From: Candidatus Multivoradales bacterium
Lineage (GTDB): Bacteria > Acidobacteriota > Thermoanaerobaculia > Multivoradales > JAHEKO01
NCBI GenBank assembly: GCA_965248055.1
Contig: CBDFIJ010000004.1
Span: 3,040,001-3,104,000, forward strand
DNA: 64,000 nt
Reading direction: 5' to 3'
The translations under genes and the position numbers were made by a program. A model generated the notes under the pieces. That model was not told where the DNA came from. It did not search any database and saw nothing but the letters and a program-made list of their open reading frames with translations. This document shows positions 1 through 64,000 of the stretch, piece after piece. Positions within the stretch are counted from its first letter, which is position 1, and the number at the start of each line of letters is the position of its first letter.

Positions 1-399
1 AAATCCAGTCCTCAGATTCCCATCTTGGGAGTGTGCCTGGGGCACCAGGTGTTGGCGCAAGCGGACGGGGCCTCGGTAGTTTCTGCACCGGAGCCGCGCC
101 ACGGCAAGACCTCGATGATTAAACATCGTGGACAAGGAATCTTTGTCGATCTCGACTCCCCACTGGAAGCAATGAGATATCACAGCCTAGTGGTTGCTCC
201 CGAGACCTTGCCGCCGGTCTGGCAGCCGGTCGCTTGGGCCGACGATGACGTGTTGATGGCGATGTGCCACTCCACCAAGCCCTATTGGGGAGTGCAGTTT
301 CATCCGGAGTCGATCTTGAGCCCGCAGGGGCCACAGCTGCTGGGAAATTTCCTGCGTCTCTACGACAACAATGCCTACCGAGGAGCGAACGCGTCATGA
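1..399 (+). CDS. trpG: Anthranilate/aminodeoxychorismate synthase component II (class I glutamine amidotransferase), 5'-truncated by the window
   Basis: Frame is open from base 1 (KSSPQIPILGVCLGHQ); GVCLGHQ, RYHSL and GVQFHPES motifs. trpG versus pabA cannot be resolved. Confidence 0.85.
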   Translation, partial: KSSPQIPILGVCLGHQVLAQADGASVVSAPEPRHGKTSMIKHRGQGIFVDLDSPLEAMRYHSLVVAPETLPPVWQPVAWADDDVLMAMCHSTKPYWGVQFHPESILSPQGPQLLGNFLRLYDNNAYRGANAS

Positions 400-1076
400 A
401 CCAACCAACGGAGCCTTGGGAGGTCGGGTCGCTGGCGACCCAGATCCACGGGCGTTATTTAGTTCGACGGGCCGTCGACCAGCAAACAGTGCAGGGAGCA
501 GTGCCGTCAGCCGTGAAGGGCACCGTGATCGGCTTTCACGGCTATGGCGAGACTGCGGCGTTGCAGTTCCCGGAGCTATCTCGCGTGCCCGGGATCGATC
601 AGTGGGACCTGATCGCTGTGGACGCCCTGCACCAGTTCTACACCCGTTCGGGTGAAGTGGTTGGCTCTTGGATGACCAGTCGAGATAGAGAGCAGATGAT
701 TGCCGACAACTTGCAGTACGTCACCCAGGTGGTAGCCCAGGCTGTGCGCACCCGTCCACTGGTTGTCGTCGGTTTTTCTCAAGGGGTGGCGATGGCCTAT
801 CGTGCGGCCGCACTTCCCGCAGTGGCCGCCGCTGGAGTGGTCGCTTTGGCGGGAGATCTACCTCCGGAAGTGGCGACGCGGTCGCTGGCTGATTTTCCAC
901 CGGTGCTGATTGCTCGGGGAGATCAGGAAAATTGGTACACCGCTGAGCGCGCGGCAGAAGATGCCGCGACGCTACAAAAGGCCGGTGTCTCGGTATCGAC
1001 CTACGAATTTACTGGCGGACACCAGTGGACCGAGGCCTTTCGCGCCCGTTTGGGCGAATTCCTGGCTTCCTGTTGA
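396..1076 (+). CDS. Alpha/beta hydrolase (phospholipase/carboxylesterase family)
   Basis: FHGYG, GFSQG nucleophile elbow and GGH; ATG at 396 overlaps the upstream stop (ATGA). Confidence 0.8.
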   Translation: MNQPTEPWEVGSLATQIHGRYLVRRAVDQQTVQGAVPSAVKGTVIGFHGYGETAALQFPELSRVPGIDQWDLIAVDALHQFYTRSGEVVGSWMTSRDREQMIADNLQYVTQVVAQAVRTRPLVVVGFSQGVAMAYRAAALPAVAAAGVVALAGDLPPEVATRSLADFPPVLIARGDQENWYTAERAAEDAATLQKAGVSVSTYEFTGGHQWTEAFRARLGEFLASC

Positions 1077-1123
1077 AGGCTGGTTGGCGCCAATTGACGC
1101 CCACCGCCTTCTGACGCGAACGT

Positions 1124-1219
1124 CTACTCCTTACGCAGAATCCGCGTCATGCAGTAGGTGGTCAAGATCACCACCGAGGTCATACTGAAAAGCATAAAGG
1201 CAACGGCGATAGTGGTCAT
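1124..1219 (-). CDS. 31-aa single-TM protein, probable small subunit of the NSS transporter (MetS-like)
   Basis: Translated by hand: MTTIAVAFMLFSMTSVVILTTYCMTRILRKE*; ATGA overlap with the transporter stop and GGAG upstream; absent from the ORF track. Confidence 0.65.
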   Translation of the reverse strand: MTTIAVAFMLFSMTSVVILTTYCMTRILRKE

Positions 1220-2775
1220 GACTGATCTCCTCTTAGGTCGCTTGGGTTACGCTTCCACGCGGACCGTACCATCAAAGCGCCGCCAGCGATGAGCGCCATG
1301 AGCGCCAACCTGGCGATCCAGATGTACGGTATTTTTTCTGGATCCTTGTCACTCATCAACAAGGTTGGGATCGCCATCTCCCAGGTCCAGACGGTAAGCA
1401 ACACCAGCAGAAACACCGGTGTCACATACTTCATGATGAAGCGAAACACGTTGGGAATCTGCAGTTCGGCACCGTGATGCAGCTCAGCCCAGGCCTTGTC
1501 CATACCGAATACCCAGGCGAACAACACGATTTCGATCAGTGCGAAGATCACCAGACCGAAGGTCCCTGCCCAGAAATCCCACTCACTCAATGCGCCATAG
1601 TTGAAATGAAAGGCGAGGTACAAACCAATTAAGAAAGCGGCCCCAGAGATCAAATAGGAGGCCTTTTTTCGGCTGAAGTCGAACTCGCTCTCAAGAAATG
1701 CCACCGCCGGGCTAGCTAACGCGACGCACGAGGTCACTCCGGCTATAAAAAGTAGGAAATACCACAAGAATCCTGCCAGTTGACCCAAGAACTCGCCGCC
1801 AGGAAGACCTTGGAAGACCACTCCCATGGCGACGATACCAAGGTCGTATGCGCCGTTCTTAGCAATGGCAGTGGCTCCAGTGACGCCGAAGAAAACCACC
1901 GCTGCAGGAATCGCGATGGTGCCCCCAAGGATGATTTCGGCGAACTCATTGGTGGATGCGGTTGCCAGTCCGGTAAGCGTTATGTCGTCCTTCTTTTTTA
2001 GGTACGAGGAGTAAACGTGGATACTTCCCATGCCCACCGACAGGGTGAAGAACATCTGCCCGGCGGCTGCAAGCCACACCTTGATGCTGCCGAGTTGGCT
2101 GAAATCAGGGTTCCAGATGAAGTTGAGACCGTCGGCGGGGGAAGCCACCGCCGCGGGCAGCGTGAGGACCCGGATCATCAGCGCGAAGGCAAAGATAAAT
2201 AGGATCGGCATGCCGATCAAGGCTAATCTCTCGATTCCCTTGTTGATCCCACGGCCCAAGATCCACCCAAGAAAAAGAATGGTGATCAAGAAGAACACGA
2301 CGGTGGGCGCTCCGGCGTGGTAGCTGGACTCGGTGATGGTTTGGTAGGACGCTAGGTAGGACCGCATCTCGTCGACATCTTTTAAACCGAAGTAGTCGCC
2401 AGTGAGACTGAAGACGCTGAAGGCCAACATCCAGGAAACTACATAGGTGTAGTAGATAAACACCACCAGTGGCATCACCAACCCCATCACGCCAAGATAC
2501 TTAGCCCAGGGCTTGCCACCCGAAAGCAGGTCAAACATGCGGGGGATGGTTCGATAGCCCTTGCGTCCTCCGTAGCGGCCGATGCCCCATTCGACCCACA
2601 TGATCGGAATACCGAGCAATATGAAAGAAATGAAGTACGGGATCATGAACGTCCCGCCACCGTTTTGCGCTGCTTGTACTGGGAATCGAAGGAAATTCCC
2701 CAACCCGACGGCGTTGCCAGCCATTGCCAGCACCAAGCCGATGCGGGTGCCCCACTGATCAGATCCGTTACTCAA
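1216..2775 (-). CDS. Sodium-dependent transporter, neurotransmitter:sodium symporter (LeuT-like) family
   Basis: AGNAVGLGNFLRFP, GGGTFMIPY and QMFFTLSVGMG motifs; many TM helices. Confidence 0.95.
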   Translation of the reverse strand: MSNGSDQWGTRIGLVLAMAGNAVGLGNFLRFPVQAAQNGGGTFMIPYFISFILLGIPIMWVEWGIGRYGGRKGYRTIPRMFDLLSGGKPWAKYLGVMGLVMPLVVFIYYTYVVSWMLAFSVFSLTGDYFGLKDVDEMRSYLASYQTITESSYHAGAPTVVFFLITILFLGWILGRGINKGIERLALIGMPILFIFAFALMIRVLTLPAAVASPADGLNFIWNPDFSQLGSIKVWLAAAGQMFFTLSVGMGSIHVYSSYLKKKDDITLTGLATASTNEFAEIILGGTIAIPAAVVFFGVTGATAIAKNGAYDLGIVAMGVVFQGLPGGEFLGQLAGFLWYFLLFIAGVTSCVALASPAVAFLESEFDFSRKKASYLISGAAFLIGLYLAFHFNYGALSEWDFWAGTFGLVIFALIEIVLFAWVFGMDKAWAELHHGAELQIPNVFRFIMKYVTPVFLLVLLTVWTWEMAIPTLLMSDKDPEKIPYIWIARLALMALIAGGALMVRSAWKRNPSDLRGDQS

Positions 2776-2889
2776 TTTGGACTCCTCTCAAACACTAGGA
2801 CCAAGATAATAGGTTCCAACCTCGAACCGTCGGTCAGGCTACTGACGGGGTAACCAACTGTCAAATTGTCGAATGTGGGTTGGGTGGTT

Positions 2890-3990
2890 TCACCGAGTGG
2901 CGGACAACAGGGACTCCAAAGACAACACCCCAGTGAGCCGCTCTCCTTCGGTGACAAACAGCGTCCGGGTTCCTTCACGCAGCATCCGACGTACCGCTTC
3001 TTGAGCGTCGCTGCCAGCGTCGATGGTGTTGTGTTCCGACTTGGCAACCACCAAAGAGCCAATCGTCTGCCGAGCCCACTCCTGGCGCGGCAGGCGCCGT
3101 ATGTGTGATCGATCAATCCAGCCCAACAGGCGCTCGCCGTCGACCACCGGAATACGGCCACGACTCTTTAGGCCGCCCGCATCCTCAACAACGCTTTCTA
3201 CCGAAAGCGATCTCGGCAGCGCTGCCTCGGGTTGCTGGGCGTAGTCGCGAACGGCTTTGCCAGCCAGCTCGACCTCGCTGGCGGCATAGATCCACCGTGC
3301 GCTGGCGGCTGAACGCAGTAGCAGTCCAAGAGAGATCGCGAACAAGCCCACGGTCCATCCGCCCAGCAACATCAGCGTGATACCTGCGACCACCGAACTG
3401 GATCCCAGCAGCCGACCACTGCGATGCTCCGCGCGATATGCCGCAGAGGGGTTGCCGGTTCGCGCCCACACCGCGGCGTGCAGCATCCGCCCTCCGTCCA
3501 GCGGCTGAGCGGGCACCAAGTTGGTGAGTCCTAGGAACAGACTGACGGTCGCGGTGATATCGATCGCCACTTGGAGCGGGGCAGACGCCAGCCCGACCAA
3601 CAAGTAGGCGGTGACACAAAGTGCCAAATTGGCTATCGGGCCCGCCAGTGCAACCGTAAACATCGCCTCAGGGTGGGGCAGTGGCTGGTTGGTCTCGGGG
3701 ACCCCACCGAACAGGGTCAAGGTGATCCGTCGTGTGTCAACCCCATACGATTTGGCGACCACAAAATGAGCCAACTCGTGAATTAGAAAACACAGCAGCA
3801 AGCCGCCCAATGTCACGGCGGTTGTCGCCGCCAACAGCAGCGGTCCAACGCCCGGGATCCGGGCCGGCAAAATCGAAGTGGCTAACAGTACCCCGGAAAG
3901 GACGATCAGCAGAACCCATCCAGGTTCCCAGCGAATGCGTGGGATGCCCGCCAAGGCGTCGGTTTCCCATTTCACGGGTGGTTGCTTCAT
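2890..3990 (-). CDS. Site-2 protease (M50) with C-terminal CBS domains
   Basis: HELAH, LFGG, AGP and NLVPAQPLDGGR motifs; CBS-like C-terminus. Confidence 0.9.
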   Translation of the reverse strand: MKQPPVKWETDALAGIPRIRWEPGWVLLIVLSGVLLATSILPARIPGVGPLLLAATTAVTLGGLLLCFLIHELAHFVVAKSYGVDTRRITLTLFGGVPETNQPLPHPEAMFTVALAGPIANLALCVTAYLLVGLASAPLQVAIDITATVSLFLGLTNLVPAQPLDGGRMLHAAVWARTGNPSAAYRAEHRSGRLLGSSSVVAGITLMLLGGWTVGLFAISLGLLLRSAASARWIYAASEVELAGKAVRDYAQQPEAALPRSLSVESVVEDAGGLKSRGRIPVVDGERLLGWIDRSHIRRLPRQEWARQTIGSLVVAKSEHNTIDAGSDAQEAVRRMLREGTRTLFVTEGERLTGVLSLESLLSATR

Positions 3991-4035
3991 CGATTTGGCA
4001 ATACCGACCTGGTTTGCAGGCTGGGCTGGTTGCCC

Positions 4036-4242
4036 CTAGTTGTCCGGCATTACGACCCAAAGGATCAGATAGACCAGCAGGCCAGGGAAGGCTGCGGAAA
4101 GGATAGAGCCAACGACATACAGAATGCGCACTATCGTAGGGTTCCAGCCCAAGAAGTCTGCGACACCTCCGCACACGCCACCGATCATACGGTGGCTTTT
4201 GGACCTAGTGAAACGTCGGTAAACAGTTGACTGTCCGCTCAT
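4036..4242 (-). CDS. pspC: PspC domain protein
   Basis: RS...IGGVCGGVADFLG.NPTIVR...YLILWVVMP. Confidence 0.9.
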   Translation of the reverse strand: MSGQSTVYRRFTRSKSHRMIGGVCGGVADFLGWNPTIVRILYVVGSILSAAFPGLLVYLILWVVMPDN

Positions 4243-4291
4243 GATGACTCCTCAGATAATACGCGATGAACCCATCGCTACGATCCTTACG

Positions 4292-4525
4292 TTACGAATT
4301 GGATCGATGTTGCAGTGGAAACAAATCCAAATGCGTCCACTGCCGACACCACGGTTCAATCTCATGCGCCGAACGCGTCGACGCGCCTTGAGAGAACGCG
4401 TCCAGCTCGTCGGCTCCGGCGCCAGCCTTGCGCAGAGCTTCACGCACCGCACCAATCAACGCCAAAGGATGATGGCTGTGCAGACGTACACGTGCCTGCG
4501 GATAACGTGGCTGATCGGTGGTCAT
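4292..4525 (-). CDS. Small hypothetical protein
   Basis: Protein-like 77-aa ORF (PRYP..V.L...LALIGAVREALRKAG...E.DAF...C.QW), co-directional with pspC. Confidence 0.5.
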   Translation of the reverse strand: MTTDQPRYPQARVRLHSHHPLALIGAVREALRKAGAGADELDAFSQGASTRSAHEIEPWCRQWTHLDLFPLQHRSNS

Positions 4526-4752
4526 CTCTGCTCAGGTCGATGCAAGATCAACGCCTTATTGTTAAGACGGTTGAAGAGTCGTTTCGGTTTCAATCCTGGG
4601 CCGAGAATGCAGAGAGTTTGCTCAGAGTTTCTGCGTGGGTTGAGCCAACTCCTTCGACCGGCGATTGGAAAGCACCTTCGCCAGAGATAACCTAGTGAGG
4701 TCGAGACCGGTTCCCGGCTACAGGCGTCAGAAGCCATGGTCAAGATCGACCT

Positions 4753-5640
4753 TTGACTGCGACCTTAGACAGAGACGATTCATCGAGGAGAAACCAGGTG
4801 TCCAGCGACAGAAGCCCGCTCCAAGCAAGTCCATCCAAGAGCCGTCCGTTCACAGGCCAATGCGCCTTGGTAACCGGGGCTGCGCGCGGCATCGGTGAAG
4901 CCTTAGCCAGCGAGTTGGCCCAACAAGGAGCACGGGTTGCCGTCACCGATCTCGATGTTGCAGAAGCCGCGCGGGTTGCCGCTCGACTCCCAGGGCATGG
5001 ACACATTGCCTACCGGTTGGATGTCACCAACACCGAGCGCATCGAGCAAGTGCGCGCCGAAATTCATCGTGACCTCGGACCGGTCCAAGTTCTGGTCAAC
5101 AATGCCGGGGTGGTGTTTGGCGGGGCGTTCTTGGAGGTGCCATTGGAGCGTCACCGACTGACCTTGCGCGTCAACACCGAAGCAGTGGTGGCGATGACCC
5201 ATGCTTTTTTACCCGATTTGATTGCCTCCGAGCGCGGGCGAATTCTGCAGGTCGCTAGCGCTTCCGGGTTCTTGGGGCTGCCCTTTGGATCCACCTACGC
5301 TGCCAGCAAATGGGCGGTGGTTGGGTTCTCCGAATCGTTGCGCATGGAACTCACGCGTCTCGGTCACTCCCACGTCACGGTCACTGCACTGTGTCCCAGC
5401 TACATCCGCACCGGCCTCTTTGAGGGGGTCAAGCCACCCCGGTTTACCCGTTGGCTGACGCCACAAGCGGTGGCCGCCAAAGCGGTTGATGCCACCGCTC
5501 GTGGACGCCGGCGGGTGCTGATGCCTTGGCTCGCTAAGACCGCTCCATCGATGGTTGGAGCCCCGGCGCCGATCGCCGACGCGATCAGTTCGGTGTTGGG
5601 GGCTGCGGACAGTATGAAGACCTGGCGCGGTCGTCACTAG
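4753..5640 (+). CDS. Short-chain dehydrogenase/reductase
   Basis: TGAARGIG, NNAG and YAASK; start uncertain. Confidence 0.9.
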   Translation: MTATLDRDDSSRRNQVSSDRSPLQASPSKSRPFTGQCALVTGAARGIGEALASELAQQGARVAVTDLDVAEAARVAARLPGHGHIAYRLDVTNTERIEQVRAEIHRDLGPVQVLVNNAGVVFGGAFLEVPLERHRLTLRVNTEAVVAMTHAFLPDLIASERGRILQVASASGFLGLPFGSTYAASKWAVVGFSESLRMELTRLGHSHVTVTALCPSYIRTGLFEGVKPPRFTRWLTPQAVAAKAVDATARGRRRVLMPWLAKTAPSMVGAPAPIADAISSVLGAADSMKTWRGRH

Positions 5641-5826
5641 GTCTCTCGACCACTGCTTCTCGACCACTTCTGCCAATATCTCTTCAAGTTTATTGTCACT
5701 GGTGGTATTGTCACCAAGAACAATTCGAGGTGGAGGAAAGGGAGGGTTCGGCTCGAAGGGCCTGAGACGTTGTTAGTAGACGTTGGTTGACCCGAGGAGC
5801 CTTTCACCGCGATAAGGAGACCTTCG

Positions 5827-6501
5827 ATGACCCTCAGAATTAACGACTTGGCCCCCGACTTCACGGCCGATACCACCGCTGGGACCGTTCACTTTCATGA
5901 TTGGATCGGGGACGGTTGGGCGATCTTGTTTTCCCATCCCAAAGATTTCACCCCAGTGTGCACCACCGAGCTAGGGACCCTGGCGGGTATGAGCGACGAA
6001 TTCGCCAGCCGCAACTGCAAGCTCATCGGCCTCAGCATTGACGGGATTAGCGATCACCAAAGGTGGTCCAAGGACATCGAAGAGCTGCACGGCAGTCCGG
6101 TCAATTACCCGCTGATTGGCGATCCAGACCTGACCATTGCCAAGCACTATGGCATGCTGCCGGCCCAAGAAGAGGGAGAAGCCGAGAGTCGCACTGCGGT
6201 CGACAACCAAACGGTTCGTACTTTGTTCTTGATCGGCCCGGACAAGAAAATAAAACTCAACTTGACCTATCCGATGAGCACCGGTCGCAACTTCGACGAA
6301 GTACTGCGGGTTATCGACTCGTGCCAACGCACTGCCAACCAACAGGTGGCGACCCCGGCCAACTGGCAGCCCGGAGACGATGTGGTGATTCTCCCTTCGG
6401 TCTCCGATGAGCAAGCCCGGGAGCGTTACCCTGGCGGCTGGAAACAGCCCAAGCCGTATCTGCGGTTGGTCCCTGACTCGGGCCCCGGTTGCGACTCCTG
6501 A
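5827..6501 (+). CDS. 1-Cys peroxiredoxin (Prx6 subfamily)
   Basis: FSHPKDFTPVCTTE, YPMSTGRNFDE and TPANW; AGGAG RBS. Confidence 0.95.
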   Translation: MTLRINDLAPDFTADTTAGTVHFHDWIGDGWAILFSHPKDFTPVCTTELGTLAGMSDEFASRNCKLIGLSIDGISDHQRWSKDIEELHGSPVNYPLIGDPDLTIAKHYGMLPAQEEGEAESRTAVDNQTVRTLFLIGPDKKIKLNLTYPMSTGRNFDEVLRVIDSCQRTANQQVATPANWQPGDDVVILPSVSDEQARERYPGGWKQPKPYLRLVPDSGPGCDS

Positions 6502-6691
6502 ATCCGACTCCTGCAATCCAACGCTGAAGTCCGATCCAGTCGGTCACAAGACCTGCAGGAGACAGCCAAATCCTGGCTAGATTGCCGCCTCGTTTGAAAT
6601 CACACGTGAAACACCGATTTGGTATCTTGGGGCCCCGCAAGCCCGGTCACTCCGGGCGGAACCTTTAGTTAGAGGAGTCGTATTCAACATC

Positions 6692-8902
6692 ATGAGCAAA
6701 TTCAATTCGCTACAACTTGTTACCGTTGCGGCTGCGCTTGCGGTATCCGCCGGGTGCGCTACCCACCAGGCTGCGCAATCATCCGAAACTACTAACAACG
6801 CAGAAATGGCAACCATGGAAACTGAAACCGCCGAAGCAGAAGCTGAAATGTCGACCGATACCGGACCGTTGCTGACCGAGTGGAATACTCCGTTCGGTGT
6901 ACCTCCGTTTGATGAAATTAAGAACGAACACTACCTGCCAGCGTTTCGCCAAACCATGGAAGAACAGCAGCAAGAGATCACTGAGATCGTGGCCAAGCCG
7001 GAACCAGCGACCTTTGCCAACACCATTGAAGCACTGGAACGCACTGGCAAGGGGCTGACCAAGGTCGCCAACGTCTTCTACTCGCTCAACTCCGCACACA
7101 CCAACGACGTCATCAAAGAGGTGGCCTCGACGATTGCTCCGGAACTCTCCGCCCACGGCGACGACATTGCCTTCAACAAGCCGCTCTTTGAGCGAGTCAA
7201 GGCGGTCTACGACCAGCGTGAAGATCTTGGGCTGAGTGTTGAGCAGCTACGGCTGTTGGAAGAAACCCACAAGGGGTTCGTGCGCTCCGGCGTCGGCCTG
7301 GATGATGCCGCACAGGCAGAAATGCGCCGCATCAATGGTCAGTTGGCGGAGCTGTCGCAGGAGTTCCAGAATAATCTGCTGGCTGAGACCAACGATTTCT
7401 TCATTCATACGACCGACTCTGCTGCTCTCGGTGACCTGCCCACCAGCTTGGTTGCTCTGGCTGCCGATGAGGCAAAGAAACGCGAGTTCGAGGATGGCTG
7501 GGTGTTCACCATCCAGCGTCCCAGCATCAATCCGTTCCTGCAGTACTCACCCGACCGCGAACTGCGCAAGCAACTGTTCATGGCCTATGCGCTACGCGGC
7601 GACAACGGCAACGACAATGACAACAACCAGGTGCTGGCCACGATGGCCTCACTGCGGGCAGAAAAGGCTGGCATTCTCGGTTACGACAGCCATTCACACT
7701 TCGTGCTCTCGGATGCTATGGCGGAGACCCCGGATCGGGTCTATCAATTGCTCGATCAAGTCTGGGATCCGGCCATCAACGTGGCCAAGAAAGATCGCGG
7801 CGACCTGGAAGCGATGATGCATGCCGACGGCATCGAAGGCGAGTTGCAAGGATGGGACTGGCGCCACTACCAGGAGAAAGTGCGCAAGGCCCGCTACGAT
7901 CTCGACGAAGAGATTCTGCGGCCTTACTTTGAAGTCAACGCGGTGCGCGATGGTGTCTTCACCGTCGCCAACCGTCTCTATGGCCTGACCTTTCACCAGT
8001 TGGACGGCGTCCCGGTGTGGCAGCAGGACCAACAGGTGTTCGAGGTCAAAGAAGCCGACGGAAGTCACGTCGGCATCCTCTACATGGATTTCTTCACCCG
8101 TGACTCCAAACGCGGCGGTGCCTGGATGAACGATCTGCGCGCCCAGTCCAAGCTGGACGGCGACATCAAGCCGATCGTCACCAATAACTTCAACTTCCCA
8201 CCACCAACCGCCGACGGTCCATCACTGCTCTCGTTCACCAACGCCCAGACCTTGTTCCATGAGATGGGCCATGCGTTGCACGGTCTGCTCTCGGACGTCA
8301 CCTATGAATCTCTGTCCGGCACCAACGTGCCGCGCGACTTCGTCGAGTTTCCATCCCAGGTAATGGAGAACTGGATGGCGCATCCTGAGGTGCTCAAGCT
8401 CTACGCCAAGCACTACCAGACCGGTGAAGTGATCCCCGATGAACTGATCGCCAAGATTACCGCCGCTGACAAATTCGGCCAAGGTTTCGCCACCGTCGAA
8501 TACGTCGCCGCGTCCTATCTCGATATGGCTTGGCATACCCTCACCGAGCCTCAGGAATTAGTTCCGGATGAGATCGAAGAGGCGGAAATGGCCCGCATCG
8601 GCTTGATCGACCAGATCATCCCGCGCTACCGCAACACCTACTTTGCCCACATCTTCGCCGGCGGCTACTCCTCCGGTTACTACAGCTACCTGTGGTCCGA
8701 AGTCCTCGACGCTGACGCCTTTGAAGCCTTCAAAGAGACCGACGTATTCAACGCCGAGGTCGCTGCCCGCTACCGCCGCATGCTCTCCAAAGGCGGCTCC
8801 GAGCCGGGTATGGATCTCTACCGTGAATTCCGCGGTCGCGATCCGATTATTGATCCACTGCTAGAGCGGAGAGGGTTGGTGCAGGGCGAAGCTACAGAGT
8901 AG
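6692..8902 (+). CDS. dcp: M3 family peptidyl-dipeptidase (Dcp-like), lipoprotein signal
   Basis: HEMGH, RDFVEFPSQ and GYSSGYYSYLW; SAGC lipobox. Confidence 0.9.
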   Translation: MSKFNSLQLVTVAAALAVSAGCATHQAAQSSETTNNAEMATMETETAEAEAEMSTDTGPLLTEWNTPFGVPPFDEIKNEHYLPAFRQTMEEQQQEITEIVAKPEPATFANTIEALERTGKGLTKVANVFYSLNSAHTNDVIKEVASTIAPELSAHGDDIAFNKPLFERVKAVYDQREDLGLSVEQLRLLEETHKGFVRSGVGLDDAAQAEMRRINGQLAELSQEFQNNLLAETNDFFIHTTDSAALGDLPTSLVALAADEAKKREFEDGWVFTIQRPSINPFLQYSPDRELRKQLFMAYALRGDNGNDNDNNQVLATMASLRAEKAGILGYDSHSHFVLSDAMAETPDRVYQLLDQVWDPAINVAKKDRGDLEAMMHADGIEGELQGWDWRHYQEKVRKARYDLDEEILRPYFEVNAVRDGVFTVANRLYGLTFHQLDGVPVWQQDQQVFEVKEADGSHVGILYMDFFTRDSKRGGAWMNDLRAQSKLDGDIKPIVTNNFNFPPPTADGPSLLSFTNAQTLFHEMGHALHGLLSDVTYESLSGTNVPRDFVEFPSQVMENWMAHPEVLKLYAKHYQTGEVIPDELIAKITAADKFGQGFATVEYVAASYLDMAWHTLTEPQELVPDEIEEAEMARIGLIDQIIPRYRNTYFAHIFAGGYSSGYYSYLWSEVLDADAFEAFKETDVFNAEVAARYRRMLSKGGSEPGMDLYREFRGRDPIIDPLLERRGLVQGEATE

Positions 8903-8926
8903 ACGCGTCTATTCCAGCGCGCTTAG

Positions 8927-8954
8927 AAAGGGAGGGGTTATCCCCTCCCTTTTT
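8927..8954 (+). terminator. Rho-independent terminator
   Basis: AAAGGGAGGGG-ttat-CCCCTCCCTTTTT after dcp. Confidence 0.7.
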
Positions 8955-9256
8955 CGCGCCCACCACACTTTTTTGTACCGAATTCTTTTGCACTTGCTGC
9001 CCTGGAGGCCGGCGCATGCTTTTCGGACTCCAAAGAATGGCATGCGCCTCGGCTTCGCATCGCGCTGGATCATTAGACGGCCTCGCCACATCGTGCCATG
9101 CGCTTGCGAAAGCCTGTCCTGAGCGACCGCTGGGAGTCGAAGGAACGCCTCCCGGGCTGGCAGGTACGGAGTTCCCCCCTCCCAAGAGGACAGAACACAC
9201 GGAGGGAGTCTGCTTCGGCGGGGACAGTTCAAACACCTCGTCATCCCAACGCCAGC

Positions 9257-9329
9257 GAGCCTGCCCCGGCGGGGCGTGGGTGGGAGCCGGGGTCATCCCG
9301 GCGGTGGAAGGGCGAGGGGCCAGGATCTC
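9257..9329 (-). repeat. Inverted copy of the REP/MITE unit that flanks the GIY-YIG gene
   Basis: Its reverse complement matches ~56446-56520 (GATCC.GGCCCC...CCGCCGGGATGACCCCGGCTCCC.ACC...CCGCCGGGGCAGGCTC); a related copy lies at ~12836-12910. Confidence 0.75.
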
Positions 9330-9482
9330 GTTTGCTGTTGTCACCCTCGCGGCGATTCGCCAGCAAGCTAGTCGTAAACTAAATATTCCGCTGTCTTAGT
9401 CTTGCGGTGGTACCCGACTTGCACCAAGTAACCCCATGCACAATGGCTGGCCCTAGGGTCAGTTACCAAAAAGGGGGCTGTA

Positions 9483-10283
9483 ATGAAGAAAACGCGTACG
9501 TTGATTGCCACTGGATTACTAGGGATTTGTTTCGCGTTACCGTTGGCGGCACAGCAGGCTAGTGAGGAAAGCAAGGTCGAGGAAAACTTGGTCACCCGCC
9601 AGTTTCGGCTGGAGTATATCGGTGCCGAAATGGCGGCGAACGTGCTTCGTGGCATCTTTGCGATGAGAAACATGGCCCCGATTGGTGAGAGCACCGTCGT
9701 CGTATCCGATCAGCTTGTGCGCATTGAACGGGCGGCTGAGGTTCTCGCTATGTTAGACCGTTCTCCGGGTGCATACGCAGCCGAGGTATTGCTTTACCAA
9801 GTTCCCTGGAATCTTGGCGCGGCAGAATTAACTCTTTCAGAGTACCTAGCTGAGCTAGGAAATGGTGGTGTATTGAAAGATAGGCAGACGTTGACCGCGT
9901 TCGGTGGCGAGAATATGTTCTGGGATTCGGGTCACGGCGGTTCGGCGCCTTGTTCTCAAGTCAAGGTCGAGCTCGCGGTTCAATCTTCCGATCCGGAACA
10001 GCTTTCGTTGGGCTACTCGATCCGGGGTGCGAGTGGCTCCAAATTACAGGGATCCACACCTATCGTTTCTGAACAGCAATTGGTTCTCAATGCGGGAGCT
10101 CTTACAGCTTTCTCCGATCAGGCGCGCAAGCTGCAAACAGATGAGGGTTCGCGCAAATCAGGGGATACGGTCGCGAAGAAGGAGAGCCAGGAAGCGCACT
10201 GTTTGGTCGCCGTGACCCTCAGCGTGCTCCAGGATCCCGATCCTGTCGACGAATCCGCTATTGAGCTCAACTGGTCGCGTTGA
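9483..10283 (+). CDS. Exported protein with a secretin N-terminal (KH-like) domain
   Basis: Signal peptide; TRQFRLEYIGA...VVVSD...IERAAEVLAMLD resembles Secretin_N; no secretin core. Confidence 0.55.
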   Translation: MKKTRTLIATGLLGICFALPLAAQQASEESKVEENLVTRQFRLEYIGAEMAANVLRGIFAMRNMAPIGESTVVVSDQLVRIERAAEVLAMLDRSPGAYAAEVLLYQVPWNLGAAELTLSEYLAELGNGGVLKDRQTLTAFGGENMFWDSGHGGSAPCSQVKVELAVQSSDPEQLSLGYSIRGASGSKLQGSTPIVSEQQLVLNAGALTAFSDQARKLQTDEGSRKSGDTVAKKESQEAHCLVAVTLSVLQDPDPVDESAIELNWSR

Positions 10284-10417
10284 AGGCAGGGCGGTTCTCC
10301 AGCCGTTCGACGATGTTGCGAGAAACACTGCATCGTTGACGAAGGCGCGTTAGGTCAATGTTTCGACAGGTGCGAACGATTTTTTCGGTGTTAGACGTGC
10401 AACAAACTTGTGATCGT

Positions 10418-10524
10418 GCGCCGGCAGCACAGTGGGATATTGCACCAGCGAGCCTGCCCTGAGCGAGTTCGGCGAGCCGAAGGGGATCTGGGGGTCGAGG
10501 GTTCGAATCCTTCCCGGCGCGCCA
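10418..10524 (+). pseudogene. tRNA-Arg-like gene with degenerate D-arm and a REP-like insertion in the anticodon loop
   Basis: Acceptor GCGCCGG/CCGGCGC-G-CCA; T-arm GAGGG-TTCGAAT-CCTTC; anticodon stem CCAG/CTGG; about 30 extra nt (AGCCTGCCCTGAGCG...GAGCCGAAGG). Confidence 0.7.
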
Positions 10525-10770
10525 TTCTTGTACCTGCTGCGCTGGGAGCTGGCGAGCACTTCTCAGAATCCGAAAGTGGGTGCTCGCCTCGGCTTTGCTT
10601 CGCGCCGAATCGATGAAGGCCTATTGACGCCGGTGCTACGCACTTGCAAAGACGCCCCAGCGGCATCAGGTACGGGGGTTTCCCCCTCCCAAGATCAAAG
10701 AAGGAACTCGTCGTACGTCCCGTCCTGCGTGAGATGTGGGGTATAAACTATCGACGGAGGTTTGCTAAGA

Positions 10771-11895
10771 ATGACTACACGACTGTCTGCCTTCCCGGTC
10801 TGGATACTGGTGGTATCGCTAGTCGTCAGCGCGCTCCACGCGGAACCTCCCACGGCCCTAGAGAAGATCCTCGACCAAAACCCGCGCACCGATGAGCTCT
10901 ACCGACTCGTCCGCTTGTCGGACCGGGTGGTGTTTGCCAAGTTGGCCTCGAGCGAAGCACGGATTTCGCTATTGGGCGAAGTCGGGCCCGCGCCCGGGGT
11001 TGGTCTTTGGGCCGGCCCCACTTTGAGCATGACCAACACCGCTCTGGCGGCCGAATTGGATACCACTACGCTGACGGAATCCGGGCAGCAACTGCGAGAG
11101 GATCTGATCGATCTCGGGTTCATTCCCGCCGAAGACAAGCTTCAAGTTCTGATCACACTGGTCGATGGCGCGAGGGTGGACCAGATGTTCGATTTTTCAG
11201 ATTGGGAACGATTGGGTGAAAGACAGCGCGAAGAAGACCTCATAACTCAAGGCCACAGTGGGGATCAGGTACTCGAGCGGCGACTCGGGACGCGCTTTGG
11301 CGAGGCCGTGGCCCGGCAAGCCGCGTATGACGCAGACTGGAAATTTGACGACCAGGCAGATGTGATGGCCGGGGAGAGAGCACGGGAAGCCGAACGACAG
11401 CAGTTGATCGCTGGGCGGCGGGCGCGCTTTGTTACCGAAGCAATTCGCGCCCTGTATTGGGTCGATCCAACCTACGAAACCACAATCATTGATTGGCTTG
11501 AGAGCCTTCCACAAGAAGACACCAATCGCCTTGCCCGTCTGCTACAACTTGCGGGTTTCGATCAGATGAGCCCCGAGATCTTGGTGCGCGAGAGCGCGCC
11601 CAACCTGCATCAGCCTCTGGTCCTAAGTGCCCGCCTGTACCAACGCCTGGAGAGCGTTACGGTCGGCGGAGCGAGCAAACGACAACTTGATCCGGAGCGC
11701 TTCGCCAATGCCGAAGTTCTGGCGCAGGCGGAGAGCTTCTACCAGCAGTTCTTTGTTGCCGACCGCAAGGGTAGGTTCGAGTTTGAGCTTGCAGAGGGAG
11801 TTGCGACGTTTGTCGAGACGCAATCAGCTTTGGTCCGTGAGTTGACCGCATCACATCTTGAGGGATTGTTAGGTTCCGGCTGGTTAGAAGACTGA
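10771..11895 (+). CDS. Hypothetical exported protein
   Basis: Long ORF with a signal peptide (…VSALHA/EP); no recognised motif. Confidence 0.6.
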   Translation: MTTRLSAFPVWILVVSLVVSALHAEPPTALEKILDQNPRTDELYRLVRLSDRVVFAKLASSEARISLLGEVGPAPGVGLWAGPTLSMTNTALAAELDTTTLTESGQQLREDLIDLGFIPAEDKLQVLITLVDGARVDQMFDFSDWERLGERQREEDLITQGHSGDQVLERRLGTRFGEAVARQAAYDADWKFDDQADVMAGERAREAERQQLIAGRRARFVTEAIRALYWVDPTYETTIIDWLESLPQEDTNRLARLLQLAGFDQMSPEILVRESAPNLHQPLVLSARLYQRLESVTVGGASKRQLDPERFANAEVLAQAESFYQQFFVADRKGRFEFELAEGVATFVETQSALVRELTASHLEGLLGSGWLED

Positions 11896-11970
11896 TTTGT
11901 TTTTGCACCCGCCGTCCTGAAGACGGTGAGCGCTTCTCGGACTCCGCAGTACGGCGCTCACCTCGCCGGA

Positions 11971-11998
11971 GGGGACACAATACTTTGTTTGTGTCCCC
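11971..11998. repeat. 28-bp palindromic repeat GGGGACACAAACAAAGTATTGTGTCCCC (reverse orientation)
   Basis: Identical copies at 42657-42684, 46014-46041 and 51090-51117. Confidence 0.85.
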
Positions 11999-12028
11999 AT
12001 CTCCGCCGAGCGGCGATCTGCGCGCTGA

Positions 12029-12072
12029 GTCATCCTGAGCGACCGAGCTTTGCGAGGGAGTCGAAGGATCTC
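12029..12072. repeat. REP-like palindrome GTCATCCTGAGCG...GAGTCGAAGGATCTC
   Basis: Same family as the inverted pair at 12918-13035 and the copy at 51130-51173. Confidence 0.8.
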
Positions 12073-12099
12073 AATGTACCCTTCTGTGAATCCTTCCTT

Positions 12100-12564
12100 T
12101 CAATCCTTGGATCTGTCCCGTTGCTCTTTCAGCAAGGAGAGGCGCTCAACATCGGGCTTGTCTTTGTCCTCTCGACCGGTCGCTTTCTTCATCGCCAAGA
12201 GCTCGTCCAGGCCAGCGAAGTAGGTTGAGACGCCGGACAGTTCGCCGACTACTTTGCCCTGATCGACTTGTTCCCAAGTAACGCCGGGTACATCCGAATG
12301 GACCTCAACTCGGAGAATGTCGCCAAACGACAGAATGTCTCCAGCGATGAACTCCTCAGCAGAGAAATCAGGCTCGAAGTCTCCCCAAGTTTGCACTGCA
12401 CAGCGCACGTTGCGTGCGTTGTCGATCGACGGTTCGATCAGAACATCAATGGCACGCGTGGTCCGATACGGGATATACGAGATCACCGCGAACCCGCCGA
12501 TGACTACGTAGTCCGCGTCTTCTCTGTTGAGTGCATCCAGGAAAGCGGCAAAGTCCTTGATCAT
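12100..12564 (-). CDS. Minimal nucleotidyltransferase-like protein
   Basis: YVVIGGFAV...RTTRAIDV...K.ATGREDKDKPD; the first Asp of the usual DxD is Ala. Confidence 0.7.
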   Translation of the reverse strand: MIKDFAAFLDALNREDADYVVIGGFAVISYIPYRTTRAIDVLIEPSIDNARNVRCAVQTWGDFEPDFSAEEFIAGDILSFGDILRVEVHSDVPGVTWEQVDQGKVVGELSGVSTYFAGLDELLAMKKATGREDKDKPDVERLSLLKEQRDRSKD

Positions 12565-12736
12565 CGGCCCACCCTTGATCATCCATCAATCCTTGGTTCT
12601 TCCACAGTCCGTAAACGGTATCGAGCAACACCACCGCGGCCTGCATCCGCTCTTGGGAGCTCAATCCAATGCTGTCGGCGACATCGCGGGCAGCCTGTCG
12701 GTTGGAAGTGGCGAAAGTGAAGCATTCTTGTTTCAT
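12446..12736 (-). CDS. Small hypothetical partner overlapping the nucleotidyltransferase start
   Basis: MKQECFTF...LSSQERMQAAVVL; layout resembles a two-gene toxin-antitoxin-like module. Confidence 0.4.
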   Translation of the reverse strand: MKQECFTFATSNRQAARDVADSIGLSSQERMQAAVVLLDTVYGLWKNQGLMDDQGWADDQGLCRFPGCTQQRRRGLRSHRRVRGDLVYPVSDHACH

Positions 12737-12917
12737 GAGAAGGTTATTATCTTCAATGAGATCAGTATTTTGACATGATTTGTGCCTGCCGCTCGGAGGA
12801 CTGTGGGCGCTTCTCGGAGGGCAGAACACAACATGGGAGCCTGCGTGGGCGTGGGCGTGGGCGTGGAGCCGGGGTCATCCCGGCGGTGGGTAGGGAGGGG
12901 GCTGGGACCTATTTTCT

Positions 12918-13035
12918 GTCATCCTGAGCGGAGCTGCGTAGCAGTGGAGTCGAAGGATCTCGATGCTGGCATATCGAGGTCATTGAAGAATCGAGATCCT
13001 TCGACTCCCTCGAAGATTCAGTCGCTCAGGATGAC
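12918..13035. repeat. Inverted REP doublet (GTCATCCTGAGC...GCTCAGGATGAC)
   Basis: Two copies in inverted orientation forming a long hairpin. Confidence 0.8.
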
Positions 13036-13114
13036 TAAGAAAAACGGGAGCAGGTTCATAACAAGCGTGCCGAGCAGACCTGTCTGCTTCGCGAAATAAC
13101 TTAACGAAATAGCG

Positions 13115-14301
13115 TCAACTAGAAGGTGGTTTTCCGCTCCATCCGACCGCGTTCCAAAGGTAGGACATCAGATGTTGAACGGTTTCTTCGGCGGTGTCGG
13201 CGCTTCCTTCTATTAGTGCCTCTGGGATTCTGATCGTGGCCTGTCGAATCAAGCCACATTTTCTTCTGGCCAAACGTTCATGTTGTGTAGGGGCGCCAAG
13301 CTTTGCCCCCTAGCGTCAAGTATCGTCATGAACACTAAGAACGGCGAGTTGACCACAGTATTTGACATCTGCTGTAGATAAGCGGAGATCATTTCTCCCA
13401 ACCTACCCTCCATCGTCTTTGTTGGGATTTTGTACGGAGTTCGATTCAAAAAATAGCTGTCGACGCATTCAAGGATTCCGGTTCGTCGGAGGGTTACAGC
13501 CGACGCGATCACACCGGTCTCTTCTTGCGTCAGTGTCTTCAGGTGACCATCAAGAGTCGCGCAAGTCCAGGTTGAAGAGTCCCCGGCAAGGACCGGTATG
13601 TTGCGCAGTAGATCCCTGGTGTCGATAGAAGAAAGAGGTTCAATGCCACCACCAAACGCACCGATTGGGATGATGTGGAGTAGCAAGCGACCTTCACGGC
13701 TGGCACTGAGAGGGCTCTCCGAGGAACTTGCGGCAACGTCCAACAGGCGCCCAGTGACAAACTTTCGAATCTGTTCGCTTTGCCCCTCGGATAGCAGGAA
13801 GTGCCTTCGAATTTCCTCCATCTCTAGTGGGACACTCTGCCCTGAAGTTGTGCGTCGATAAAAGTGCCGAGTTCCGGATACTCGATGAGGTTTGCGCCAA
13901 CTTACTGGCACCTGAACGATGAGAGCATTGCGACCGTTAGCTAGTTCGATGCCGGTAACGTGATGGCCTGACAGTTCCGGTTCAAGGAGGCTGCGGCAAA
14001 TGTCGTTTAGTGCGTTGAGTTCGGTGTCCAGATCGCGAACGAGTTCTATGCCAGGCAAACCAGTTGGAAGGGCGCTATCTTCCTCCAAACACTCCATTCC
14101 GATGACCAAGTAACCTCCGGATGTGTTCGCGAAAGCTGCCAAGGCCTTCCCGAGCTTGCGTCGCCCTTGGGGCTCTCCGTAGTCAATTTTCGTCTTGTAC
14201 TCGATGTGTAGTCCTTCTCGGGTTCTACTTTCGACGAGTGATTGAAGGTCGGATTCTGCAAGCTGATCTACAGGTTTGTCTAGCATTGAGCCTTCTCCCA
14301 T
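13115..14301 (-). pseudogene. AlbA_2/Schlafen-like domain protein, apparently frameshifted near its 3' end
   Basis: REGLHIEYK...AFANTSGGYLVIG; the ORF stops at 13249, but another frame continues IRQATIRIPEALIE...YLWNAVGW to TGA at 13115. Confidence 0.65.
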
Positions 14302-14430
14302 CGGCGCGGCGGAACTTGTACTGGCCAGTGGAGAATATTAGCGAAATTTGGGGTCATAGGTTTCGAATCCTTGCTGGAGTTACCCAATATCGTCGCTGAG
14401 CCTGAAATAATTAGGGGACAGGCGACAACA

Positions 14431-17400
14431 ATGACCACCACCCCCTACAAACCCCAACACCCGATCCGCATCGTCTCCGCGGCTTCGCTCTTTGACGGCC
14501 ACGACGCGGCGATCAATGTGATGCGGCGGATTTTGCAGTCGTCGGGGGCGGAGGTGATTCATCTGGGGCATAACCGTTCGGTTGCGGAGATTGTCGAGTG
14601 CGCGATCGAGGAGGATGCGCAGGCGATCGCGATCACCAGTTATCAGGGTGGGCATATCGAGTACTTCAAGTACATGGTTGATCTGCTCAGAGAGCGGGGG
14701 GCCAAGACCAAGATTTTTGGTGGTGGCGGTGGAACGATTTTGCCTGAGGAGGCGGAGGAGTTGCACGCCTACGGCATTGCCCGGATTTATTCGCCGGACG
14801 ATGGTCGGGAGATGGGGTTGCAGGGGATGATCAATCACTTGCTGGAGAGCAGTGATTTCCCGATGGTGGAGCCGGCTGTGAATGGAGAGGGTGCGCAGTT
14901 CAAGAAAGCAGTCCAGGAGAAAGACCCGCAGGCGATTGCCCGCTTGATAACCCTGGTGGAGAACCACCCGGAGACCGTGGACGATCTGCAGTCGATGCTG
15001 GCGACCTTGAACTCCAACCAGAGTAACGGAGATCAATCGGTCGCTGCGGTGAAAAGCCCAGTGTTGGGAATCACCGGTACCGGCGGCGCAGGGAAGTCGT
15101 CGTTGGTGGACGAGTTGGTGCGCCGCTACCTGATCGACTTCCCGGACAAGACCTTGGCGGTGATTTCGGTGGATCCGTCGCGGCGCAAGAGCGGTGGGGC
15201 GCTGTTGGGCGACCGTATCCGGATGAATTCGATCCATCACCCCCGGGTGTACATGCGTTCGCTGGCGACTCGTCAGTCGAATTTGGCGATGTCCAAGTAT
15301 GTCGGTCAGGCGGTGGAGATCGTGCAGGCGGCGGGCTATGACTTGGTGCTGCTGGAGACCTCGGGCATCGGTCAGTCGGACACCGAGATCGTCGAGCATT
15401 CGGATCTGTCGCTGTATGTGATGACTTCGGAGTACGGTGCAGCGACCCAGTTGGAGAAGATCGACATGCTCGATTTTGCTGACGTGATCGCGATCAACAA
15501 GTTCGACAAGAAGGGCTCGCTGGACGCGCTGCGCGACGTGCGCAAGCAGTACCGGCGTAACCACACGCTGTTTGACGGTGAGGATGAGGCACTGCCGATT
15601 TTCGGCACGGTGGCGTCGCAGTTCAATGACGCCGGCACCAACCGGTTGTACAAGAAGCTGATTGCGGCGTTGTCAGAGAAAGCAGGCGACGCCTTTGAAT
15701 CAACCTTGGAGCTGCCGCTGGAAGAGGCAGTCGATCCGCCGATCGTGCCACCGGCCAAGGTGCGCTACTTGGCGGAAATCGCTGAGGACAACCGGGCTTA
15801 CAATCAGACCGTCGAAGAGCAGTGCGCAACGGCACGACGCGCCTACCAATTGGCCGGGTCAATCGCCGCACTCCGGAGTAAAGATCTGGGCAGTAAGGAT
15901 CTGGGGGGTGACGACATCGAAGGCTGGTTGCCCGAAATCGCGGTCTCTGACGGGGATACCAGCGCGGCGCAAGAGTTGGTGGAGCTGTACCAGCAAACCC
16001 GCGAGCGCCTCGACTTTGACAATCGCCAGTTGTTGGCCGAGTGGCCGGCGACCCGACAACGCTATACCGATGAAAAGTTTGTCTATCAGGTGCGGGGCAA
16101 GAAGATCGAGCGGGCGCTCTATCGTCAGTCGTTGTCGCACCTACAGATCCCACGGGTGGCGCTGCCCAAGTATCACGACTGGGGTGAGGTACTGCGCTGG
16201 CTGTTGACCGAGAACGTGCCCGGTGAGTACCCCTACGCCGCCGGGGTTTTTCCGCTCAAGCGCCAAGGAGAAGACCCAACCCGGATGTTTGCCGGTGAGG
16301 GTGGCCCAGAACGCACCAATCGACGCTTTCATTACGTTTCGTTGGAGGAACCGGCCAAGCGGCTTTCGACGGCCTTTGATTCGGTGACGCTGTACGGAGA
16401 AGACCCAGATCATCGCCCGGACATCTACGGCAAGGTGGGCAACTCCGGGGTCTCAGTGGCGTCGTTGGATGACGCCAAAAGGCTTTACTCGGGCTTCGAT
16501 TTGATTGACCCGGCAACTTCTGTGTCGATGACCATCAACGGTCCGGCACCGATGCTCTTGGGTTTCTTTTTGAACACCGCGGTCGATCAGCAGTGTGAGG
16601 CCTACTTGCGTGAGCAGGGCAAGGCGGATCAGATCGCTCAGGAATTGGATCAGCAGTATGCGGACCTCGACTTGGTGCGTCCGGTCTACCGGGCCGAGAT
16701 ACCCAAGGGGCATGACGGCTCCGGACTGTTGCTTCTGGGCACCTCGGGCGACCAAGTGCTGGACGCCGAGACCTACGGGCGTATTCGCGAAGAGACTCTG
16801 GCCAAGGTGCGAGGCACCGTGCAAGCCGACATCCTCAAAGAGGATCAAGCGCAGAACACCTGCATTTTTTCCACCGAGTTCGCGCTGCGGATGATGGGCG
16901 ACGTGCAGCAGTACTTCATCGACCACGGAGTGCGCAATTTCTACTCGGTGTCGATTTCCGGGTACCACATTGCCGAAGCCGGGGCGAACCCGATCTCGCA
17001 ATTGGCATTTACCTTGGCCAATGGATTCACCTACGTCGAGTACTACCTATCGCGCGGCATGGACATCGACGCCTTCGCCGCCAATCTATCGTTTTTCTTT
17101 TCCAACGGCATGGACCCCGAGTACTCGGTGATGGGGCGTGTAGCACGGCGGATCTGGGCCAAAGCGATGCGACGACGCTATGGCGCTAACGCCCGCTCAC
17201 AGAAGCTCAAATACCACATCCAGACTTCGGGTCGCAGCTTGCACGCGCAGGAAATTTCCTTCAACGACATTCGCACCACGCTGCAGGCTTTGTACGCGAT
17301 TTACGACAATTGCAACTCGCTGCACACCAACGCCTACGACGAGGCGATTACCACCCCGACTGAGGAGAGCGTGCGTCGGGCGCAGGCGATCCAGTTGATC

Positions 17401-17910
17401 ATCAACCGCGAGTTAGGGCTGGCCAACAATGAAAACCCGCTGCAGGGGGCGTTTATCATCGACGAGTTGACCGAGTTGGTGGAAGAGGCGGTGCTGGTCG
17501 AGTTTGAGAGTCTGTCGGATCGGGGTGGGGTGCTGGGGGCGATGGAGCGGATGTACCAGAGAACCAAGATCCAGGAAGAGTCGCTGTACTACGAGACCTT
17601 GAAGCACAGCGGTGAATTACCGGTGGTGGGGGTTAACACTTTCCTGAGCTCGCAAGGCTCACCTACCGTGATCCCGGGTGAGGTCATTCGCGCCACCGAG
17701 GAAGAGAAAAAGGACGCGATTGCCGCGCGCGATGCGATCCAATGCCGCAATCCTGAGGCGACCTCCGCCGCGCTGGGCGAACTGCAACGCTCAGCCATCA
17801 GTGGTGGCAACGTGTTTGGCGGATTGATGGAAGTGTGTAAGACAGCGACCTTGGGCCAGATCACGCATGCTTTGTATGAAGTGGGGGGGCAGTACCGGCG
17901 CAACATGTAG
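14431..17910 (+). CDS. icmF: Fused isobutyryl-CoA mutase / GTPase chaperone
   Basis: N-terminal B12 domain (FDGHDAAIN), GTGGAGKS GTPase, mutase barrel with TRMFAGEG (Phe specificity residue) and GGQYRRNM end. Confidence 0.95.
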
Positions 17911-18036
17911 GGTTGCTGCGGGGTCACGCCATTTCTCGACGATCTCTCAGGTCGCCTGCGTCGTGGTGCTGACCGGCATCTAACGAGCGCCGCTGGCAAT
18001 CCGGCGTCCTCCAAATAGCGTTAGGGTCATTGAACC

Positions 18037-21000
18037 GTGAAGCAGAGCAACAGATCTAGCACTCAGGAGCAAAAATTGACCCATGACGGGGTGACGGTTC
18101 AGTCGCTGTACCGAGAGCGTGGAGAGTGGGCATTGGCCCAGCGGACGACTCCTGGTTGGCGGGGCTTGGCATTGGTTGATCCCCGACGCGGGGATCCGGT
18201 AGCGGCGACCGAGCAGGCCCTGGCGTTGGGCGCTCACGGGATCTGGTTGCGCGGACCGGTGCCGCACGAAGAAGCTTTCCTCAACATGGTGCAGGCCGCC
18301 TCTGACGCACCCATAGCGCTGAGTCCAACGTCCGCGATTGCCTACGTCGAAGGATTGCTTGCCGATCCTCCCACCCGGTTGGCGATCAACTACGATCCCG
18401 TGACAGCGGCAATCCTCAAGGATGACCTGGAGGCCGACTGCCAGCCGGGTTACCTCCGGGTGAAATCACTGCTGCGCTTGGTTCAGGGCCAGCCATCTGA
18501 AGAGGGGCAGCCATCTAAAGGACAGTACTGCGGATCGTCCTCCCTGGCTTGCTCCAGCCTGCTGCTGCATGCGGCGGGCGGAGATCCGGTCGACGAACTG
18601 GCGCTGATCGGCGCCTCATGGCTCGAGCTAGTGCGCCGACTTGGAGCGCGGCGGGTCTCGGTCGATGAATTAGTGCTGCAAACCGTATTTCAGGTCGGCG
18701 TCGGCAGTCACATGCTCACCGAGTTGGCGAAGTTGCGGGCCTTGCGCGAAGTCCTAGCGCGTCTGGTCATTGCCGGCGGTGGTTCGGTGGAGAGTGCTCA
18801 TTCGTTGCGCATTCACGCGCTGACCTCGTCCAGGACCTTGGCGCGCCGCGGATATCGCACCAACGCATTGCGCGCCACCGGACAAGCCACCGCTGCGGTG
18901 CTGGGCGGAGCTGACTGGCTGACGGTGTTGCCCTGGGATGACCGCTTGGCGGTCACCAGACCCTCTGCCGAACGTTTGGCGATGCAGGTCCACAACGTGC
19001 TGCGCGAGGAAGCGACCTTGGCCGAAGTTGCCGACCCTGCGGCTGGTTCCTACGCAGTGGAGTCGTTGACCATACAACTAGCTCGTCAAGTCTGGGGGTT
19101 GATCGGAGAAGTCGAAAGTGACGGCGGGGTGTGGCAGAGCTTGGGCGAAGGGCTGTTGCGCCAGCGATTGCGCGCGGCGCGACTCCGTCGTCGGCAACAG
19201 ATCGAGTCCGGCGCACAGCCGGTGCTCGGTGTCAGCGTCTATCCGCACCCAGAGGAACCGGGGGCGGGGTTGGCCGATTCATTTACAGGGGACCCGGACT
19301 TTGCCCCCTTGTACGACGCCCCCTTGCACGACCCCGCTTCGGACAATGCTGAGTCGGTCTGGACCGCGGAGGCAGCAGCAGTGAGCGGCTCTTTCGACGG
19401 TGTTGTCTTCGGCAGTGTCGATCTAGGGCGAGTCGACCTTGATCAAGCCGCCTTCGATCGATGGGGTCAGCATCTAGAAAGACAGAACGCTGGCTTGTTG
19501 AACTCGACGGTTGACAGTCGCGCGGGCTCGCTCCCTGGCCAGCCCCCCTACTTGCGCGGTCCCTATTCGAGCATGTACACCCAGCGCCCCTGGACCATCC
19601 GCCAGTACGCCGGATTCTCTACCGCTGAGGAGTCCAACGCTTTTTATCGGCGCAACCTAGCGGCGGGGCAGAAGGGGTTATCAATCGCTTTTGATCTGCC
19701 CACCCATCGTGGTTACGACTCCGATCATCCTCGGGTGACCGGCGATGTCGGGATGGCCGGGGTGGCGGTGGACTCGATCCGCGATACGCGGGTGCTATTT
19801 GACGGCATTCCGCTAGATCAGGTGAGCGTGTCGATGACCATGAACGGTGCGGTATTGCCGATCCTGGCGCTCTACATCGTCGCGGCGGAAGAACAAGGTG
19901 TTGCGCCAGAACAACTGCGCGGAACGATCCAAAACGATGTGCTCAAAGAGTTCATGGTGCGCAATACCTATATCTATCCGCCCACTCCTTCGATGCGCAT
20001 CGTCGCCGACATCTTCGGTTACACCGCGGCCAAGATGCCCAAGTTCAATTCGATCTCGATCTCTGGGTACCACATGCAAGAGGCCGGGGCGACGCCGGAT
20101 CTGGAGTTGGCCTACACCTTGGCCGACGGCATTGAATACGTGCGCACCGGGATCGCTGCCGGGCTCGATGTGGATGACTTCGCACCACAGTTATCGTTCT
20201 TTTTCTGCATCGGCATGTCATTTTTTGACGAGATCGCCAAGCTGCGCGCGGCGCGCGTGTTGTGGCATGACCTAATGCAGCAGTTTGATCCACAGAATAC
20301 CAAGTCGTCGATATTGCGCACCCATTGCCAGACCTCTGGCTGGTCGCTGACCGCGCAAGATCCATACAACAACCTGGTACGCACCGCCAACGAAGCGCTG
20401 GCGGCGGTCTGGGGTCAGACCCAGTCGTTGCATACCAATGCGTTCGACGAAGCTCTAGCGCTGCCCACCGACGATTCGGCGCGCCTGGCGCGTAATACCC
20501 AGTTGCAGTTGCAACTAGAGGCCGGGATCTGCGACGTCATCGATCCATGGGGTGGCAGCGTGTTTCTTGAGCAACGCACCCTGGAGATGGTCGAGCGGGC
20601 TCAATCCCACATCGACGAGGTGGAAGCTTTGGGCGGCATGACCAAGGCAATCGAGGCGGGACTACCCAAGGCCCGCATCGAAGAGTCGGCGACGCGTATC
20701 CAAGCGCAGATCGACGCTGGAACACGACCGATTATTGGCATCAATCGCTATCGCCCAATCGAACGCACTGCGGTGGAGGTGCTGCGGGTCGACGCCTCTG
20801 CGGTGCGCCGAACCCAGATCGAGAGACTGCAGCGATTGTGTGCTGAACGGGACCCGCAACAAGTGGAGGCGTCGCTGGCGGCGATCACCGAGGCAGCGGC
20901 CGGAAACGGCAATCTGCTGGAAGTCGCAGTCGATGCGGCCCGGGCCGGAGCCACAGTGGGCGAGATGAGTTTGGCATTGGAGCAGGTGTTCGGACGGCAT

Positions 21001-21504
21001 CGCGCCGAAGTGCGCGCGGTGACCGGTGTGTATGCTAGAGAGATGGCGAGTCATGAAGAGGTCCAAGCGGTGCGCGCTCATTGCCAGGAATTCGCCGAGC
21101 GCGAGGGACGCCGACCGAGGATTCTGGTCGCCAAGATGGGTCAAGACGGCCACGACCGGGGCCAAAAGGTAGTCGCCAGCGGCTTTGCCGACCTCGGCTT
21201 TGACGTCGACATTGGTTCGCTGTTTATGACCCCAACCGAGACCGCCCGCCAAGCGATCGAGAATGATGTCCACGTGGTCGGGGTCAGCACCCTAGCTGCT
21301 GGTCATCGAGAGTTGGTGCCAGCGTTGATCGCGGAACTTGCCACCATGGGGCGTGGCGATATCGCGGTGGTGGTAGGAGGAGTGGTTCCGGCGGAGGATG
21401 AAGCGGCTCTCTTGGAGGCCGGGGTAGGAGCCATCTTTGGCCCCGGAAGCGTACTGGCCGCCACCGCCGACACGGTCCTGCAGTTGCTGGAGGGCGGACG
21501 CTAG
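18037..21504 (+). CDS. scpA: Methylmalonyl-CoA mutase with an N-terminal degenerate beta-subunit fused to the alpha subunit
   Basis: First ~410 aa are a non-catalytic barrel ([20 protein letters not shown]); then [15 protein letters not shown] and [10 protein letters not shown]. Confidence 0.9.
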
Positions 21505-21517
21505 TTCGCGTTCCACC

Positions 21518-22507
21518 GTGACACGACTCGATATCCCAGATTTGGCGCAAAAGGTGCGCGGCGGCGAGCGCGCGTCGCTGGCCAGAGCCATCACCCTGGT
21601 CGAGAGTAGTCGCCGCGAAGATCAGAAGCCGGCCCGCCAGTTACTGGAAGGGCTGCTGCCGGATACCGGCAAGGTGATCCGAGTCGGCATCAGCGGCGCT
21701 CCCGGAGTCGGCAAGAGCACGCTGATCGAGACCCTAGGGTTACATCTACTGGAACGAGGACACCGGCCCGCGGTGTTGGCGGTTGATCCTTCGAGCACGG
21801 TCTCCGGCGGCAGTATCTTGGGCGACAAGAGTCGCATGGATCGCTTGGCGCAGCAAAAGGATGCTTTTATCCGCCCTTCACCCAGTGCTTCGACCTTGGG
21901 TGGAGTCGCCCGGCGTACCCGAGAGGTAATGCTGCTGTGTGAGGCGGCGGGCTACGACGTGGTACTGATTGAAACCGTCGGCGTCGGGCAATCGGAGGTT
22001 GAAGTCGCCGAGATGGTGGACTTCTTTCTGCTAATGCTGCTCGCGGGCAGCGGCGATGAATTACAGGGGATCAAGAAAGGAATCTTGGAGCACGCGGATG
22101 CCTGGGTGGTCAACAAGGCCGATGGCGACAACCTGGCTGCAGCTCAAGCAACGCTGGCGGAATACCAAGCAGCGCTGGCCTACACCCCAACCGAAGGCGG
22201 CTGGAAGCCACGCGCGATGGCGATCTCCGCGCTTACCGGAGACCGAGTCGCGGACCTGTGGCAGACGGTGGTGGAGTACATCCAATTGGCCTCAGAGTCA
22301 GGTCATTTGCAGGAACATCGCGGGACGCAAAAAATTCACTGGGTTGAGCGCATGGCCCGCGAACAACTTCTGGACCGGTTTTCCAACCACCCCGAAGTTA
22401 CCGCGCTAAGAGCGCAACTGAATCGACAAGTTGAAACCGGAAAGACCTCGCCCTGGCGAGCCGCGGAGGCTTTGGTCGTTCATTTGTTGGAGGGAGGTTC
22501 GGAGTGA
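21518..22507 (+). CDS. meaB: Methylmalonyl-CoA mutase-associated GTPase
   Basis: LARAITLVES, GAPGVGKST, ETVGVGQSE and NKAD; GTG start chosen after the mutase stop. Confidence 0.95.
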   Translation: MTRLDIPDLAQKVRGGERASLARAITLVESSRREDQKPARQLLEGLLPDTGKVIRVGISGAPGVGKSTLIETLGLHLLERGHRPAVLAVDPSSTVSGGSILGDKSRMDRLAQQKDAFIRPSPSASTLGGVARRTREVMLLCEAAGYDVVLIETVGVGQSEVEVAEMVDFFLLMLLAGSGDELQGIKKGILEHADAWVVNKADGDNLAAAQATLAEYQAALAYTPTEGGWKPRAMAISALTGDRVADLWQTVVEYIQLASESGHLQEHRGTQKIHWVERMAREQLLDRFSNHPEVTALRAQLNRQVETGKTSPWRAAEALVVHLLEGGSE

Positions 22508-23523
22508 AGGCATCGAGACCGTCTGGGATGGATAGGTTACTGGGCAGCTTGTTGGTGCTGGCATCGGTCGCTACGCCGATGACGGCACAGTTGAGTTCTG
22601 AGCAAATCACCAAGGTGATCGACAAGGCTAATCAATACCTGCAGCAGGGCGAGGCGTTGAAAGCGGCCAAGAGCTTGGAGAAGGCCGCTAAGAAAGACGG
22701 TTATCGATCTGCCGATCTGTTGGTGACGTTGGGTAAGGCGCAGGCGATGACCGGGCGCTATCTAGAACTGGAGCAAACCGGGCGCGCTCTGGTCGGACGC
22801 AACGAGAGTGCGGATGTTGAAAACGCAGGTCTCAATCTGCTCGGGCTGGCGCTGACCGGACAGCAAGATCCAGACAAGATGCTCCAAGCGGTCGAGATCT
22901 ACACCGCTCTGCGGCAGCGGGTGGGAGACCAGTTTCCCGCAGTCACCTACAACTTGGCGGTGCTGTTGCTGCGGTTGGACCGGATCGATGAGGGTATGCC
23001 ATTGCTCGAGCACTATTTGGAGGTCGCTCCCAGCCACGTTTTTGCCACCCGCGCTAAGATCTTGCTGGTACGGCCTGAGCTCGCCAACGCGGCGACTCTG
23101 CCACGTTTTTCGGTACAGACGGTGGATGGTGGCCAGCTCACCGACGCTGACTTTGCCGGCAAAGTGGTGGTGATTGATTTTTGGGCTACCTGGTGCGGAC
23201 CGTGTCGCACGGCGATGCCCAAGTTGCGCGAGTTTTACGAGCTCTACCGGGAGCAGGGTTTGGAAATCGTTGGGGTCAGTGCTGACCGTACTCGACGGAG
23301 CCTGGAGATCTACTTGACGGAAGAAGAACTGCCGTGGGTGAATGTCTGGGATACCTTTGAAAATCGACTCCTAGGACCGTTTAATGTCCGTGCATATCCA
23401 ACCTATGCGGTGATCGATGCAGCAGGTTACGTTCGCCATAGTGCAAACGCTCTTGGGGGATTTGACCGAGTAGAGGAAGTGGTCAAGCAATCGCTAGCCG
23501 ACCTAGAGGCAATAAGAAACTAG
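22504..23523 (+). CDS. TPR-containing TlpA/ResA-like disulfide reductase
   Basis: Signal peptide, TPR-like helices, DFWATWCGPC and YPT. Confidence 0.85.
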   Translation: MKASRPSGMDRLLGSLLVLASVATPMTAQLSSEQITKVIDKANQYLQQGEALKAAKSLEKAAKKDGYRSADLLVTLGKAQAMTGRYLELEQTGRALVGRNESADVENAGLNLLGLALTGQQDPDKMLQAVEIYTALRQRVGDQFPAVTYNLAVLLLRLDRIDEGMPLLEHYLEVAPSHVFATRAKILLVRPELANAATLPRFSVQTVDGGQLTDADFAGKVVVIDFWATWCGPCRTAMPKLREFYELYREQGLEIVGVSADRTRRSLEIYLTEEELPWVNVWDTFENRLLGPFNVRAYPTYAVIDAAGYVRHSANALGGFDRVEEVVKQSLADLEAIRN

Positions 23524-23586
23524 AAATCGTTAAAACGGCGAGTCACTCTCGCCATCTCTGCAGAGAGAGGCCCAATCGCCTACCGC

Positions 23587-24240
23587 GTCATCCCCGTGGG
23601 GAGGGGGTTTGGTGGTCGGGGATCTACCTCATTTTGGTAACAGACCCCGGCCCCCCTCCCTCCCGGCCGCCGGGATGACGAGGTGTTTGAGCTCCCCGCC
23701 GGGGTGACAAAAAACCGGTACAGCTAGCCGAAATGGTTGGGTGTCTTTATGTAGGGGAGCCCTTCACGGGCTCCCGCGGGAGGGGGTAAACCCCTCCCCT
23801 ACGAAGAAGCCACAGTGTAGCCTGGCTTCTCATTCTCTTGGGTGGGGGAAGATCTTCGCCCGAAGAGCTCCCCCAACTAGGTCATCCCCGTGGGGAGGGG
23901 GTTTGGTGGTCGGGGATCTACCTCATTTTGGTAACAGATCCCGGCCCCCCTCCCTCCCGGCCGCCGGGATGACGAGGTGTTTGAGCTCCCCGCCGGGATG
24001 ACAAAAAACCGGTACGGCTAGCCGAAATGGTTGGGTGTCTTTATGTAGGGGAGCCCTTTACGGGCTCCCGCGGGAGGGGGTAAACCCCTCCCCTACGAAG
24101 AAGCCACAGTGTAGCCTGGCTTCTCATTCTCTTGGGTGGGGGAAGATCTTCGCCCGAAGAGCTCCCCCAACTAGGTCATTCCCGTGGGGCGGGGGTTTGG
24201 CGGTCGGGAATCTTTCTCAACCAAGCAACAGATCCCGGCT
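23587..24240. repeat. 294-bp tandem unit (2.2 copies) of nested CGTC- and GTAG-type palindromes
   Basis: GTCAT(C/T)CCCGTGGGG starts at 23587, 23881 and 24175; an inner GTAGGGGAG...CTCCCCTAC doublet lies at 23751-23802. Confidence 0.9.
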
Positions 24241-24368
24241 CCTCGTACCAGCAAAATCTTCCTATCGGGCATTCCAGACTCGTTCGCTTTGTTGTCTCAG
24301 TAAATGCGCCCGCTGAAGCTTAGCTACGCACTGAAACGCCCGGTTGTTGCTTCGGCTATGCTAAGGCA

Positions 24369-24983
24369 ATGCGAAGCCGTTTATTGACCCTCGTAGTGTT
24401 GATCCTTAGCCTAACGGCAGGTCGAATCTGGGCCGAGCCGGTGGTCGTCTTGCAGACCAACCACGGGGAAATGGTGATCCGTTTTGTCGAGTCCGGCGCG
24501 CCGCACACCGTGGCTCAGTTCAAGCGCCTCGTTGAGCAGGGGTTTTATGATGGTTTGCCCTTTTACCGGGTGGTAGAGGGGCATGTGATTCAGGCGGGGG
24601 ACGGTGGTGAGAACGAGCAACCGACGGTGGCTGGCGAGTTTGGTGCTTATCCCCACGTCACTGGGGCGGTGGGTCTGGCGCGCTCGGAAGATCCGGATAG
24701 TGGCAGTACCGAGTTTTATATCTGCGTTGCGCCGCGACCCCACCTAGACGGTCGCTACGCGGTGTTTGGCTTGGTGCAGGAGGGATACGACACCATGTTG
24801 TCGATCGCTCGTAGCGATGTGGATCAACAGTTCGTCGGCGACGAGTCGAATATCGCCTTTCACTCCCCGGTGGAGCCGGTGGTGATCGAACGGGCGTATT
24901 TGGAGGATCGAGCACTGGCTGCCCTGCAGCCGTTGGCTGTTGCCGCTTCGGTGGAAGCGGCTGGAGAGGAGGATACGGAATGA
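24369..24983 (+). CDS. Cyclophilin-type peptidyl-prolyl isomerase, exported
   Basis: AP.TV..F...GFYDGL.FYRV...IQAGD, SGSTEFYI and LDGRYAVFG. Confidence 0.9.
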   Translation: MRSRLLTLVVLILSLTAGRIWAEPVVVLQTNHGEMVIRFVESGAPHTVAQFKRLVEQGFYDGLPFYRVVEGHVIQAGDGGENEQPTVAGEFGAYPHVTGAVGLARSEDPDSGSTEFYICVAPRPHLDGRYAVFGLVQEGYDTMLSIARSDVDQQFVGDESNIAFHSPVEPVVIERAYLEDRALAALQPLAVAASVEAAGEEDTE

Positions 24984-25249
24984 CCGATTTCTTGGCCCTA
25001 CTTGCAGACTACCCAGTGATGGAAGTGATGTTTGTTTTGAGTGTCGCTTTGGTGCTGATCGACTATTTCTTCCCGGTCGACTACCCAGCTTTTCTGGGCT
25101 ACCTATGTTTTGCCATTGGGATCTTTTTTGCCGCGCCCTGGACCTGGGGCCCCAGTCTGGTGCTTGCTGCGGTGGTATGGGTGGTTCTTCTGGTGTTGCA
25201 TTGGGTGTGGTTTAGCCGGTTTTTGACCAACGCTCCCAGTCGCGCTTAG
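24980..25249 (+). CDS. Small membrane protein
   Basis: Three hydrophobic segments; ATGA overlap and GAGG RBS. Confidence 0.6.
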   Translation: MTDFLALLADYPVMEVMFVLSVALVLIDYFFPVDYPAFLGYLCFAIGIFFAAPWTWGPSLVLAAVVWVVLLVLHWVWFSRFLTNAPSRA

Positions 25250-25306
25250 TCGCGGCCTCGGCTTCCATTTCTCGCCTGTTCCAGAGCGGAGGCTGACCCT
25301 CGAAAG

Positions 25307-26743
25307 TTAGCTCGCTGGGTTGCTCGTCTGCGTCGTTGCGGGCCGACGGTTTGTGGTGACGGGTGTGGCTAGCGCTATCGCCAGCAACAACAGTGCGCTC
25401 GGCAACAGCAGAATGATCTCAGACAAGTAGCGCAGCATGGGAAACGAGGTCATGCTGACCAGGACCAGTGCTCCGGCTCCGTGAGCCAGACAGGCGACCC
25501 CCAGAGGCGTAGCTCTGGCCGCTCTCCCAGTCGCAATGTCAGGCGGTAGCGTCTTGGACTTGCCGAACCTTCGCCACCCCAGTGCAGCGAGGGTGAACAA
25601 CAGCGAGATGATCACCGTAGGCTGTCGGATAAGGCCTTCTAAACCGTAGCGTATCGCGCCCAAAATCCAACTCAGATAGCCACCGGGACGCTGTTGGATC
25701 ACCCCCACCGCGATCGATTGCAAACGCCGATCGCGTTCCACCGCGAAACTGGTGCCCCACAGGTCTTCAGCCTGGGTGACCTGACCTCGTTCGAGGTCGC
25801 GGTTCATATGCCAACTGGTCGATCGTACGCTGACCCGCCACAGGCTCCGGTTGTAGTAGGGAAACCACTCGCGCGCATCCGCCCCCCAGCGCAACTGGGG
25901 CCAATGGTTCCGATCGCGCCGTTTGAGAATCAACCGCGCTGTGGGCCGTACGTCATCCGCCAGCTGAGTGATGGCCTGCTGATCCACCAGAAAGGTGGAA
26001 ATCGCAGCCAGGTTGGTTCCGGCAAACGAAACCAGACCGAAGTGTCCGACGGTGACCAATCGCAGCGTGGCAAACAACAGCCACGGAACCACCGTGGCTA
26101 GCGCTGCAGCGGCAATCGAAGGCCAGCGCCGGCGGTTGGGGTTTCGCCAACTGAGCAGGGCGACCGCCAGCGGCACCCAGACCACCAGCCACTGGGTGGT
26201 CGGGCGCACTTGAATGGCGCTAAATACCAGTACTGCGAGAGCAGGCCATAGCCACGCTGAACGGCGCTCGGAACAAAGGGCGAAAACTGCACCGGTCGCC
26301 AGCAAGGTCAGCGACGTTGCAACACTCTCGGTCAGCAGGCTGGCGGTAAAACGTGTGGTCAAGGCAAAAGGCAGCGGCAGTGCTGCGATCAGTGCGATAT
26401 TCGGGCTAGAGGTGAAGCGGCGAACTCCGAAAAAGAAGCCGATGCAGCCCAACGAGTAGAACAGGGTGTGGAGATAGGGGACTGCAGCGTGCTGTGGCGC
26501 GAGTTGGCCAGCGATCCGAAGAAACCACGGATACCCAATCGTCCGGTAGTAGCTCAAAGAGCGGGACCAAGATCCGTCCAGCGGTGCGGTCAAGTAGCTT
26601 TCGGTGTCGGGCTCGACCACCGGTTCAAACCCACCGTGCAGTGTTCGCCAGCTCCAGGAAATCAACAGAGCGAGGATTAGCAGCGCCAGTGGGGCAGCGG
26701 CTCGCCATCGGCTCGAAGGATTCTCAGTTGGCGCGGGCGTCAT
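25307..26743 (-). CDS. Polytopic membrane protein, GT-C glycosyltransferase-like
   Basis: PDTESY...RTIGYPWFL loop after TM1, LLTES and RP motifs; ATG at 26743 overlaps the ubiA stop. Confidence 0.6.
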   Translation of the reverse strand: MTPAPTENPSSRWRAAAPLALLILALLISWSWRTLHGGFEPVVEPDTESYLTAPLDGSWSRSLSYYRTIGYPWFLRIAGQLAPQHAAVPYLHTLFYSLGCIGFFFGVRRFTSSPNIALIAALPLPFALTTRFTASLLTESVATSLTLLATGAVFALCSERRSAWLWPALAVLVFSAIQVRPTTQWLVVWVPLAVALLSWRNPNRRRWPSIAAAALATVVPWLLFATLRLVTVGHFGLVSFAGTNLAAISTFLVDQQAITQLADDVRPTARLILKRRDRNHWPQLRWGADAREWFPYYNRSLWRVSVRSTSWHMNRDLERGQVTQAEDLWGTSFAVERDRRLQSIAVGVIQQRPGGYLSWILGAIRYGLEGLIRQPTVIISLLFTLAALGWRRFGKSKTLPPDIATGRAARATPLGVACLAHGAGALVLVSMTSFPMLRYLSEIILLLPSALLLLAIALATPVTTNRRPATTQTSNPAS

Positions 26744-27720
26744 GGCACTGGAGGGAGGATGCGGATGTAGTGGGGTTCCGCCAGTCGATTCAAGATCGGT
26801 AGGTCGATCCAAGTGAGCACCACGAAACCGACCACCACAGCTGCGGCTAGTAGCACTATGTGGGATTCGCGCCACAGTTTCTCAGGAGTTTGGGTCGGCG
26901 ACTGGGGGTCGAGCCCGAGCCCTAGATAAAGAACGAACAGCAATGCCACCAAGGGGATCAGGAGCAGGTACTCGATACGGTACTTGACCAAGAAAACGGT
27001 GAGGGCGAAGGTCGAACCCAGGGCATAGAGCACGGCAACTTGCAGCAGGTGTCGTTCATTGAGCGCTGCGATCGAAGGTCGGTAGGCGACCAGGGCTTCC
27101 TCTCCCGCTTGCTGCACCACGAAACGACGTTCAGCCAGACGCTTGATGGTCATCAAGAATGCGCCTCCAGTCCAGTAGGCCAACAAAAGGCTCGACGGAG
27201 GCAGGGTCGATGGGTCGACGATTGCCCAACCCAACGCCAGCCGCAGCGGGTTGTTAAACGACTCCAAGACGACGTCGGCCAGGGCGCGGTCTTTGAGTCG
27301 GAGCGGAGGGGTGTTGTAGAGAGCCCCGGCGACTAAGAACAACACGCTCAACACCACGAAGGTGCGATTGATCGCCATCACTCCGAGCCCCAGTCCGAGC
27401 ACGACTAAGGCTGTGTAGAGGGCGAAGACGCCCGGAGAGCGCAGTTGGAATCGGACCGCTGGACGGCTGGATTTGAGCGGGTGCTGAGCATCGTGATGAC
27501 GATCCAGCCACTCGTTGAGCACATAGTTGGCGGAAGCCAGCAAGCAGACTGCCAGCACGCCGATTACCGCCCGCGTGACCCAGGGATCGTGCGAGGGAGT
27601 TAGCAGGGCCGCGAGGCCGATCCCCGGCAGCACAAAGACCTGTTTGATCCAGTGGTCTACCCGTGCCAGAGACAGATAGTGGCGCCAGTTTCCGGCGGGA
27701 CGATGGGCAGGGGAGGGCAT
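26740..27720 (-). CDS. UbiA-family prenyltransferase (decaprenyl-phosphate phosphoribosyltransferase-like)
   Basis: R.DHWIKQ, NYVLNE..D...D..HP.K..RP, YN.PP.RLKD and KR.AE. Confidence 0.85.
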   Translation of the reverse strand: MPSPAHRPAGNWRHYLSLARVDHWIKQVFVLPGIGLAALLTPSHDPWVTRAVIGVLAVCLLASANYVLNEWLDRHHDAQHPLKSSRPAVRFQLRSPGVFALYTALVVLGLGLGVMAINRTFVVLSVLFLVAGALYNTPPLRLKDRALADVVLESFNNPLRLALGWAIVDPSTLPPSSLLLAYWTGGAFLMTIKRLAERRFVVQQAGEEALVAYRPSIAALNERHLLQVAVLYALGSTFALTVFLVKYRIEYLLLIPLVALLFVLYLGLGLDPQSPTQTPEKLWRESHIVLLAAAVVVGFVVLTWIDLPILNRLAEPHYIRILPPVP

Positions 27721-27845
27721 GGTGGTCGCGGACGCAAGATGCAAACCGGAAGCCAGGATGGTAGCAAGGTTGGGCCCCAGTTGGAGCGAGTTTTCCTATC
27801 GCCAATAGAGGGAATGATCAGGCTGGCCTCGTTGGTGGCGCGGTT

Positions 27846-27979
27846 AGATCCCGGCTCCCCGCTCGTTCCGCCCGCCGGGATGACGGTAGTACTGTCACCC
27901 TGCCATCGCTATCGTCCCCCGTAGAGCCCTGGCCCAGCGTGAGGGGACTGGGGACTGAGTTCTTGGTGATCGGGGATCT
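27846..27979. repeat. CGTC-type REP pair
   Basis: AGATCCCGGC...GCCGGGATGAC followed by CGTCCCCCGTAG...CGGGGATCT. Confidence 0.7.
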
Positions 27980-28025
27980 GCTCAGCGAAGCCAACTGCCG
28001 AGCTTGGCTTAGGGGATTGATCCGG

Positions 28026-29021
28026 TTAGTCCCATTCCAGGCTGGCGCCGGTCTGGTACTCAGTGACCCGGGTCTCGAAGAAGTTCTTTTCTTTGGAGAG
28101 ATCGGTTGCCTGGGACATCCAAGGAAAGGGATTCTTGGTGTTGTACTGCTCCGGCAAGTCGATGCGTTTCAAGCGTCGGTCGGCGATGTACTCGACATAT
28201 TCGGCGAACTGCTCGGCGTTGATGCCCAGCAATCCTTGCGGGCAAGCGTCGTAGGCGTAGGCTTTTTCCAGTTCCACCGAGTGGCGAATCAAGCCCACCA
28301 ATTCGTCTTGAAAGTCTGCGGTCCAGATCTGTGGGAACTCGGTCTTGATGGTGTTGATCAGATCGCAGCCGAAGGCTAAGTGGAGACTCTCGTCGCGCAT
28401 GATGTATTCGAACTGCTCGCCGATGCCGATCATCTTGTTCTGGCGCTTGAGCGCTAGGATCATTGCAAACCCAGCGTAGAAAAAGATCCCTTCCATGATC
28501 ACGTAGTAACCGACCAGATCGTGGACAAACTTTTGGATGTTCTCGTCACCTTCGGTAACAAAGGTGGGGTCAAAAACCGACTTGGTCAAATTGACCACAA
28601 AGTCGTCCTTTTCCTTGATCGAAGGGACGGTGTTGTACATGTTGTAGATCTCGTCGGGGTCGAGCCCGAGAGTGTCACAACAGTAGATGAAGGTGTCGGT
28701 ATGAATCGCCTCTTCAAAGGCCTGACGCAACAAGTACTGGCGCGATTCGGGGTTGGTGACGTGCTGATAAACCGCGAGCACGATGTTGTTGGCGGTCAAG
28801 GACTCGGCTGTCGAGAAAAAGCCCAGATTCCACAGGATCAGACGCCGCTCTGCCTCGGACAACACGGTCGACGATTTCCACTGTTCGACGTCCTTTTGCA
28901 TCGACACTTCTTCCGGGCTCCAGTTGTTCGCCACCCCATCCTTGTAGTGCTGGCGAGCCCAGTTGTAGGTCATCGGCAGAATTTTGTTGGGATCGGTCTT
29001 GGAGTTGTTAATGATCGACAT
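28026..29021 (-). CDS. nrdB: Ribonucleotide reductase beta subunit, class Ic (Mn/Fe) signature
   Basis: FFSTAESL, EEAIHTDTF, EGIFFY, RDESLH and NFFETRV.EY. Confidence 0.92.
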   Translation of the reverse strand: MSIINNSKTDPNKILPMTYNWARQHYKDGVANNWSPEEVSMQKDVEQWKSSTVLSEAERRLILWNLGFFSTAESLTANNIVLAVYQHVTNPESRQYLLRQAFEEAIHTDTFIYCCDTLGLDPDEIYNMYNTVPSIKEKDDFVVNLTKSVFDPTFVTEGDENIQKFVHDLVGYYVIMEGIFFYAGFAMILALKRQNKMIGIGEQFEYIMRDESLHLAFGCDLINTIKTEFPQIWTADFQDELVGLIRHSVELEKAYAYDACPQGLLGINAEQFAEYVEYIADRRLKRIDLPEQYNTKNPFPWMSQATDLSKEKNFFETRVTEYQTGASLEWD

Positions 29022-29124
29022 GGAAGACTAGCTCTCTCCGGCTAACAAAAGTTGGGTTATTGACGGGCCGGTATCGGCTACGCGGTCCCCCAAAGGGTTA
29101 TTAAAATGCTGCACCCGGTTGCCC

Positions 29125-31986
<2,862 letters not shown>

Positions 31987-32111
31987 GCTCTTAATTCCTC
32001 CTCTGGGGTGCCCCTGAACCGGTGGTAGGCCCGATACTCACGCTATGGGTCGGCGGAGAACTGGTTCCCCGTTTCACCTACGGCCGGTCGGCTTCTGAGG
32101 CGGGCCGAAGG

Positions 32112-32158
32112 GTACTAGATGCAGTAGAGCTCTGTCAACGCGCCCCTATATCTTGGGG
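32112..32158. promoter_or_regulatory. Tandem NrdR boxes
   Basis: GTACTAGATGCAGTAG (32112) and CCCCTATATCTTGGGG (32143), 31 bp apart, upstream of nrdA. Confidence 0.7.
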
Positions 32159-32163
32159 TTGTC

Positions 32164-32230
32164 TGTGGAAATGCTCTGTGACTTTCTTGTGCAAAAGAAC
32201 CGCCCTGGTCAGTGGAAAACCTGTGGAAAA
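32164..32230. promoter_or_regulatory. Cluster of DnaA-box-like sites
   Basis: TGTGCAAAA (32188) and TGTGGAAAA (32222) fit TGTGNAWAA; one-mismatch copies at 32164 and 32211. Confidence 0.5.
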
Positions 32231-32489
32231 GACCGCCGTGTTAGCGTCTAAGGGGGCACTTTTGCTGGCTTTATGTCGCCCGCTCTGTGGCTGGTTGGGC
32301 TGAGGCAGGGAGTTTCACAGGCGCGCGAAAACCAACTGTTGACTGCCGGGGCGGCGCCGACTAGCGAGGGGGGTATTTGAGGCTGGCGCCCGGACTGACA
32401 TCTGGACTGGTATCCAGATTGGCATCGAGATTGGACCCCGCGTCACCGTCATAGGCAGCGCCTCAGACTGGGCGTGAGAGGATCGCGGC

Positions 32490-35400
32490 ATGCAGTCGCT
32501 GACCGCATTGCTCGAAGAGTTGGCCGAGGATCGCAAGCTCGGTCCGCAGTTGTCGACCCAACACATTTTGCCCGTTGAACCCGAACGCCTGGGGGAGTTC
32601 CCAGCGGCGATCCCAGAGTCGTTGCGCGAGCTCTTGGCGGTGCATTCAATCGAGCAGCTTTACCGCCACCAACAGCAGGGTTTGGCGGCTGCGATGGCTG
32701 GCGAAGACGTCTTGATCACCACTCCCACCGCGTCGGGCAAGTCCCTGATCTTTCAGTTGCCACCCTTGGCCGCGGAACTCAACGGGGAACCGGGAAGGGC
32801 ATTGTATTTGTATCCGCTCAAGGCTCTGGGGCGGGATCAGGAAGCCAAGATTAGTGGGCTGGCGGCGGCGGCCGGATGCGATCCCGGTTGGGCTGCAGTC
32901 TACGATGGTGACACAGCGAAATCGGAACGTAAGAAAATTCGTCAGCAGCCGCCCAGAGTGCTGATCACCAACCCGGACATGCTGCACTTGGGCATCTTGC
33001 CCTCGTGGCAGTCTTGGACGCCTTTTCTCGCCGAGCTACGCTGGATCGTGTTGGATGAGTTACACGCCTACCGAGGAGCTTTTGGCGCCCATCTGCACCA
33101 TGTGCTGTGGCGGTTGCAGCGGCTATGTCGCCAACTGGGGGCTGAGCCGCGCTTGATCGCTTCTTCGGCAACCGCCGCCAACGCTCTGGAGTTCGCCCAG
33201 ACGCTGGGTGGCCAAGCGTTGGCCGGGCGAGAATTTCGCTGGATCCAGGAATCTGGAGCTGCGCGCGAGCGCCGCCACATTGTGATCTTGGACCCGATTG
33301 GCAGTGCCTATACCGCGGCGGTAGACCTCACTGCGTTTCTCCTGGATCGGGGTTTGAAAACCATCGTCTTTACCAAGGCTCGCCGGGTGACCGAACTGCT
33401 CTACACCTGGCTGATCCGCCAGCGTCCTGATTTGGCTCCCCGAGTCAAGAACTACCGCTCGGGGTTCTTGGCTGGAGAGCGCCGGCAGATCGAGGCCGAC
33501 CTGTTCTCCGGCAAGTTGGATGGCGTGATCTCGACCTCGGCTCTGGAGCTAGGGATCGACGTGGGTGGTTTGGACGCCTGTGTGCTGGTCGGTTTTCCAG
33601 GCAGTGTGATGGCGACTTGGCAACGCTCGGGTCGGGTGGGCCGGGATGGTCGCGACTCGATCACCGCCTTGGTGCCGCTGCCCGACGCCCTGGATCGATA
33701 TTTTGTTGAGCATCCCCAGGAACTCACCACCCGGGCTTGCGAGCCCCTGGTGGTCGACATCGACAACCCACACGTGGTGCGAGCGCAATTGCTGTGTGCG
33801 GCGACCGAGGAGCCGTTAGCTCCGACCGAGGAATCGGACGCCTTGGGCCATCGGCAGCAGATCTTGGCCACCTTGACCGAAGAAAAGTTGCTCACTGAAG
33901 GTGAGGACGGGCGCTTGTACTCAACCCAAGCTCGACCGCACAACCAAGTCAGTCTGCGCGGTGGGGGAGACAGCTTCTTGGTGCTGGATTCGGCGCGCCA
34001 ACAGATCATCGGTACCCTCGACGGTATTCGACTACTGCGCGAAGGTCACCCCGGCGCGGTATACCTGCACGGCGGGCGGCAGTACCTAGTGCGCGAATTG
34101 GACTTCGATGGCAACCGGGTGCGTGGCGAACGGGTGGAGGTCAACTACTTCACCCAGCCGTTGACCGAAAAATGTACCGAGGTACTGGAGATCTTGGGAC
34201 ATCGCACAGAGGGCCTGTTGGAGGCGTGGCACGGTCGCTTGCGGGTCACCGAACGGGTGGTGGGATTCGAGCGGCGCAAGATCCAGGGTCGTGAGCTTCT
34301 GGATCGCCATGAATTGGAGCTGCCTCCGATGGTGGTGGAAACCGAAGGGTTATGGTGGCTAGCTCCAGCCAACGTGCAAGCTCACTTGGTCGAAGCTGGC
34401 TACCACTTCATGGGCGCTTTGCACGCGGCCGAGCACACCACGATCGGCTTGCTGCCTCTGTTTGCAGTTTGTGATCGCGGCGATCTTGGGGGAATCTCGA
34501 TTCCCCTCCACAGCCAAGTGCGCAGCGGGGCGGTGTTCGTCTACGACGGACACGCAGGGGGTGCGGGGATCACCGCTCGCGCCTTCGCCCAGTTGCCCGA
34601 GGTCTTGACCCGGGTGCGCGATCATTTGCAAAGCTGCACTTGTGAAGACGGCTGCCCCTCCTGTGTCCAATCGCCTAAATGCGGTAACGGCAATCGTCCT
34701 TTGGATAAGAAGGGCGCTGAGGACTTTCTCTCGCTGATCTTGGAGGGGTCACCAACGGAGCACGACCCTCCCGCGGTGCGGGTTGCGCCAGAATGGGAAG
34801 AACCAGCTTGGCAAGCGCCACCTCCTCCCGAGGACGTGGTGCGTTCCGGCAAGGTGATGTTCGATCTCGAATCACTCGCCGATGTCGGTACAACCAGGGG
34901 CGCCGCCTGGCTCTCCGATCTCGGTGAGCCAGCTCGTCAGGCAACGGCGACCGAACTGCACAAATTGGAATCGAACTTGGTCTTGAAGCCGGATCTGGTG
35001 AACGCGGCTCAAGGGCCGCCCCAAAGTTCTTCAGCAATCGCAACCCAGGCTGCTAACTTGCCGCCCCCGCGACCGCAGAATCCGCGCAAAACTCTGCTCT
35101 TCGACTTGGAAACCCAGAAATCAGCTGCTGACGTTGGAGGCTGGCAAAACATTCACCGCATGCGGGTGGCGATCGGCGTCAGCCTCGACCTGCAGCAAGG
35201 TGAGATGCGAGTGTTCAAGGAGGACCAAGTCGACGACTTGATCGAGCAGTTGGCCTCGGCGGACTTGGTGATTGGCTACAACATCATCCGCTTCGACTAT
35301 CTGGTGTTATCGGGCTATACCGGCGCTGCATACCATCGACTATGGCCGACGCTGGATCTCTATCAAGAGGTGTATCGGTCTTCTGGGATGAGGTTATCGA

Positions 35401-35618
35401 TGAACGCTCTGGCCCAAGAGACCTTGGGAGAGGGCAAATCGGCGAATGGCTTGACCAGCTTGCGCTGGGTGGCGGAGGGCAAGCTCGACAAGGTGACCGA
35501 ATACTGCCGTCGCGACGTCGAAGTGCTGCGTGATCTCTACCTCTACGGTCGTCGGATGGGATATTTGCTGGTGTCCGGTGAACACCACCAGCAGCTGCGA
35601 ATCCCGGTCGGCTGGTAG
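32490..35618 (+). CDS. DEAH-box helicase with DUF1998 (MrfA/Hrq1-like) fused to a C-terminal RNase_H_2/DEDD exonuclease
   Basis: PTASGKS, DELH, SAT, ELGIDVG, QRSGRVGR and C.C..GCPSC....C; C-terminal FDLET...GYN..RFD...YC..DV. Confidence 0.9.
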   Translation: MQSLTALLEELAEDRKLGPQLSTQHILPVEPERLGEFPAAIPESLRELLAVHSIEQLYRHQQQGLAAAMAGEDVLITTPTASGKSLIFQLPPLAAELNGEPGRALYLYPLKALGRDQEAKISGLAAAAGCDPGWAAVYDGDTAKSERKKIRQQPPRVLITNPDMLHLGILPSWQSWTPFLAELRWIVLDELHAYRGAFGAHLHHVLWRLQRLCRQLGAEPRLIASSATAANALEFAQTLGGQALAGREFRWIQESGAARERRHIVILDPIGSAYTAAVDLTAFLLDRGLKTIVFTKARRVTELLYTWLIRQRPDLAPRVKNYRSGFLAGERRQIEADLFSGKLDGVISTSALELGIDVGGLDACVLVGFPGSVMATWQRSGRVGRDGRDSITALVPLPDALDRYFVEHPQELTTRACEPLVVDIDNPHVVRAQLLCAATEEPLAPTEESDALGHRQQILATLTEEKLLTEGEDGRLYSTQARPHNQVSLRGGGDSFLVLDSARQQIIGTLDGIRLLREGHPGAVYLHGGRQYLVRELDFDGNRVRGERVEVNYFTQPLTEKCTEVLEILGHRTEGLLEAWHGRLRVTERVVGFERRKIQGRELLDRHELELPPMVVETEGLWWLAPANVQAHLVEAGYHFMGALHAAEHTTIGLLPLFAVCDRGDLGGISIPLHSQVRSGAVFVYDGHAGGAGITARAFAQLPEVLTRVRDHLQSCTCEDGCPSCVQSPKCGNGNRPLDKKGAEDFLSLILEGSPTEHDPPAVRVAPEWEEPAWQAPPPPEDVVRSGKVMFDLESLADVGTTRGAAWLSDLGEPARQATATELHKLESNLVLKPDLVNAAQGPPQSSSAIATQAANLPPPRPQNPRKTLLFDLETQKSAADVGGWQNIHRMRVAIGVSLDLQQGEMRVFKEDQVDDLIEQLASADLVIGYNIIRFDYLVLSGYTGAAYHRLWPTLDLYQEVYRSSGMRLSMNALAQETLGEGKSANGLTSLRWVAEGKLDKVTEYCRRDVEVLRDLYLYGRRMGYLLVSGEHHQQLRIPVGW

Positions 35619-35749
35619 CTGCTCGGCTCATCAGCGCGCCACTCCCCGTGCCAAATTTTTGTGATGGTCTATGATGTCGTGGTGTTTCCTAGCTCGAATC
35701 CGATGCTTCTAGCCATCGATTCGATGACAAAACCAGAAGGAGGTCTCGG

Positions 35750-38734
35750 GTGATGAAGACGATGAAAGCCTTGGCAGGGTTGGTGGTGTTGGTGTGTGCG
35801 GGTGCAGCGTTCGGTCAATCTCAAGCGACCACTGGCGTGATCGAAGGCACGGTGGTGGACAACGCTGGCGGGGTGCTTCCCGGTGCGACGGTCAGCCTTA
35901 CCCAGACGGAAATCAACTATCAGGTCACTCAAGTGACCGATGCAGTCGGTCGTTTTCGCGCCGTGCTCCTACCCTTGGGTCCCTATCGGGTCGAGGCGGG
36001 CCTGGATGGCTATTCCGGCGCGGCACAGGAAGGTTTGCAGGTGACGGTTGGAGCTACGGTCGCCATTCGCATGACGCTGTCCCCAGGAATCTCGGAAGAG
36101 ATCGTGGTGACTACCGACGCGCCGTTGCTGGAAACCCGACGATCCCAGAATTCGGTTTTGTTCGGCCAAGACGAAGTCGAGAACTTGCCCAACTTGGGCC
36201 GCGACTATCTCAACTACACCAAGTTGACCCCGGGCGTGGCGATTGTCCAGGGTCCTGACGGCGACGAGCTGACGATCAACGGCCAGAAGGGAATTCAGAA
36301 CAACATCTCGGTTGACGGTGCGGATTTCAACAATCCGTTTTTTGGCGAGCAGCGCGGCGGACAACGGCCAGCGTTTACTTTCAATATGGACGCGGTGCAG
36401 GAGTTTGTGGTGATCGCCGACGGCGCCTCGGCCGAGTTTGGACGCTCATCGGGAGGCTTCGTCAACGTGATTACCAAATCGGGTACCAACAACCTGCAAG
36501 GTACGGCGAACTTGTTCTTCTTCAACGACAGTATGTCGACCGAGGCTGAGCGTTCCGATGGCAGCAAGGAACTCAAAGGCGATGCCGATCGTCTACAAGC
36601 TGGTTTCACCATCGGCGGCCCGGTGCGCAACGACGAGGTCTTTTTCTTCGCCGCGGTTGACACCCAGTCGGCAGAGCAGACCAAGCAGAATGACCCAACG
36701 CGCATCGAGCCTCGGGTGTTAGAAGCCTTGGCACGTTTCGGGGCCACCGGAGAGAATCTGCCGATTACTCGAACCGATGATGCGTTGGTTGCCTTGGGCA
36801 AGATCGACTGGCGGGCCAACCCCGCACAGTTGTTCACCGCCAAGGTCAACTACACCGACTCGGAGCAGGTCAATGGCACCTTCGACGTGGATTCCTGGGG
36901 TCGATCGGCCAACGCCATTGAAGCTGACGACTCGATCGCCATCAACGGCTCGTTGATTTCGACTCTCTCCTCTAGCAAACTCAATGAGTTCCGTTTTCAG
37001 TGGGCTAAGGAGAATCGACCGCGGCCATACGACGGACCGATTAACCCAGCCACCAACCGTCCATTGCCCGATACCGCATTTGATTTTGGCAATGGCTATC
37101 GCTTTGGCATGCCGTTTTTCATCCCGGTGGACTACTTCGACACGCGCGTTCAGTTGAACGAGAATTTGACCCTGTTGCGCGGCGACCACACCTTCAAGGC
37201 CGGCTTGGAGTTCAACCGCACTGATTCAACGCAGACCTTCATTGGTTTCGCCAATGGTCGAGTGATCTTTGGTTCCACCGATGGTTTTCTCAACTACATC
37301 GACAATCCAGACTATGTGGAGTGTTCTGACGGTAGCTCCTCGCAAACCGGGGTTTGTCCTCCGGGCAGCTCTCCTGTGGGCCCGGTGTTGCTCTACCTGC
37401 AACAGGTGGGGGTGGGCGGCCTCAGCGTTGAAGATGCCGGCACGCAGAGCATTGTGCAGGACGAGCCGGCGTTGTTTTTTCAAGACACTTGGCAGCCGCG
37501 CGCAGACCTGACGGTGTCGTATGGCCTACGTTGGGAAGCCATGATTATGCCCAACATGCTCACTTCTCCCAATGATGTTTTCTACGCCCCGTTTATCGGC
37601 CAGACAGTGAACACCGCTGCTGGACCACAGGTCTTCCCGTCGGACGGGACGATTCCGGATGACATGGACAACTTCCAGCCGCGAGTCTCGATCGCCTGGG
37701 ATCCCAAGGGCGATGGCAGTCAGGTGGTGCGAGCCAGTGCCGGGGTCTACAACGCCCGGGTGCCAGGTCTCGCGCTGGCGGGTGCTCGCAACACCAACGG
37801 CAGCATCGGCCAGAGTCTGTTCCGTAACAGTGAATTGACATTCTTGGGGCCAGTTCCCGCTTTTGGCGAGATCATCGATCCGGCGTCTGTCGGCGATCCG
37901 TTCTTCCCGGGCGTGACCGTTTTCGACAAGGACTTCGAACTGCCGGAAACCACCACCGTTGCCCTGGCGTACGAGCGGCAGGTGGCCCCCAACACCACAG
38001 TGATGGCTAAGTACAATTACGCCAAGGGCGACAACCTAACGCGCTATACCGATGGCAACGATCCACTCTTGGGGTCTCCTTGGGGTGCGGGTCTGGCTCC
38101 TTTCGGGATCAACGGAATCGGTGTTCTTACCGTGGTTGAGTCGACCGCTGAGAGTAAGTACTCCGGGGTAACCGTGGGCGCCAACCATCAGGGCGAGCGT
38201 TTCCAGATCGAAGGGTTCTACACCTATTCCAAGGACAAGTCCGACGACGACAATGAACGTGACCCGTTCTCGTTTCGCTACGCCAAGATCACTGATTTGG
38301 ACGCAGAGTGGGGCTACTCAGACCGAGATCAACGCGATCGCATCAACCTGTGGGCTCAGTGGCAGGCACCCAAGGACATCCATGTCAGCTTTCTCTATCA
38401 GTACCGGTCGCCGCAGCCGAAGTCGATTACCGAGACCGGTGCTGACGCCGGGACCCCGCAGGCTCGAATCAATGCCGACGGTTCGGTGACCCGGCGCAAC
38501 TTGGGCCGCAAGGACAATCGGATCACCCGTTTTGACTTGCGGGTGGGCCGCGAGTTTCAGGTTAACGATGGGGTTTCGATCGAAGGGATCTTCGAGATTT
38601 TCAACCTTTTCAATGGTCGCAATCCTAGGTCTCCAGAGGTCACCAACCTGATCTTTAACTTCGACGGAACGGTAACCAGTGGCTTAGGTGAACCACGCCA
38701 GATGCAGCTCGGACTGCGCTTGCGTTGGAACTGA
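35750..38734 (+). CDS. TonB-dependent receptor (Oar-like) with N-terminal carboxypeptidase-regulatory-like domain
   Basis: G.V.D..GGVLPGATV, AEFGRSSGG.VNVITKSGTN and C-terminal RQMQLGLRLRW. Confidence 0.9.
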   Translation: MMKTMKALAGLVVLVCAGAAFGQSQATTGVIEGTVVDNAGGVLPGATVSLTQTEINYQVTQVTDAVGRFRAVLLPLGPYRVEAGLDGYSGAAQEGLQVTVGATVAIRMTLSPGISEEIVVTTDAPLLETRRSQNSVLFGQDEVENLPNLGRDYLNYTKLTPGVAIVQGPDGDELTINGQKGIQNNISVDGADFNNPFFGEQRGGQRPAFTFNMDAVQEFVVIADGASAEFGRSSGGFVNVITKSGTNNLQGTANLFFFNDSMSTEAERSDGSKELKGDADRLQAGFTIGGPVRNDEVFFFAAVDTQSAEQTKQNDPTRIEPRVLEALARFGATGENLPITRTDDALVALGKIDWRANPAQLFTAKVNYTDSEQVNGTFDVDSWGRSANAIEADDSIAINGSLISTLSSSKLNEFRFQWAKENRPRPYDGPINPATNRPLPDTAFDFGNGYRFGMPFFIPVDYFDTRVQLNENLTLLRGDHTFKAGLEFNRTDSTQTFIGFANGRVIFGSTDGFLNYIDNPDYVECSDGSSSQTGVCPPGSSPVGPVLLYLQQVGVGGLSVEDAGTQSIVQDEPALFFQDTWQPRADLTVSYGLRWEAMIMPNMLTSPNDVFYAPFIGQTVNTAAGPQVFPSDGTIPDDMDNFQPRVSIAWDPKGDGSQVVRASAGVYNARVPGLALAGARNTNGSIGQSLFRNSELTFLGPVPAFGEIIDPASVGDPFFPGVTVFDKDFELPETTTVALAYERQVAPNTTVMAKYNYAKGDNLTRYTDGNDPLLGSPWGAGLAPFGINGIGVLTVVESTAESKYSGVTVGANHQGERFQIEGFYTYSKDKSDDDNERDPFSFRYAKITDLDAEWGYSDRDQRDRINLWAQWQAPKDIHVSFLYQYRSPQPKSITETGADAGTPQARINADGSVTRRNLGRKDNRITRFDLRVGREFQVNDGVSIEGIFEIFNLFNGRNPRSPEVTNLIFNFDGTVTSGLGEPRQMQLGLRLRWN

Positions 38735-38756
38735 ACCAAGTAACTATCGATGACCA

Positions 38757-38786
38757 GCGCCCCGCCCTTGCGGCGGGGCGTTTTTT
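38757..38786 (+). terminator. Rho-independent terminator
   Basis: CGCCCCGCC-cttgc-GGCGGGGCG-TTTTTT. Confidence 0.85.
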
Positions 38787-38933
38787 CTTGCATAGGACTC
38801 TTCCGTTATCGATTGAAATCCGATCGGGCGACTGACAACGTAGGATTGGCTCGCGGACTGGTCAAGGGCCCCGGTCAGTGATCTAGGTAGACGAAGAGCA
38901 ACTGGCAGAAAGGAAAACCGCAGAAGGAAAACC

Positions 38934-39692
38934 ATGTACAACTCGATCAACGACCGGCGCCTACTCTCCGGCCCAGAACGCCGCAGCTCCGAACTGATGC
39001 GCGGCTTACGGATCTTCCGCGAGTTCATGCGCGCGGTGCGCAAGCTGCACTTCGTCGGCCCCTGTGTAACCGTTTTCGGTTCTGCCCGCACCAAACCTGA
39101 GGACCCCTACTACCAAATGGCTCGCCAAGTGGGAGCCGAGTTGTCTGAGCGCGGGTTTACCACCATGACCGGTGGTGGTCCTGGGATCATGGAAGCTGCC
39201 AATCGGGGTGCCAAGGAAGGGGGTGGAGTGTCAGTGGGCTGTAACATCGAACTGCCATTCGAGCAAAGCGGCAACCCGTACGTCGACATCTCGGTCAATT
39301 TTCGTTACTTCTTCGTGCGCAAGGTGATGCTGGTGAAATATTCATATGGCTTTGTGGTGATGCCCGGAGGCTTCGGCACCATGGATGAGATCTTTGAAAC
39401 CGCTACCCTGATCCAGACCGCCAAGATCCGGGATTTTCCGATTGTGGTGATGGGAGAAGCCTATTGGGATGAGATGTTCGATTTCATTCAGCGGCGGATG
39501 ATCCTTCAAGGAACCATCAATGAGAGCGATATCGACCTTTTCTACGTTACCGACTCCCCAAGCGACGCAGCAGAACACTTACTCCAGGTAGCCAAAGCCA
39601 AACACGGCATCGAAGAACGGTGGGCGCCCAAGCCGACTTGGATGCTGGGGGAAAAAGGGCAAAGAAGAGTCAAAATATCGGCTGTGCGTTAG
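38934..39692 (+). CDS. LOG family protein (Rossmann-fold nucleotide phosphoribohydrolase)
   Basis: VFGSAR, TGGGPGIMEAAN, FFVRK and PGGFGTMDE. Confidence 0.9.
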   Translation: MYNSINDRRLLSGPERRSSELMRGLRIFREFMRAVRKLHFVGPCVTVFGSARTKPEDPYYQMARQVGAELSERGFTTMTGGGPGIMEAANRGAKEGGGVSVGCNIELPFEQSGNPYVDISVNFRYFFVRKVMLVKYSYGFVVMPGGFGTMDEIFETATLIQTAKIRDFPIVVMGEAYWDEMFDFIQRRMILQGTINESDIDLFYVTDSPSDAAEHLLQVAKAKHGIEERWAPKPTWMLGEKGQRRVKISAVR

Positions 39693-39734
39693 CAACCGGG
39701 AGCAATCCCCAGTGGTATTTCGATACACTCTCTT

Positions 39735-41840
39735 GTGAAATGGCTACTTGGGCGAGAGTCTGGACTCGCTGTATCAAGAGGGAGGGTTGAGGTGAAGGGC
39801 ACTAAATTTTTGCTGGCGGGGATGGCCGTTATGCTATCTAGCGCTGCCATTCCCGCAGACGATCTAACGAGCAAGATTGGCGCACTCAATACCCCGACCG
39901 TCGCTGGAGAACTCCCGGGCCTCGAATCCTTACAGCTGGGTCGGGGGCGCATGACTTTGTCCGCCGGAACCAAGGCCTACAGTTTGACCGCCGGAGACCG
40001 TCCGTGCGGTGTATGGATCAATGGACCTGCTCGTTTCACTTATCGAGTGGAGGATCCATTATCGGTTCCCTTGGCAAAACGCAATCTAGAGACCGGCAAA
40101 GGCCTGCACTGGCGGCTTGACGGCGACGCCGTGGAATTATCGATCGACTTGCAGGAGGCGGTGGTTTGGAGCTTCTCTGGTTTTGGTGAGGTGGATGTCA
40201 ATCCTGAGGGCCTCACTTTTTCACCCTGGGCGTCAACTCTTCTTGAGAGTGAATTTTTGGATATTCCAGGGACGGAGATGTTGGTCGCTGGCGCGCCGGA
40301 CCTCACATCAAGCCTGGCTTGGCTGCGGGGGGATACCCAGGAGTTCCAGCTCAATGTGGACCCATTTGAGTCGGGGCTGGAGTCACTGTATTGGTTGCGA
40401 GAATTGAAAGGGCAGATGTGGGGGACCTTCCAGGGTGAGAAGGTACCGGTTGTTCAGCTGAATCAACCGGTTGGTCGGGATTGGCGCGACACGATGAAAC
40501 CTCTGTGGACTATTGAGCGACTCGCGACGGAGGTTAAAAATCCGCAGGCCGAACGGCTAGAAATTAGCGCCAAGTTTGTCTTGCGTTCCAATCGCCAGGG
40601 CCAGTCGATTTGGCGCGGTTATCTTCCCTCGGCTCTGTATGACAATCGCCGTAACCGTCATTCCGTAGATGTAGAACACGTCACGATCGAGGGCTCTGCT
40701 GCCGATTTCAGTCATCGCAACGGCGAGCTTCTAGTGGATTTTGGAAGGTCCCTGGCGTTGGATGAGCGGGTAATGGTTGAGCTCCGCTACGTGGGCGATA
40801 TTGCGATTCGTCCCCAGAACAAGAGCTACTATCGCTTGGACCCAGGAATTTTGTTTCCCGGTGGAGTTGATGAGCTTGCGGGGGCGTTTCAACTTACCTT
40901 GGACGTTCCTGAATCGTTAACTCCCATGGCATCCGGGCGCGAAATTTTGCGCCAAACGTCCGGCGGTCGAACGGTCTTACGCACTCAGAGCGAGTTGCCT
41001 GGCAATTTTCCGACCGTTGTCGTGGGTGACTACCATCTCTATGACGTGACTGTCGGTGATAGAAGCTGTCGCGTCGCTGCTCATGTATTCAAACAAGAGA
41101 AATCGGCGCAAAAAGTGGGTAAGTTGGTTCTGGCTACCCAGGATTATTTGGCACAACTGTTTGCGACCGACTACCCCTACCAGCAACTGGTGATTGTAGA
41201 AATTGATTCGTGGGGATGGGGCCAGGCTCCAGACGGTGTTATCTACATTACCAACGAGGCTTTTTCGCCGATTGGCACCGCCCTCGAAACTCCCGGCGCA
41301 ACCTCGATCGGGATCAACGCCAGGCTGGTTCACGAAGTAGCACATGGGTGGTGGGGTGGCGTGGTTCTGCCCGACAGCGAGAACGCATGGATTATTGAAG
41401 GCTTGGCAGAGTACTCGGCAGCTCTGGCAATGCGCAACTTTGTTGGCGAGAAAGGCGCTAAGGAGTTCCGGACAACCTTGCAGGGATGGTTTCAGGTTGC
41501 CAAGCGCATCGAGGATGGAGCGACTTTACACATGGTCTCTCAACTCTCAGGTTGGGATCCCAAGGCTGGCGGTGACTCGTGGCGGCTTCGATACGCAAAA
41601 GCTCCGGTGGTGTTCCATGCCATCAGGCAAGAACTCGTCCGGTCGAAGGGCGGCAAAGAAAAGGGAGATCAGATGTTTGTGGTTTTTCTACGGGCACTTC
41701 TCACGCATTTTCAGGCGCAACCACTGCACACCCAAGACTTGGTTGATGTCATTAACCAGATCTCCGGCGATGACTGGCAACCCTGGTTCGACAAGTATGT
41801 CTACGGAACCGAGCTTCCCGAGATAGATCTGGATTCCTAA
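39735..41840 (+). CDS. M1-family (gluzincin) metallopeptidase, exported
   Basis: HEVAH...W..EGLAEY and Y.K; the true start may be the GTG near 39792. Confidence 0.8.
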   Translation: MKWLLGRESGLAVSRGRVEVKGTKFLLAGMAVMLSSAAIPADDLTSKIGALNTPTVAGELPGLESLQLGRGRMTLSAGTKAYSLTAGDRPCGVWINGPARFTYRVEDPLSVPLAKRNLETGKGLHWRLDGDAVELSIDLQEAVVWSFSGFGEVDVNPEGLTFSPWASTLLESEFLDIPGTEMLVAGAPDLTSSLAWLRGDTQEFQLNVDPFESGLESLYWLRELKGQMWGTFQGEKVPVVQLNQPVGRDWRDTMKPLWTIERLATEVKNPQAERLEISAKFVLRSNRQGQSIWRGYLPSALYDNRRNRHSVDVEHVTIEGSAADFSHRNGELLVDFGRSLALDERVMVELRYVGDIAIRPQNKSYYRLDPGILFPGGVDELAGAFQLTLDVPESLTPMASGREILRQTSGGRTVLRTQSELPGNFPTVVVGDYHLYDVTVGDRSCRVAAHVFKQEKSAQKVGKLVLATQDYLAQLFATDYPYQQLVIVEIDSWGWGQAPDGVIYITNEAFSPIGTALETPGATSIGINARLVHEVAHGWWGGVVLPDSENAWIIEGLAEYSAALAMRNFVGEKGAKEFRTTLQGWFQVAKRIEDGATLHMVSQLSGWDPKAGGDSWRLRYAKAPVVFHAIRQELVRSKGGKEKGDQMFVVFLRALLTHFQAQPLHTQDLVDVINQISGDDWQPWFDKYVYGTELPEIDLDS

Positions 41841-42572
41841 CTAGAGGTTGCTGTTCGCCGCTGGGGTGTCGGTGGTGGTGACGTTGAAGGGGCGACACCA
41901 GCGCTCTTTGCGCCGCTCTAGGTCGCGTTTGACTGCTGCTTTGAATGTGCGGGAGTCTTTGTTCGCGTCAATCGCGGCCTGGTAGTGCTGCAGGTCCATT
42001 ACTTCCAGGGTCATCTCCAGGCGCTTGAACAGGCGCGGCAGGTGCTGCCCAGGAACTTGGACGTGATGCAAGCCGCCGGCGTAGCCAAACAGAATTCGTC
42101 CTTCGTCGATGCCGCGAATGATGTCGGCAACCCCACCGCGCACACTCATCGGGCGACCGTGGGAGTCGAGGCCGTCGGCTCGCTTCATGCGTCCCTCGGG
42201 CAAGATCAACATCATCGATTCGGGGTCGTCAATGCGAACCAGCACCTGTCTCCAGGTCTCGTCTGGCCGCCGTGTGATCGGGACTACGTGCTGAGCCAGC
42301 AGCGAGAAGAACTTGCCGACGATTGGTCTCTTGAGAGTCTTGTCGGCCGCTGGGACCACCCCGTGGCCGGCGATTCTCCACAACATCTTGATCGGCAGCA
42401 TGCCTGTGTAGAGCCACTCAAACAGGCTGGTGTGGTTGAGGAAAACGATTAAGCGCAGGTGATCCCAAGGGTCGCTCGGTACCTCGCCAACCCGGCGCAC
42501 CGCGAAGCGGTAAAACAGGCGGGCAAAGATTTTGGCCTTGAGCAGGACGAGGAAGATGAAGTATTTCTTCAT
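41841..42572 (-). CDS. PlsC-type lysophospholipid acyltransferase family protein
   Basis: NHTSLFE and LPEGR motifs. Confidence 0.75.
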   Translation of the reverse strand: MKKYFIFLVLLKAKIFARLFYRFAVRRVGEVPSDPWDHLRLIVFLNHTSLFEWLYTGMLPIKMLWRIAGHGVVPAADKTLKRPIVGKFFSLLAQHVVPITRRPDETWRQVLVRIDDPESMMLILPEGRMKRADGLDSHGRPMSVRGGVADIIRGIDEGRILFGYAGGLHHVQVPGQHLPRLFKRLEMTLEVMDLQHYQAAIDANKDSRTFKAAVKRDLERRKERWCRPFNVTTTDTPAANSNL

Positions 42573-42728
42573 AGGGGTGAAGGGCCTTGTGGCAGGTGCA
42601 TTTTTATCATGGCGCGGTCACCGAGGCAGAAGAGGGGGACACAAACAAGAGAAGAGGGGGACACAAACAAAGTATTGTGTCCCCCAGATATGTTCCTCAC
42701 ACCAAGGTACCCGAGATAACATCCCCAC

Positions 42729-43517
42729 ATGAGCATGGATCTAAAGGGCAAGAACATTCTGGTCATGGGTGTGACCAACAAATTCAGTCTCGGATGGGCG
42801 ATCGCTGAGGTGGTGCGGGATGCTGGAGCGAATCTGGCGTTCAGCTACCAAGCGGAACGGCAGCAGGCTGGATTGGAAAAGTTGACCGCCAATATCGACG
42901 GCTGCCGTCTCTACCAATGCGACGTAACCGCCGAGGGCGAGTTGAAGTTGATGATGGCGGATCTGGGGGCGACTTGGGGCGGCATTGATGGCGTGGTACA
43001 CGCGATCGGCTTTGCTCCGCGCGCGGCAATGGAGGGGCGTTATTTGGACACCACCAAAGAGGATTGGTTGGTGGCGTTGGAGGTCTCTGCCTATTCGCTG
43101 TTGGCGGTGGCGCGGGAAGCGGAGGCTCATCTCAACGAAGGCGCTGGAATTGTCACCCTGACTTACTACGCCGCGGAAAAAGTGGTACCCAAATACAACG
43201 TTATGGGGGTTGCCAAGAGCGCCTTGGAATCGACCGTCCGTTACCTGGCCTACGATCTGGGCAAACTTGGCGTCCGGGTCAACGCGGTCTCCGCGGGACC
43301 GGTGAAAACCGTTGCCGCCCGCAGCATCCCCGGATTCATGCAGATGTACAGAAAGTTTGCCGATATGGCTCCGCTCAAGACTGGGATTGTGCCGCGCGAT
43401 GTGGGCAACCTGGGTGCCTATTTGCTCTCGCCGATGGCCGCGGGGATCACTGGCGAGACGGTTTATGTCGACGCTGGCTACCACGCTATGGGCATGGACC
43501 TTCCCGACGAAGACTAG
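42729..43517 (+). CDS. fabI: Enoyl-ACP reductase
   Basis: SAYS, YNVMGVAK and NAVSAGP.KT.A. Confidence 0.95.
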   Translation: MSMDLKGKNILVMGVTNKFSLGWAIAEVVRDAGANLAFSYQAERQQAGLEKLTANIDGCRLYQCDVTAEGELKLMMADLGATWGGIDGVVHAIGFAPRAAMEGRYLDTTKEDWLVALEVSAYSLLAVAREAEAHLNEGAGIVTLTYYAAEKVVPKYNVMGVAKSALESTVRYLAYDLGKLGVRVNAVSAGPVKTVAARSIPGFMQMYRKFADMAPLKTGIVPRDVGNLGAYLLSPMAAGITGETVYVDAGYHAMGMDLPDED

Positions 43518-43521
43518 TGCG

Positions 43522-44202
43522 TCACCGCCTTGGCCGACGCCAATTTCGTGTGATGAGAAACTGCGCGGAGTAGTAGAGAGGCCAAGTCAACACAGCACCA
43601 AACCCGATCGGACCGACCAAACGGCTCCAACCGATCAGGGAATCTGAAACTAGGTAAGCCCACGCGCCGATGGCGATCGGTAGCGACCGACGTTGGGCTG
43701 CGATTGCCATGGCAGCGATGGCAGTGATGTAGAAGGGGAGGGCGATCTGGAGTGGCCCTGGGCCCGAGGCAGCGCCGACGCGGGGCAGCAAGACCCACAA
43801 GGCTAGGCAGCCCAAGAGCACAATCGAAGACGCGCTCACCAGCCGCCATCGAGTCCACGGATCTTTGCGTTGCAGAAAGAGCACCAGATAGGCCAGGTGT
43901 CCGATCAAGAAAAATCCAATCGCGGGCAGAATCGAGGCCTCGAGTATGTCGAGTGAAAGGTCGCCAGCGCTGTGGGCGACCAGCCCGAGGACCAGGATGC
44001 CCCATCCCGGCCGTCTGGGGATCGCTACTGCTGCGATCAAGAACCCAATCGCCGCTCCCTTGGCCAGTAATACCAGAGAGGGTGAGAACTCGAAGCCAGC
44101 TCCGCGATCACCGAGCCAATAGAGGAGCGCAAAGCAGATCGAGATTGCTGCCAGAGCCTTGCTCCATCGGCCATGATCGTGGGCTAACTCGGCTGTGGTC
44201 AC
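43522..44202 (-). CDS. YhhN / lysoplasmalogenase family membrane protein
   Basis: GD..L, FFLIGHLAY, SDSLI and YYSAQ; GTGA overlap with the upstream stop. Confidence 0.85.
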   Translation of the reverse strand: MTTAELAHDHGRWSKALAAISICFALLYWLGDRGAGFEFSPSLVLLAKGAAIGFLIAAVAIPRRPGWGILVLGLVAHSAGDLSLDILEASILPAIGFFLIGHLAYLVLFLQRKDPWTRWRLVSASSIVLLGCLALWVLLPRVGAASGPGPLQIALPFYITAIAAMAIAAQRRSLPIAIGAWAYLVSDSLIGWSRLVGPIGFGAVLTWPLYYSAQFLITRNWRRPRR

Positions 44203-45968
44203 GGGCCTTCTCGGTTTGCCTCGGCAGGGTAGGCCGAGCGCACGTGGAGCATGAACAACGCGGCGGTGATCAAGCCAACCAGGAGCCCTGGCAGTGCTTC
44301 TAGCCATCCTTTAAACAGTGCGGTTCCCATCGCCGAGAGAGTGGCAAACACCATCACCACACCGAGCCACCAAGCCGCGAGATCGCGCCAACCCCACCAA
44401 CGTTCAGAGCGCTGATTTCGCCGCGCCACTGGACCCCACCAGGGACTGCCCGGCTGCACCCGTTGGTAGAACCGATCCAAGGTGGCGGCATCGACCGCGG
44501 GCGTCAGCAGGGTCGCGCTGACCCAAACCGCGGTCGAGACGCCGGCGATCAAGATCAGCCGCGTGCCGAATATCATGTTCGGCGCGAGTTGCACTGAGAT
44601 CGCGTAGCTGGTTGCTGATGCGGTCCAGGCTGCGATCTCGCTCCAGGCGTTGACTCGCCACCACAGCCAGCGGCCAATGTAGACCCCGCCGACCCCTGAT
44701 GACAGGCCATACAGCAGTCGCCAAGCGCCGGCCACCGAAGACATCGAATAGGCCACTACACCAGCAATAATCATCAGCGCCACCGAGATCCAGCGCGACA
44801 GGCGCACCAACCGTCGATCATCCCAGGTGCTAGGCAAGCGTGGTTTCAGGAAGTCGTTGACCACCAACGACGCACCCCAGTTGATGTGGGTGTCTACGGT
44901 CGACATGAAGGCTGCCACCAAGCTGGCCACCATCAACCCCAGCCATCCCGCGGGGAGATAAGCCAACGCCATTTTGGGGTAGCCCATTTCGGCGTCCTCC
45001 AGGTCGGGAAAGATGATCAACGAAATCAACGCGACGATGATCCATGGCCAGGGGCGCAGGACGTAGTGGGCGACCGTAAACCACATCGAAGCCAGGACAC
45101 TATGACGAGGATTCTTGGTCGAGAGAGTTCTCTGCGCTAGATAGCTACCGCCGTCGGAGTTGCGACTGGCCCACCACTGGACGGCGAGAAAGGCACTAAA
45201 GGTGATCCACGGTAGCGAGCTGGTCTGGCCGTTCGGAAAGAAGTCGAGGAATCCGTCGGCAGCGTCTCCAAATCGCTCGGCCAAGCCAACGCGCAATCCC
45301 TCAGCGCCGCCGATATCACGCCAGGCAAACACAGCTAGAGCGATGGAACCGATCATAGCCATCACGAACTGGACGATATCGGTCACCACCACCCCCCAAT
45401 AGCCGGCCATCACCGTGTAAACAACTGCGACGATCAGACACACCAGGATGCCCGCCCATCGACCGTCGATGATTCTGCTCAGTCCAGCCCAGGCCACCCA
45501 ACGGTCCAGATCAAAGAAAGCGTCCATGATCTTGACCATCGCCAAGGTAACCCAGCCGAGTATGATTGAGTTGATTACCACGCCATCCCAGAGGGCGCGG
45601 AAGGAGCGCAAGAAGTGGGCGGGTTTGCCCGAATAGCGCAGCGGGATTAGTTCGATGTCGGTGAGTACCCCGGCGCGTCGCCATAGCGGTGCGTAAAACA
45701 GAGTTGCCGCGACGTGGGCGATCGCCACACTCCACCAAAACCAGTTGCCGGCGATCCCGTTCTCGGCGACCAGACCGGTAATCGCCAACGGCGTGTCGGC
45801 GGCGAAAGTCGTCGCCACCATCGAAGTTCCAGCAACCCACCAGGGCAAACTGCGACCCGAAAGAAAGTATTCGTCGAGCCCGCTTCCTGCACGGCGGGAA
45901 AAGATCGCCCCAACGCCAACCGCAAAAAGCAAGTAGGCCAAGACAATGACGAAGTCGATCGCCGACAT
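44199..45968 (-). CDS. Sodium:solute symporter
   Basis: YFLSGRSLPWW, ATTFAADTP, TDIVQ and AAFMST. Confidence 0.92.
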   Translation of the reverse strand: MSAIDFVIVLAYLLFAVGVGAIFSRRAGSGLDEYFLSGRSLPWWVAGTSMVATTFAADTPLAITGLVAENGIAGNWFWWSVAIAHVAATLFYAPLWRRAGVLTDIELIPLRYSGKPAHFLRSFRALWDGVVINSIILGWVTLAMVKIMDAFFDLDRWVAWAGLSRIIDGRWAGILVCLIVAVVYTVMAGYWGVVVTDIVQFVMAMIGSIALAVFAWRDIGGAEGLRVGLAERFGDAADGFLDFFPNGQTSSLPWITFSAFLAVQWWASRNSDGGSYLAQRTLSTKNPRHSVLASMWFTVAHYVLRPWPWIIVALISLIIFPDLEDAEMGYPKMALAYLPAGWLGLMVASLVAAFMSTVDTHINWGASLVVNDFLKPRLPSTWDDRRLVRLSRWISVALMIIAGVVAYSMSSVAGAWRLLYGLSSGVGGVYIGRWLWWRVNAWSEIAAWTASATSYAISVQLAPNMIFGTRLILIAGVSTAVWVSATLLTPAVDAATLDRFYQRVQPGSPWWGPVARRNQRSERWWGWRDLAAWWLGVVMVFATLSAMGTALFKGWLEALPGLLVGLITAALFMLHVRSAYPAEANREGP

Positions 45969-46056
45969 CGCGGCAGGCTACCACCAGGGTGTATACGGGT
46001 CTCCGAAAAGAAAGGGGACACAAACAAAGTATTGTGTCCCCCTCCTGGCAAACAAG

Positions 46057-46086
46057 AAAACGGCCCGCCATTCGGCGAGCCGTTCT
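46057..46086 (-). terminator. Probable terminator of hup
   Basis: AACGGC-N-GCCGTT hairpin with a T-run on the minus strand. Confidence 0.55.
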
Positions 46087-46109
46087 ATCAACACTTGCTC
46101 GAAACCGAA

Positions 46110-46403
46110 CTACTCGGCGACGCGATCTTTGAGACCTTTGCCAGCCTTGAAGTAGGGGTACTTCTTGGCTGCAATGGTGATGGTCTCACCGGTAGCTGGG
46201 TTGCGGCCCTGACGGGCTGCGCGGTCTTTGGTGCCAAAGGTGCCGAAGCCAGTGATCTGCACTTTGCGACCGGCATCCAGTTCGACGGCGATAATGCCTT
46301 CACCAGAGGTGGTCGAGAAAATGCAATTGATGATCTCTGCTGCCTTCGCCTGGCTGAGGTCGGCTTTTGTCGCCAACTTGGCTGCCATATCTGACTTCTT
46401 CAT
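46110..46403 (-). CDS. hup: Histone-like DNA-binding protein HU
   Basis: MKKSDM...GFGTF...RQGRNPATGE...FKAGK.LK; GAGGAG RBS. Confidence 0.95.
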   Translation of the reverse strand: MKKSDMAAKLATKADLSQAKAAEIINCIFSTTSGEGIIAVELDAGRKVQITGFGTFGTKDRAARQGRNPATGETITIAAKKYPYFKAGKGLKDRVAE

Positions 46404-46570
46404 TCCGTTGCTCCTCCTTGTTAAGGACTGCGGGGTTGTTTGTTCCTGTCTGACCACATTGGTCACGGGTGACGGTAAAGAAATGTAACAGGGTAAAGGC
46501 GGTTTGCCAAGGTGCAACTGTGCTTCCCATCTCCCGTCTGCCCGACCTGCGGGCTGTTTAGCGATTTCCT

Positions 46571-47707
46571 CTAGCTTGCTTTGATGTGGCGTATCCAGAC
46601 TGGCACTTCCAATTCCTGCTCCAGAATCACGGTTCGCACGCTGCCCTCCGGAAGCTCGACCGGCTCGCCGCGATCTTTGGCGGCCCGGGCCGCGCCGATT
46701 GCCGCGCCAATTAGGGCTCCCATTTTGGCTCCGTCGGAATCTTTGAAAATGCTCCCGGCTGCGGCCCCTGCCGCCGCTCCGCCGCCAATGCGGGTCGCGT
46801 CCTTTTTCTTTTGTCCGGAGTCTTCGCCCGACCAGGGGATGTCAATGTCGATCGAGTCGTCACCGGCTAACTCTAAGGTGTTAAAGAGGATAGCCAGCGT
46901 GGCTTGACCGCCAAACCGTTTGGTTGGAGTTGCTTCTAGAACTTCGCCGACCAACTCGCTTCCGGCCGGGATGGCAAAAGTTCCGTCCACCAAGTGACTC
47001 TTGGAAACTCGCACCCGCACCTCATCTCCGATCTCACTCCACTCGCTGGAAACCGCGGACAGAAATTCAATTTCCAACTCGCTGCCGGATTCCACAGTCA
47101 CCCAGGTGGTCTCCACTGTTTCGGTCACCGTCGCGTTGCCTTCAGGTTTTACTGGCTGTTCGGTCGCGGCCATTAGCTCGCTGTCGTCCGCAGGCGAGGT
47201 CTCAGGTTGCAGTGGCGATTCGCTGGGTGAATCGGGGGCGGTCGCAGCAGTTGTGGGCACCGGCGGCGGTGTCACGTCGGCAACCGTCACGGGTACCACG
47301 TCGGCGACCTGGGTCCGGTCGCTGCGATAAGTGTCGGCATCCTGAACCCGCGTGGCTTCCGACGCTTCGGCGTCCACTGCCACTCGTTCATAAGGGTCGT
47401 TGCCGGGCAGTTCGCTCTCGGGCAGCGCTTGCAGTGAGTCTTTTGCCGCCTGATCTGGAGCGGATGGGTCGGTACCGGACTGGCCGGTTCTGACTAGGGT
47501 AGTGTCTTGCTCTTGACGATCAGCAGTCTGTTCCTGGAAACCAGTGCTGTTCTCCTGAAGATCCGCACTGTTCGTTTCTCTGCCACCGCAGGCCAGCGTC
47601 ATGCTAGCCACTAGCAGGCAAGCCGCGCCCAGTGTCGCAGCAAGCGGCTGGTTTGCACGGTTGGCAAAAGCGGTCCGAGATATGGATAGGTTTGTGGTTG
47701 CAATCAT
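46571..47707 (-). CDS. Hypothetical lipoprotein with a low-complexity linker and glycine-zipper C-terminal domain
   Basis: LAC lipobox; IPAGS...G; GGGAAAGAAAG...GALIGAAIG. Confidence 0.7.
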   Translation of the reverse strand: MIATTNLSISRTAFANRANQPLAATLGAACLLVASMTLACGGRETNSADLQENSTGFQEQTADRQEQDTTLVRTGQSGTDPSAPDQAAKDSLQALPESELPGNDPYERVAVDAEASEATRVQDADTYRSDRTQVADVVPVTVADVTPPPVPTTAATAPDSPSESPLQPETSPADDSELMAATEQPVKPEGNATVTETVETTWVTVESGSELEIEFLSAVSSEWSEIGDEVRVRVSKSHLVDGTFAIPAGSELVGEVLEATPTKRFGGQATLAILFNTLELAGDDSIDIDIPWSGEDSGQKKKDATRIGGGAAAGAAAGSIFKDSDGAKMGALIGAAIGAARAAKDRGEPVELPEGSVRTVILEQELEVPVWIRHIKAS

Positions 47708-47934
47708 GACTTGTCTCCCACGATCTTGGGGAGCAAGGCCGGTGCCAAGATCGAATCAGATCCCGGCCCCCCTCGCTCCCCGCCGCCGGGATGACGAGAG
47801 AAAAGACAAGGTGCACTCTGTCGGACTGCTACTTGGGCCTTGGCCTAGCGTCTTTCCGCAGGGGCGGGGATAAACCCGCCCCTGCGGAGGCGACGGTCCA
47901 ATCCCATTTTCTTGTAGGGGAGGGGCGTTACCCT

Positions 47935-48290
47935 CACAGCCTGCCCCCACATCATCACCCCACAGCCTGCCCCCACATCATCACCTCACAGCCTGCCCCC
48001 ACATCATCACCCCACAGCCTGCTCCCACATCATCACCTCACAGCCTGCCCCCACATCATCACCCCACAGCCTGCTCCCACATCATCACCTCACAGCCTGC
48101 CCCCACATCATCACCCCACAGCCTGCCCCCACATCATCACCTCACAGCCTGCCCCCACATCATCACCTCACAGCCTGCCCCCACATCATCACCTCACAGC
48201 CTGCCCCCCATCATCACCTCACAGCCTGCCCCCACATCATCACCCCACAGCCTGCCCCCCATCATCACCCTGAAGCTGCCCCCACATCGT
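47935..48290. repeat. 26-bp tandem repeat (~13-14 copies) CACAGCCTGCCCCCACATCATCACC(C/T), embedded in a REP pair (47758-48329)
   Basis: Period 26 (47935, 47961, 47987...); ends in CACATCGTCATCCCCGTAGG...CGGGGATCT. Confidence 0.95.
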
Positions 48291-48397
48291 CATCCCCGTA
48301 GGGAGGGGGTTCTCGGGGGTCGGGGATCTTTTCTGAGTCAAGTAACCGATGCGGTCGGGGAGTCTCTTCAGCTAGGTACTAGATTGGACTGGTTGAT

Positions 48398-50170
48398 CTA
48401 CTGCTCTCGAGCCGCTGCAATGTAGCGCTCGACCATCGTCCGCAGGGTTCCCAGCGGCACCGAGCCTTGCGACAACACCACATCGTGGAAGGCGCGGATG
48501 TCGAACGACTCTCCCAGTGCTGCTTCAGTCTGTGCTCGTAGGCGGCGAATCTCGAGTTCGCCCAATTTGTAGGACAACGCTTGGGCTGGCCAGGAAATGT
48601 AGCGATCGGTTTCGGTCTCGACCTCGTGCAAGGACAACGCAGTATTTGAAGCCAAGAAGGCCATTACCTGATCGCGGCTCCATCCCATGGCGTGAATCCC
48701 GGTGTCGACCACCAACCGACAAGCGCGCCACATCTCGTAGGTCAGGCGACCAAAGTTGCTGTAGGGATCAGTATAGAAACCGGCCTCCAGCCCCAGTCGT
48801 TCGGAGTACAAGCCCCATCCTTCACCGAAGGCCGAGATGTACTCAAACTTGCGAAAGGCCGGAACCTCCTCCAGCTCGGCAGCCAGCGCGGTTTGCAGGT
48901 GATGGCCGGGCACTGCTTCGTGCAGCGTTAGCGCCTCCAGGTTGTACAGCGGGCGAGTGTCGAGGGCGTAGGTGTTAACCCAGTAGATCCCCGGGCGGGT
49001 ACTGCCAGCCGGAGCATCGACGTAACGCCCGGCGGTGTATCTGGCTGCCAGATGGTCGGGCACCGGTTCGACCGCGTAGGGAAGTCGGGGTAGACGACCG
49101 AACAGCCGGGGCAGTTGGCCGTCCATTTTCTTAGACAAGTATGCGGCTTGTTTGAGCAGTTCTTCGCCGGACTTGGGATAGAACTGCGGATCGGTACGCA
49201 AGAAGGTGAGGAAGTCATCGAAGCTGCCCTCGAAGCCAACCTCTTCGATCACCGCCTCCATCTCGGATCGGATGCGTGCCACTTCTTCGACGCCAATCTG
49301 GTGGATCTCTCCCGGGGTCAGATCCAGGGTGGTGTAGTAGCGAATTTGATTCTGGTAGTACGCCTCGCTATTGGGAAGATGCAGAGCGCCGCCAGTCGGC
49401 CGGGTGTTGGGTAGGTATTCCTGGACTAAGAACTCCCGCAGTTGGGCGTAGGCTGGGACCACCGTCTCGTTGATGACTTGAGAACCGAGCTCGGCCAATC
49501 CAGCCCGCTCGCTCGCGGGAACCCCCACCGGGAACTCTGCGAACGGGGCATAGAACACGCTCTTGGTCGGCTCGTCCACCACGTGCGCCGCCGCCGTGTC
49601 CTCGATACCGACCAGAACTTCCTGCGGTTGGCTCATGCCGCGCGCCAAGCCAGCGCGCATGTTGTCGATGTTTTGGCCGAAGTAGCCACCGATCGCCTGG
49701 AGTCGGGCAATGTAGTTTCGGTAGTCGGCGAGGGTTGCTAGCGGGATCATGTTGGGCAAGCTGGCGATCGCCGAATGAAATCCCGAATCGGCGTTGAACG
49801 GGATTTCAAAACTGCCAAATTCGACCGTCGCGATCTCTGCCTCGATCTGACGGCGGAACACGTCGTAGTTGATGCGGTCGCTGGTGGACAGTGATTCCTG
49901 ATCGATGGCATCGAGGTCTTCCAGCAGGCTCCGCCAAGTCGGGAGTCTTCGTAGGTAAGCCTGGCGCGAGACATCCGCCAGCCGGTCGTTGTAGCGGTTA
50001 TCTCCCACTGCGGTGGCGAACTGCGGGTATTCCTGCATCTGGAATTCCCAGCCCCGGGAAAAAATCTCATCTAGCGGATTTACTGAATCCTGAGCGACCC
50101 CTGGTGACGCAATCGTCATTCCAACCAAAGCAGCCAGATTGCAAAAATGGAGAAAACGACAATGACTCAT
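48398..50170 (-). CDS. DUF885 family protein
   Basis: HEAVPGHHLQ, EGWGLYSE, RLVVDTGIH and PAQALSYK.G; signal peptide. Confidence 0.92.
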   Translation of the reverse strand: MSHCRFLHFCNLAALVGMTIASPGVAQDSVNPLDEIFSRGWEFQMQEYPQFATAVGDNRYNDRLADVSRQAYLRRLPTWRSLLEDLDAIDQESLSTSDRINYDVFRRQIEAEIATVEFGSFEIPFNADSGFHSAIASLPNMIPLATLADYRNYIARLQAIGGYFGQNIDNMRAGLARGMSQPQEVLVGIEDTAAAHVVDEPTKSVFYAPFAEFPVGVPASERAGLAELGSQVINETVVPAYAQLREFLVQEYLPNTRPTGGALHLPNSEAYYQNQIRYYTTLDLTPGEIHQIGVEEVARIRSEMEAVIEEVGFEGSFDDFLTFLRTDPQFYPKSGEELLKQAAYLSKKMDGQLPRLFGRLPRLPYAVEPVPDHLAARYTAGRYVDAPAGSTRPGIYWVNTYALDTRPLYNLEALTLHEAVPGHHLQTALAAELEEVPAFRKFEYISAFGEGWGLYSERLGLEAGFYTDPYSNFGRLTYEMWRACRLVVDTGIHAMGWSRDQVMAFLASNTALSLHEVETETDRYISWPAQALSYKLGELEIRRLRAQTEAALGESFDIRAFHDVVLSQGSVPLGTLRTMVERYIAAAREQ

Positions 50171-50473
50171 AAATCCCTCGCTAAATCGGTGTGGACAGGT
50201 GGGCGAGAGCGGGAAAATCAATTCTCGATTTGCCGCCCTAGCAAGACTACAAGACTAGCCGTGGTTTCCTAGATCATCTGTGGCAATCACCGGCGGTATG
50301 CCTCGGATCGGTGTCTCTCCTACAGCCAAACGGTGAATTGTTCCGTATAGTCTGCAACCGAGTGGCCCGAGTGGGTTCAGGTCAGCGAAGACTCGACCGA
50401 TCGAACTCGCCCGTCCAACTCTGTCTTGACTGGCTCGTGTAAGACTCGTTCTGCAATCAGGAGGACCATTTCA

Positions 50474-51079
50474 ATGAAAAGACTGTTATCCACGATTACA
50501 TTCTTGTCGGCATTTCTGCTGGCGGCTACCTTGGCCGGCGCCCAAGAATTCACTATGGACACTTCACACGCACATGTCGGCTTTGGGGTTCGCCATTTCA
50601 CCGTCTCCACGGTGCGCGGATCGTTTGCTGATTTCGAGGCCGCAGTCACTTACGATGCTGACAACCCAGCCGATTCCTCGGTTAGCGTGACTATCCAGGC
50701 TGCCAGCGTCGACACCAGGATGGAACAACGCGACAACCACTTGCGCAGCGAAGATTTCCTCGATGTCGAGAACCACCCCGAGATCACCTTTAGTAGCACC
50801 TCTGTCGCTCAGACGGAGAGTGGGTTTGACGTCACTGGCGACCTGACCATCCGCGGGGTGACTAAAGAAGTAGTACTGCCGGTCGAAGTGATCGGTCCGA
50901 TTACCGATCCACTGGGTCTTCAACGCATCGGGATCAGCGGCGAACTGGTCATCGACCGCAAAGAATTTGGCATCTCCTGGAACCGTACCATGGACGCCGG
51001 TGGCCTGTTCGTCGGCGACGACGTGACGATCATCATCGAGGGCGAATTCACTCACAACCCGAATCCCGAAGACTCCTAG
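50474..51079 (+). CDS. YceI family polyisoprenoid-binding protein
   Basis: D..H..VGF.VRH, RDNHLRS.DF and GDLTIRGVT. Confidence 0.92.
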   Translation: MKRLLSTITFLSAFLLAATLAGAQEFTMDTSHAHVGFGVRHFTVSTVRGSFADFEAAVTYDADNPADSSVSVTIQAASVDTRMEQRDNHLRSEDFLDVENHPEITFSSTSVAQTESGFDVTGDLTIRGVTKEVVLPVEVIGPITDPLGLQRIGISGELVIDRKEFGISWNRTMDAGGLFVGDDVTIIIEGEFTHNPNPEDS

Positions 51080-51277
51080 CTCAGAAAAAGGGGACACAAA
51101 CAAAGTATTGTGTCCCCGGCCGCAGATTTGAGATCCTTCGACTTCCTCGCCGGGCTCGGTCGCTCAGGATGACCAGTGGTGGCGAGAGCCGGTAAAGGGC
51201 TCCCCTACATCAAGATATTGGGTGGTTCTGGTGACCTTGAGGCGAGCGGGAGCTCTGCTGTGAGCGCTGACCAGCAA

Positions 51278-52129
51278 CTACAGTTCAACCGCAGTGCCGC
51301 TGAGCACGATGCCACCTTCAACCGGGATATTGACGGACAACCGACTGGGGCGCCCCATCGTTTCCCCTTGGCGAATCAGAATCGATGCTGGCGCTTGCAC
51401 CAAACCAGCGTCTCGCAGATATCCGCCCAATGCGGCAGCCGCAGCTCCAGTGGCGGGGTCTTCGACCACACCACCGACGGGGAACGGATTCCTGGCATGA
51501 AAGACCTCCGACGACTGACGCCAGATCAGCTGTAGCGTGGTTAGACCGTCTTCGATCATCAACGCCTTGAGCTGATCGAAGTCGTAGTTCAGATCGGACA
51601 AACGCTGTTCGCGTTGAACTGCCAAAATCAGGTGGCAAGCGCCTGCATAGGCACGGGCGGCTGGGATCGAAGCATCCAATTCTGAGGGCAACCAATGCAA
51701 TGTCGCCAGAGCTGCGGAAACCAGTTCGGGCGAGGCGGGTTCTGATCGCGGTGGAACAGAGGTTAGTGAAGCGGTACGAATTCCGTCTTCTGTAGTCACC
51801 GTAACGGGCACTTCACCGACCGCAGTCGAAAGTCGATAGACGCCATCGCCAGCTGTCTGTCCGAGTGCAACCCCTGTGGCAATTGTTGCGTGACCGCAAA
51901 AAGACACTTCCGCTTCCGGGCTGTAGTAGCGGATGGTGCGCAAACTTCCATCGTCTGGTGCGATGAAAGCAGTCTCGGAAAAGCCGACCTCTGCGGCAAC
52001 CCGCTGCATCTCTGTAGCCTCAGGCAGTTGCGCCCCGATCCATACTCCTGCTGGATTGCCCCCGTTCGGGTCAGTGGTAAAGGCGGTAAGTTTTCTAAGA
52101 GTCCCTGAGGTGATGGTGGTTTGCGTCAT
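51278..52129 (-). CDS. PhzF family isomerase
   Basis: AF.....GNPA, SETAF, EVSFCGHAT and EDPATG. Confidence 0.92.
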   Translation of the reverse strand: MTQTTITSGTLRKLTAFTTDPNGGNPAGVWIGAQLPEATEMQRVAAEVGFSETAFIAPDDGSLRTIRYYSPEAEVSFCGHATIATGVALGQTAGDGVYRLSTAVGEVPVTVTTEDGIRTASLTSVPPRSEPASPELVSAALATLHWLPSELDASIPAARAYAGACHLILAVQREQRLSDLNYDFDQLKALMIEDGLTTLQLIWRQSSEVFHARNPFPVGGVVEDPATGAAAAALGGYLRDAGLVQAPASILIRQGETMGRPSRLSVNIPVEGGIVLSGTAVEL

Positions 52130-52352
52130 GGCTAGAGAACCGGCGAAAGTGGTCGGTTATTCCGCTCCGGTAGCCATCCCGAGGGAATGGTCGAGGGTAT
52201 CCAGCGCGGGAGCCCATAAAGGGCTCCCCTACATACAAGGCACCCCATGCTTCGCGTGGCCGTCTCGCGACAAAGCAGCGGCGATGGGTCTCTGGAGTTG
52301 ACCCGTCTTAGTGGACACTAAGAATAGGATCATTGGATCCAAGGAGGTGTTC

Positions 52353-52649
52353 ATGTCAGTAGTTCGTCGTCGATTTAGCAAAGAGTTCAAACGAGAAGCA
52401 GTACATCAGGCTCTGGAAAGCGATCTGCCGATGTCGTCAGTGGCTCGAGATCTAGACATCCGGCCGAATCTTCTGGGCAGGTGGAAGCAGCAGTATTTGG
52501 AGGACCCTGATCAAGCGTTTCCCGGCGAGGGGCGTTTGCAGCCGGAGCAAGAGGAGGTGCGTCGTCTTCGCCGAGAGCTGGCGATGATGAAAGAGGAGCA
52601 CGCGATCCTAAAAAAAGCGGTGGCGATCTTCTCGGATCGACGGCGATGA
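52353..52649 (+). CDS. IS3 transposase OrfA
   Basis: RRFSKEFKREAV HTH, ILKKA; AGGAGG RBS. Confidence 0.92.
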   Translation: MSVVRRRFSKEFKREAVHQALESDLPMSSVARDLDIRPNLLGRWKQQYLEDPDQAFPGEGRLQPEQEEVRRLRRELAMMKEEHAILKKAVAIFSDRRR

Positions 52650-53545
52650 GATTTGATTTCATCCGCCGTCATCGGCGCGAGCATTCTGTGCGCGTCATGT
52701 GTCGTGTTCTGGAGGTATCACCGAGCGGTTATTACGCCTGGGTACGTCGTCCAGAGTGCCGACGTGGCCGGGAAGATCGCCGCCTTTTGACCCAGATTCG
52801 CATGATTCACTCGGAGAGTCGGCGGACGTATGGAAGCCCTAGAATCCATGGTGAGTTGCGAGACCGGGGTTTTTGCCACAGCCGCAAGCGTGTGACTCGC
52901 TTGATGCGCAGTCACGGCATTCGCTCAATACGGGCCAAGCAGTTTCGGGTAACGACGCAGTCGAAACATAAGCATCCGGTGGCTGCGAATGTATTGGATC
53001 GCCGCTTCGAGGTCGAAGATCCCAATCATGTGTGGTTAAGCGACATCACCTACATTCCCACCACTGAAGGCTGGCTGTACTTGGCAGCGATCATGGACCT
53101 TGGGTCCCGGCGTATTGTTGGTTTCTCGACCAGTACTCGTCTGACCCAGGATCTGACTCTACGGGCTCTGGACAGTGCGCTCTATGAGCGCCGCCCAGAT
53201 CCTGGGAGGCTGTTGCACCATTCTGATCGCGGTAGTCAGTACGCAGCGTCTGACTATCGCAAAAAACTCAAAGATGCCCGCATCACGGTGAGCATGAGCC
53301 GCAAGGGCAATTGCTGGGACAACGCACCGATGGAGAGCTTCTTTGCCAGCTTGAAGACCGAGCGGGTGCATCATGTGCGCTACACCAGCCGTCGCCAAGC
53401 TCAACGAGATCTATTCGATTACATCGAGATCTTCTACAACCGTAAACGACGCCACTCAAGCCTCGGAGGCTTGAGTCCTGTCGCCTACGAAGACCGACTC
53501 GCTGCCTCGGCAACGGTCGTCAACCAAACGGCTCTCCCTCAATGA
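52646..53545 (+). CDS. IS3 transposase OrfB (DDE)
   Basis: W.SDITY, HSDRGSQY and DNAPMESFF. Confidence 0.95.
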   Translation: MRFDFIRRHRREHSVRVMCRVLEVSPSGYYAWVRRPECRRGREDRRLLTQIRMIHSESRRTYGSPRIHGELRDRGFCHSRKRVTRLMRSHGIRSIRAKQFRVTTQSKHKHPVAANVLDRRFEVEDPNHVWLSDITYIPTTEGWLYLAAIMDLGSRRIVGFSTSTRLTQDLTLRALDSALYERRPDPGRLLHHSDRGSQYAASDYRKKLKDARITVSMSRKGNCWDNAPMESFFASLKTERVHHVRYTSRRQAQRDLFDYIEIFYNRKRRHSSLGGLSPVAYEDRLAASATVVNQTALPQ

Positions 53546-53842
53546 GAGCTAAACTATGTGTCCACCAAAACGGGGCAGCTTCACTCCTTGCGGTATTGGC
53601 CAACGGTGGTTCCAGGGCTTCTTCATCGTTTTCTCCTTTCGGTTACACTGTCCCTTCGGCTCCCTGACCTTGGGTAACTCTCGCACCGACCTTGTCAATA
53701 CAGGCTCTACGGCCTCAGATTCTTTCCGGCGTTTGAGAGCTAGGGCAGGGAGCTGATCTACGTACAGGCTCAGGGCCTAAGGGGAGGGACAGCTTCCCTG
53801 CCGAAGAGACTCATCTCCACAAACATACAAGGGGAGGGGGGT

Positions 53843-55609
53843 TTACCCCCTCCCGAGCTGTTCCCCGCCGTCAGCCAGATTCCGATGCTGATACAACTCC
53901 CCATCTTCGAATCCCAATTTCCGGTAGTAGTTTCGGGTTCCGACCGCGGAAATGACAGCAAGGTCTCGATAGCCGGCAGCCCGAGCGATTTCGACCGCAC
54001 GTTCGGTGAGCGCAGTACCAAGACCCTGGTGTTGGGTTCTTGACCCCGGCTCAGCCTGCCAGTCCACCACCTGGCCGTAGACGTGGACTTCGCGAATCAT
54101 CGCGCTGTTTTGGATCTCCGGGATGGGCACTGGTTGCTTGGGCAGGCTCAGGCGCAAGAAGCCGGCGATCTGGTCGCTCTCGGTGACGAACTCGAGAAAC
54201 ACTTGGGGCCCGATCGACGAGTCGTACTTGGTGTCGCGCAATTGCAATGCTGAACGTCGCACGCTCTTGCCACGAGTCTCACGAGCCCGGATTTCGACGT
54301 TGATTTTCCCCAGTGCCTCCAGCCTGGCTTCGGCGACCTCTCGCAGATTGGTCACCCGGTTGCCGTCGACGATGTCGCCGCCGGGGATGTCGCGGATGAC
54401 GCGAGTCAAACGGCAGTAGCGGGGTGTGGCTTCCATACAGGCCGCCAAGACCTCGACTAGTTCTTCCTCATCGTAGGGGCGCCAACGACCGTCTTGGTAG
54501 TAGCCCATCAATTCCGCACTCTCAATCAGGCTGCAGGGGTAGATCTTAAGTTCGTCGGGACGGAAGTCGGGATCGTCGAACATGCGCCGGTAATCTTCGA
54601 TGTCGGCTTGCGGACTCGAGCCGTAGAGATTGGCCATCCAGTGCCCGTGGATCTTGAAACCGGCCGCACGCAAACGTTGGACCGCGCTACGCGAGGCGGC
54701 AACGTCATGCCCCCGGTGGTTGGCTTTCAGCACCGCGTCGTTGAGACTTTGAAATCCGATCTGGACTTTGGTGGCTCCCAGGCGGCGCAAACGTGTGATC
54801 TCTGCGTCATCCAGATGATCAGGCCGGGTTTCCAGCACCAACCCGACGCAGCGACTGCCTGCCTCTTCATTGGTTGTTTGGGCAGTAGATAACTGCTGCC
54901 AGGTTGCTGCTCCGGCAAGTTGGTCCATTCCGTTTCGGCGCACCACCTGGTTGTAGTTGTCTTGAGCGATCGTCTCACCACGGACCCGGTCCTCGATCGC
55001 TTCATAGCCGGTCGACGGCAAATCGGGAAGATCCAGGCGGTCGCTGGGGAGAAAGTCGTTCATCGCCTCAAAGCAGCGGAGCACCAACCAAATCTGATAT
55101 TCCTCGGGATAAGACGACCAGGTTCCGCCCAAAACGATCAGCTCGACCTTGTTGACCGAGTGGCCATTGTTGTAAAACGCTTGCAGTCGGGATGCGGTTT
55201 GTCGGTAGGGATCGAAACGATGTTCAGCGGCGCGCTGGGCCCCGGGTTCGTCTGATAGGTAACTCTTGGGCATGCGCACGTCGCTGGGGCAGAAGATGCA
55301 CTTTCCCGGACACGGATAGGGCGGTGTCAAGACCGTCACCGGCGCTACCCCGGAAAGGGTGCGGATCGGTTTCATCCGCACCTTGTCGAGAAACACAGAT
55401 TCGTCCCGTTGCCAGTTGCGCACCTGATTTAGGTGGCGAAAGCCGCGGATGATCTCGGCCTTGGAGTAGAAGCCGCCTTCTTGTTTTGGATGGGCGCGGA
55501 GAATTCTCGCCCACGCCGCATTGTCGAGTCCGGTGGCGGTATCAACCGCCTGGACGATTCCCTCGATCGCCTGTTCGTGCTGCTGAGGATCGAAGGTGTA
55601 GACACTCAC
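53843..55609 (-). CDS. elp3: Elp3-like tRNA U34 carboxymethyltransferase (radical SAM + GNAT)
   Basis: KP.RTLSGV, CPGKCIFCP (short CxxxCxxC variant), GGT, ETRPD, KIYP, R.IRDIP, IREVHVYG, QHQGLG and ISAVGTRNYYRKLG; start uncertain (GTG 55609). Confidence 0.92.
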   Translation of the reverse strand: MSVYTFDPQQHEQAIEGIVQAVDTATGLDNAAWARILRAHPKQEGGFYSKAEIIRGFRHLNQVRNWQRDESVFLDKVRMKPIRTLSGVAPVTVLTPPYPCPGKCIFCPSDVRMPKSYLSDEPGAQRAAEHRFDPYRQTASRLQAFYNNGHSVNKVELIVLGGTWSSYPEEYQIWLVLRCFEAMNDFLPSDRLDLPDLPSTGYEAIEDRVRGETIAQDNYNQVVRRNGMDQLAGAATWQQLSTAQTTNEEAGSRCVGLVLETRPDHLDDAEITRLRRLGATKVQIGFQSLNDAVLKANHRGHDVAASRSAVQRLRAAGFKIHGHWMANLYGSSPQADIEDYRRMFDDPDFRPDELKIYPCSLIESAELMGYYQDGRWRPYDEEELVEVLAACMEATPRYCRLTRVIRDIPGGDIVDGNRVTNLREVAEARLEALGKINVEIRARETRGKSVRRSALQLRDTKYDSSIGPQVFLEFVTESDQIAGFLRLSLPKQPVPIPEIQNSAMIREVHVYGQVVDWQAEPGSRTQHQGLGTALTERAVEIARAAGYRDLAVISAVGTRNYYRKLGFEDGELYQHRNLADGGEQLGRG

Positions 55610-55724
55610 AGAGTTGATTATCCCGCAACCCGAATGGCTACTGGGATGACGCACCAGACCCTGGGTTCCCGCCCCCAGCTCCCGATCCCCTTCGCGCCGG
55701 GGCAAGCTTTCCTCTTTCGCCGAT

Positions 55725-56090
55725 ATGACCCCGGCTCCCTACCCGAACCCCCGCCGGGGCAGGCTCCACATCATCATCCCCGCAGCGCGCCCGATCAACA
55801 TCCCTGTAGGCAGGGCATCCCAACACGTCATCCCCGTAGCATGGGGTGATACATCAACACGTCATCCCCGTAGCATGGGGATACATCAACACGTCATCCC
55901 CGTAGCATGGGGATACATCAACACGTCATCCCCGTAGCATGGGGATACATCAACACGTCATCCCCGTAACGTGGGGATACATCAACACGTCATCCCCGTA
56001 ACGTGGGGATACATCAACACGTCATCCCCGTAGCGTGGGGATACATCAACACGTCCCCCGTAGCGTGGGGGTCCTGGGGGTCGGGGATCT
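55725..56090. repeat. Left direct repeat with 8 x 32-bp hairpin tandem units
   Basis: CAACACGTCATCCCCGTAGCATGGGGATACAT at 55821, 55855, 55887, 55919, 55951, 55983, 56015 and 56047 (last unit variant). Confidence 0.95.
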
Positions 56091-56135
56091 GTTCCCAATC
56101 GCAAGGACGGTTGCTAAAAAGTCGTCTTACCTAAC

Positions 56136-56438
56136 ATGGGTAGCACGTACACCCGACGGCCTTGTGCCTACATTCTCGCCAACAAGCCCCGCGGTGTCCT
56201 CTATGTTGGCGTGACCTCGAATCTTGCTGGTCGTGTCTACCTCCACCGGGAAGGTGTGGTGCGTGGTTTCACCTGGAAGTACAACGTCCACCGGCTAGTC
56301 TGGTTTGAAATGCATGCGACTATGTACGCTGCGATACAACGAGAGAAGCAGATCAAGAAATGGAAACGATCTTGGAAACTCAAGATGATCGAGCGGAGCA
56401 ATTCTGGATGGTCAGACCTGTACGAGACCTTGTTCTAG
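56136..56438 (+). CDS. Small stand-alone GIY-YIG nuclease
   Basis: YILAN...LYVGVTSNL..RV..H..G...FT.KY....LVWFE......AI.REKQIKKWKR.WK...IE..N..W.DL. Confidence 0.92.
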   Translation: MGSTYTRRPCAYILANKPRGVLYVGVTSNLAGRVYLHREGVVRGFTWKYNVHRLVWFEMHATMYAAIQREKQIKKWKRSWKLKMIERSNSGWSDLYETLF

Positions 56439-56445
56439 GCTCGAC

Positions 56446-56745
56446 GAGATCCCGGCCCCCCGCCCTCCCCCCGCCGGGATGACCCCGGCTCCCCACCCGA
56501 ACCTCCGCCGGGGCAGGCTCCCCACCCGAACCCCCGCCGGGGCAGGCTCCACATCATCATCCCCGCAGCGCGCCCGATCAACATCCCTGTAGGCAGGGCA
56601 TCCCAACACGTCATCCCCGTAGCATGGGGATACATCAACACGTCATCCCCGTAGCGTGGGGATACATCAACACGTCATCCCCGTAGCGTGGGGATACATC
56701 AACACGTCATCCCCGTAGCGTGGGGGTCCTGGGGGTCGGGGATCT
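56446..56745. repeat. Right direct repeat with 4 x 32-bp hairpin tandem units
   Basis: Units at 56604, 56636, 56668 and 56700; same leader and same terminal GGGGGTCCTGGGGGTCGGGGATCT as the left copy. Confidence 0.95.
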
Positions 56746-56786
56746 TTCGCAACCTCAATCAAGCGGCTATCAGGTAACGTTTCCCG

Positions 56787-57536
56787 GTGGAAGAGAATAC
56801 CCGCCAGTACCTGGAGCAAGTCAACCGCCGTTTCTATGACCGGCACGGGGCTGCCTTTGCTTCACGGCGCACCCGTCCCTGGCCTGGGTGGGCACCGTTA
56901 ATCGAGAGCCTGCGATCCGATGGGCTGTCGTCGACAGCCCGGATCTTAGACGTCGGTTGTGGTCACGGACGCTTCTTCTCTTGTTTGCAAGAACATCAGT
57001 TGACCCCGGAATACGTCGGTGTCGACCAGAGTCTTGCGCTGCTCCGACTGGCGGCCAACCGTAGCCCTGCGGCCAGCGATGTGATCCGCAGTGCGCACTG
57101 GGTCTGCGCTGATGCCGCCAGCAGCTTGCCGATCAGACGGGGCTTTGACTTAGTGGTCGCCTTCGGACTGTTGCATCACATCCCCAGCAGCCGAGCCAGA
57201 GTCCAATTGATTCAGCGCTTGCAATCCGTGGTCAATCCGGGCGGCTGGTTGGTGTTGACTTTCTGGTTTGCCGACTCCAAACGCCGAGGTCGCGCTGTTG
57301 GTACGGAGTCACAGATCGAAGGCCGCTCATTGGATCGTGGCGATGTTTTATTTCCCTGGGGTGCCCCAGGTGATCCATCCGAAACCGAAGACGCGGTCCG
57401 TTACTGTCATTTTTTTAACAAACACGAAGTTGACGCACTGGCTGAGGCGGTCGGGTGGGGGCCAGGAGTGCGCTTTCGCGCCGATGGTCGCGAGAATCGA
57501 GAGAATGAATACTTGGTTGTCCGGCGACCACCCTAG
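56787..57536 (+). CDS. Class I SAM methyltransferase, Trm9/ALKBH8-like
   Basis: FY....AF...R.RPWP, ILDVGCGHGR, LHHI....R, PGG.....FW, D...PW and RY.H.F. Confidence 0.8.
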   Translation: MEENTRQYLEQVNRRFYDRHGAAFASRRTRPWPGWAPLIESLRSDGLSSTARILDVGCGHGRFFSCLQEHQLTPEYVGVDQSLALLRLAANRSPAASDVIRSAHWVCADAASSLPIRRGFDLVVAFGLLHHIPSSRARVQLIQRLQSVVNPGGWLVLTFWFADSKRRGRAVGTESQIEGRSLDRGDVLFPWGAPGDPSETEDAVRYCHFFNKHEVDALAEAVGWGPGVRFRADGRENRENEYLVVRRPP

Positions 57537-57838
57537 CGATTTGGTGGCCGCGCTCGGTGATTTTCCGGCATCGCAGATCTCGCTGTCTTCGGGAGTTGTT
57601 GCGCGGATAACTGGCGTAACCACCACTCTGAACCTGGAGAGAGTTGGCCGAAAGTGATGTGGGACAAGCGTTTGCGATGCGGCTCAATCTTTGCAGCTGT
57701 AAAGCTGCTACACTCGCCGCAAGCTCGTCGGCGTGAACCGAATTCCGATAACGCAGGACTTGGCGACTGCAGTACAATCGCTGCAGGTCGGGTGGTATTC
57801 GCGATCTCTAGGACAAAGGGACACCGGGAGAATTCAAG

Positions 57839-58063
57839 ATGTCTATGCATTCAAATGAGCAAAACGGAGACCGAGGAAACTCGGATCTGCGAGACACGGA
57901 AAGCGGAAAGAATCGGGCCGAAGATCACAAGCCGGACTATCAAGCACCGCGCATATTGTCGATTGAACCACTGGAGGTCGCGGCTGCAGTTTGCGACCCG
58001 CCGACTGGTCTGTTTGGGAAAGTATTCGTCCCGCCTTCGTCTTGCTCGACTTTAGGCTCCTAG
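57839..58063 (+). CDS. Putative RiPP precursor peptide
   Basis: 74 aa; KPDYQAPRI RRE-type motif, then LEVAAA and VCDPPTGLFGKVFVPPSSCSTLGS; GGGAG RBS; lies directly upstream of the maturases. Confidence 0.75.
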   Translation: MSMHSNEQNGDRGNSDLRDTESGKNRAEDHKPDYQAPRILSIEPLEVAAAVCDPPTGLFGKVFVPPSSCSTLGS

Positions 58064-58123
58064 GGCCCAGGGCTCGGTGCTCGACATAGTTTGTATCCAC
58101 GCTTTTGGCATGAGGGGCCGTGG

Positions 58124-59122
58124 ATGCAAGTAGATAGTTGTGGGTTCGCCGTAGGTGCCAGTCACTTTGAACCTCGTACAGGCGATCGCAATCTCCCGAT
58201 GCCTTGGGGAGAGCACTCTATGGTGATTGCGTTGGGAGGGGAGGTGATGGCCCTGCAAGGTTTGACTTCGCTGCAAGCAGAGGAGATCGGACGAAGTTAC
58301 CAAGTGGTCGATCAAGCCGATGACCAAGAAGCTACCCCTTCAAACATGATCAGCGTAACCTTTCAACGTGGTGCGGTTCCGAAAGTTCGTCCGGGACGCT
58401 TCACTGTGAACCAGATCTACACACCGGAGACTCGTTACATGGCGCAGGTGGTCGAGGTTCTGGGCTGTGGCTTCGCCGCCAAGGTGGATCTCACTGGTAA
58501 GTGCTCAAGTTACTTGACCACGGAACAGGAAGAGTTAACGGCGCAACCAATTGTGCTGCAGAATTTCTTGCGTGTTTCGGCTGCCTACATAGCTCTACGC
58601 CGCGGGGGTTTGCTTTTGCACTCAGCTGCGATTGTGATTGATGACCGTGCTCACCTATTTGTTGGACGATCGGGCGCTGGTAAGACCACACTCTCTCGTA
58701 AGGCATTGGCGGCGGGCTGCAAAGTTTTGAGTGATGATGCGGTCATGGTGTTGCCGAGTCGCGGTTACGGCTTTGAGGTGAGGTTTGTCCCCTTTGCCGG
58801 GGAGCTAGGAATGACCTGTGCCGATCGGCGTCAGTACGCGGTAGCGACTGTCAACTGGTTGATCAAGACGGAACATTTAGCCTTGAGCGAAATAGCACCG
58901 AGCGTTCAAGTGGCTCGTGCCCTTGCCTGCTGCCCAACGGTCAACGCCGACCCTTTCCGCGTTGAGCAAACCATCTCAAACCTAGAGAACTTGTTCCGTT
59001 GCTACAAAATGCCCGAATTTCGATCGTCAAAGGATGAGGATTTCGCCAACGTCGCGGAGCTTTTGACGACCGGATCGAGCTCCTTAAGAGAAGCAGAGAA
59101 CATCCAACTGGGAGCCCTATGA
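58124..59122 (+). CDS. HPr kinase-related P-loop protein, copy 1
   Basis: GLLLHSA...FVGRSGAGKTT...LSDD...PFAGE; ATG 58124 follows GAGGGG. Confidence 0.85.
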   Translation: MQVDSCGFAVGASHFEPRTGDRNLPMPWGEHSMVIALGGEVMALQGLTSLQAEEIGRSYQVVDQADDQEATPSNMISVTFQRGAVPKVRPGRFTVNQIYTPETRYMAQVVEVLGCGFAAKVDLTGKCSSYLTTEQEELTAQPIVLQNFLRVSAAYIALRRGGLLLHSAAIVIDDRAHLFVGRSGAGKTTLSRKALAAGCKVLSDDAVMVLPSRGYGFEVRFVPFAGELGMTCADRRQYAVATVNWLIKTEHLALSEIAPSVQVARALACCPTVNADPFRVEQTISNLENLFRCYKMPEFRSSKDEDFANVAELLTTGSSSLREAENIQLGAL

Positions 59123-59394
59123 AGACTGCGCATAAGGTCAAACTGAGTTCAGATATCCGTTTTCGTCGTCTTGATCACGAAGGGGTCGTAGTGGATCAGT
59201 CCGGGCCTCGAGTGCTTGTGGTTAACGATGTGGGCATTCGTATATTGGAATGGCTTCGCGCGGGAGTTGTCGATGATGAACTGGCCACCAAGGTAGTTGA
59301 TCATTACCAAGTCCCGATCGAAACCGCGACAACGGATGTCGATAACTATCTTTCTACGCTGCTAGCCGAGCAGCTTATCGAGGAATCCAATTGA
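59119..59394 (+). CDS. PqqD-family RiPP recognition element, copy 1
   Basis: FR....EGVVV....N.VG.RI.E.L...Y.V..E.A..DV...L..L....LI; ATGA overlap. Confidence 0.9.
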   Translation: MKTAHKVKLSSDIRFRRLDHEGVVVDQSGPRVLVVNDVGIRILEWLRAGVVDDELATKVVDHYQVPIETATTDVDNYLSTLLAEQLIEESN

Positions 59395-60461
59395 CGTATC
59401 ACGGGGACATCAAAGACCGCATTCGTCAGCAGGGCCTACTGCACGGGGTGATGCTCGAACTCACCTACAAGTGCAACCTTGACTGCTTCTTCTGTTATAA
59501 CGACCGCGGCCTTGAGGGTAAGCAGATGATGCTGTCGGACTATCAGCGTCTGCTGGATGACCTTGCAAACATGGGAGTCTTGTTTGTGACCCTCACCGGT
59601 GGCGAGCCGCTGGTACACCCGGATTTTTTCGCCATCGGCGGCGCGGCTCGCGAGCGAGGCTTTGTTACCTACATTAAGACTGGTGGTCATGGGCTCAAAG
59701 GCGCGGTTGCACGTCGTCTCAAACAAGAGGTCGACCCCTTGGGGATCGAGATCAGTCTGCATGGAGCAACCGCTGAAACCCACGACCGCCAGACGCAAGT
59801 CCCCGGCAGTTTCGACAAATTGATCCGTGCGCTCCCTGAACTCATTGATTTGGGATTGCGTCCTTTGTTTGTCTCCACGTTGACCGCTTGGAACGAGCAC
59901 CAAATCGACGAGATGTTTGAGCTGGTTAATAGCTTTGGTTTACGTCTACGTTTTCAAGGTCCGGTCGCTCCACGCGACGATGGCGACACCGAGCCCTTAT
60001 CTATCCAGCCCTCTGAGGCAGCCTGGCAGCATATGGCCGCGGTTGCTGAGGAATGGCGGCAAACGGCATTGGCTGATACGGAGTGCGCACCACGCGAAGA
60101 GAAGAAAGCCTCCAGCGAACCGAAAGCTTTTTGTGGTGCTGGCAGCGAGGGGATTCTCATCGATCCATACGGCAGTGTGGTTTCGTGCCTGCAGCTGCGC
60201 CGATCTGCGGGAAACGTCCATCAACAGCCGATTCACGAGATTTGGCGATCGCACGTCTTTCGTGACGCAAGGCAGCTTTCCTACGATTCCGCGACCAGGA
60301 TCAAAGAAGAAGGCCCGTTGTCGATTCTCGGCGCGCCCCTCTATTGCCCAGGACTCGAAGAGAAAGGCTGTTCTTGCTCCAGTCAATCCGAGGGTGCAGG
60401 CCGTGGTTGCGGTCCTGGGAAGGAACAGAGTGGCCTGGTTTCGATTGGTAGCTTGGCTTAG
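59391..60461 (+). CDS. Radical SAM peptide maturase with Twitch/truncated SPASM domain, copy 1
   Basis: ELTYKCNLDCFFCY, TGGEP, SLHG...HD and CGAG...IDPYG.V..C....GN. Confidence 0.92.
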   Translation: MTYHGDIKDRIRQQGLLHGVMLELTYKCNLDCFFCYNDRGLEGKQMMLSDYQRLLDDLANMGVLFVTLTGGEPLVHPDFFAIGGAARERGFVTYIKTGGHGLKGAVARRLKQEVDPLGIEISLHGATAETHDRQTQVPGSFDKLIRALPELIDLGLRPLFVSTLTAWNEHQIDEMFELVNSFGLRLRFQGPVAPRDDGDTEPLSIQPSEAAWQHMAAVAEEWRQTALADTECAPREEKKASSEPKAFCGAGSEGILIDPYGSVVSCLQLRRSAGNVHQQPIHEIWRSHVFRDARQLSYDSATRIKEEGPLSILGAPLYCPGLEEKGCSCSSQSEGAGRGCGPGKEQSGLVSIGSLA

Positions 60462-60569
60462 GCTTACTTCTCAGCAATGTAGTAACTCGTCGGCGCTGAA
60501 CGCGATCCTCTGAGGGATTCTTTGGGATTGCCACTTCTAAAGAGGGCCTTTCAACGCAGTCAACCAACG

Positions 60570-60599
60570 TGAAGCTGCCCCGCATAAGTAGGCAGATAG
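60570..60599. mobile_element. Isolated IS3-type terminal repeat remnant
   Basis: TGAAGCTGCCCCGCATAAGTAGGCAGATAG versus the reverse complement of the IS3 right end TGAAGCTGCCCCGTTTTGGTGGACACATAG (23/30 by hand). Confidence 0.45.
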
Positions 60600-60631
60600 T
60601 GTAGCGCTCATTAGGCGAGAGCGATTTGGCT

Positions 60632-60743
60632 AGCGCAGTACCAAGCCCCTGATGTTGGGTTGGTGAGTCCGGCTCAGCCTTCCAGTCGACCATAAGGTCG
60701 TAGACGTGGACCTCGCGGATCATCGTGCTATGTTGAATCTCCG
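60632..60743 (-). pseudogene. Diverged fragment of elp3 (GNAT region)
   Basis: EIQHSTMIREVHVYDLMVDWKAEPDSPTQHQGLGTAL matches 54009-54120 (EIQNSAMIREVHVYGQVVDWQAEPGSRTQHQGLGTAL). Confidence 0.9.
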
Positions 60744-60867
60744 AAATCGCCAACCGGTGGGTTGGGTAAGACTGTGCCGCTCTGCGGCACGCTCGGTTCC
60801 TGACATCGGCAAGAGGCGACGGTGCCGGACTCTGGCTGCTTTGCCTGAGCTTGGGTACCAATCCATC

Positions 60868-61800
60868 ATGATTTCAGCGGCAGCGATTGCAGCAACCGAA
60901 CCGGCCTTCAATCGGGCGGCGCGGACTCCTTGGGGCTCGCGAACGGTAGCCGTGCGCATGGCCGGACTGGATTTGCAGTTTGGCGGACTCAGCGCCCACC
61001 AGGGATCGGTAATCAGAGATCAGTACCGGGTGGCTGATGGTTCTGTGATGATTAGTGGTCAAACCCAAGTGGTCCAGGGCGCGGTTCCTACCATGGTCCC
61101 GGGTCGATTCTCTGTCGACGGGATCTATACCCCCACCTCGACCTTCTCGGAACGAGGGTTGGAGATGGAAGGCTTGGGGTTTCGCAGCAATATAGAACTG
61201 GGAAACCCTATTCGCGGCACCTTGACTACCGATCAAGAAGACCTCACGGTGCAGCCGATCGTGTTGCAGAACTATCTGCGGGGTATCGTTGCCTACTTGT
61301 CATTGCTTCGGGGCGGGTTGCTGCTTCACTGTGCCGTGGTGATCGTCAACGATTTGGCGTACCTTTTCTTGGGGCGTTCTGGCGCTGGCAAAACCACCTT
61401 GGCGCGCACGGCGCTTGCCGAAGGATACGAAGTGTTGAGCGATGACGCCGCGGTTGCCTTGCCGCGAGCTGACGGCGGCTTCGAGGTCGGCTACGTTCCG
61501 TTTGCCGGCGAATTGGGAACCACCTGTACCGATCAACAAACCCTCTATCCGGTTGCTGGGCTGGGATGGTTGGTCAAGAGCCGGGAATTGAGAATCCTGC
61601 CGATGTCTCTAGCGACCCAGATGTCGCGGGCTCTGGCGTGTTGCCCAACTGTGAACGCAGATCCGTACCGAGTCGAGCAAGCGATGTCCAACTTGGAGCA
61701 ATTGCTGGGTGCGAGCCCGATGGACGAAATTCAATTGAACAAAGACATAAGTTTTTCTCGGGTTTTCGATCAATCGAATTGGAAAGGGGTCGGGTCATGA
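60868..61800 (+). CDS. HPr kinase-related P-loop protein, copy 2
   Basis: Paralog of 58124-59122 (PGRF.V..IYTP, QPIVLQN.LR, GRSGAGKTT, LSDD, RALACCPTVNADP). Confidence 0.85.
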   Translation: MISAAAIAATEPAFNRAARTPWGSRTVAVRMAGLDLQFGGLSAHQGSVIRDQYRVADGSVMISGQTQVVQGAVPTMVPGRFSVDGIYTPTSTFSERGLEMEGLGFRSNIELGNPIRGTLTTDQEDLTVQPIVLQNYLRGIVAYLSLLRGGLLLHCAVVIVNDLAYLFLGRSGAGKTTLARTALAEGYEVLSDDAAVALPRADGGFEVGYVPFAGELGTTCTDQQTLYPVAGLGWLVKSRELRILPMSLATQMSRALACCPTVNADPYRVEQAMSNLEQLLGASPMDEIQLNKDISFSRVFDQSNWKGVGS

Positions 61801-62072
61801 ATACGGCTGTTACCTTGAGCGCAGATCTGCGCTTTCGCCGACTCGATCAGGAAGGGGTTTTGGTCGATCAGGCGAACGGGCCACGCATCGTCGTGGTCAA
61901 TGAAGTCGGCATCCGCATTCTGGAGATGCTGCGTGAAGGGGTTGCCGGGAACGACTTGGCGGCCAATGTCGCCTCTGAGTATCAGGTCGACCCTGAGACC
62001 GCGGCCAAGGATGTGCAGTCCTTCTTGGTCGAACTGCAATCTCAGGGATTGGTGCAAGGGGTAGTTTCCTGA
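61797..62072 (+). CDS. PqqD-family RiPP recognition element, copy 2
   Basis: MNTAVTLSADLRFRRLDQEG...; ATGA overlap with kinase copy 2. Confidence 0.9.
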   Translation: MNTAVTLSADLRFRRLDQEGVLVDQANGPRIVVVNEVGIRILEMLREGVAGNDLAANVASEYQVDPETAAKDVQSFLVELQSQGLVQGVVS

Positions 62073-63124
62073 TGTATCACGACATCATCAAAGGCAAGAT
62101 TCGTCGCCAGAGCATTCTGCACGAAGCGATGCTGGAGCTCACCTACAAGTGCAACTTAGATTGCTTCTTTTGTTACAACGACCGCAAGCTGGAAGGCCGG
62201 CCGCTCTCCGTCGCCGACTATGAAACGTTGCTCGATGACCTAGAGCGCATGGGGGTGTTGTTTATTGTCCTCACCGGAGGCGAACCTCTGATCCATCCGC
62301 ATTTTTATGAAATCGGACGCGCGGCTCGCGACCGCGGCTTTGCGATTCGCGTCAAGACCGGTGCCCACGGCCTGCACGGCCGAACCGCCGAACGGCTCAA
62401 AGCAGAGGTCAATCCCTTGCAGACCGAAATAAGCTTGCACGGAGCGACCGCAGAAGCCCATGATCGGCAAACCCAGGTTCCCGGGAGTTTCGACAAATTG
62501 ATCGTGGCGATTCCAGAGTTACTTGCTCTAGACCTACGTCCATCCTTCGTCACCACCTTGACCGCTTGGAATGAACACCAAGTCGAGCAGATGTTTTCAT
62601 TGTCCGACCAGCTCGGCGTGCGCTTGCGCTTCCAAGGTCCCGTCGCCCCGCGCGACGACGGCGACACCAGTCCCTTCGCGATTCAGCCCTCCAGAGCTGG
62701 ATGGGAAAAGGTCACCGAGATTGCCAAGCGCCGCCGGGAGGAAGTTCCGGTAGAAATGGACTGTTCGTCCAAGGGTCGGGTAAATGAGCCCGGAGAACTC
62801 AAGCCCCATTGTGGCGTCGGCAGTGAAGAAGTCTTGGTCGATCCCTATGGCAGCGTCTTCCCCTGTCTCCATGTAAGGCGTTCTGCCGGCAATGTTCACC
62901 AGGATTCCATCGAAGAAATCTGGAAGTCGTACGTTTTCCGTGATGCTCGACAGCTCTCCCTCGATTCCGCAAAACGCCTCAAGGAAGAAGGTCCGCTGCA
63001 TCTGTTCGACGCTCCGGTCTTTTGTCCCGGGCTTGAGGAGAAAGGATGTTCCTGTTCCACCCCGGACCAGCGAGCTGCTAGCCCCGTCGATTCTTCCCTG
63101 GTACAACTCGGTAGCCTGAGTTAG
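62072..63124 (+). CDS. Radical SAM peptide maturase, copy 2
   Basis: Same CNLDCFFC, TGGEP, CG.G...DPYG..FPC and CPGLEEKGCSC as copy 1. Confidence 0.92.
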   Translation: MYHDIIKGKIRRQSILHEAMLELTYKCNLDCFFCYNDRKLEGRPLSVADYETLLDDLERMGVLFIVLTGGEPLIHPHFYEIGRAARDRGFAIRVKTGAHGLHGRTAERLKAEVNPLQTEISLHGATAEAHDRQTQVPGSFDKLIVAIPELLALDLRPSFVTTLTAWNEHQVEQMFSLSDQLGVRLRFQGPVAPRDDGDTSPFAIQPSRAGWEKVTEIAKRRREEVPVEMDCSSKGRVNEPGELKPHCGVGSEEVLVDPYGSVFPCLHVRRSAGNVHQDSIEEIWKSYVFRDARQLSLDSAKRLKEEGPLHLFDAPVFCPGLEEKGCSCSTPDQRAASPVDSSLVQLGSLS

Positions 63125-63461
63125 ATCCCGGCCCCCCGCTCTACCTCGCGCCGGGATGACGAGCACCAGAGCCTTCGCTGCGATGGTGAGAAAACGCCTG
63201 CCCCCGCGGGAACGTGTGGCTAGCCCCGTCGATTCTTCCCTGGTACAACTCGGTAGCCTGAGTTAGATCCCGGCCCGCCGCTCTACCCCGCGCCGGGATG
63301 ACGAGCACCAGAGCCTTCGCTGTGATGGTGAGAAAACGCCTGGCCCCGCGGGAACGGCCCCGCGGGAACGTGTGTGGTGGGCGGGGATCAACCCGGTAGG
63401 TTGCCGGGATGACCAAGCATTCTCATCCCCGTAAGTGGGAAGTCTTTGGAGTCGGGGATCT
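63077..63461. repeat. 142-bp tandem duplication (rSAM 3' end + REP) followed by further CGTC-type REPs
   Basis: GCTAGCCCCGTCGATTCTTCCC... occurs at 63077 and 63219. Confidence 0.85.
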
Positions 63462-63870
63462 GCCTCCATTCGCGAAGGTATTTGGCCGATCTAGTTTTCG
63501 ATATCCAGTGCGGCGTAACTCCCTAGAACGCTTGAGAGCTAGGCGGTGGCATGGGAGGTGCTCGGTTAAGGTCGTCCAGGCCGCATGTAGTGTGGCAACT
63601 GAATCTTGCCGCCATATCCGTCGGTCTCACATAGGTGTAACCGTGGATGAGCGGTTCAAGTGACCTAGATCAAACACCTGTGAGACAGCGCCGTTAGTCG
63701 CCGAGGCTGTGGGGGATGTGGGAATCTCGTGAGAGATTTCCAAGGGCTGTGGGAAGGCAAGCGTAGCTGGCTTTCCACCAGCCCATCATCATCCACAGCC
63801 TTGACAAGTAAAAAGGGGGCCAAGATCCTTCGGGTCTATCGAATAACCCAAAACGAAGGGAGGCCCCCAG

Positions 63871-64000
63871 ATGCAAATCGTCGCACTCGATCCAAGTTTC
63901 TACAAGTACTACCGTGAAGACATCGTTGTCTTAAGCTCTCAGGCTCGTGATCGGCTGCGCTTGGTTGCGAGCTTCGAGCAACTACGCGACAAGGGGATCT
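63871..64000 (+). CDS. N-terminus of a probable IS481-like transposase, cut by the window end
   Basis: GGGAGG RBS; MQIVALDPSFYKYYREDIVVLSSQARDRLRLVASFEQLRDKGI; upstream GCTGTGG...CCACAGC structure and GTCTCACA/TGTGAGAC inverted repeat. Confidence 0.45.
   Translation, partial: MQIVALDPSFYKYYREDIVVLSSQARDRLRLVASFEQLRDKGI

Follow-up and report, generated by a model that had tools for sequence, protein, structure and literature searches.

An uncharacterized, probable peptide-maturation gene cluster with a doubled set of enzymes

Does a short ORF followed by two sets of peptide-modifying enzymes constitute a genuine maturation system, and, if so, does it belong to any family already described? 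The question is raised by positions 57839-63124 (+) of a 64,000-nucleotide stretch of the Candidatus Multivoradales bacterium genome (assembly GCA_965248055.1, contig CBDFIJ010000004.1, positions 3,040,001 to 3,104,000), hereafter the window. An earlier note, made from the sequence alone, read it as a putative uncharacterized RiPP cluster in which one Cys-containing precursor is served by two modules, each consisting of an HPrK-like P-loop protein, a PqqD domain protein and a radical SAM enzyme (rSAM). The observation is confirmed, as all seven ORFs are present on the plus strand at the positions given there (Table 1), and the gene overlaps support translational coupling, with ATGA at 59119-59122 and 61797-61800, TTGA at 59391-59394, and a one-base overlap at 62072. 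The two modules are 48% (HPrK-like), 56% (PqqD) and 62% (rSAM) identical to each other. The double arrangement is not an assembly artefact, since in each of four runs, all from one sample that may be the source of the genome, a 6391-base Logan contig covers 57500-63106 with 0 differences. One detail needs correction: the core spacing, given in the note as C-x8-K-x7-C, was miscounted and is C-x9-K-x7-C in this peptide, whereas the Cys-Cys spacing in the family runs from 7 to 19 residues.

Table 1. Coordinates of the features of the cluster and its borders within the window, with the observations supporting each.
Position	Strand	Feature	Observations
57839-58063	+	Precursor peptide gene	74 aa; ATG start with GGGAGA 8-13 nt upstream; hydrophilic leader with Y-Q-A-P-R-I, then E-P-L-E-V-A-A-A; core starts at Cys 52, holds Lys 62 and Cys 70, and ends in C-terminal Ser 74; only copy in the genome (match to a family HMM built here at E 1.5e-14, next best hit in the genome 0.017); homologues lie beside homologous rSAM genes
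58220-59122	+	HPrK/PEPCK-type P-loop kinase-like protein, module 1	Longest ORF from 58091; ATG at 58220 has an RBS and matches the N-termini of homologues; sub-threshold hits to HprK_rel_B (32 bits), ScmC (26), HprK_rel_A (26) and PEPCK_ATP (22); precomputed Pfam label PF27840.1
59119-59394	+	PqqD-family RiPP recognition element (RRE), module 1	Discrete 91-aa protein; Pfam PqqD 38.5 bits (cut-off 23.4)
59391-60461	+	Radical SAM enzyme with a reduced SPASM/twitch-like C-terminal domain, module 1	TTG start matching the MYH N-terminus of homologues; Radical_SAM 63.0 bits (cut-off 29.5); SPASM 34.6 bits (cut-off 21.5); CxxxCxxC at Cys28/32/35
60632-60766	-	Fragment of the 3' end of the ELP3-like gene at window 54009-54142	135 bp, 81% identical, found by blastn of the spacer against the genome; lies in the 490-bp spacer between the modules; a scar of rearrangement; minus-strand ORF 60301-60861 repeats the ELP3-like C-terminal peptide
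60868-61800	+	HPrK/PEPCK-type P-loop kinase-like protein, module 2	Start uncertain, probably ATG 60868 or 60958; longest ORF from GTG 60706; ScmC 27.7 bits and Hpr_kinase_C 16.2 bits, both below cut-off; P-loop and L-S-D-D motif intact
61797-62072	+	PqqD-family RRE, module 2	ATG at 61797; Pfam PqqD 51.8 bits
62072-63124	+	Radical SAM/reduced-SPASM enzyme, module 2	Radical_SAM 61.5 bits; SPASM 38.0 bits
63077-63356	.	Tandem duplication overlapping the 3' end of rSAM 2	142 bp, 2.0 copies, 97% matches (Tandem Repeats Finder); tblastn sees the last 20 residues of rSAM 2 repeated
63658-64000	+	Left end of a multicopy IS element (rve-type transposase)	At least 11 other near-identical copies in the genome; depth rises about tenfold; transposase domains; separates the cluster from three giant C25-peptidase genes

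Whether the short ORF is a real precursor had been made a test of this reading, which would have failed had the ORF not been conserved next to homologous rSAM genes, and the outcome is in its favor. In 76 loci holding homologous rSAM genes (the window plus 75 others), PqqD is found in 74, the HPrK-like protein in 69 and a homologous precursor in 65, and in 80 mostly short metagenome contigs the precursor is found in 53 and the HPrK-like protein in 56. These loci are not all independent, because those numbered L033 and L097 are one contig, L073 and L094 are identical in this region, and L043 and L128 look alike. A precursor profile matches 908 representative clusters in a library of 1.84 billion proteins at E<=1e-3, and 167 at <=1e-10. 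The precursor is characterized by a leader motif Y-x-x-P-x-[ILV], a first Cys, a Lys, a second Cys and a C-terminal Ser. Of 109 distinct precursors, 108 end in Ser; a Lys lies between the last two Cys in 104 of the 104 that have two or more Cys; and the distance from the Tyr to the first Cys is 18 residues in 99 of 104. In 58 aligned sequences the invariant columns are Glu, Ala, Cys, Cys and the terminal Ser, and of the best 150 library matches, 147 end in Ser and 2 in Thr, which is also a hydroxy amino acid. The Ser/Thr-rich tail mentioned in the note matters less than one invariant feature, the C-terminal Ser.

The enzymes retain their catalytic motifs. The HPrK-like label rests only on sub-threshold hits to PEPCK_ATP, Hpr_kinase_C, HprK_rel_A/B and ScmC, together with conserved motifs; no fold was computed, and the family profile touches PEPCK and HPrK PDB chains only weakly. 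In an alignment of 43 sequences, however, His134, 20 residues before the Walker A Gly, Gly154-Lys155-Thr157 of Walker A, and Ser171-Asp172 of the L-S-D-D motif are invariant. Both PqqD proteins score best among NCBIfam models against lasso PqqD chaperones, below cut-off. In the rSAM enzymes, CxxxCxxC is followed by only three invariant Cys, Cys248, Cys266 and Cys319, plus a variable GCxC tail, and the profile reaches SkfB, PqqE, CteB (5wgg) and BtrN. Given that thioether synthases such as CteB have two auxiliary clusters, the chemistry of the present enzymes may differ.

The note had also stated that no cyclase or peptidase is present in the window; the absence of a peptidase is true of the window but not of the system. 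The family cassette, as found here, also holds a secreted PorU-like C25 cysteine peptidase (52 of the 76 loci and 34 of the 80 metagenome contigs) and a small S24/S26-fold protein of ~140 aa with Cys at the nucleophile position (52 and 41, respectively). Of 68 precursor genes, 48 end within 600 nt downstream of a C25 gene on the same strand, and two representative proteins read the C25 domain and the precursor in one frame. The catalytic His and Cys of the C25 proteins are kept in 95% of 40 sequences, and signal peptides are present, yet no exporter is conserved in the cassette, and how peptide and peptidase meet is unexplained. In the S24-like protein, G-x-C-M occurs in 79 of 89 sequences and G-x-S-M in 4 of 89, with V-H-R-L-L-G where LexA has its Lys. 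The C25 gene is not obligatory, as the own-family relatives L034-L040 lack one within about 7 kb. In the genome studied here, three C25 genes (contig C4, 3105155-3127173) start about 1.2 kb past the end of the window, while the S24-like gene sits about 255 kb away. Because the window's copy lacks both an adjacent C25 gene and an adjacent S24-like gene and is flanked by an IS element and a gene fragment, it could be a rearranged and partly disabled copy.

Taken together, the interpretation put forward in the note, an uncharacterized RRE-dependent radical SAM RiPP cluster with one Cys-containing precursor and two enzyme modules, is supported, having survived each of the tests named for it that were run. 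The ScmC/D/E/F and HPr-rel models, which had been singled out for comparison, score far below their cut-offs; no curated cut-off for SCM, HPr-rel-A/B, GeoRSP, mycofactocin, PQQ or lasso families is reached; no characterized class was matched; and literature searches returned no paper describing the family. The likeness to SynChlorMet cassettes suggested in the note is one of architecture only. The explanation favored here, with moderate confidence, is that the locus is a working member of a large, widespread and so far uncurated family of RRE-dependent radical SAM peptide-maturation systems, and it is likely that this is a genuine RiPP-type system of an undescribed family.

What the analysis demonstrates is the association of the small precursor with the discrete PqqD protein, the HPrK/PEPCK-type protein and the reduced-SPASM rSAM and, in most loci, with the C25 peptidase encoded directly upstream of the precursor and the S24-like protein, whereas the mechanism is inferred: no modification has been observed, leader binding, crosslinking and phosphorylation were not assayed, and no RNA run holds the locus, which leaves its expression without data. 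In this view, the PqqD protein binds the lasso-like motif Y-x-x-P-x-[ILV], and because the first Cys lies exactly 18 residues after that Tyr, the RRE would place it in the rSAM active site. The rSAM would then abstract a hydrogen atom and link the Cys sulfur to a carbon of the core, giving a sactionine- or ranthionine-type thioether, for which the invariant Lys between the two Cys is a candidate acceptor; such a Cys-centered crosslink is about as likely as not. The HPrK-like protein would phosphorylate the invariant C-terminal Ser, as HPr kinase homologues phosphorylate the C-terminal Ser of lasso precursors (PMC8498205), a step rated slightly less likely than not. Finally, the S24-like Cys/His protein or the C25 peptidase would remove the leader. 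That both modules act on the single precursor is an even proposition.

Several alternatives have been considered, the strongest of which, possible but held only tentatively, is that just one module matures the precursor, the other being a redundant or stranded copy whose own precursor, C25 and S24-like genes were lost in the rearrangements visible around it. The genome has a single precursor; 74 of the 76 loci hold a single module of this family, only the window and locus L069 holding two (L033 adds a far more distant one); and none of the 80 metagenome loci shows two rSAM copies. In addition, the spacer holds a gene fragment and the cluster ends in a tandem duplication and an IS element, while on a quick tree, for which only SH-aLRT support was computed, rSAM 2 is sister to the sequence P0006 (98*) rather than to rSAM 1, so the modules have separate histories and are not a fresh tandem copy. 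On the other hand, all six enzyme ORFs are intact, with catalytic motifs and coupling preserved, and L069 also shows two modules with one detected precursor. The two invariant Cys could each need an enzyme, although single-module loci have the same two Cys.

A less likely alternative, which does not exclude the maturation steps above but changes what the product is for, is that the modified peptide is not a free natural product but a dedicated partner of the neighboring C25 peptidase, either a constrained Lys-bearing loop acting as an inhibitor or pro-peptide in trans, or a substrate or nucleophile that the sortase-like enzyme cleaves, cyclizes or attaches to a surface molecule. Besides the adjacency, the in-frame fusions, and the retained catalytic residues and signal peptides, loci with two precursors have two C25 genes in alternating order (L030, L031, L039), the C25 proteins score 145 bits on the T9SS sortase PorU model, and the core has an invariant Lys between two invariant Cys, some gingipains being Lys-specific. 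However, the PorU score is far below its cut-off of 420, the specificity of these C25 enzymes has not been determined, own-family relatives and the window's own precursor lack an adjacent C25 gene, the peptide has no conserved exporter, and a leader-peptidase role explains the adjacency equally well.

It is very unlikely that the system makes a peptide-derived redox cofactor in the manner of mycofactocin or PQQ, with the invariant C-terminal residues ending up in the cofactor. The best specific NCBIfam hit of both rSAM enzymes is the mycofactocin maturase MftC (112 and 104 bits), some JGI records name homologues MftC, the C-terminus is invariant, no exporter is conserved, and the system spans many phyla. 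Nevertheless, the MftC score is far below its cut-off of 265, PqqE scores 69 against 381, the precursor has neither a C-terminal Gly-Val-Tyr nor the Glu/Tyr pair of PqqA, and no dehydrogenase or other redox partner is conserved in the flanks, where the conserved neighbors are two peptidases. Membership in a curated system (SynChlorMet, HPr-rel-A, HprK-rel-B/GAK, GeoRSP or lasso) is rejected despite weak hits to ScmC, ScmD, ScmE/F, HprK_rel_A/B, PqqD_rel_X, GeoRSP and lasso PqqD models, a UniRef name of 'HprK-related kinase B' for one homologue and the lasso-like leader motif, because every score is below its curated cut-off, true HprK_rel_B genes sit beside an ATP-grasp 'GAK system' enzyme and no rSAM, a true SCM cassette has the order rSAM-rSAM-ScmC and none of the precursor, C25 or S24-like genes, and the nearest Asn-synthase-like gene is about 200 kb from the cluster and the nearest transglutaminase-core3 gene megabases away.

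With respect to the history of the locus, the cassette in this genome is of what is termed here type 1, unlike the type 2 cassette of the same-genus relative, and it was probably acquired after the ancestral type 2 cassette was lost, a history for which the quick tree, the synteny and the presence of only one precursor in this genome are the evidence. An ancestral cassette appears lost at the site of the distant S24-like gene, where the order MetH / S24-like / TetR is kept, with the cassette missing in this genome (G000) but present in the compared genome G001.

On the + strand the cluster holds seven ORFs, of which the first is a 74-aa ORF with a good ribosome-binding site (GGGAGA), followed by two sets of three genes, each encoding a ~300-aa P-loop protein, a ~90-aa PqqD protein and a ~350-aa radical SAM (rSAM) enzyme. 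Within each set the genes overlap by one or four bases, and the earlier note was therefore right in describing translationally coupled triplets; the observation it made is confirmed. The PqqD, Radical_SAM and SPASM domains are placed above the Pfam cut-offs, whereas the P-loop proteins reach only sub-threshold hits, to PEPCK_ATP, Hpr_kinase_C, HprK_rel_A/B and ScmC. Protein by protein, the two modules are 48% (HPrK-like), 56% (PqqD) and 62% (rSAM) identical to each other. A 6391-base contig assembled independently from each of four runs of one sample, possibly the one from which the genome came, covers the region without a single difference, and the double module is therefore real DNA rather than a mis-join. 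The features considered here are collected in the following table.

Positions of the cluster and of related features in the window, in its genome (G000, contig C4) and in comparison loci (L numbers)
Feature	Position	Strand	Description
Seven-ORF cluster	window 57839-63124	+	74-aa ORF and two three-gene modules
Overlaps in module 1	window 59119; 59391	+	ATGA; TTGA
Overlaps in module 2	window 61797; 62072	+	ATGA; one base
Region covered by the 6391-base contig	window 57500-63106		no differences in any of four runs
ELP3-like radical SAM/GNAT gene	window 53843-55705	-	source of the fragment between the modules
Tandem repeat arrays	window 55821-56070; 56604-56725		32-bp unit, 7.8 and 3.8 copies, 96-98% matches
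GIY-YIG nuclease gene	window 56136-56438		100 aa, flanked by the two arrays
Class I SAM methyltransferase gene	window 56787-57536	+	ends about 300 bp upstream of the precursor
ELP3-like gene fragment	window 60632-60766	-	135 bp, 81% identical to the 3' end of the gene, between the modules
Tandem duplication	window 63077-63356		142 bp, overlaps the last ~16 codons of rSAM 2
IS element	window 63658-64000 and L008:871-1908		rve-type transposase
Three tandem C25 genes (L008, L125-L127)	G000:C4:3105155-3127173		2240-2344 codons, just past the window
Fourth C25 gene	C4:2923473		1194-codon frame
S24-like gene	C4:2844398-2844736		only homologue in G000
Site syntenic with the cassette of G001 (L122)	G000:C4:2842898-2846236		compared with L035 (G001)
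PF13471 hit	C4:503600		only one in G000
Second enzyme trio	L069:7825-10111	-	followed by a 412-aa ORF of unknown kind
Second HPrK-like plus rSAM pair	L033:14082-20000	-	distant, rSAM 28% identical

The reality of the precursor, which the earlier note had itself named as a point on which its reading could fail, is borne out by conservation of the ORF beside homologous rSAM genes. The rSAM has homologues in 18 of 61 related genomes, G000 included; 1036 proteins match at E<=1e-40 among the 8000 candidates scored; and named genomes carrying it belong to Acidobacteriota, Pseudomonadota, Thermodesulfobacteriota, Myxococcota, Bacteroidota and Verrucomicrobiota. A tblastn search with the 74-aa ORF found its leader-core junction beside those rSAM genes, and an HMM built from the hits then found more. 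Over 76 loci, the window included, the rSAM was counted in 76, PqqD in 74, the HPrK-like protein in 69 and the precursor in 65. Many of the misses are contigs that end too soon, and a few loci are duplicates of one another (L033 and L097, L073 and L094, L043 and L128). In 80 metagenome loci, most of them short, 53 have a precursor. A profile of 58 precursors run against 1.84 billion representative proteins finds 908 at E<=1e-3 and 167 at E<=1e-10, nearly all of them 51-100 residues long, with the match running to their last residue.

Among 109 distinct precursors, 108 end in Ser, the distance from the leader Tyr (Trp in 7) to the first Cys is 18 residues in 99 of 104, and a Lys lies between the last two Cys in all 104 that have two or more Cys, the five with one Cys being artefacts of the trimming rule. 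Among the best 150 representatives, 147 end in Ser and two in Thr, while the remaining one reads on past the core. Invariant columns in the 58-sequence alignment are Glu, Ala, Cys, Cys and the terminal Ser, and Tyr, Pro, Glu, Leu and Lys are nearly invariant. Two subtypes exist. Type 1, to which the window belongs, has C-x-P-P-...-F-G-K-...-C-x-x-L-G-S and the gene order precursor, HPrK-like, PqqD, rSAM on one strand, whereas type 2 has C-x-P-P-[AS]-K-...-C-x-x-G-P-I-S-S, and its rSAM often lies on the opposite strand.

In the rSAM family the CxxxCxxC motif (Cys28/32/35) is invariant, but downstream only Cys248, Cys266 and Cys319 are, followed by a variable GCxC tail that some members lack. 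This is fewer than the seven Cys of a full SPASM domain, and given that the profile aligns the region with PqqE and BtrN, it is inferred to be a reduced, twitch-like domain, probably with one auxiliary cluster. The HPrK-like family keeps, in 43 sequences, an invariant His, the Walker A Gly-Lys-Thr and the Ser-Asp of an L-S-D-D motif, which is the layout of HPr kinase/phosphorylase and PEPCK. A PDB sequence search with the HPrK-like protein alone gave one chance-level hit, and the family profile touched only P-loop matches, PEPCK at E 0.005 and HPrK at E 0.04. Nearly all of the HPrK-like database proteins P0121-P0240 carry a precomputed Pfam label, PF27840.1, whose name and definition were not examined and which may denote a recent family that already covers these proteins. 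The PqqD proteins score best on the lasso B1 chaperone models.

Clustering of all flanking ORFs, followed by searches with purpose-built HMMs, revealed two further conserved genes. The first, found in 52 of 76 loci, encodes a Peptidase_C25 protein, which exceeds the Pfam cut-off at 177-193 bits. It lies directly upstream of the precursor: 48 of 68 precursor genes end within 600 nt after a C25 gene on the same strand, and loci with two precursors have two C25 genes in alternation (L030, L031, L039). In two database proteins, P0287 (714 aa) and P0386 (277 aa), a C25 domain, a ~50-residue linker and a complete precursor are read in one frame, these being either true fusions or gene calls that ran through a missing stop. 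The C25 proteins keep the catalytic His and Cys in 95% of 40 sequences and start with signal peptides. The second gene, also found in 52 of 76 loci, encodes a ~140-aa protein that matches Peptidase_S24 and archaeal-type signal peptidase I weakly. At the nucleophile motif it has G-x-C-M in 79 of 89 distinct sequences and G-x-S-M in 4, and it has V-H-R-L-L-G where the general base Lys of LexA sits. It is inferred to be a Cys/His variant of the S24/S26 fold and a candidate leader peptidase.

The copy in the window differs from this pattern in several respects. It has two enzyme modules but one precursor in the whole genome: a second precursor was sought in the 490-bp spacer between the modules, which holds no fitting ORF, and genome-wide by HMM, which gave one hit at 1.5e-14 with the next at 0.017. 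No C25 gene lies upstream; instead, three giant genes, each ending in a C25 domain, lie downstream beyond a multicopy IS element. The one of these scanned against Pfam (L008) combines F5/8 type C, GEVED, CBM-like and TSP3 modules with the C-terminal Peptidase_C25 domain and appears to start with a signal peptide, while the other two were matched only on their C25 domain. Where other loci have a C25 gene, the window has the methyltransferase gene, which is not a conserved neighbour elsewhere, and its link to the cluster is therefore doubtful. Two modules are also seen in L069, whose second trio has no second precursor detected, while L033 has a second HPrK-like plus rSAM pair with its own C25 gene. 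Among metagenomes, the scan for close relatives of the two modules found nothing above 56% identity, and so whether the double module is conserved within its own subclade was not established.

No S24-like gene lies near the cluster, and the only homologue in G000 is an orphan between a MetH gene and a TetR gene. In the same-genus genome G001, the same two genes flank a complete type-2 cassette in the order TetR, HPrK-like, PqqD, precursor, rSAM, S24-like, MetH, whereas G000 has only the S24-like gene and a 163-bp gap there. This points to loss or replacement of the cassette; G000 has lost the type-2 cassette at the ancestral site, or never gained it, and carries instead a type-1 double module. 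On a quick tree, supported by SH-aLRT only, both rSAMs of the double module fall in a seven-row clade (96*) inside the type-1 group (100*), and rSAM 2 is sister to the homologue P0006 (98*), not to rSAM 1. The two modules are thus old paralogues or separate arrivals rather than a fresh tandem copy. The surroundings show rearrangement, with the ELP3-like fragment between the modules, the tandem duplication at the end of rSAM 2, whose second copy repeats the C-terminal 20 residues out of context, and then the IS element, of which at least 11 further copies at 97-99.7% identity are scattered over contig C4 and at whose edge read depth rises about tenfold. The G+C fraction of the cluster (0.53-0.58) is slightly below that of the DNA upstream (0.59-0.60), which is only a weak hint.

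While gene content, conservation and motifs were read directly from the sequences, the following account of how the system most likely works is inferred, apart from the kinase precedent. The PqqD protein would bind the Y-x-x-P-x-[ILV] leader, and the fixed 18-residue spacing would put the first Cys in the rSAM active site, where a Cys-centred crosslink would be made, with the invariant Lys between the Cys as a candidate acceptor or, alternatively, a later recognition site. The HPrK-like protein would phosphorylate the invariant C-terminal Ser, for which the precedent is direct: HPr kinase homologues in lasso clusters phosphorylate the C-terminal Ser of the linear precursor and care little about the rest of the peptide (PMC8498205). 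For the present family, the conserved P-loop residues and the Ser termini fit such a role, but Hpr_kinase_C scores only 16.2 bits against a cut-off of 33.3 and neither fold nor activity was examined, which leaves membership among the C-terminal Ser kinases undecided. Leader removal would fall to the S24-like protein or to the C25 peptidase. No exporter is conserved, although the C25 proteins are secreted, and the role of the second module and the function of the product are unknown.

The tight C25-precursor pairing leaves room for a bolder reading, considered unlikely, in which the family is a new RiPP class whose product is built for, or by, a sortase-like clan-CD peptidase. In this view, the rSAM staples a short Pro-rich loop carrying one invariant Lys between two Cys, the kinase caps the C-terminal Ser with phosphate, and the secreted PorU-like C25 enzyme encoded just upstream uses the Lys loop either as a cleavage and transpeptidation site, a bacterial counterpart of the legumain-type cyclisation of plant Lys-loop inhibitors, or as a cognate tight-binding inhibitor. 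The small S24-fold protein with a Cys/His pair would then be a new kind of leader peptidase.

The adjacency of a CxxxCxxC radical SAM enzyme, a PqqD-type RRE and a small conserved precursor gene places the locus among RRE-dependent radical SAM RiPP systems, and the interpretation offered in the earlier note is in this respect supported and extended. Its precursor family and its set of partners, the HPrK-like kinase, the PorU-like C25 peptidase and the Cys-type S24 protein, are uncharacterised; the chemistry is unproven. No description of such a system was found in literature searches on HPr kinase homologues with radical SAM enzymes, PqqD, precursor peptides or RiPPs (those on HPr kinase and RiPPs alone gave only lasso peptide or unrelated papers), on SynChlorMet, and on C25 peptidases or gingipains with radical SAM enzymes, PqqD, RiPPs or precursor peptides (where none was relevant by title and abstract), and neither PMC12710340 nor PMC7470986 contains the terms 'kinase', 'HPr' or 'C25', though most subscription journals and the supplementary lists of new RRE contexts, which may bear on novelty, lay outside these searches.

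Lasso peptide pathways with an HPr kinase homologue (paeninodin type) comprise a PqqD-like B1 protein plus a kinase that phosphorylates the C-terminal Ser, and they share with the present family the Y-x-x-P-x-L/I leader motif, a discrete PqqD protein, an HPrK-like protein encoded beside it and a precursor ending in Ser. The motif is present in 148 of the best 150 family members, but the lasso PqqD models score 31-39 bits against cut-offs of 70-80 and leader binding was not assayed, so that recognition of the lasso kind is neither upheld nor ruled out. In contrast, no Asn-synthetase-like cyclase or transglutaminase-like B2 protease appears among the conserved neighbours in 76 loci, and in G000 the nearest PF00733 hit is about 200 kb away; a radical SAM enzyme takes their place, and the locus is not a lasso cluster. 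Homology of the HPrK-like family to the lasso kinases themselves was not examined.

Sactipeptide and ranthipeptide maturases, RRE-dependent radical SAM/SPASM thioether synthases such as AlbA, SkfB, CteB, PapB and StsB, likewise have a radical SAM core with a C-terminal Fe-S domain, depend on a PqqD-type RRE and act on a Cys-bearing core. StsB is among the top NCBIfam hits at 97-98 bits, and the profile reaches SkfB and CteB chains. However, the RRE here is a separate protein rather than an N-terminal fusion, only three Cys are invariant in the SPASM region, scores are far below cut-off (625 for StsB, 850 for AlbA), and kinase-like, C25 and S24-like partners are not part of those classes; whether a thioether is formed, by a SPASM enzyme with two auxiliary clusters, was not measured. 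The neighbouring peptidase resembles PorU, the C25-family sortase of type IX secretion, and gingipains, but the one tested on the PorU model (NF033707), from L094, scores 144.9 bits over about 600 residues against a cut-off of 420. The neighbouring peptidase occurs in phyla that lack type IX secretion (Acidobacteriota, Pseudomonadota, Myxococcota and Thermodesulfobacteriota) and is paired with a small peptide inferred to be rSAM-modified.

Mycofactocin MftC and the PQQ enzyme PqqE are the best-scoring specific rSAM models and share a discrete PqqD partner and a precursor with a conserved C-terminal end. Nevertheless, MftC scores 111.9 and 103.8 bits against 265, PqqE 68.6 and 62.7 against 381, and PQQ_PqqD 15.7 against 46; the precursors are not of PqqA type and end in Ser rather than Gly-Val-Tyr, and no redox partner genes are conserved. 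The closest curated analogue by architecture is the SynChlorMet (SCM) cassette (NCBIfam TIGR04248-04251), itself uncharacterised, in which ScmC (HPrK-like), ScmD (PqqD) and ScmE and ScmF (radical SAM/SPASM) occur side by side. The earlier note had noted this likeness and proposed scoring against these models and those of the HPr-rel system. ScmC, although among the best hits of both HPrK-like proteins, scores 25.9 and 27.7 bits against 125, ScmD 15.5 against 100, ScmF 77.7 and 71.7 against 400 and ScmE 50.5 against 400. A true cassette (L222) has two different rSAM genes upstream of ScmC, rSAM identity of about 28% over the N-terminal half only, no homologue of this precursor (best E 0.24), no C25 gene and no S24-like gene (E 0.15). 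For the HPr-rel-A system, HprK_rel_A (TIGR04352) scores 25.8 and 24.5 bits against 200 and PqqD_rel_X (TIGR04353) 24.7 against 35, for PqqD 2 only. HprK-related kinase B (TIGR04355) scores 32.1 and 21.0 bits against 200, and its true members (3 of 301 genomes of the phylum) sit beside the GAK ATP-grasp enzyme TIGR04356 and no rSAM or PqqD gene. SCM, HPr-rel-A, HprK-rel-B/GAK, GeoRSP, mycofactocin, PQQ and lasso were all rejected on curated cut-offs and on context.

RRE-dependent radical SAM enzymes have produced a run of new peptide chemistries, and each new precursor family has tended to bring a new bond. The present family is large, with 908 precursor clusters at 50% identity and more than 1000 rSAM proteins at E<=1e-40, spans at least six phyla, and has no curated family model for any of its parts that scores above cut-off. 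It also combines parts not previously seen together by us: a lasso-type leader and RRE, an HPrK-like kinase with a strictly conserved C-terminal Ser as its inferred substrate, a radical SAM enzyme with a pared-down auxiliary domain, a sortase-like C25 peptidase and an S24-fold protein with Cys in the nucleophile position. The strict spacing and the few invariant residues (Cys, Lys, Cys, terminal Ser) make sharp predictions that can be tested by mass spectrometry, and the window's copy, with two modules and one precursor, is a natural experiment on whether the two enzymes divide the work. If the link to the C25 peptidases is functional, it would give a role to a large group of unexplained PorU-like proteins outside the Bacteroidota.

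A search for regulatory signals gave 0 promoter-like sites against 1.9 expected and 4 terminator-like sites against 6.4 expected, none of them well placed, and the precursor-to-HPrK spacer folds no better than shuffles (z -0.70). No RNA data set was listed as containing the locus. Upstream of the cluster, each unit of the two tandem repeat arrays that flank the GIY-YIG nuclease gene holds a short palindrome (CCCCGTAGCATGGGG); there are no spacers, and shorter matches to this flanking stretch occur elsewhere in the genome.
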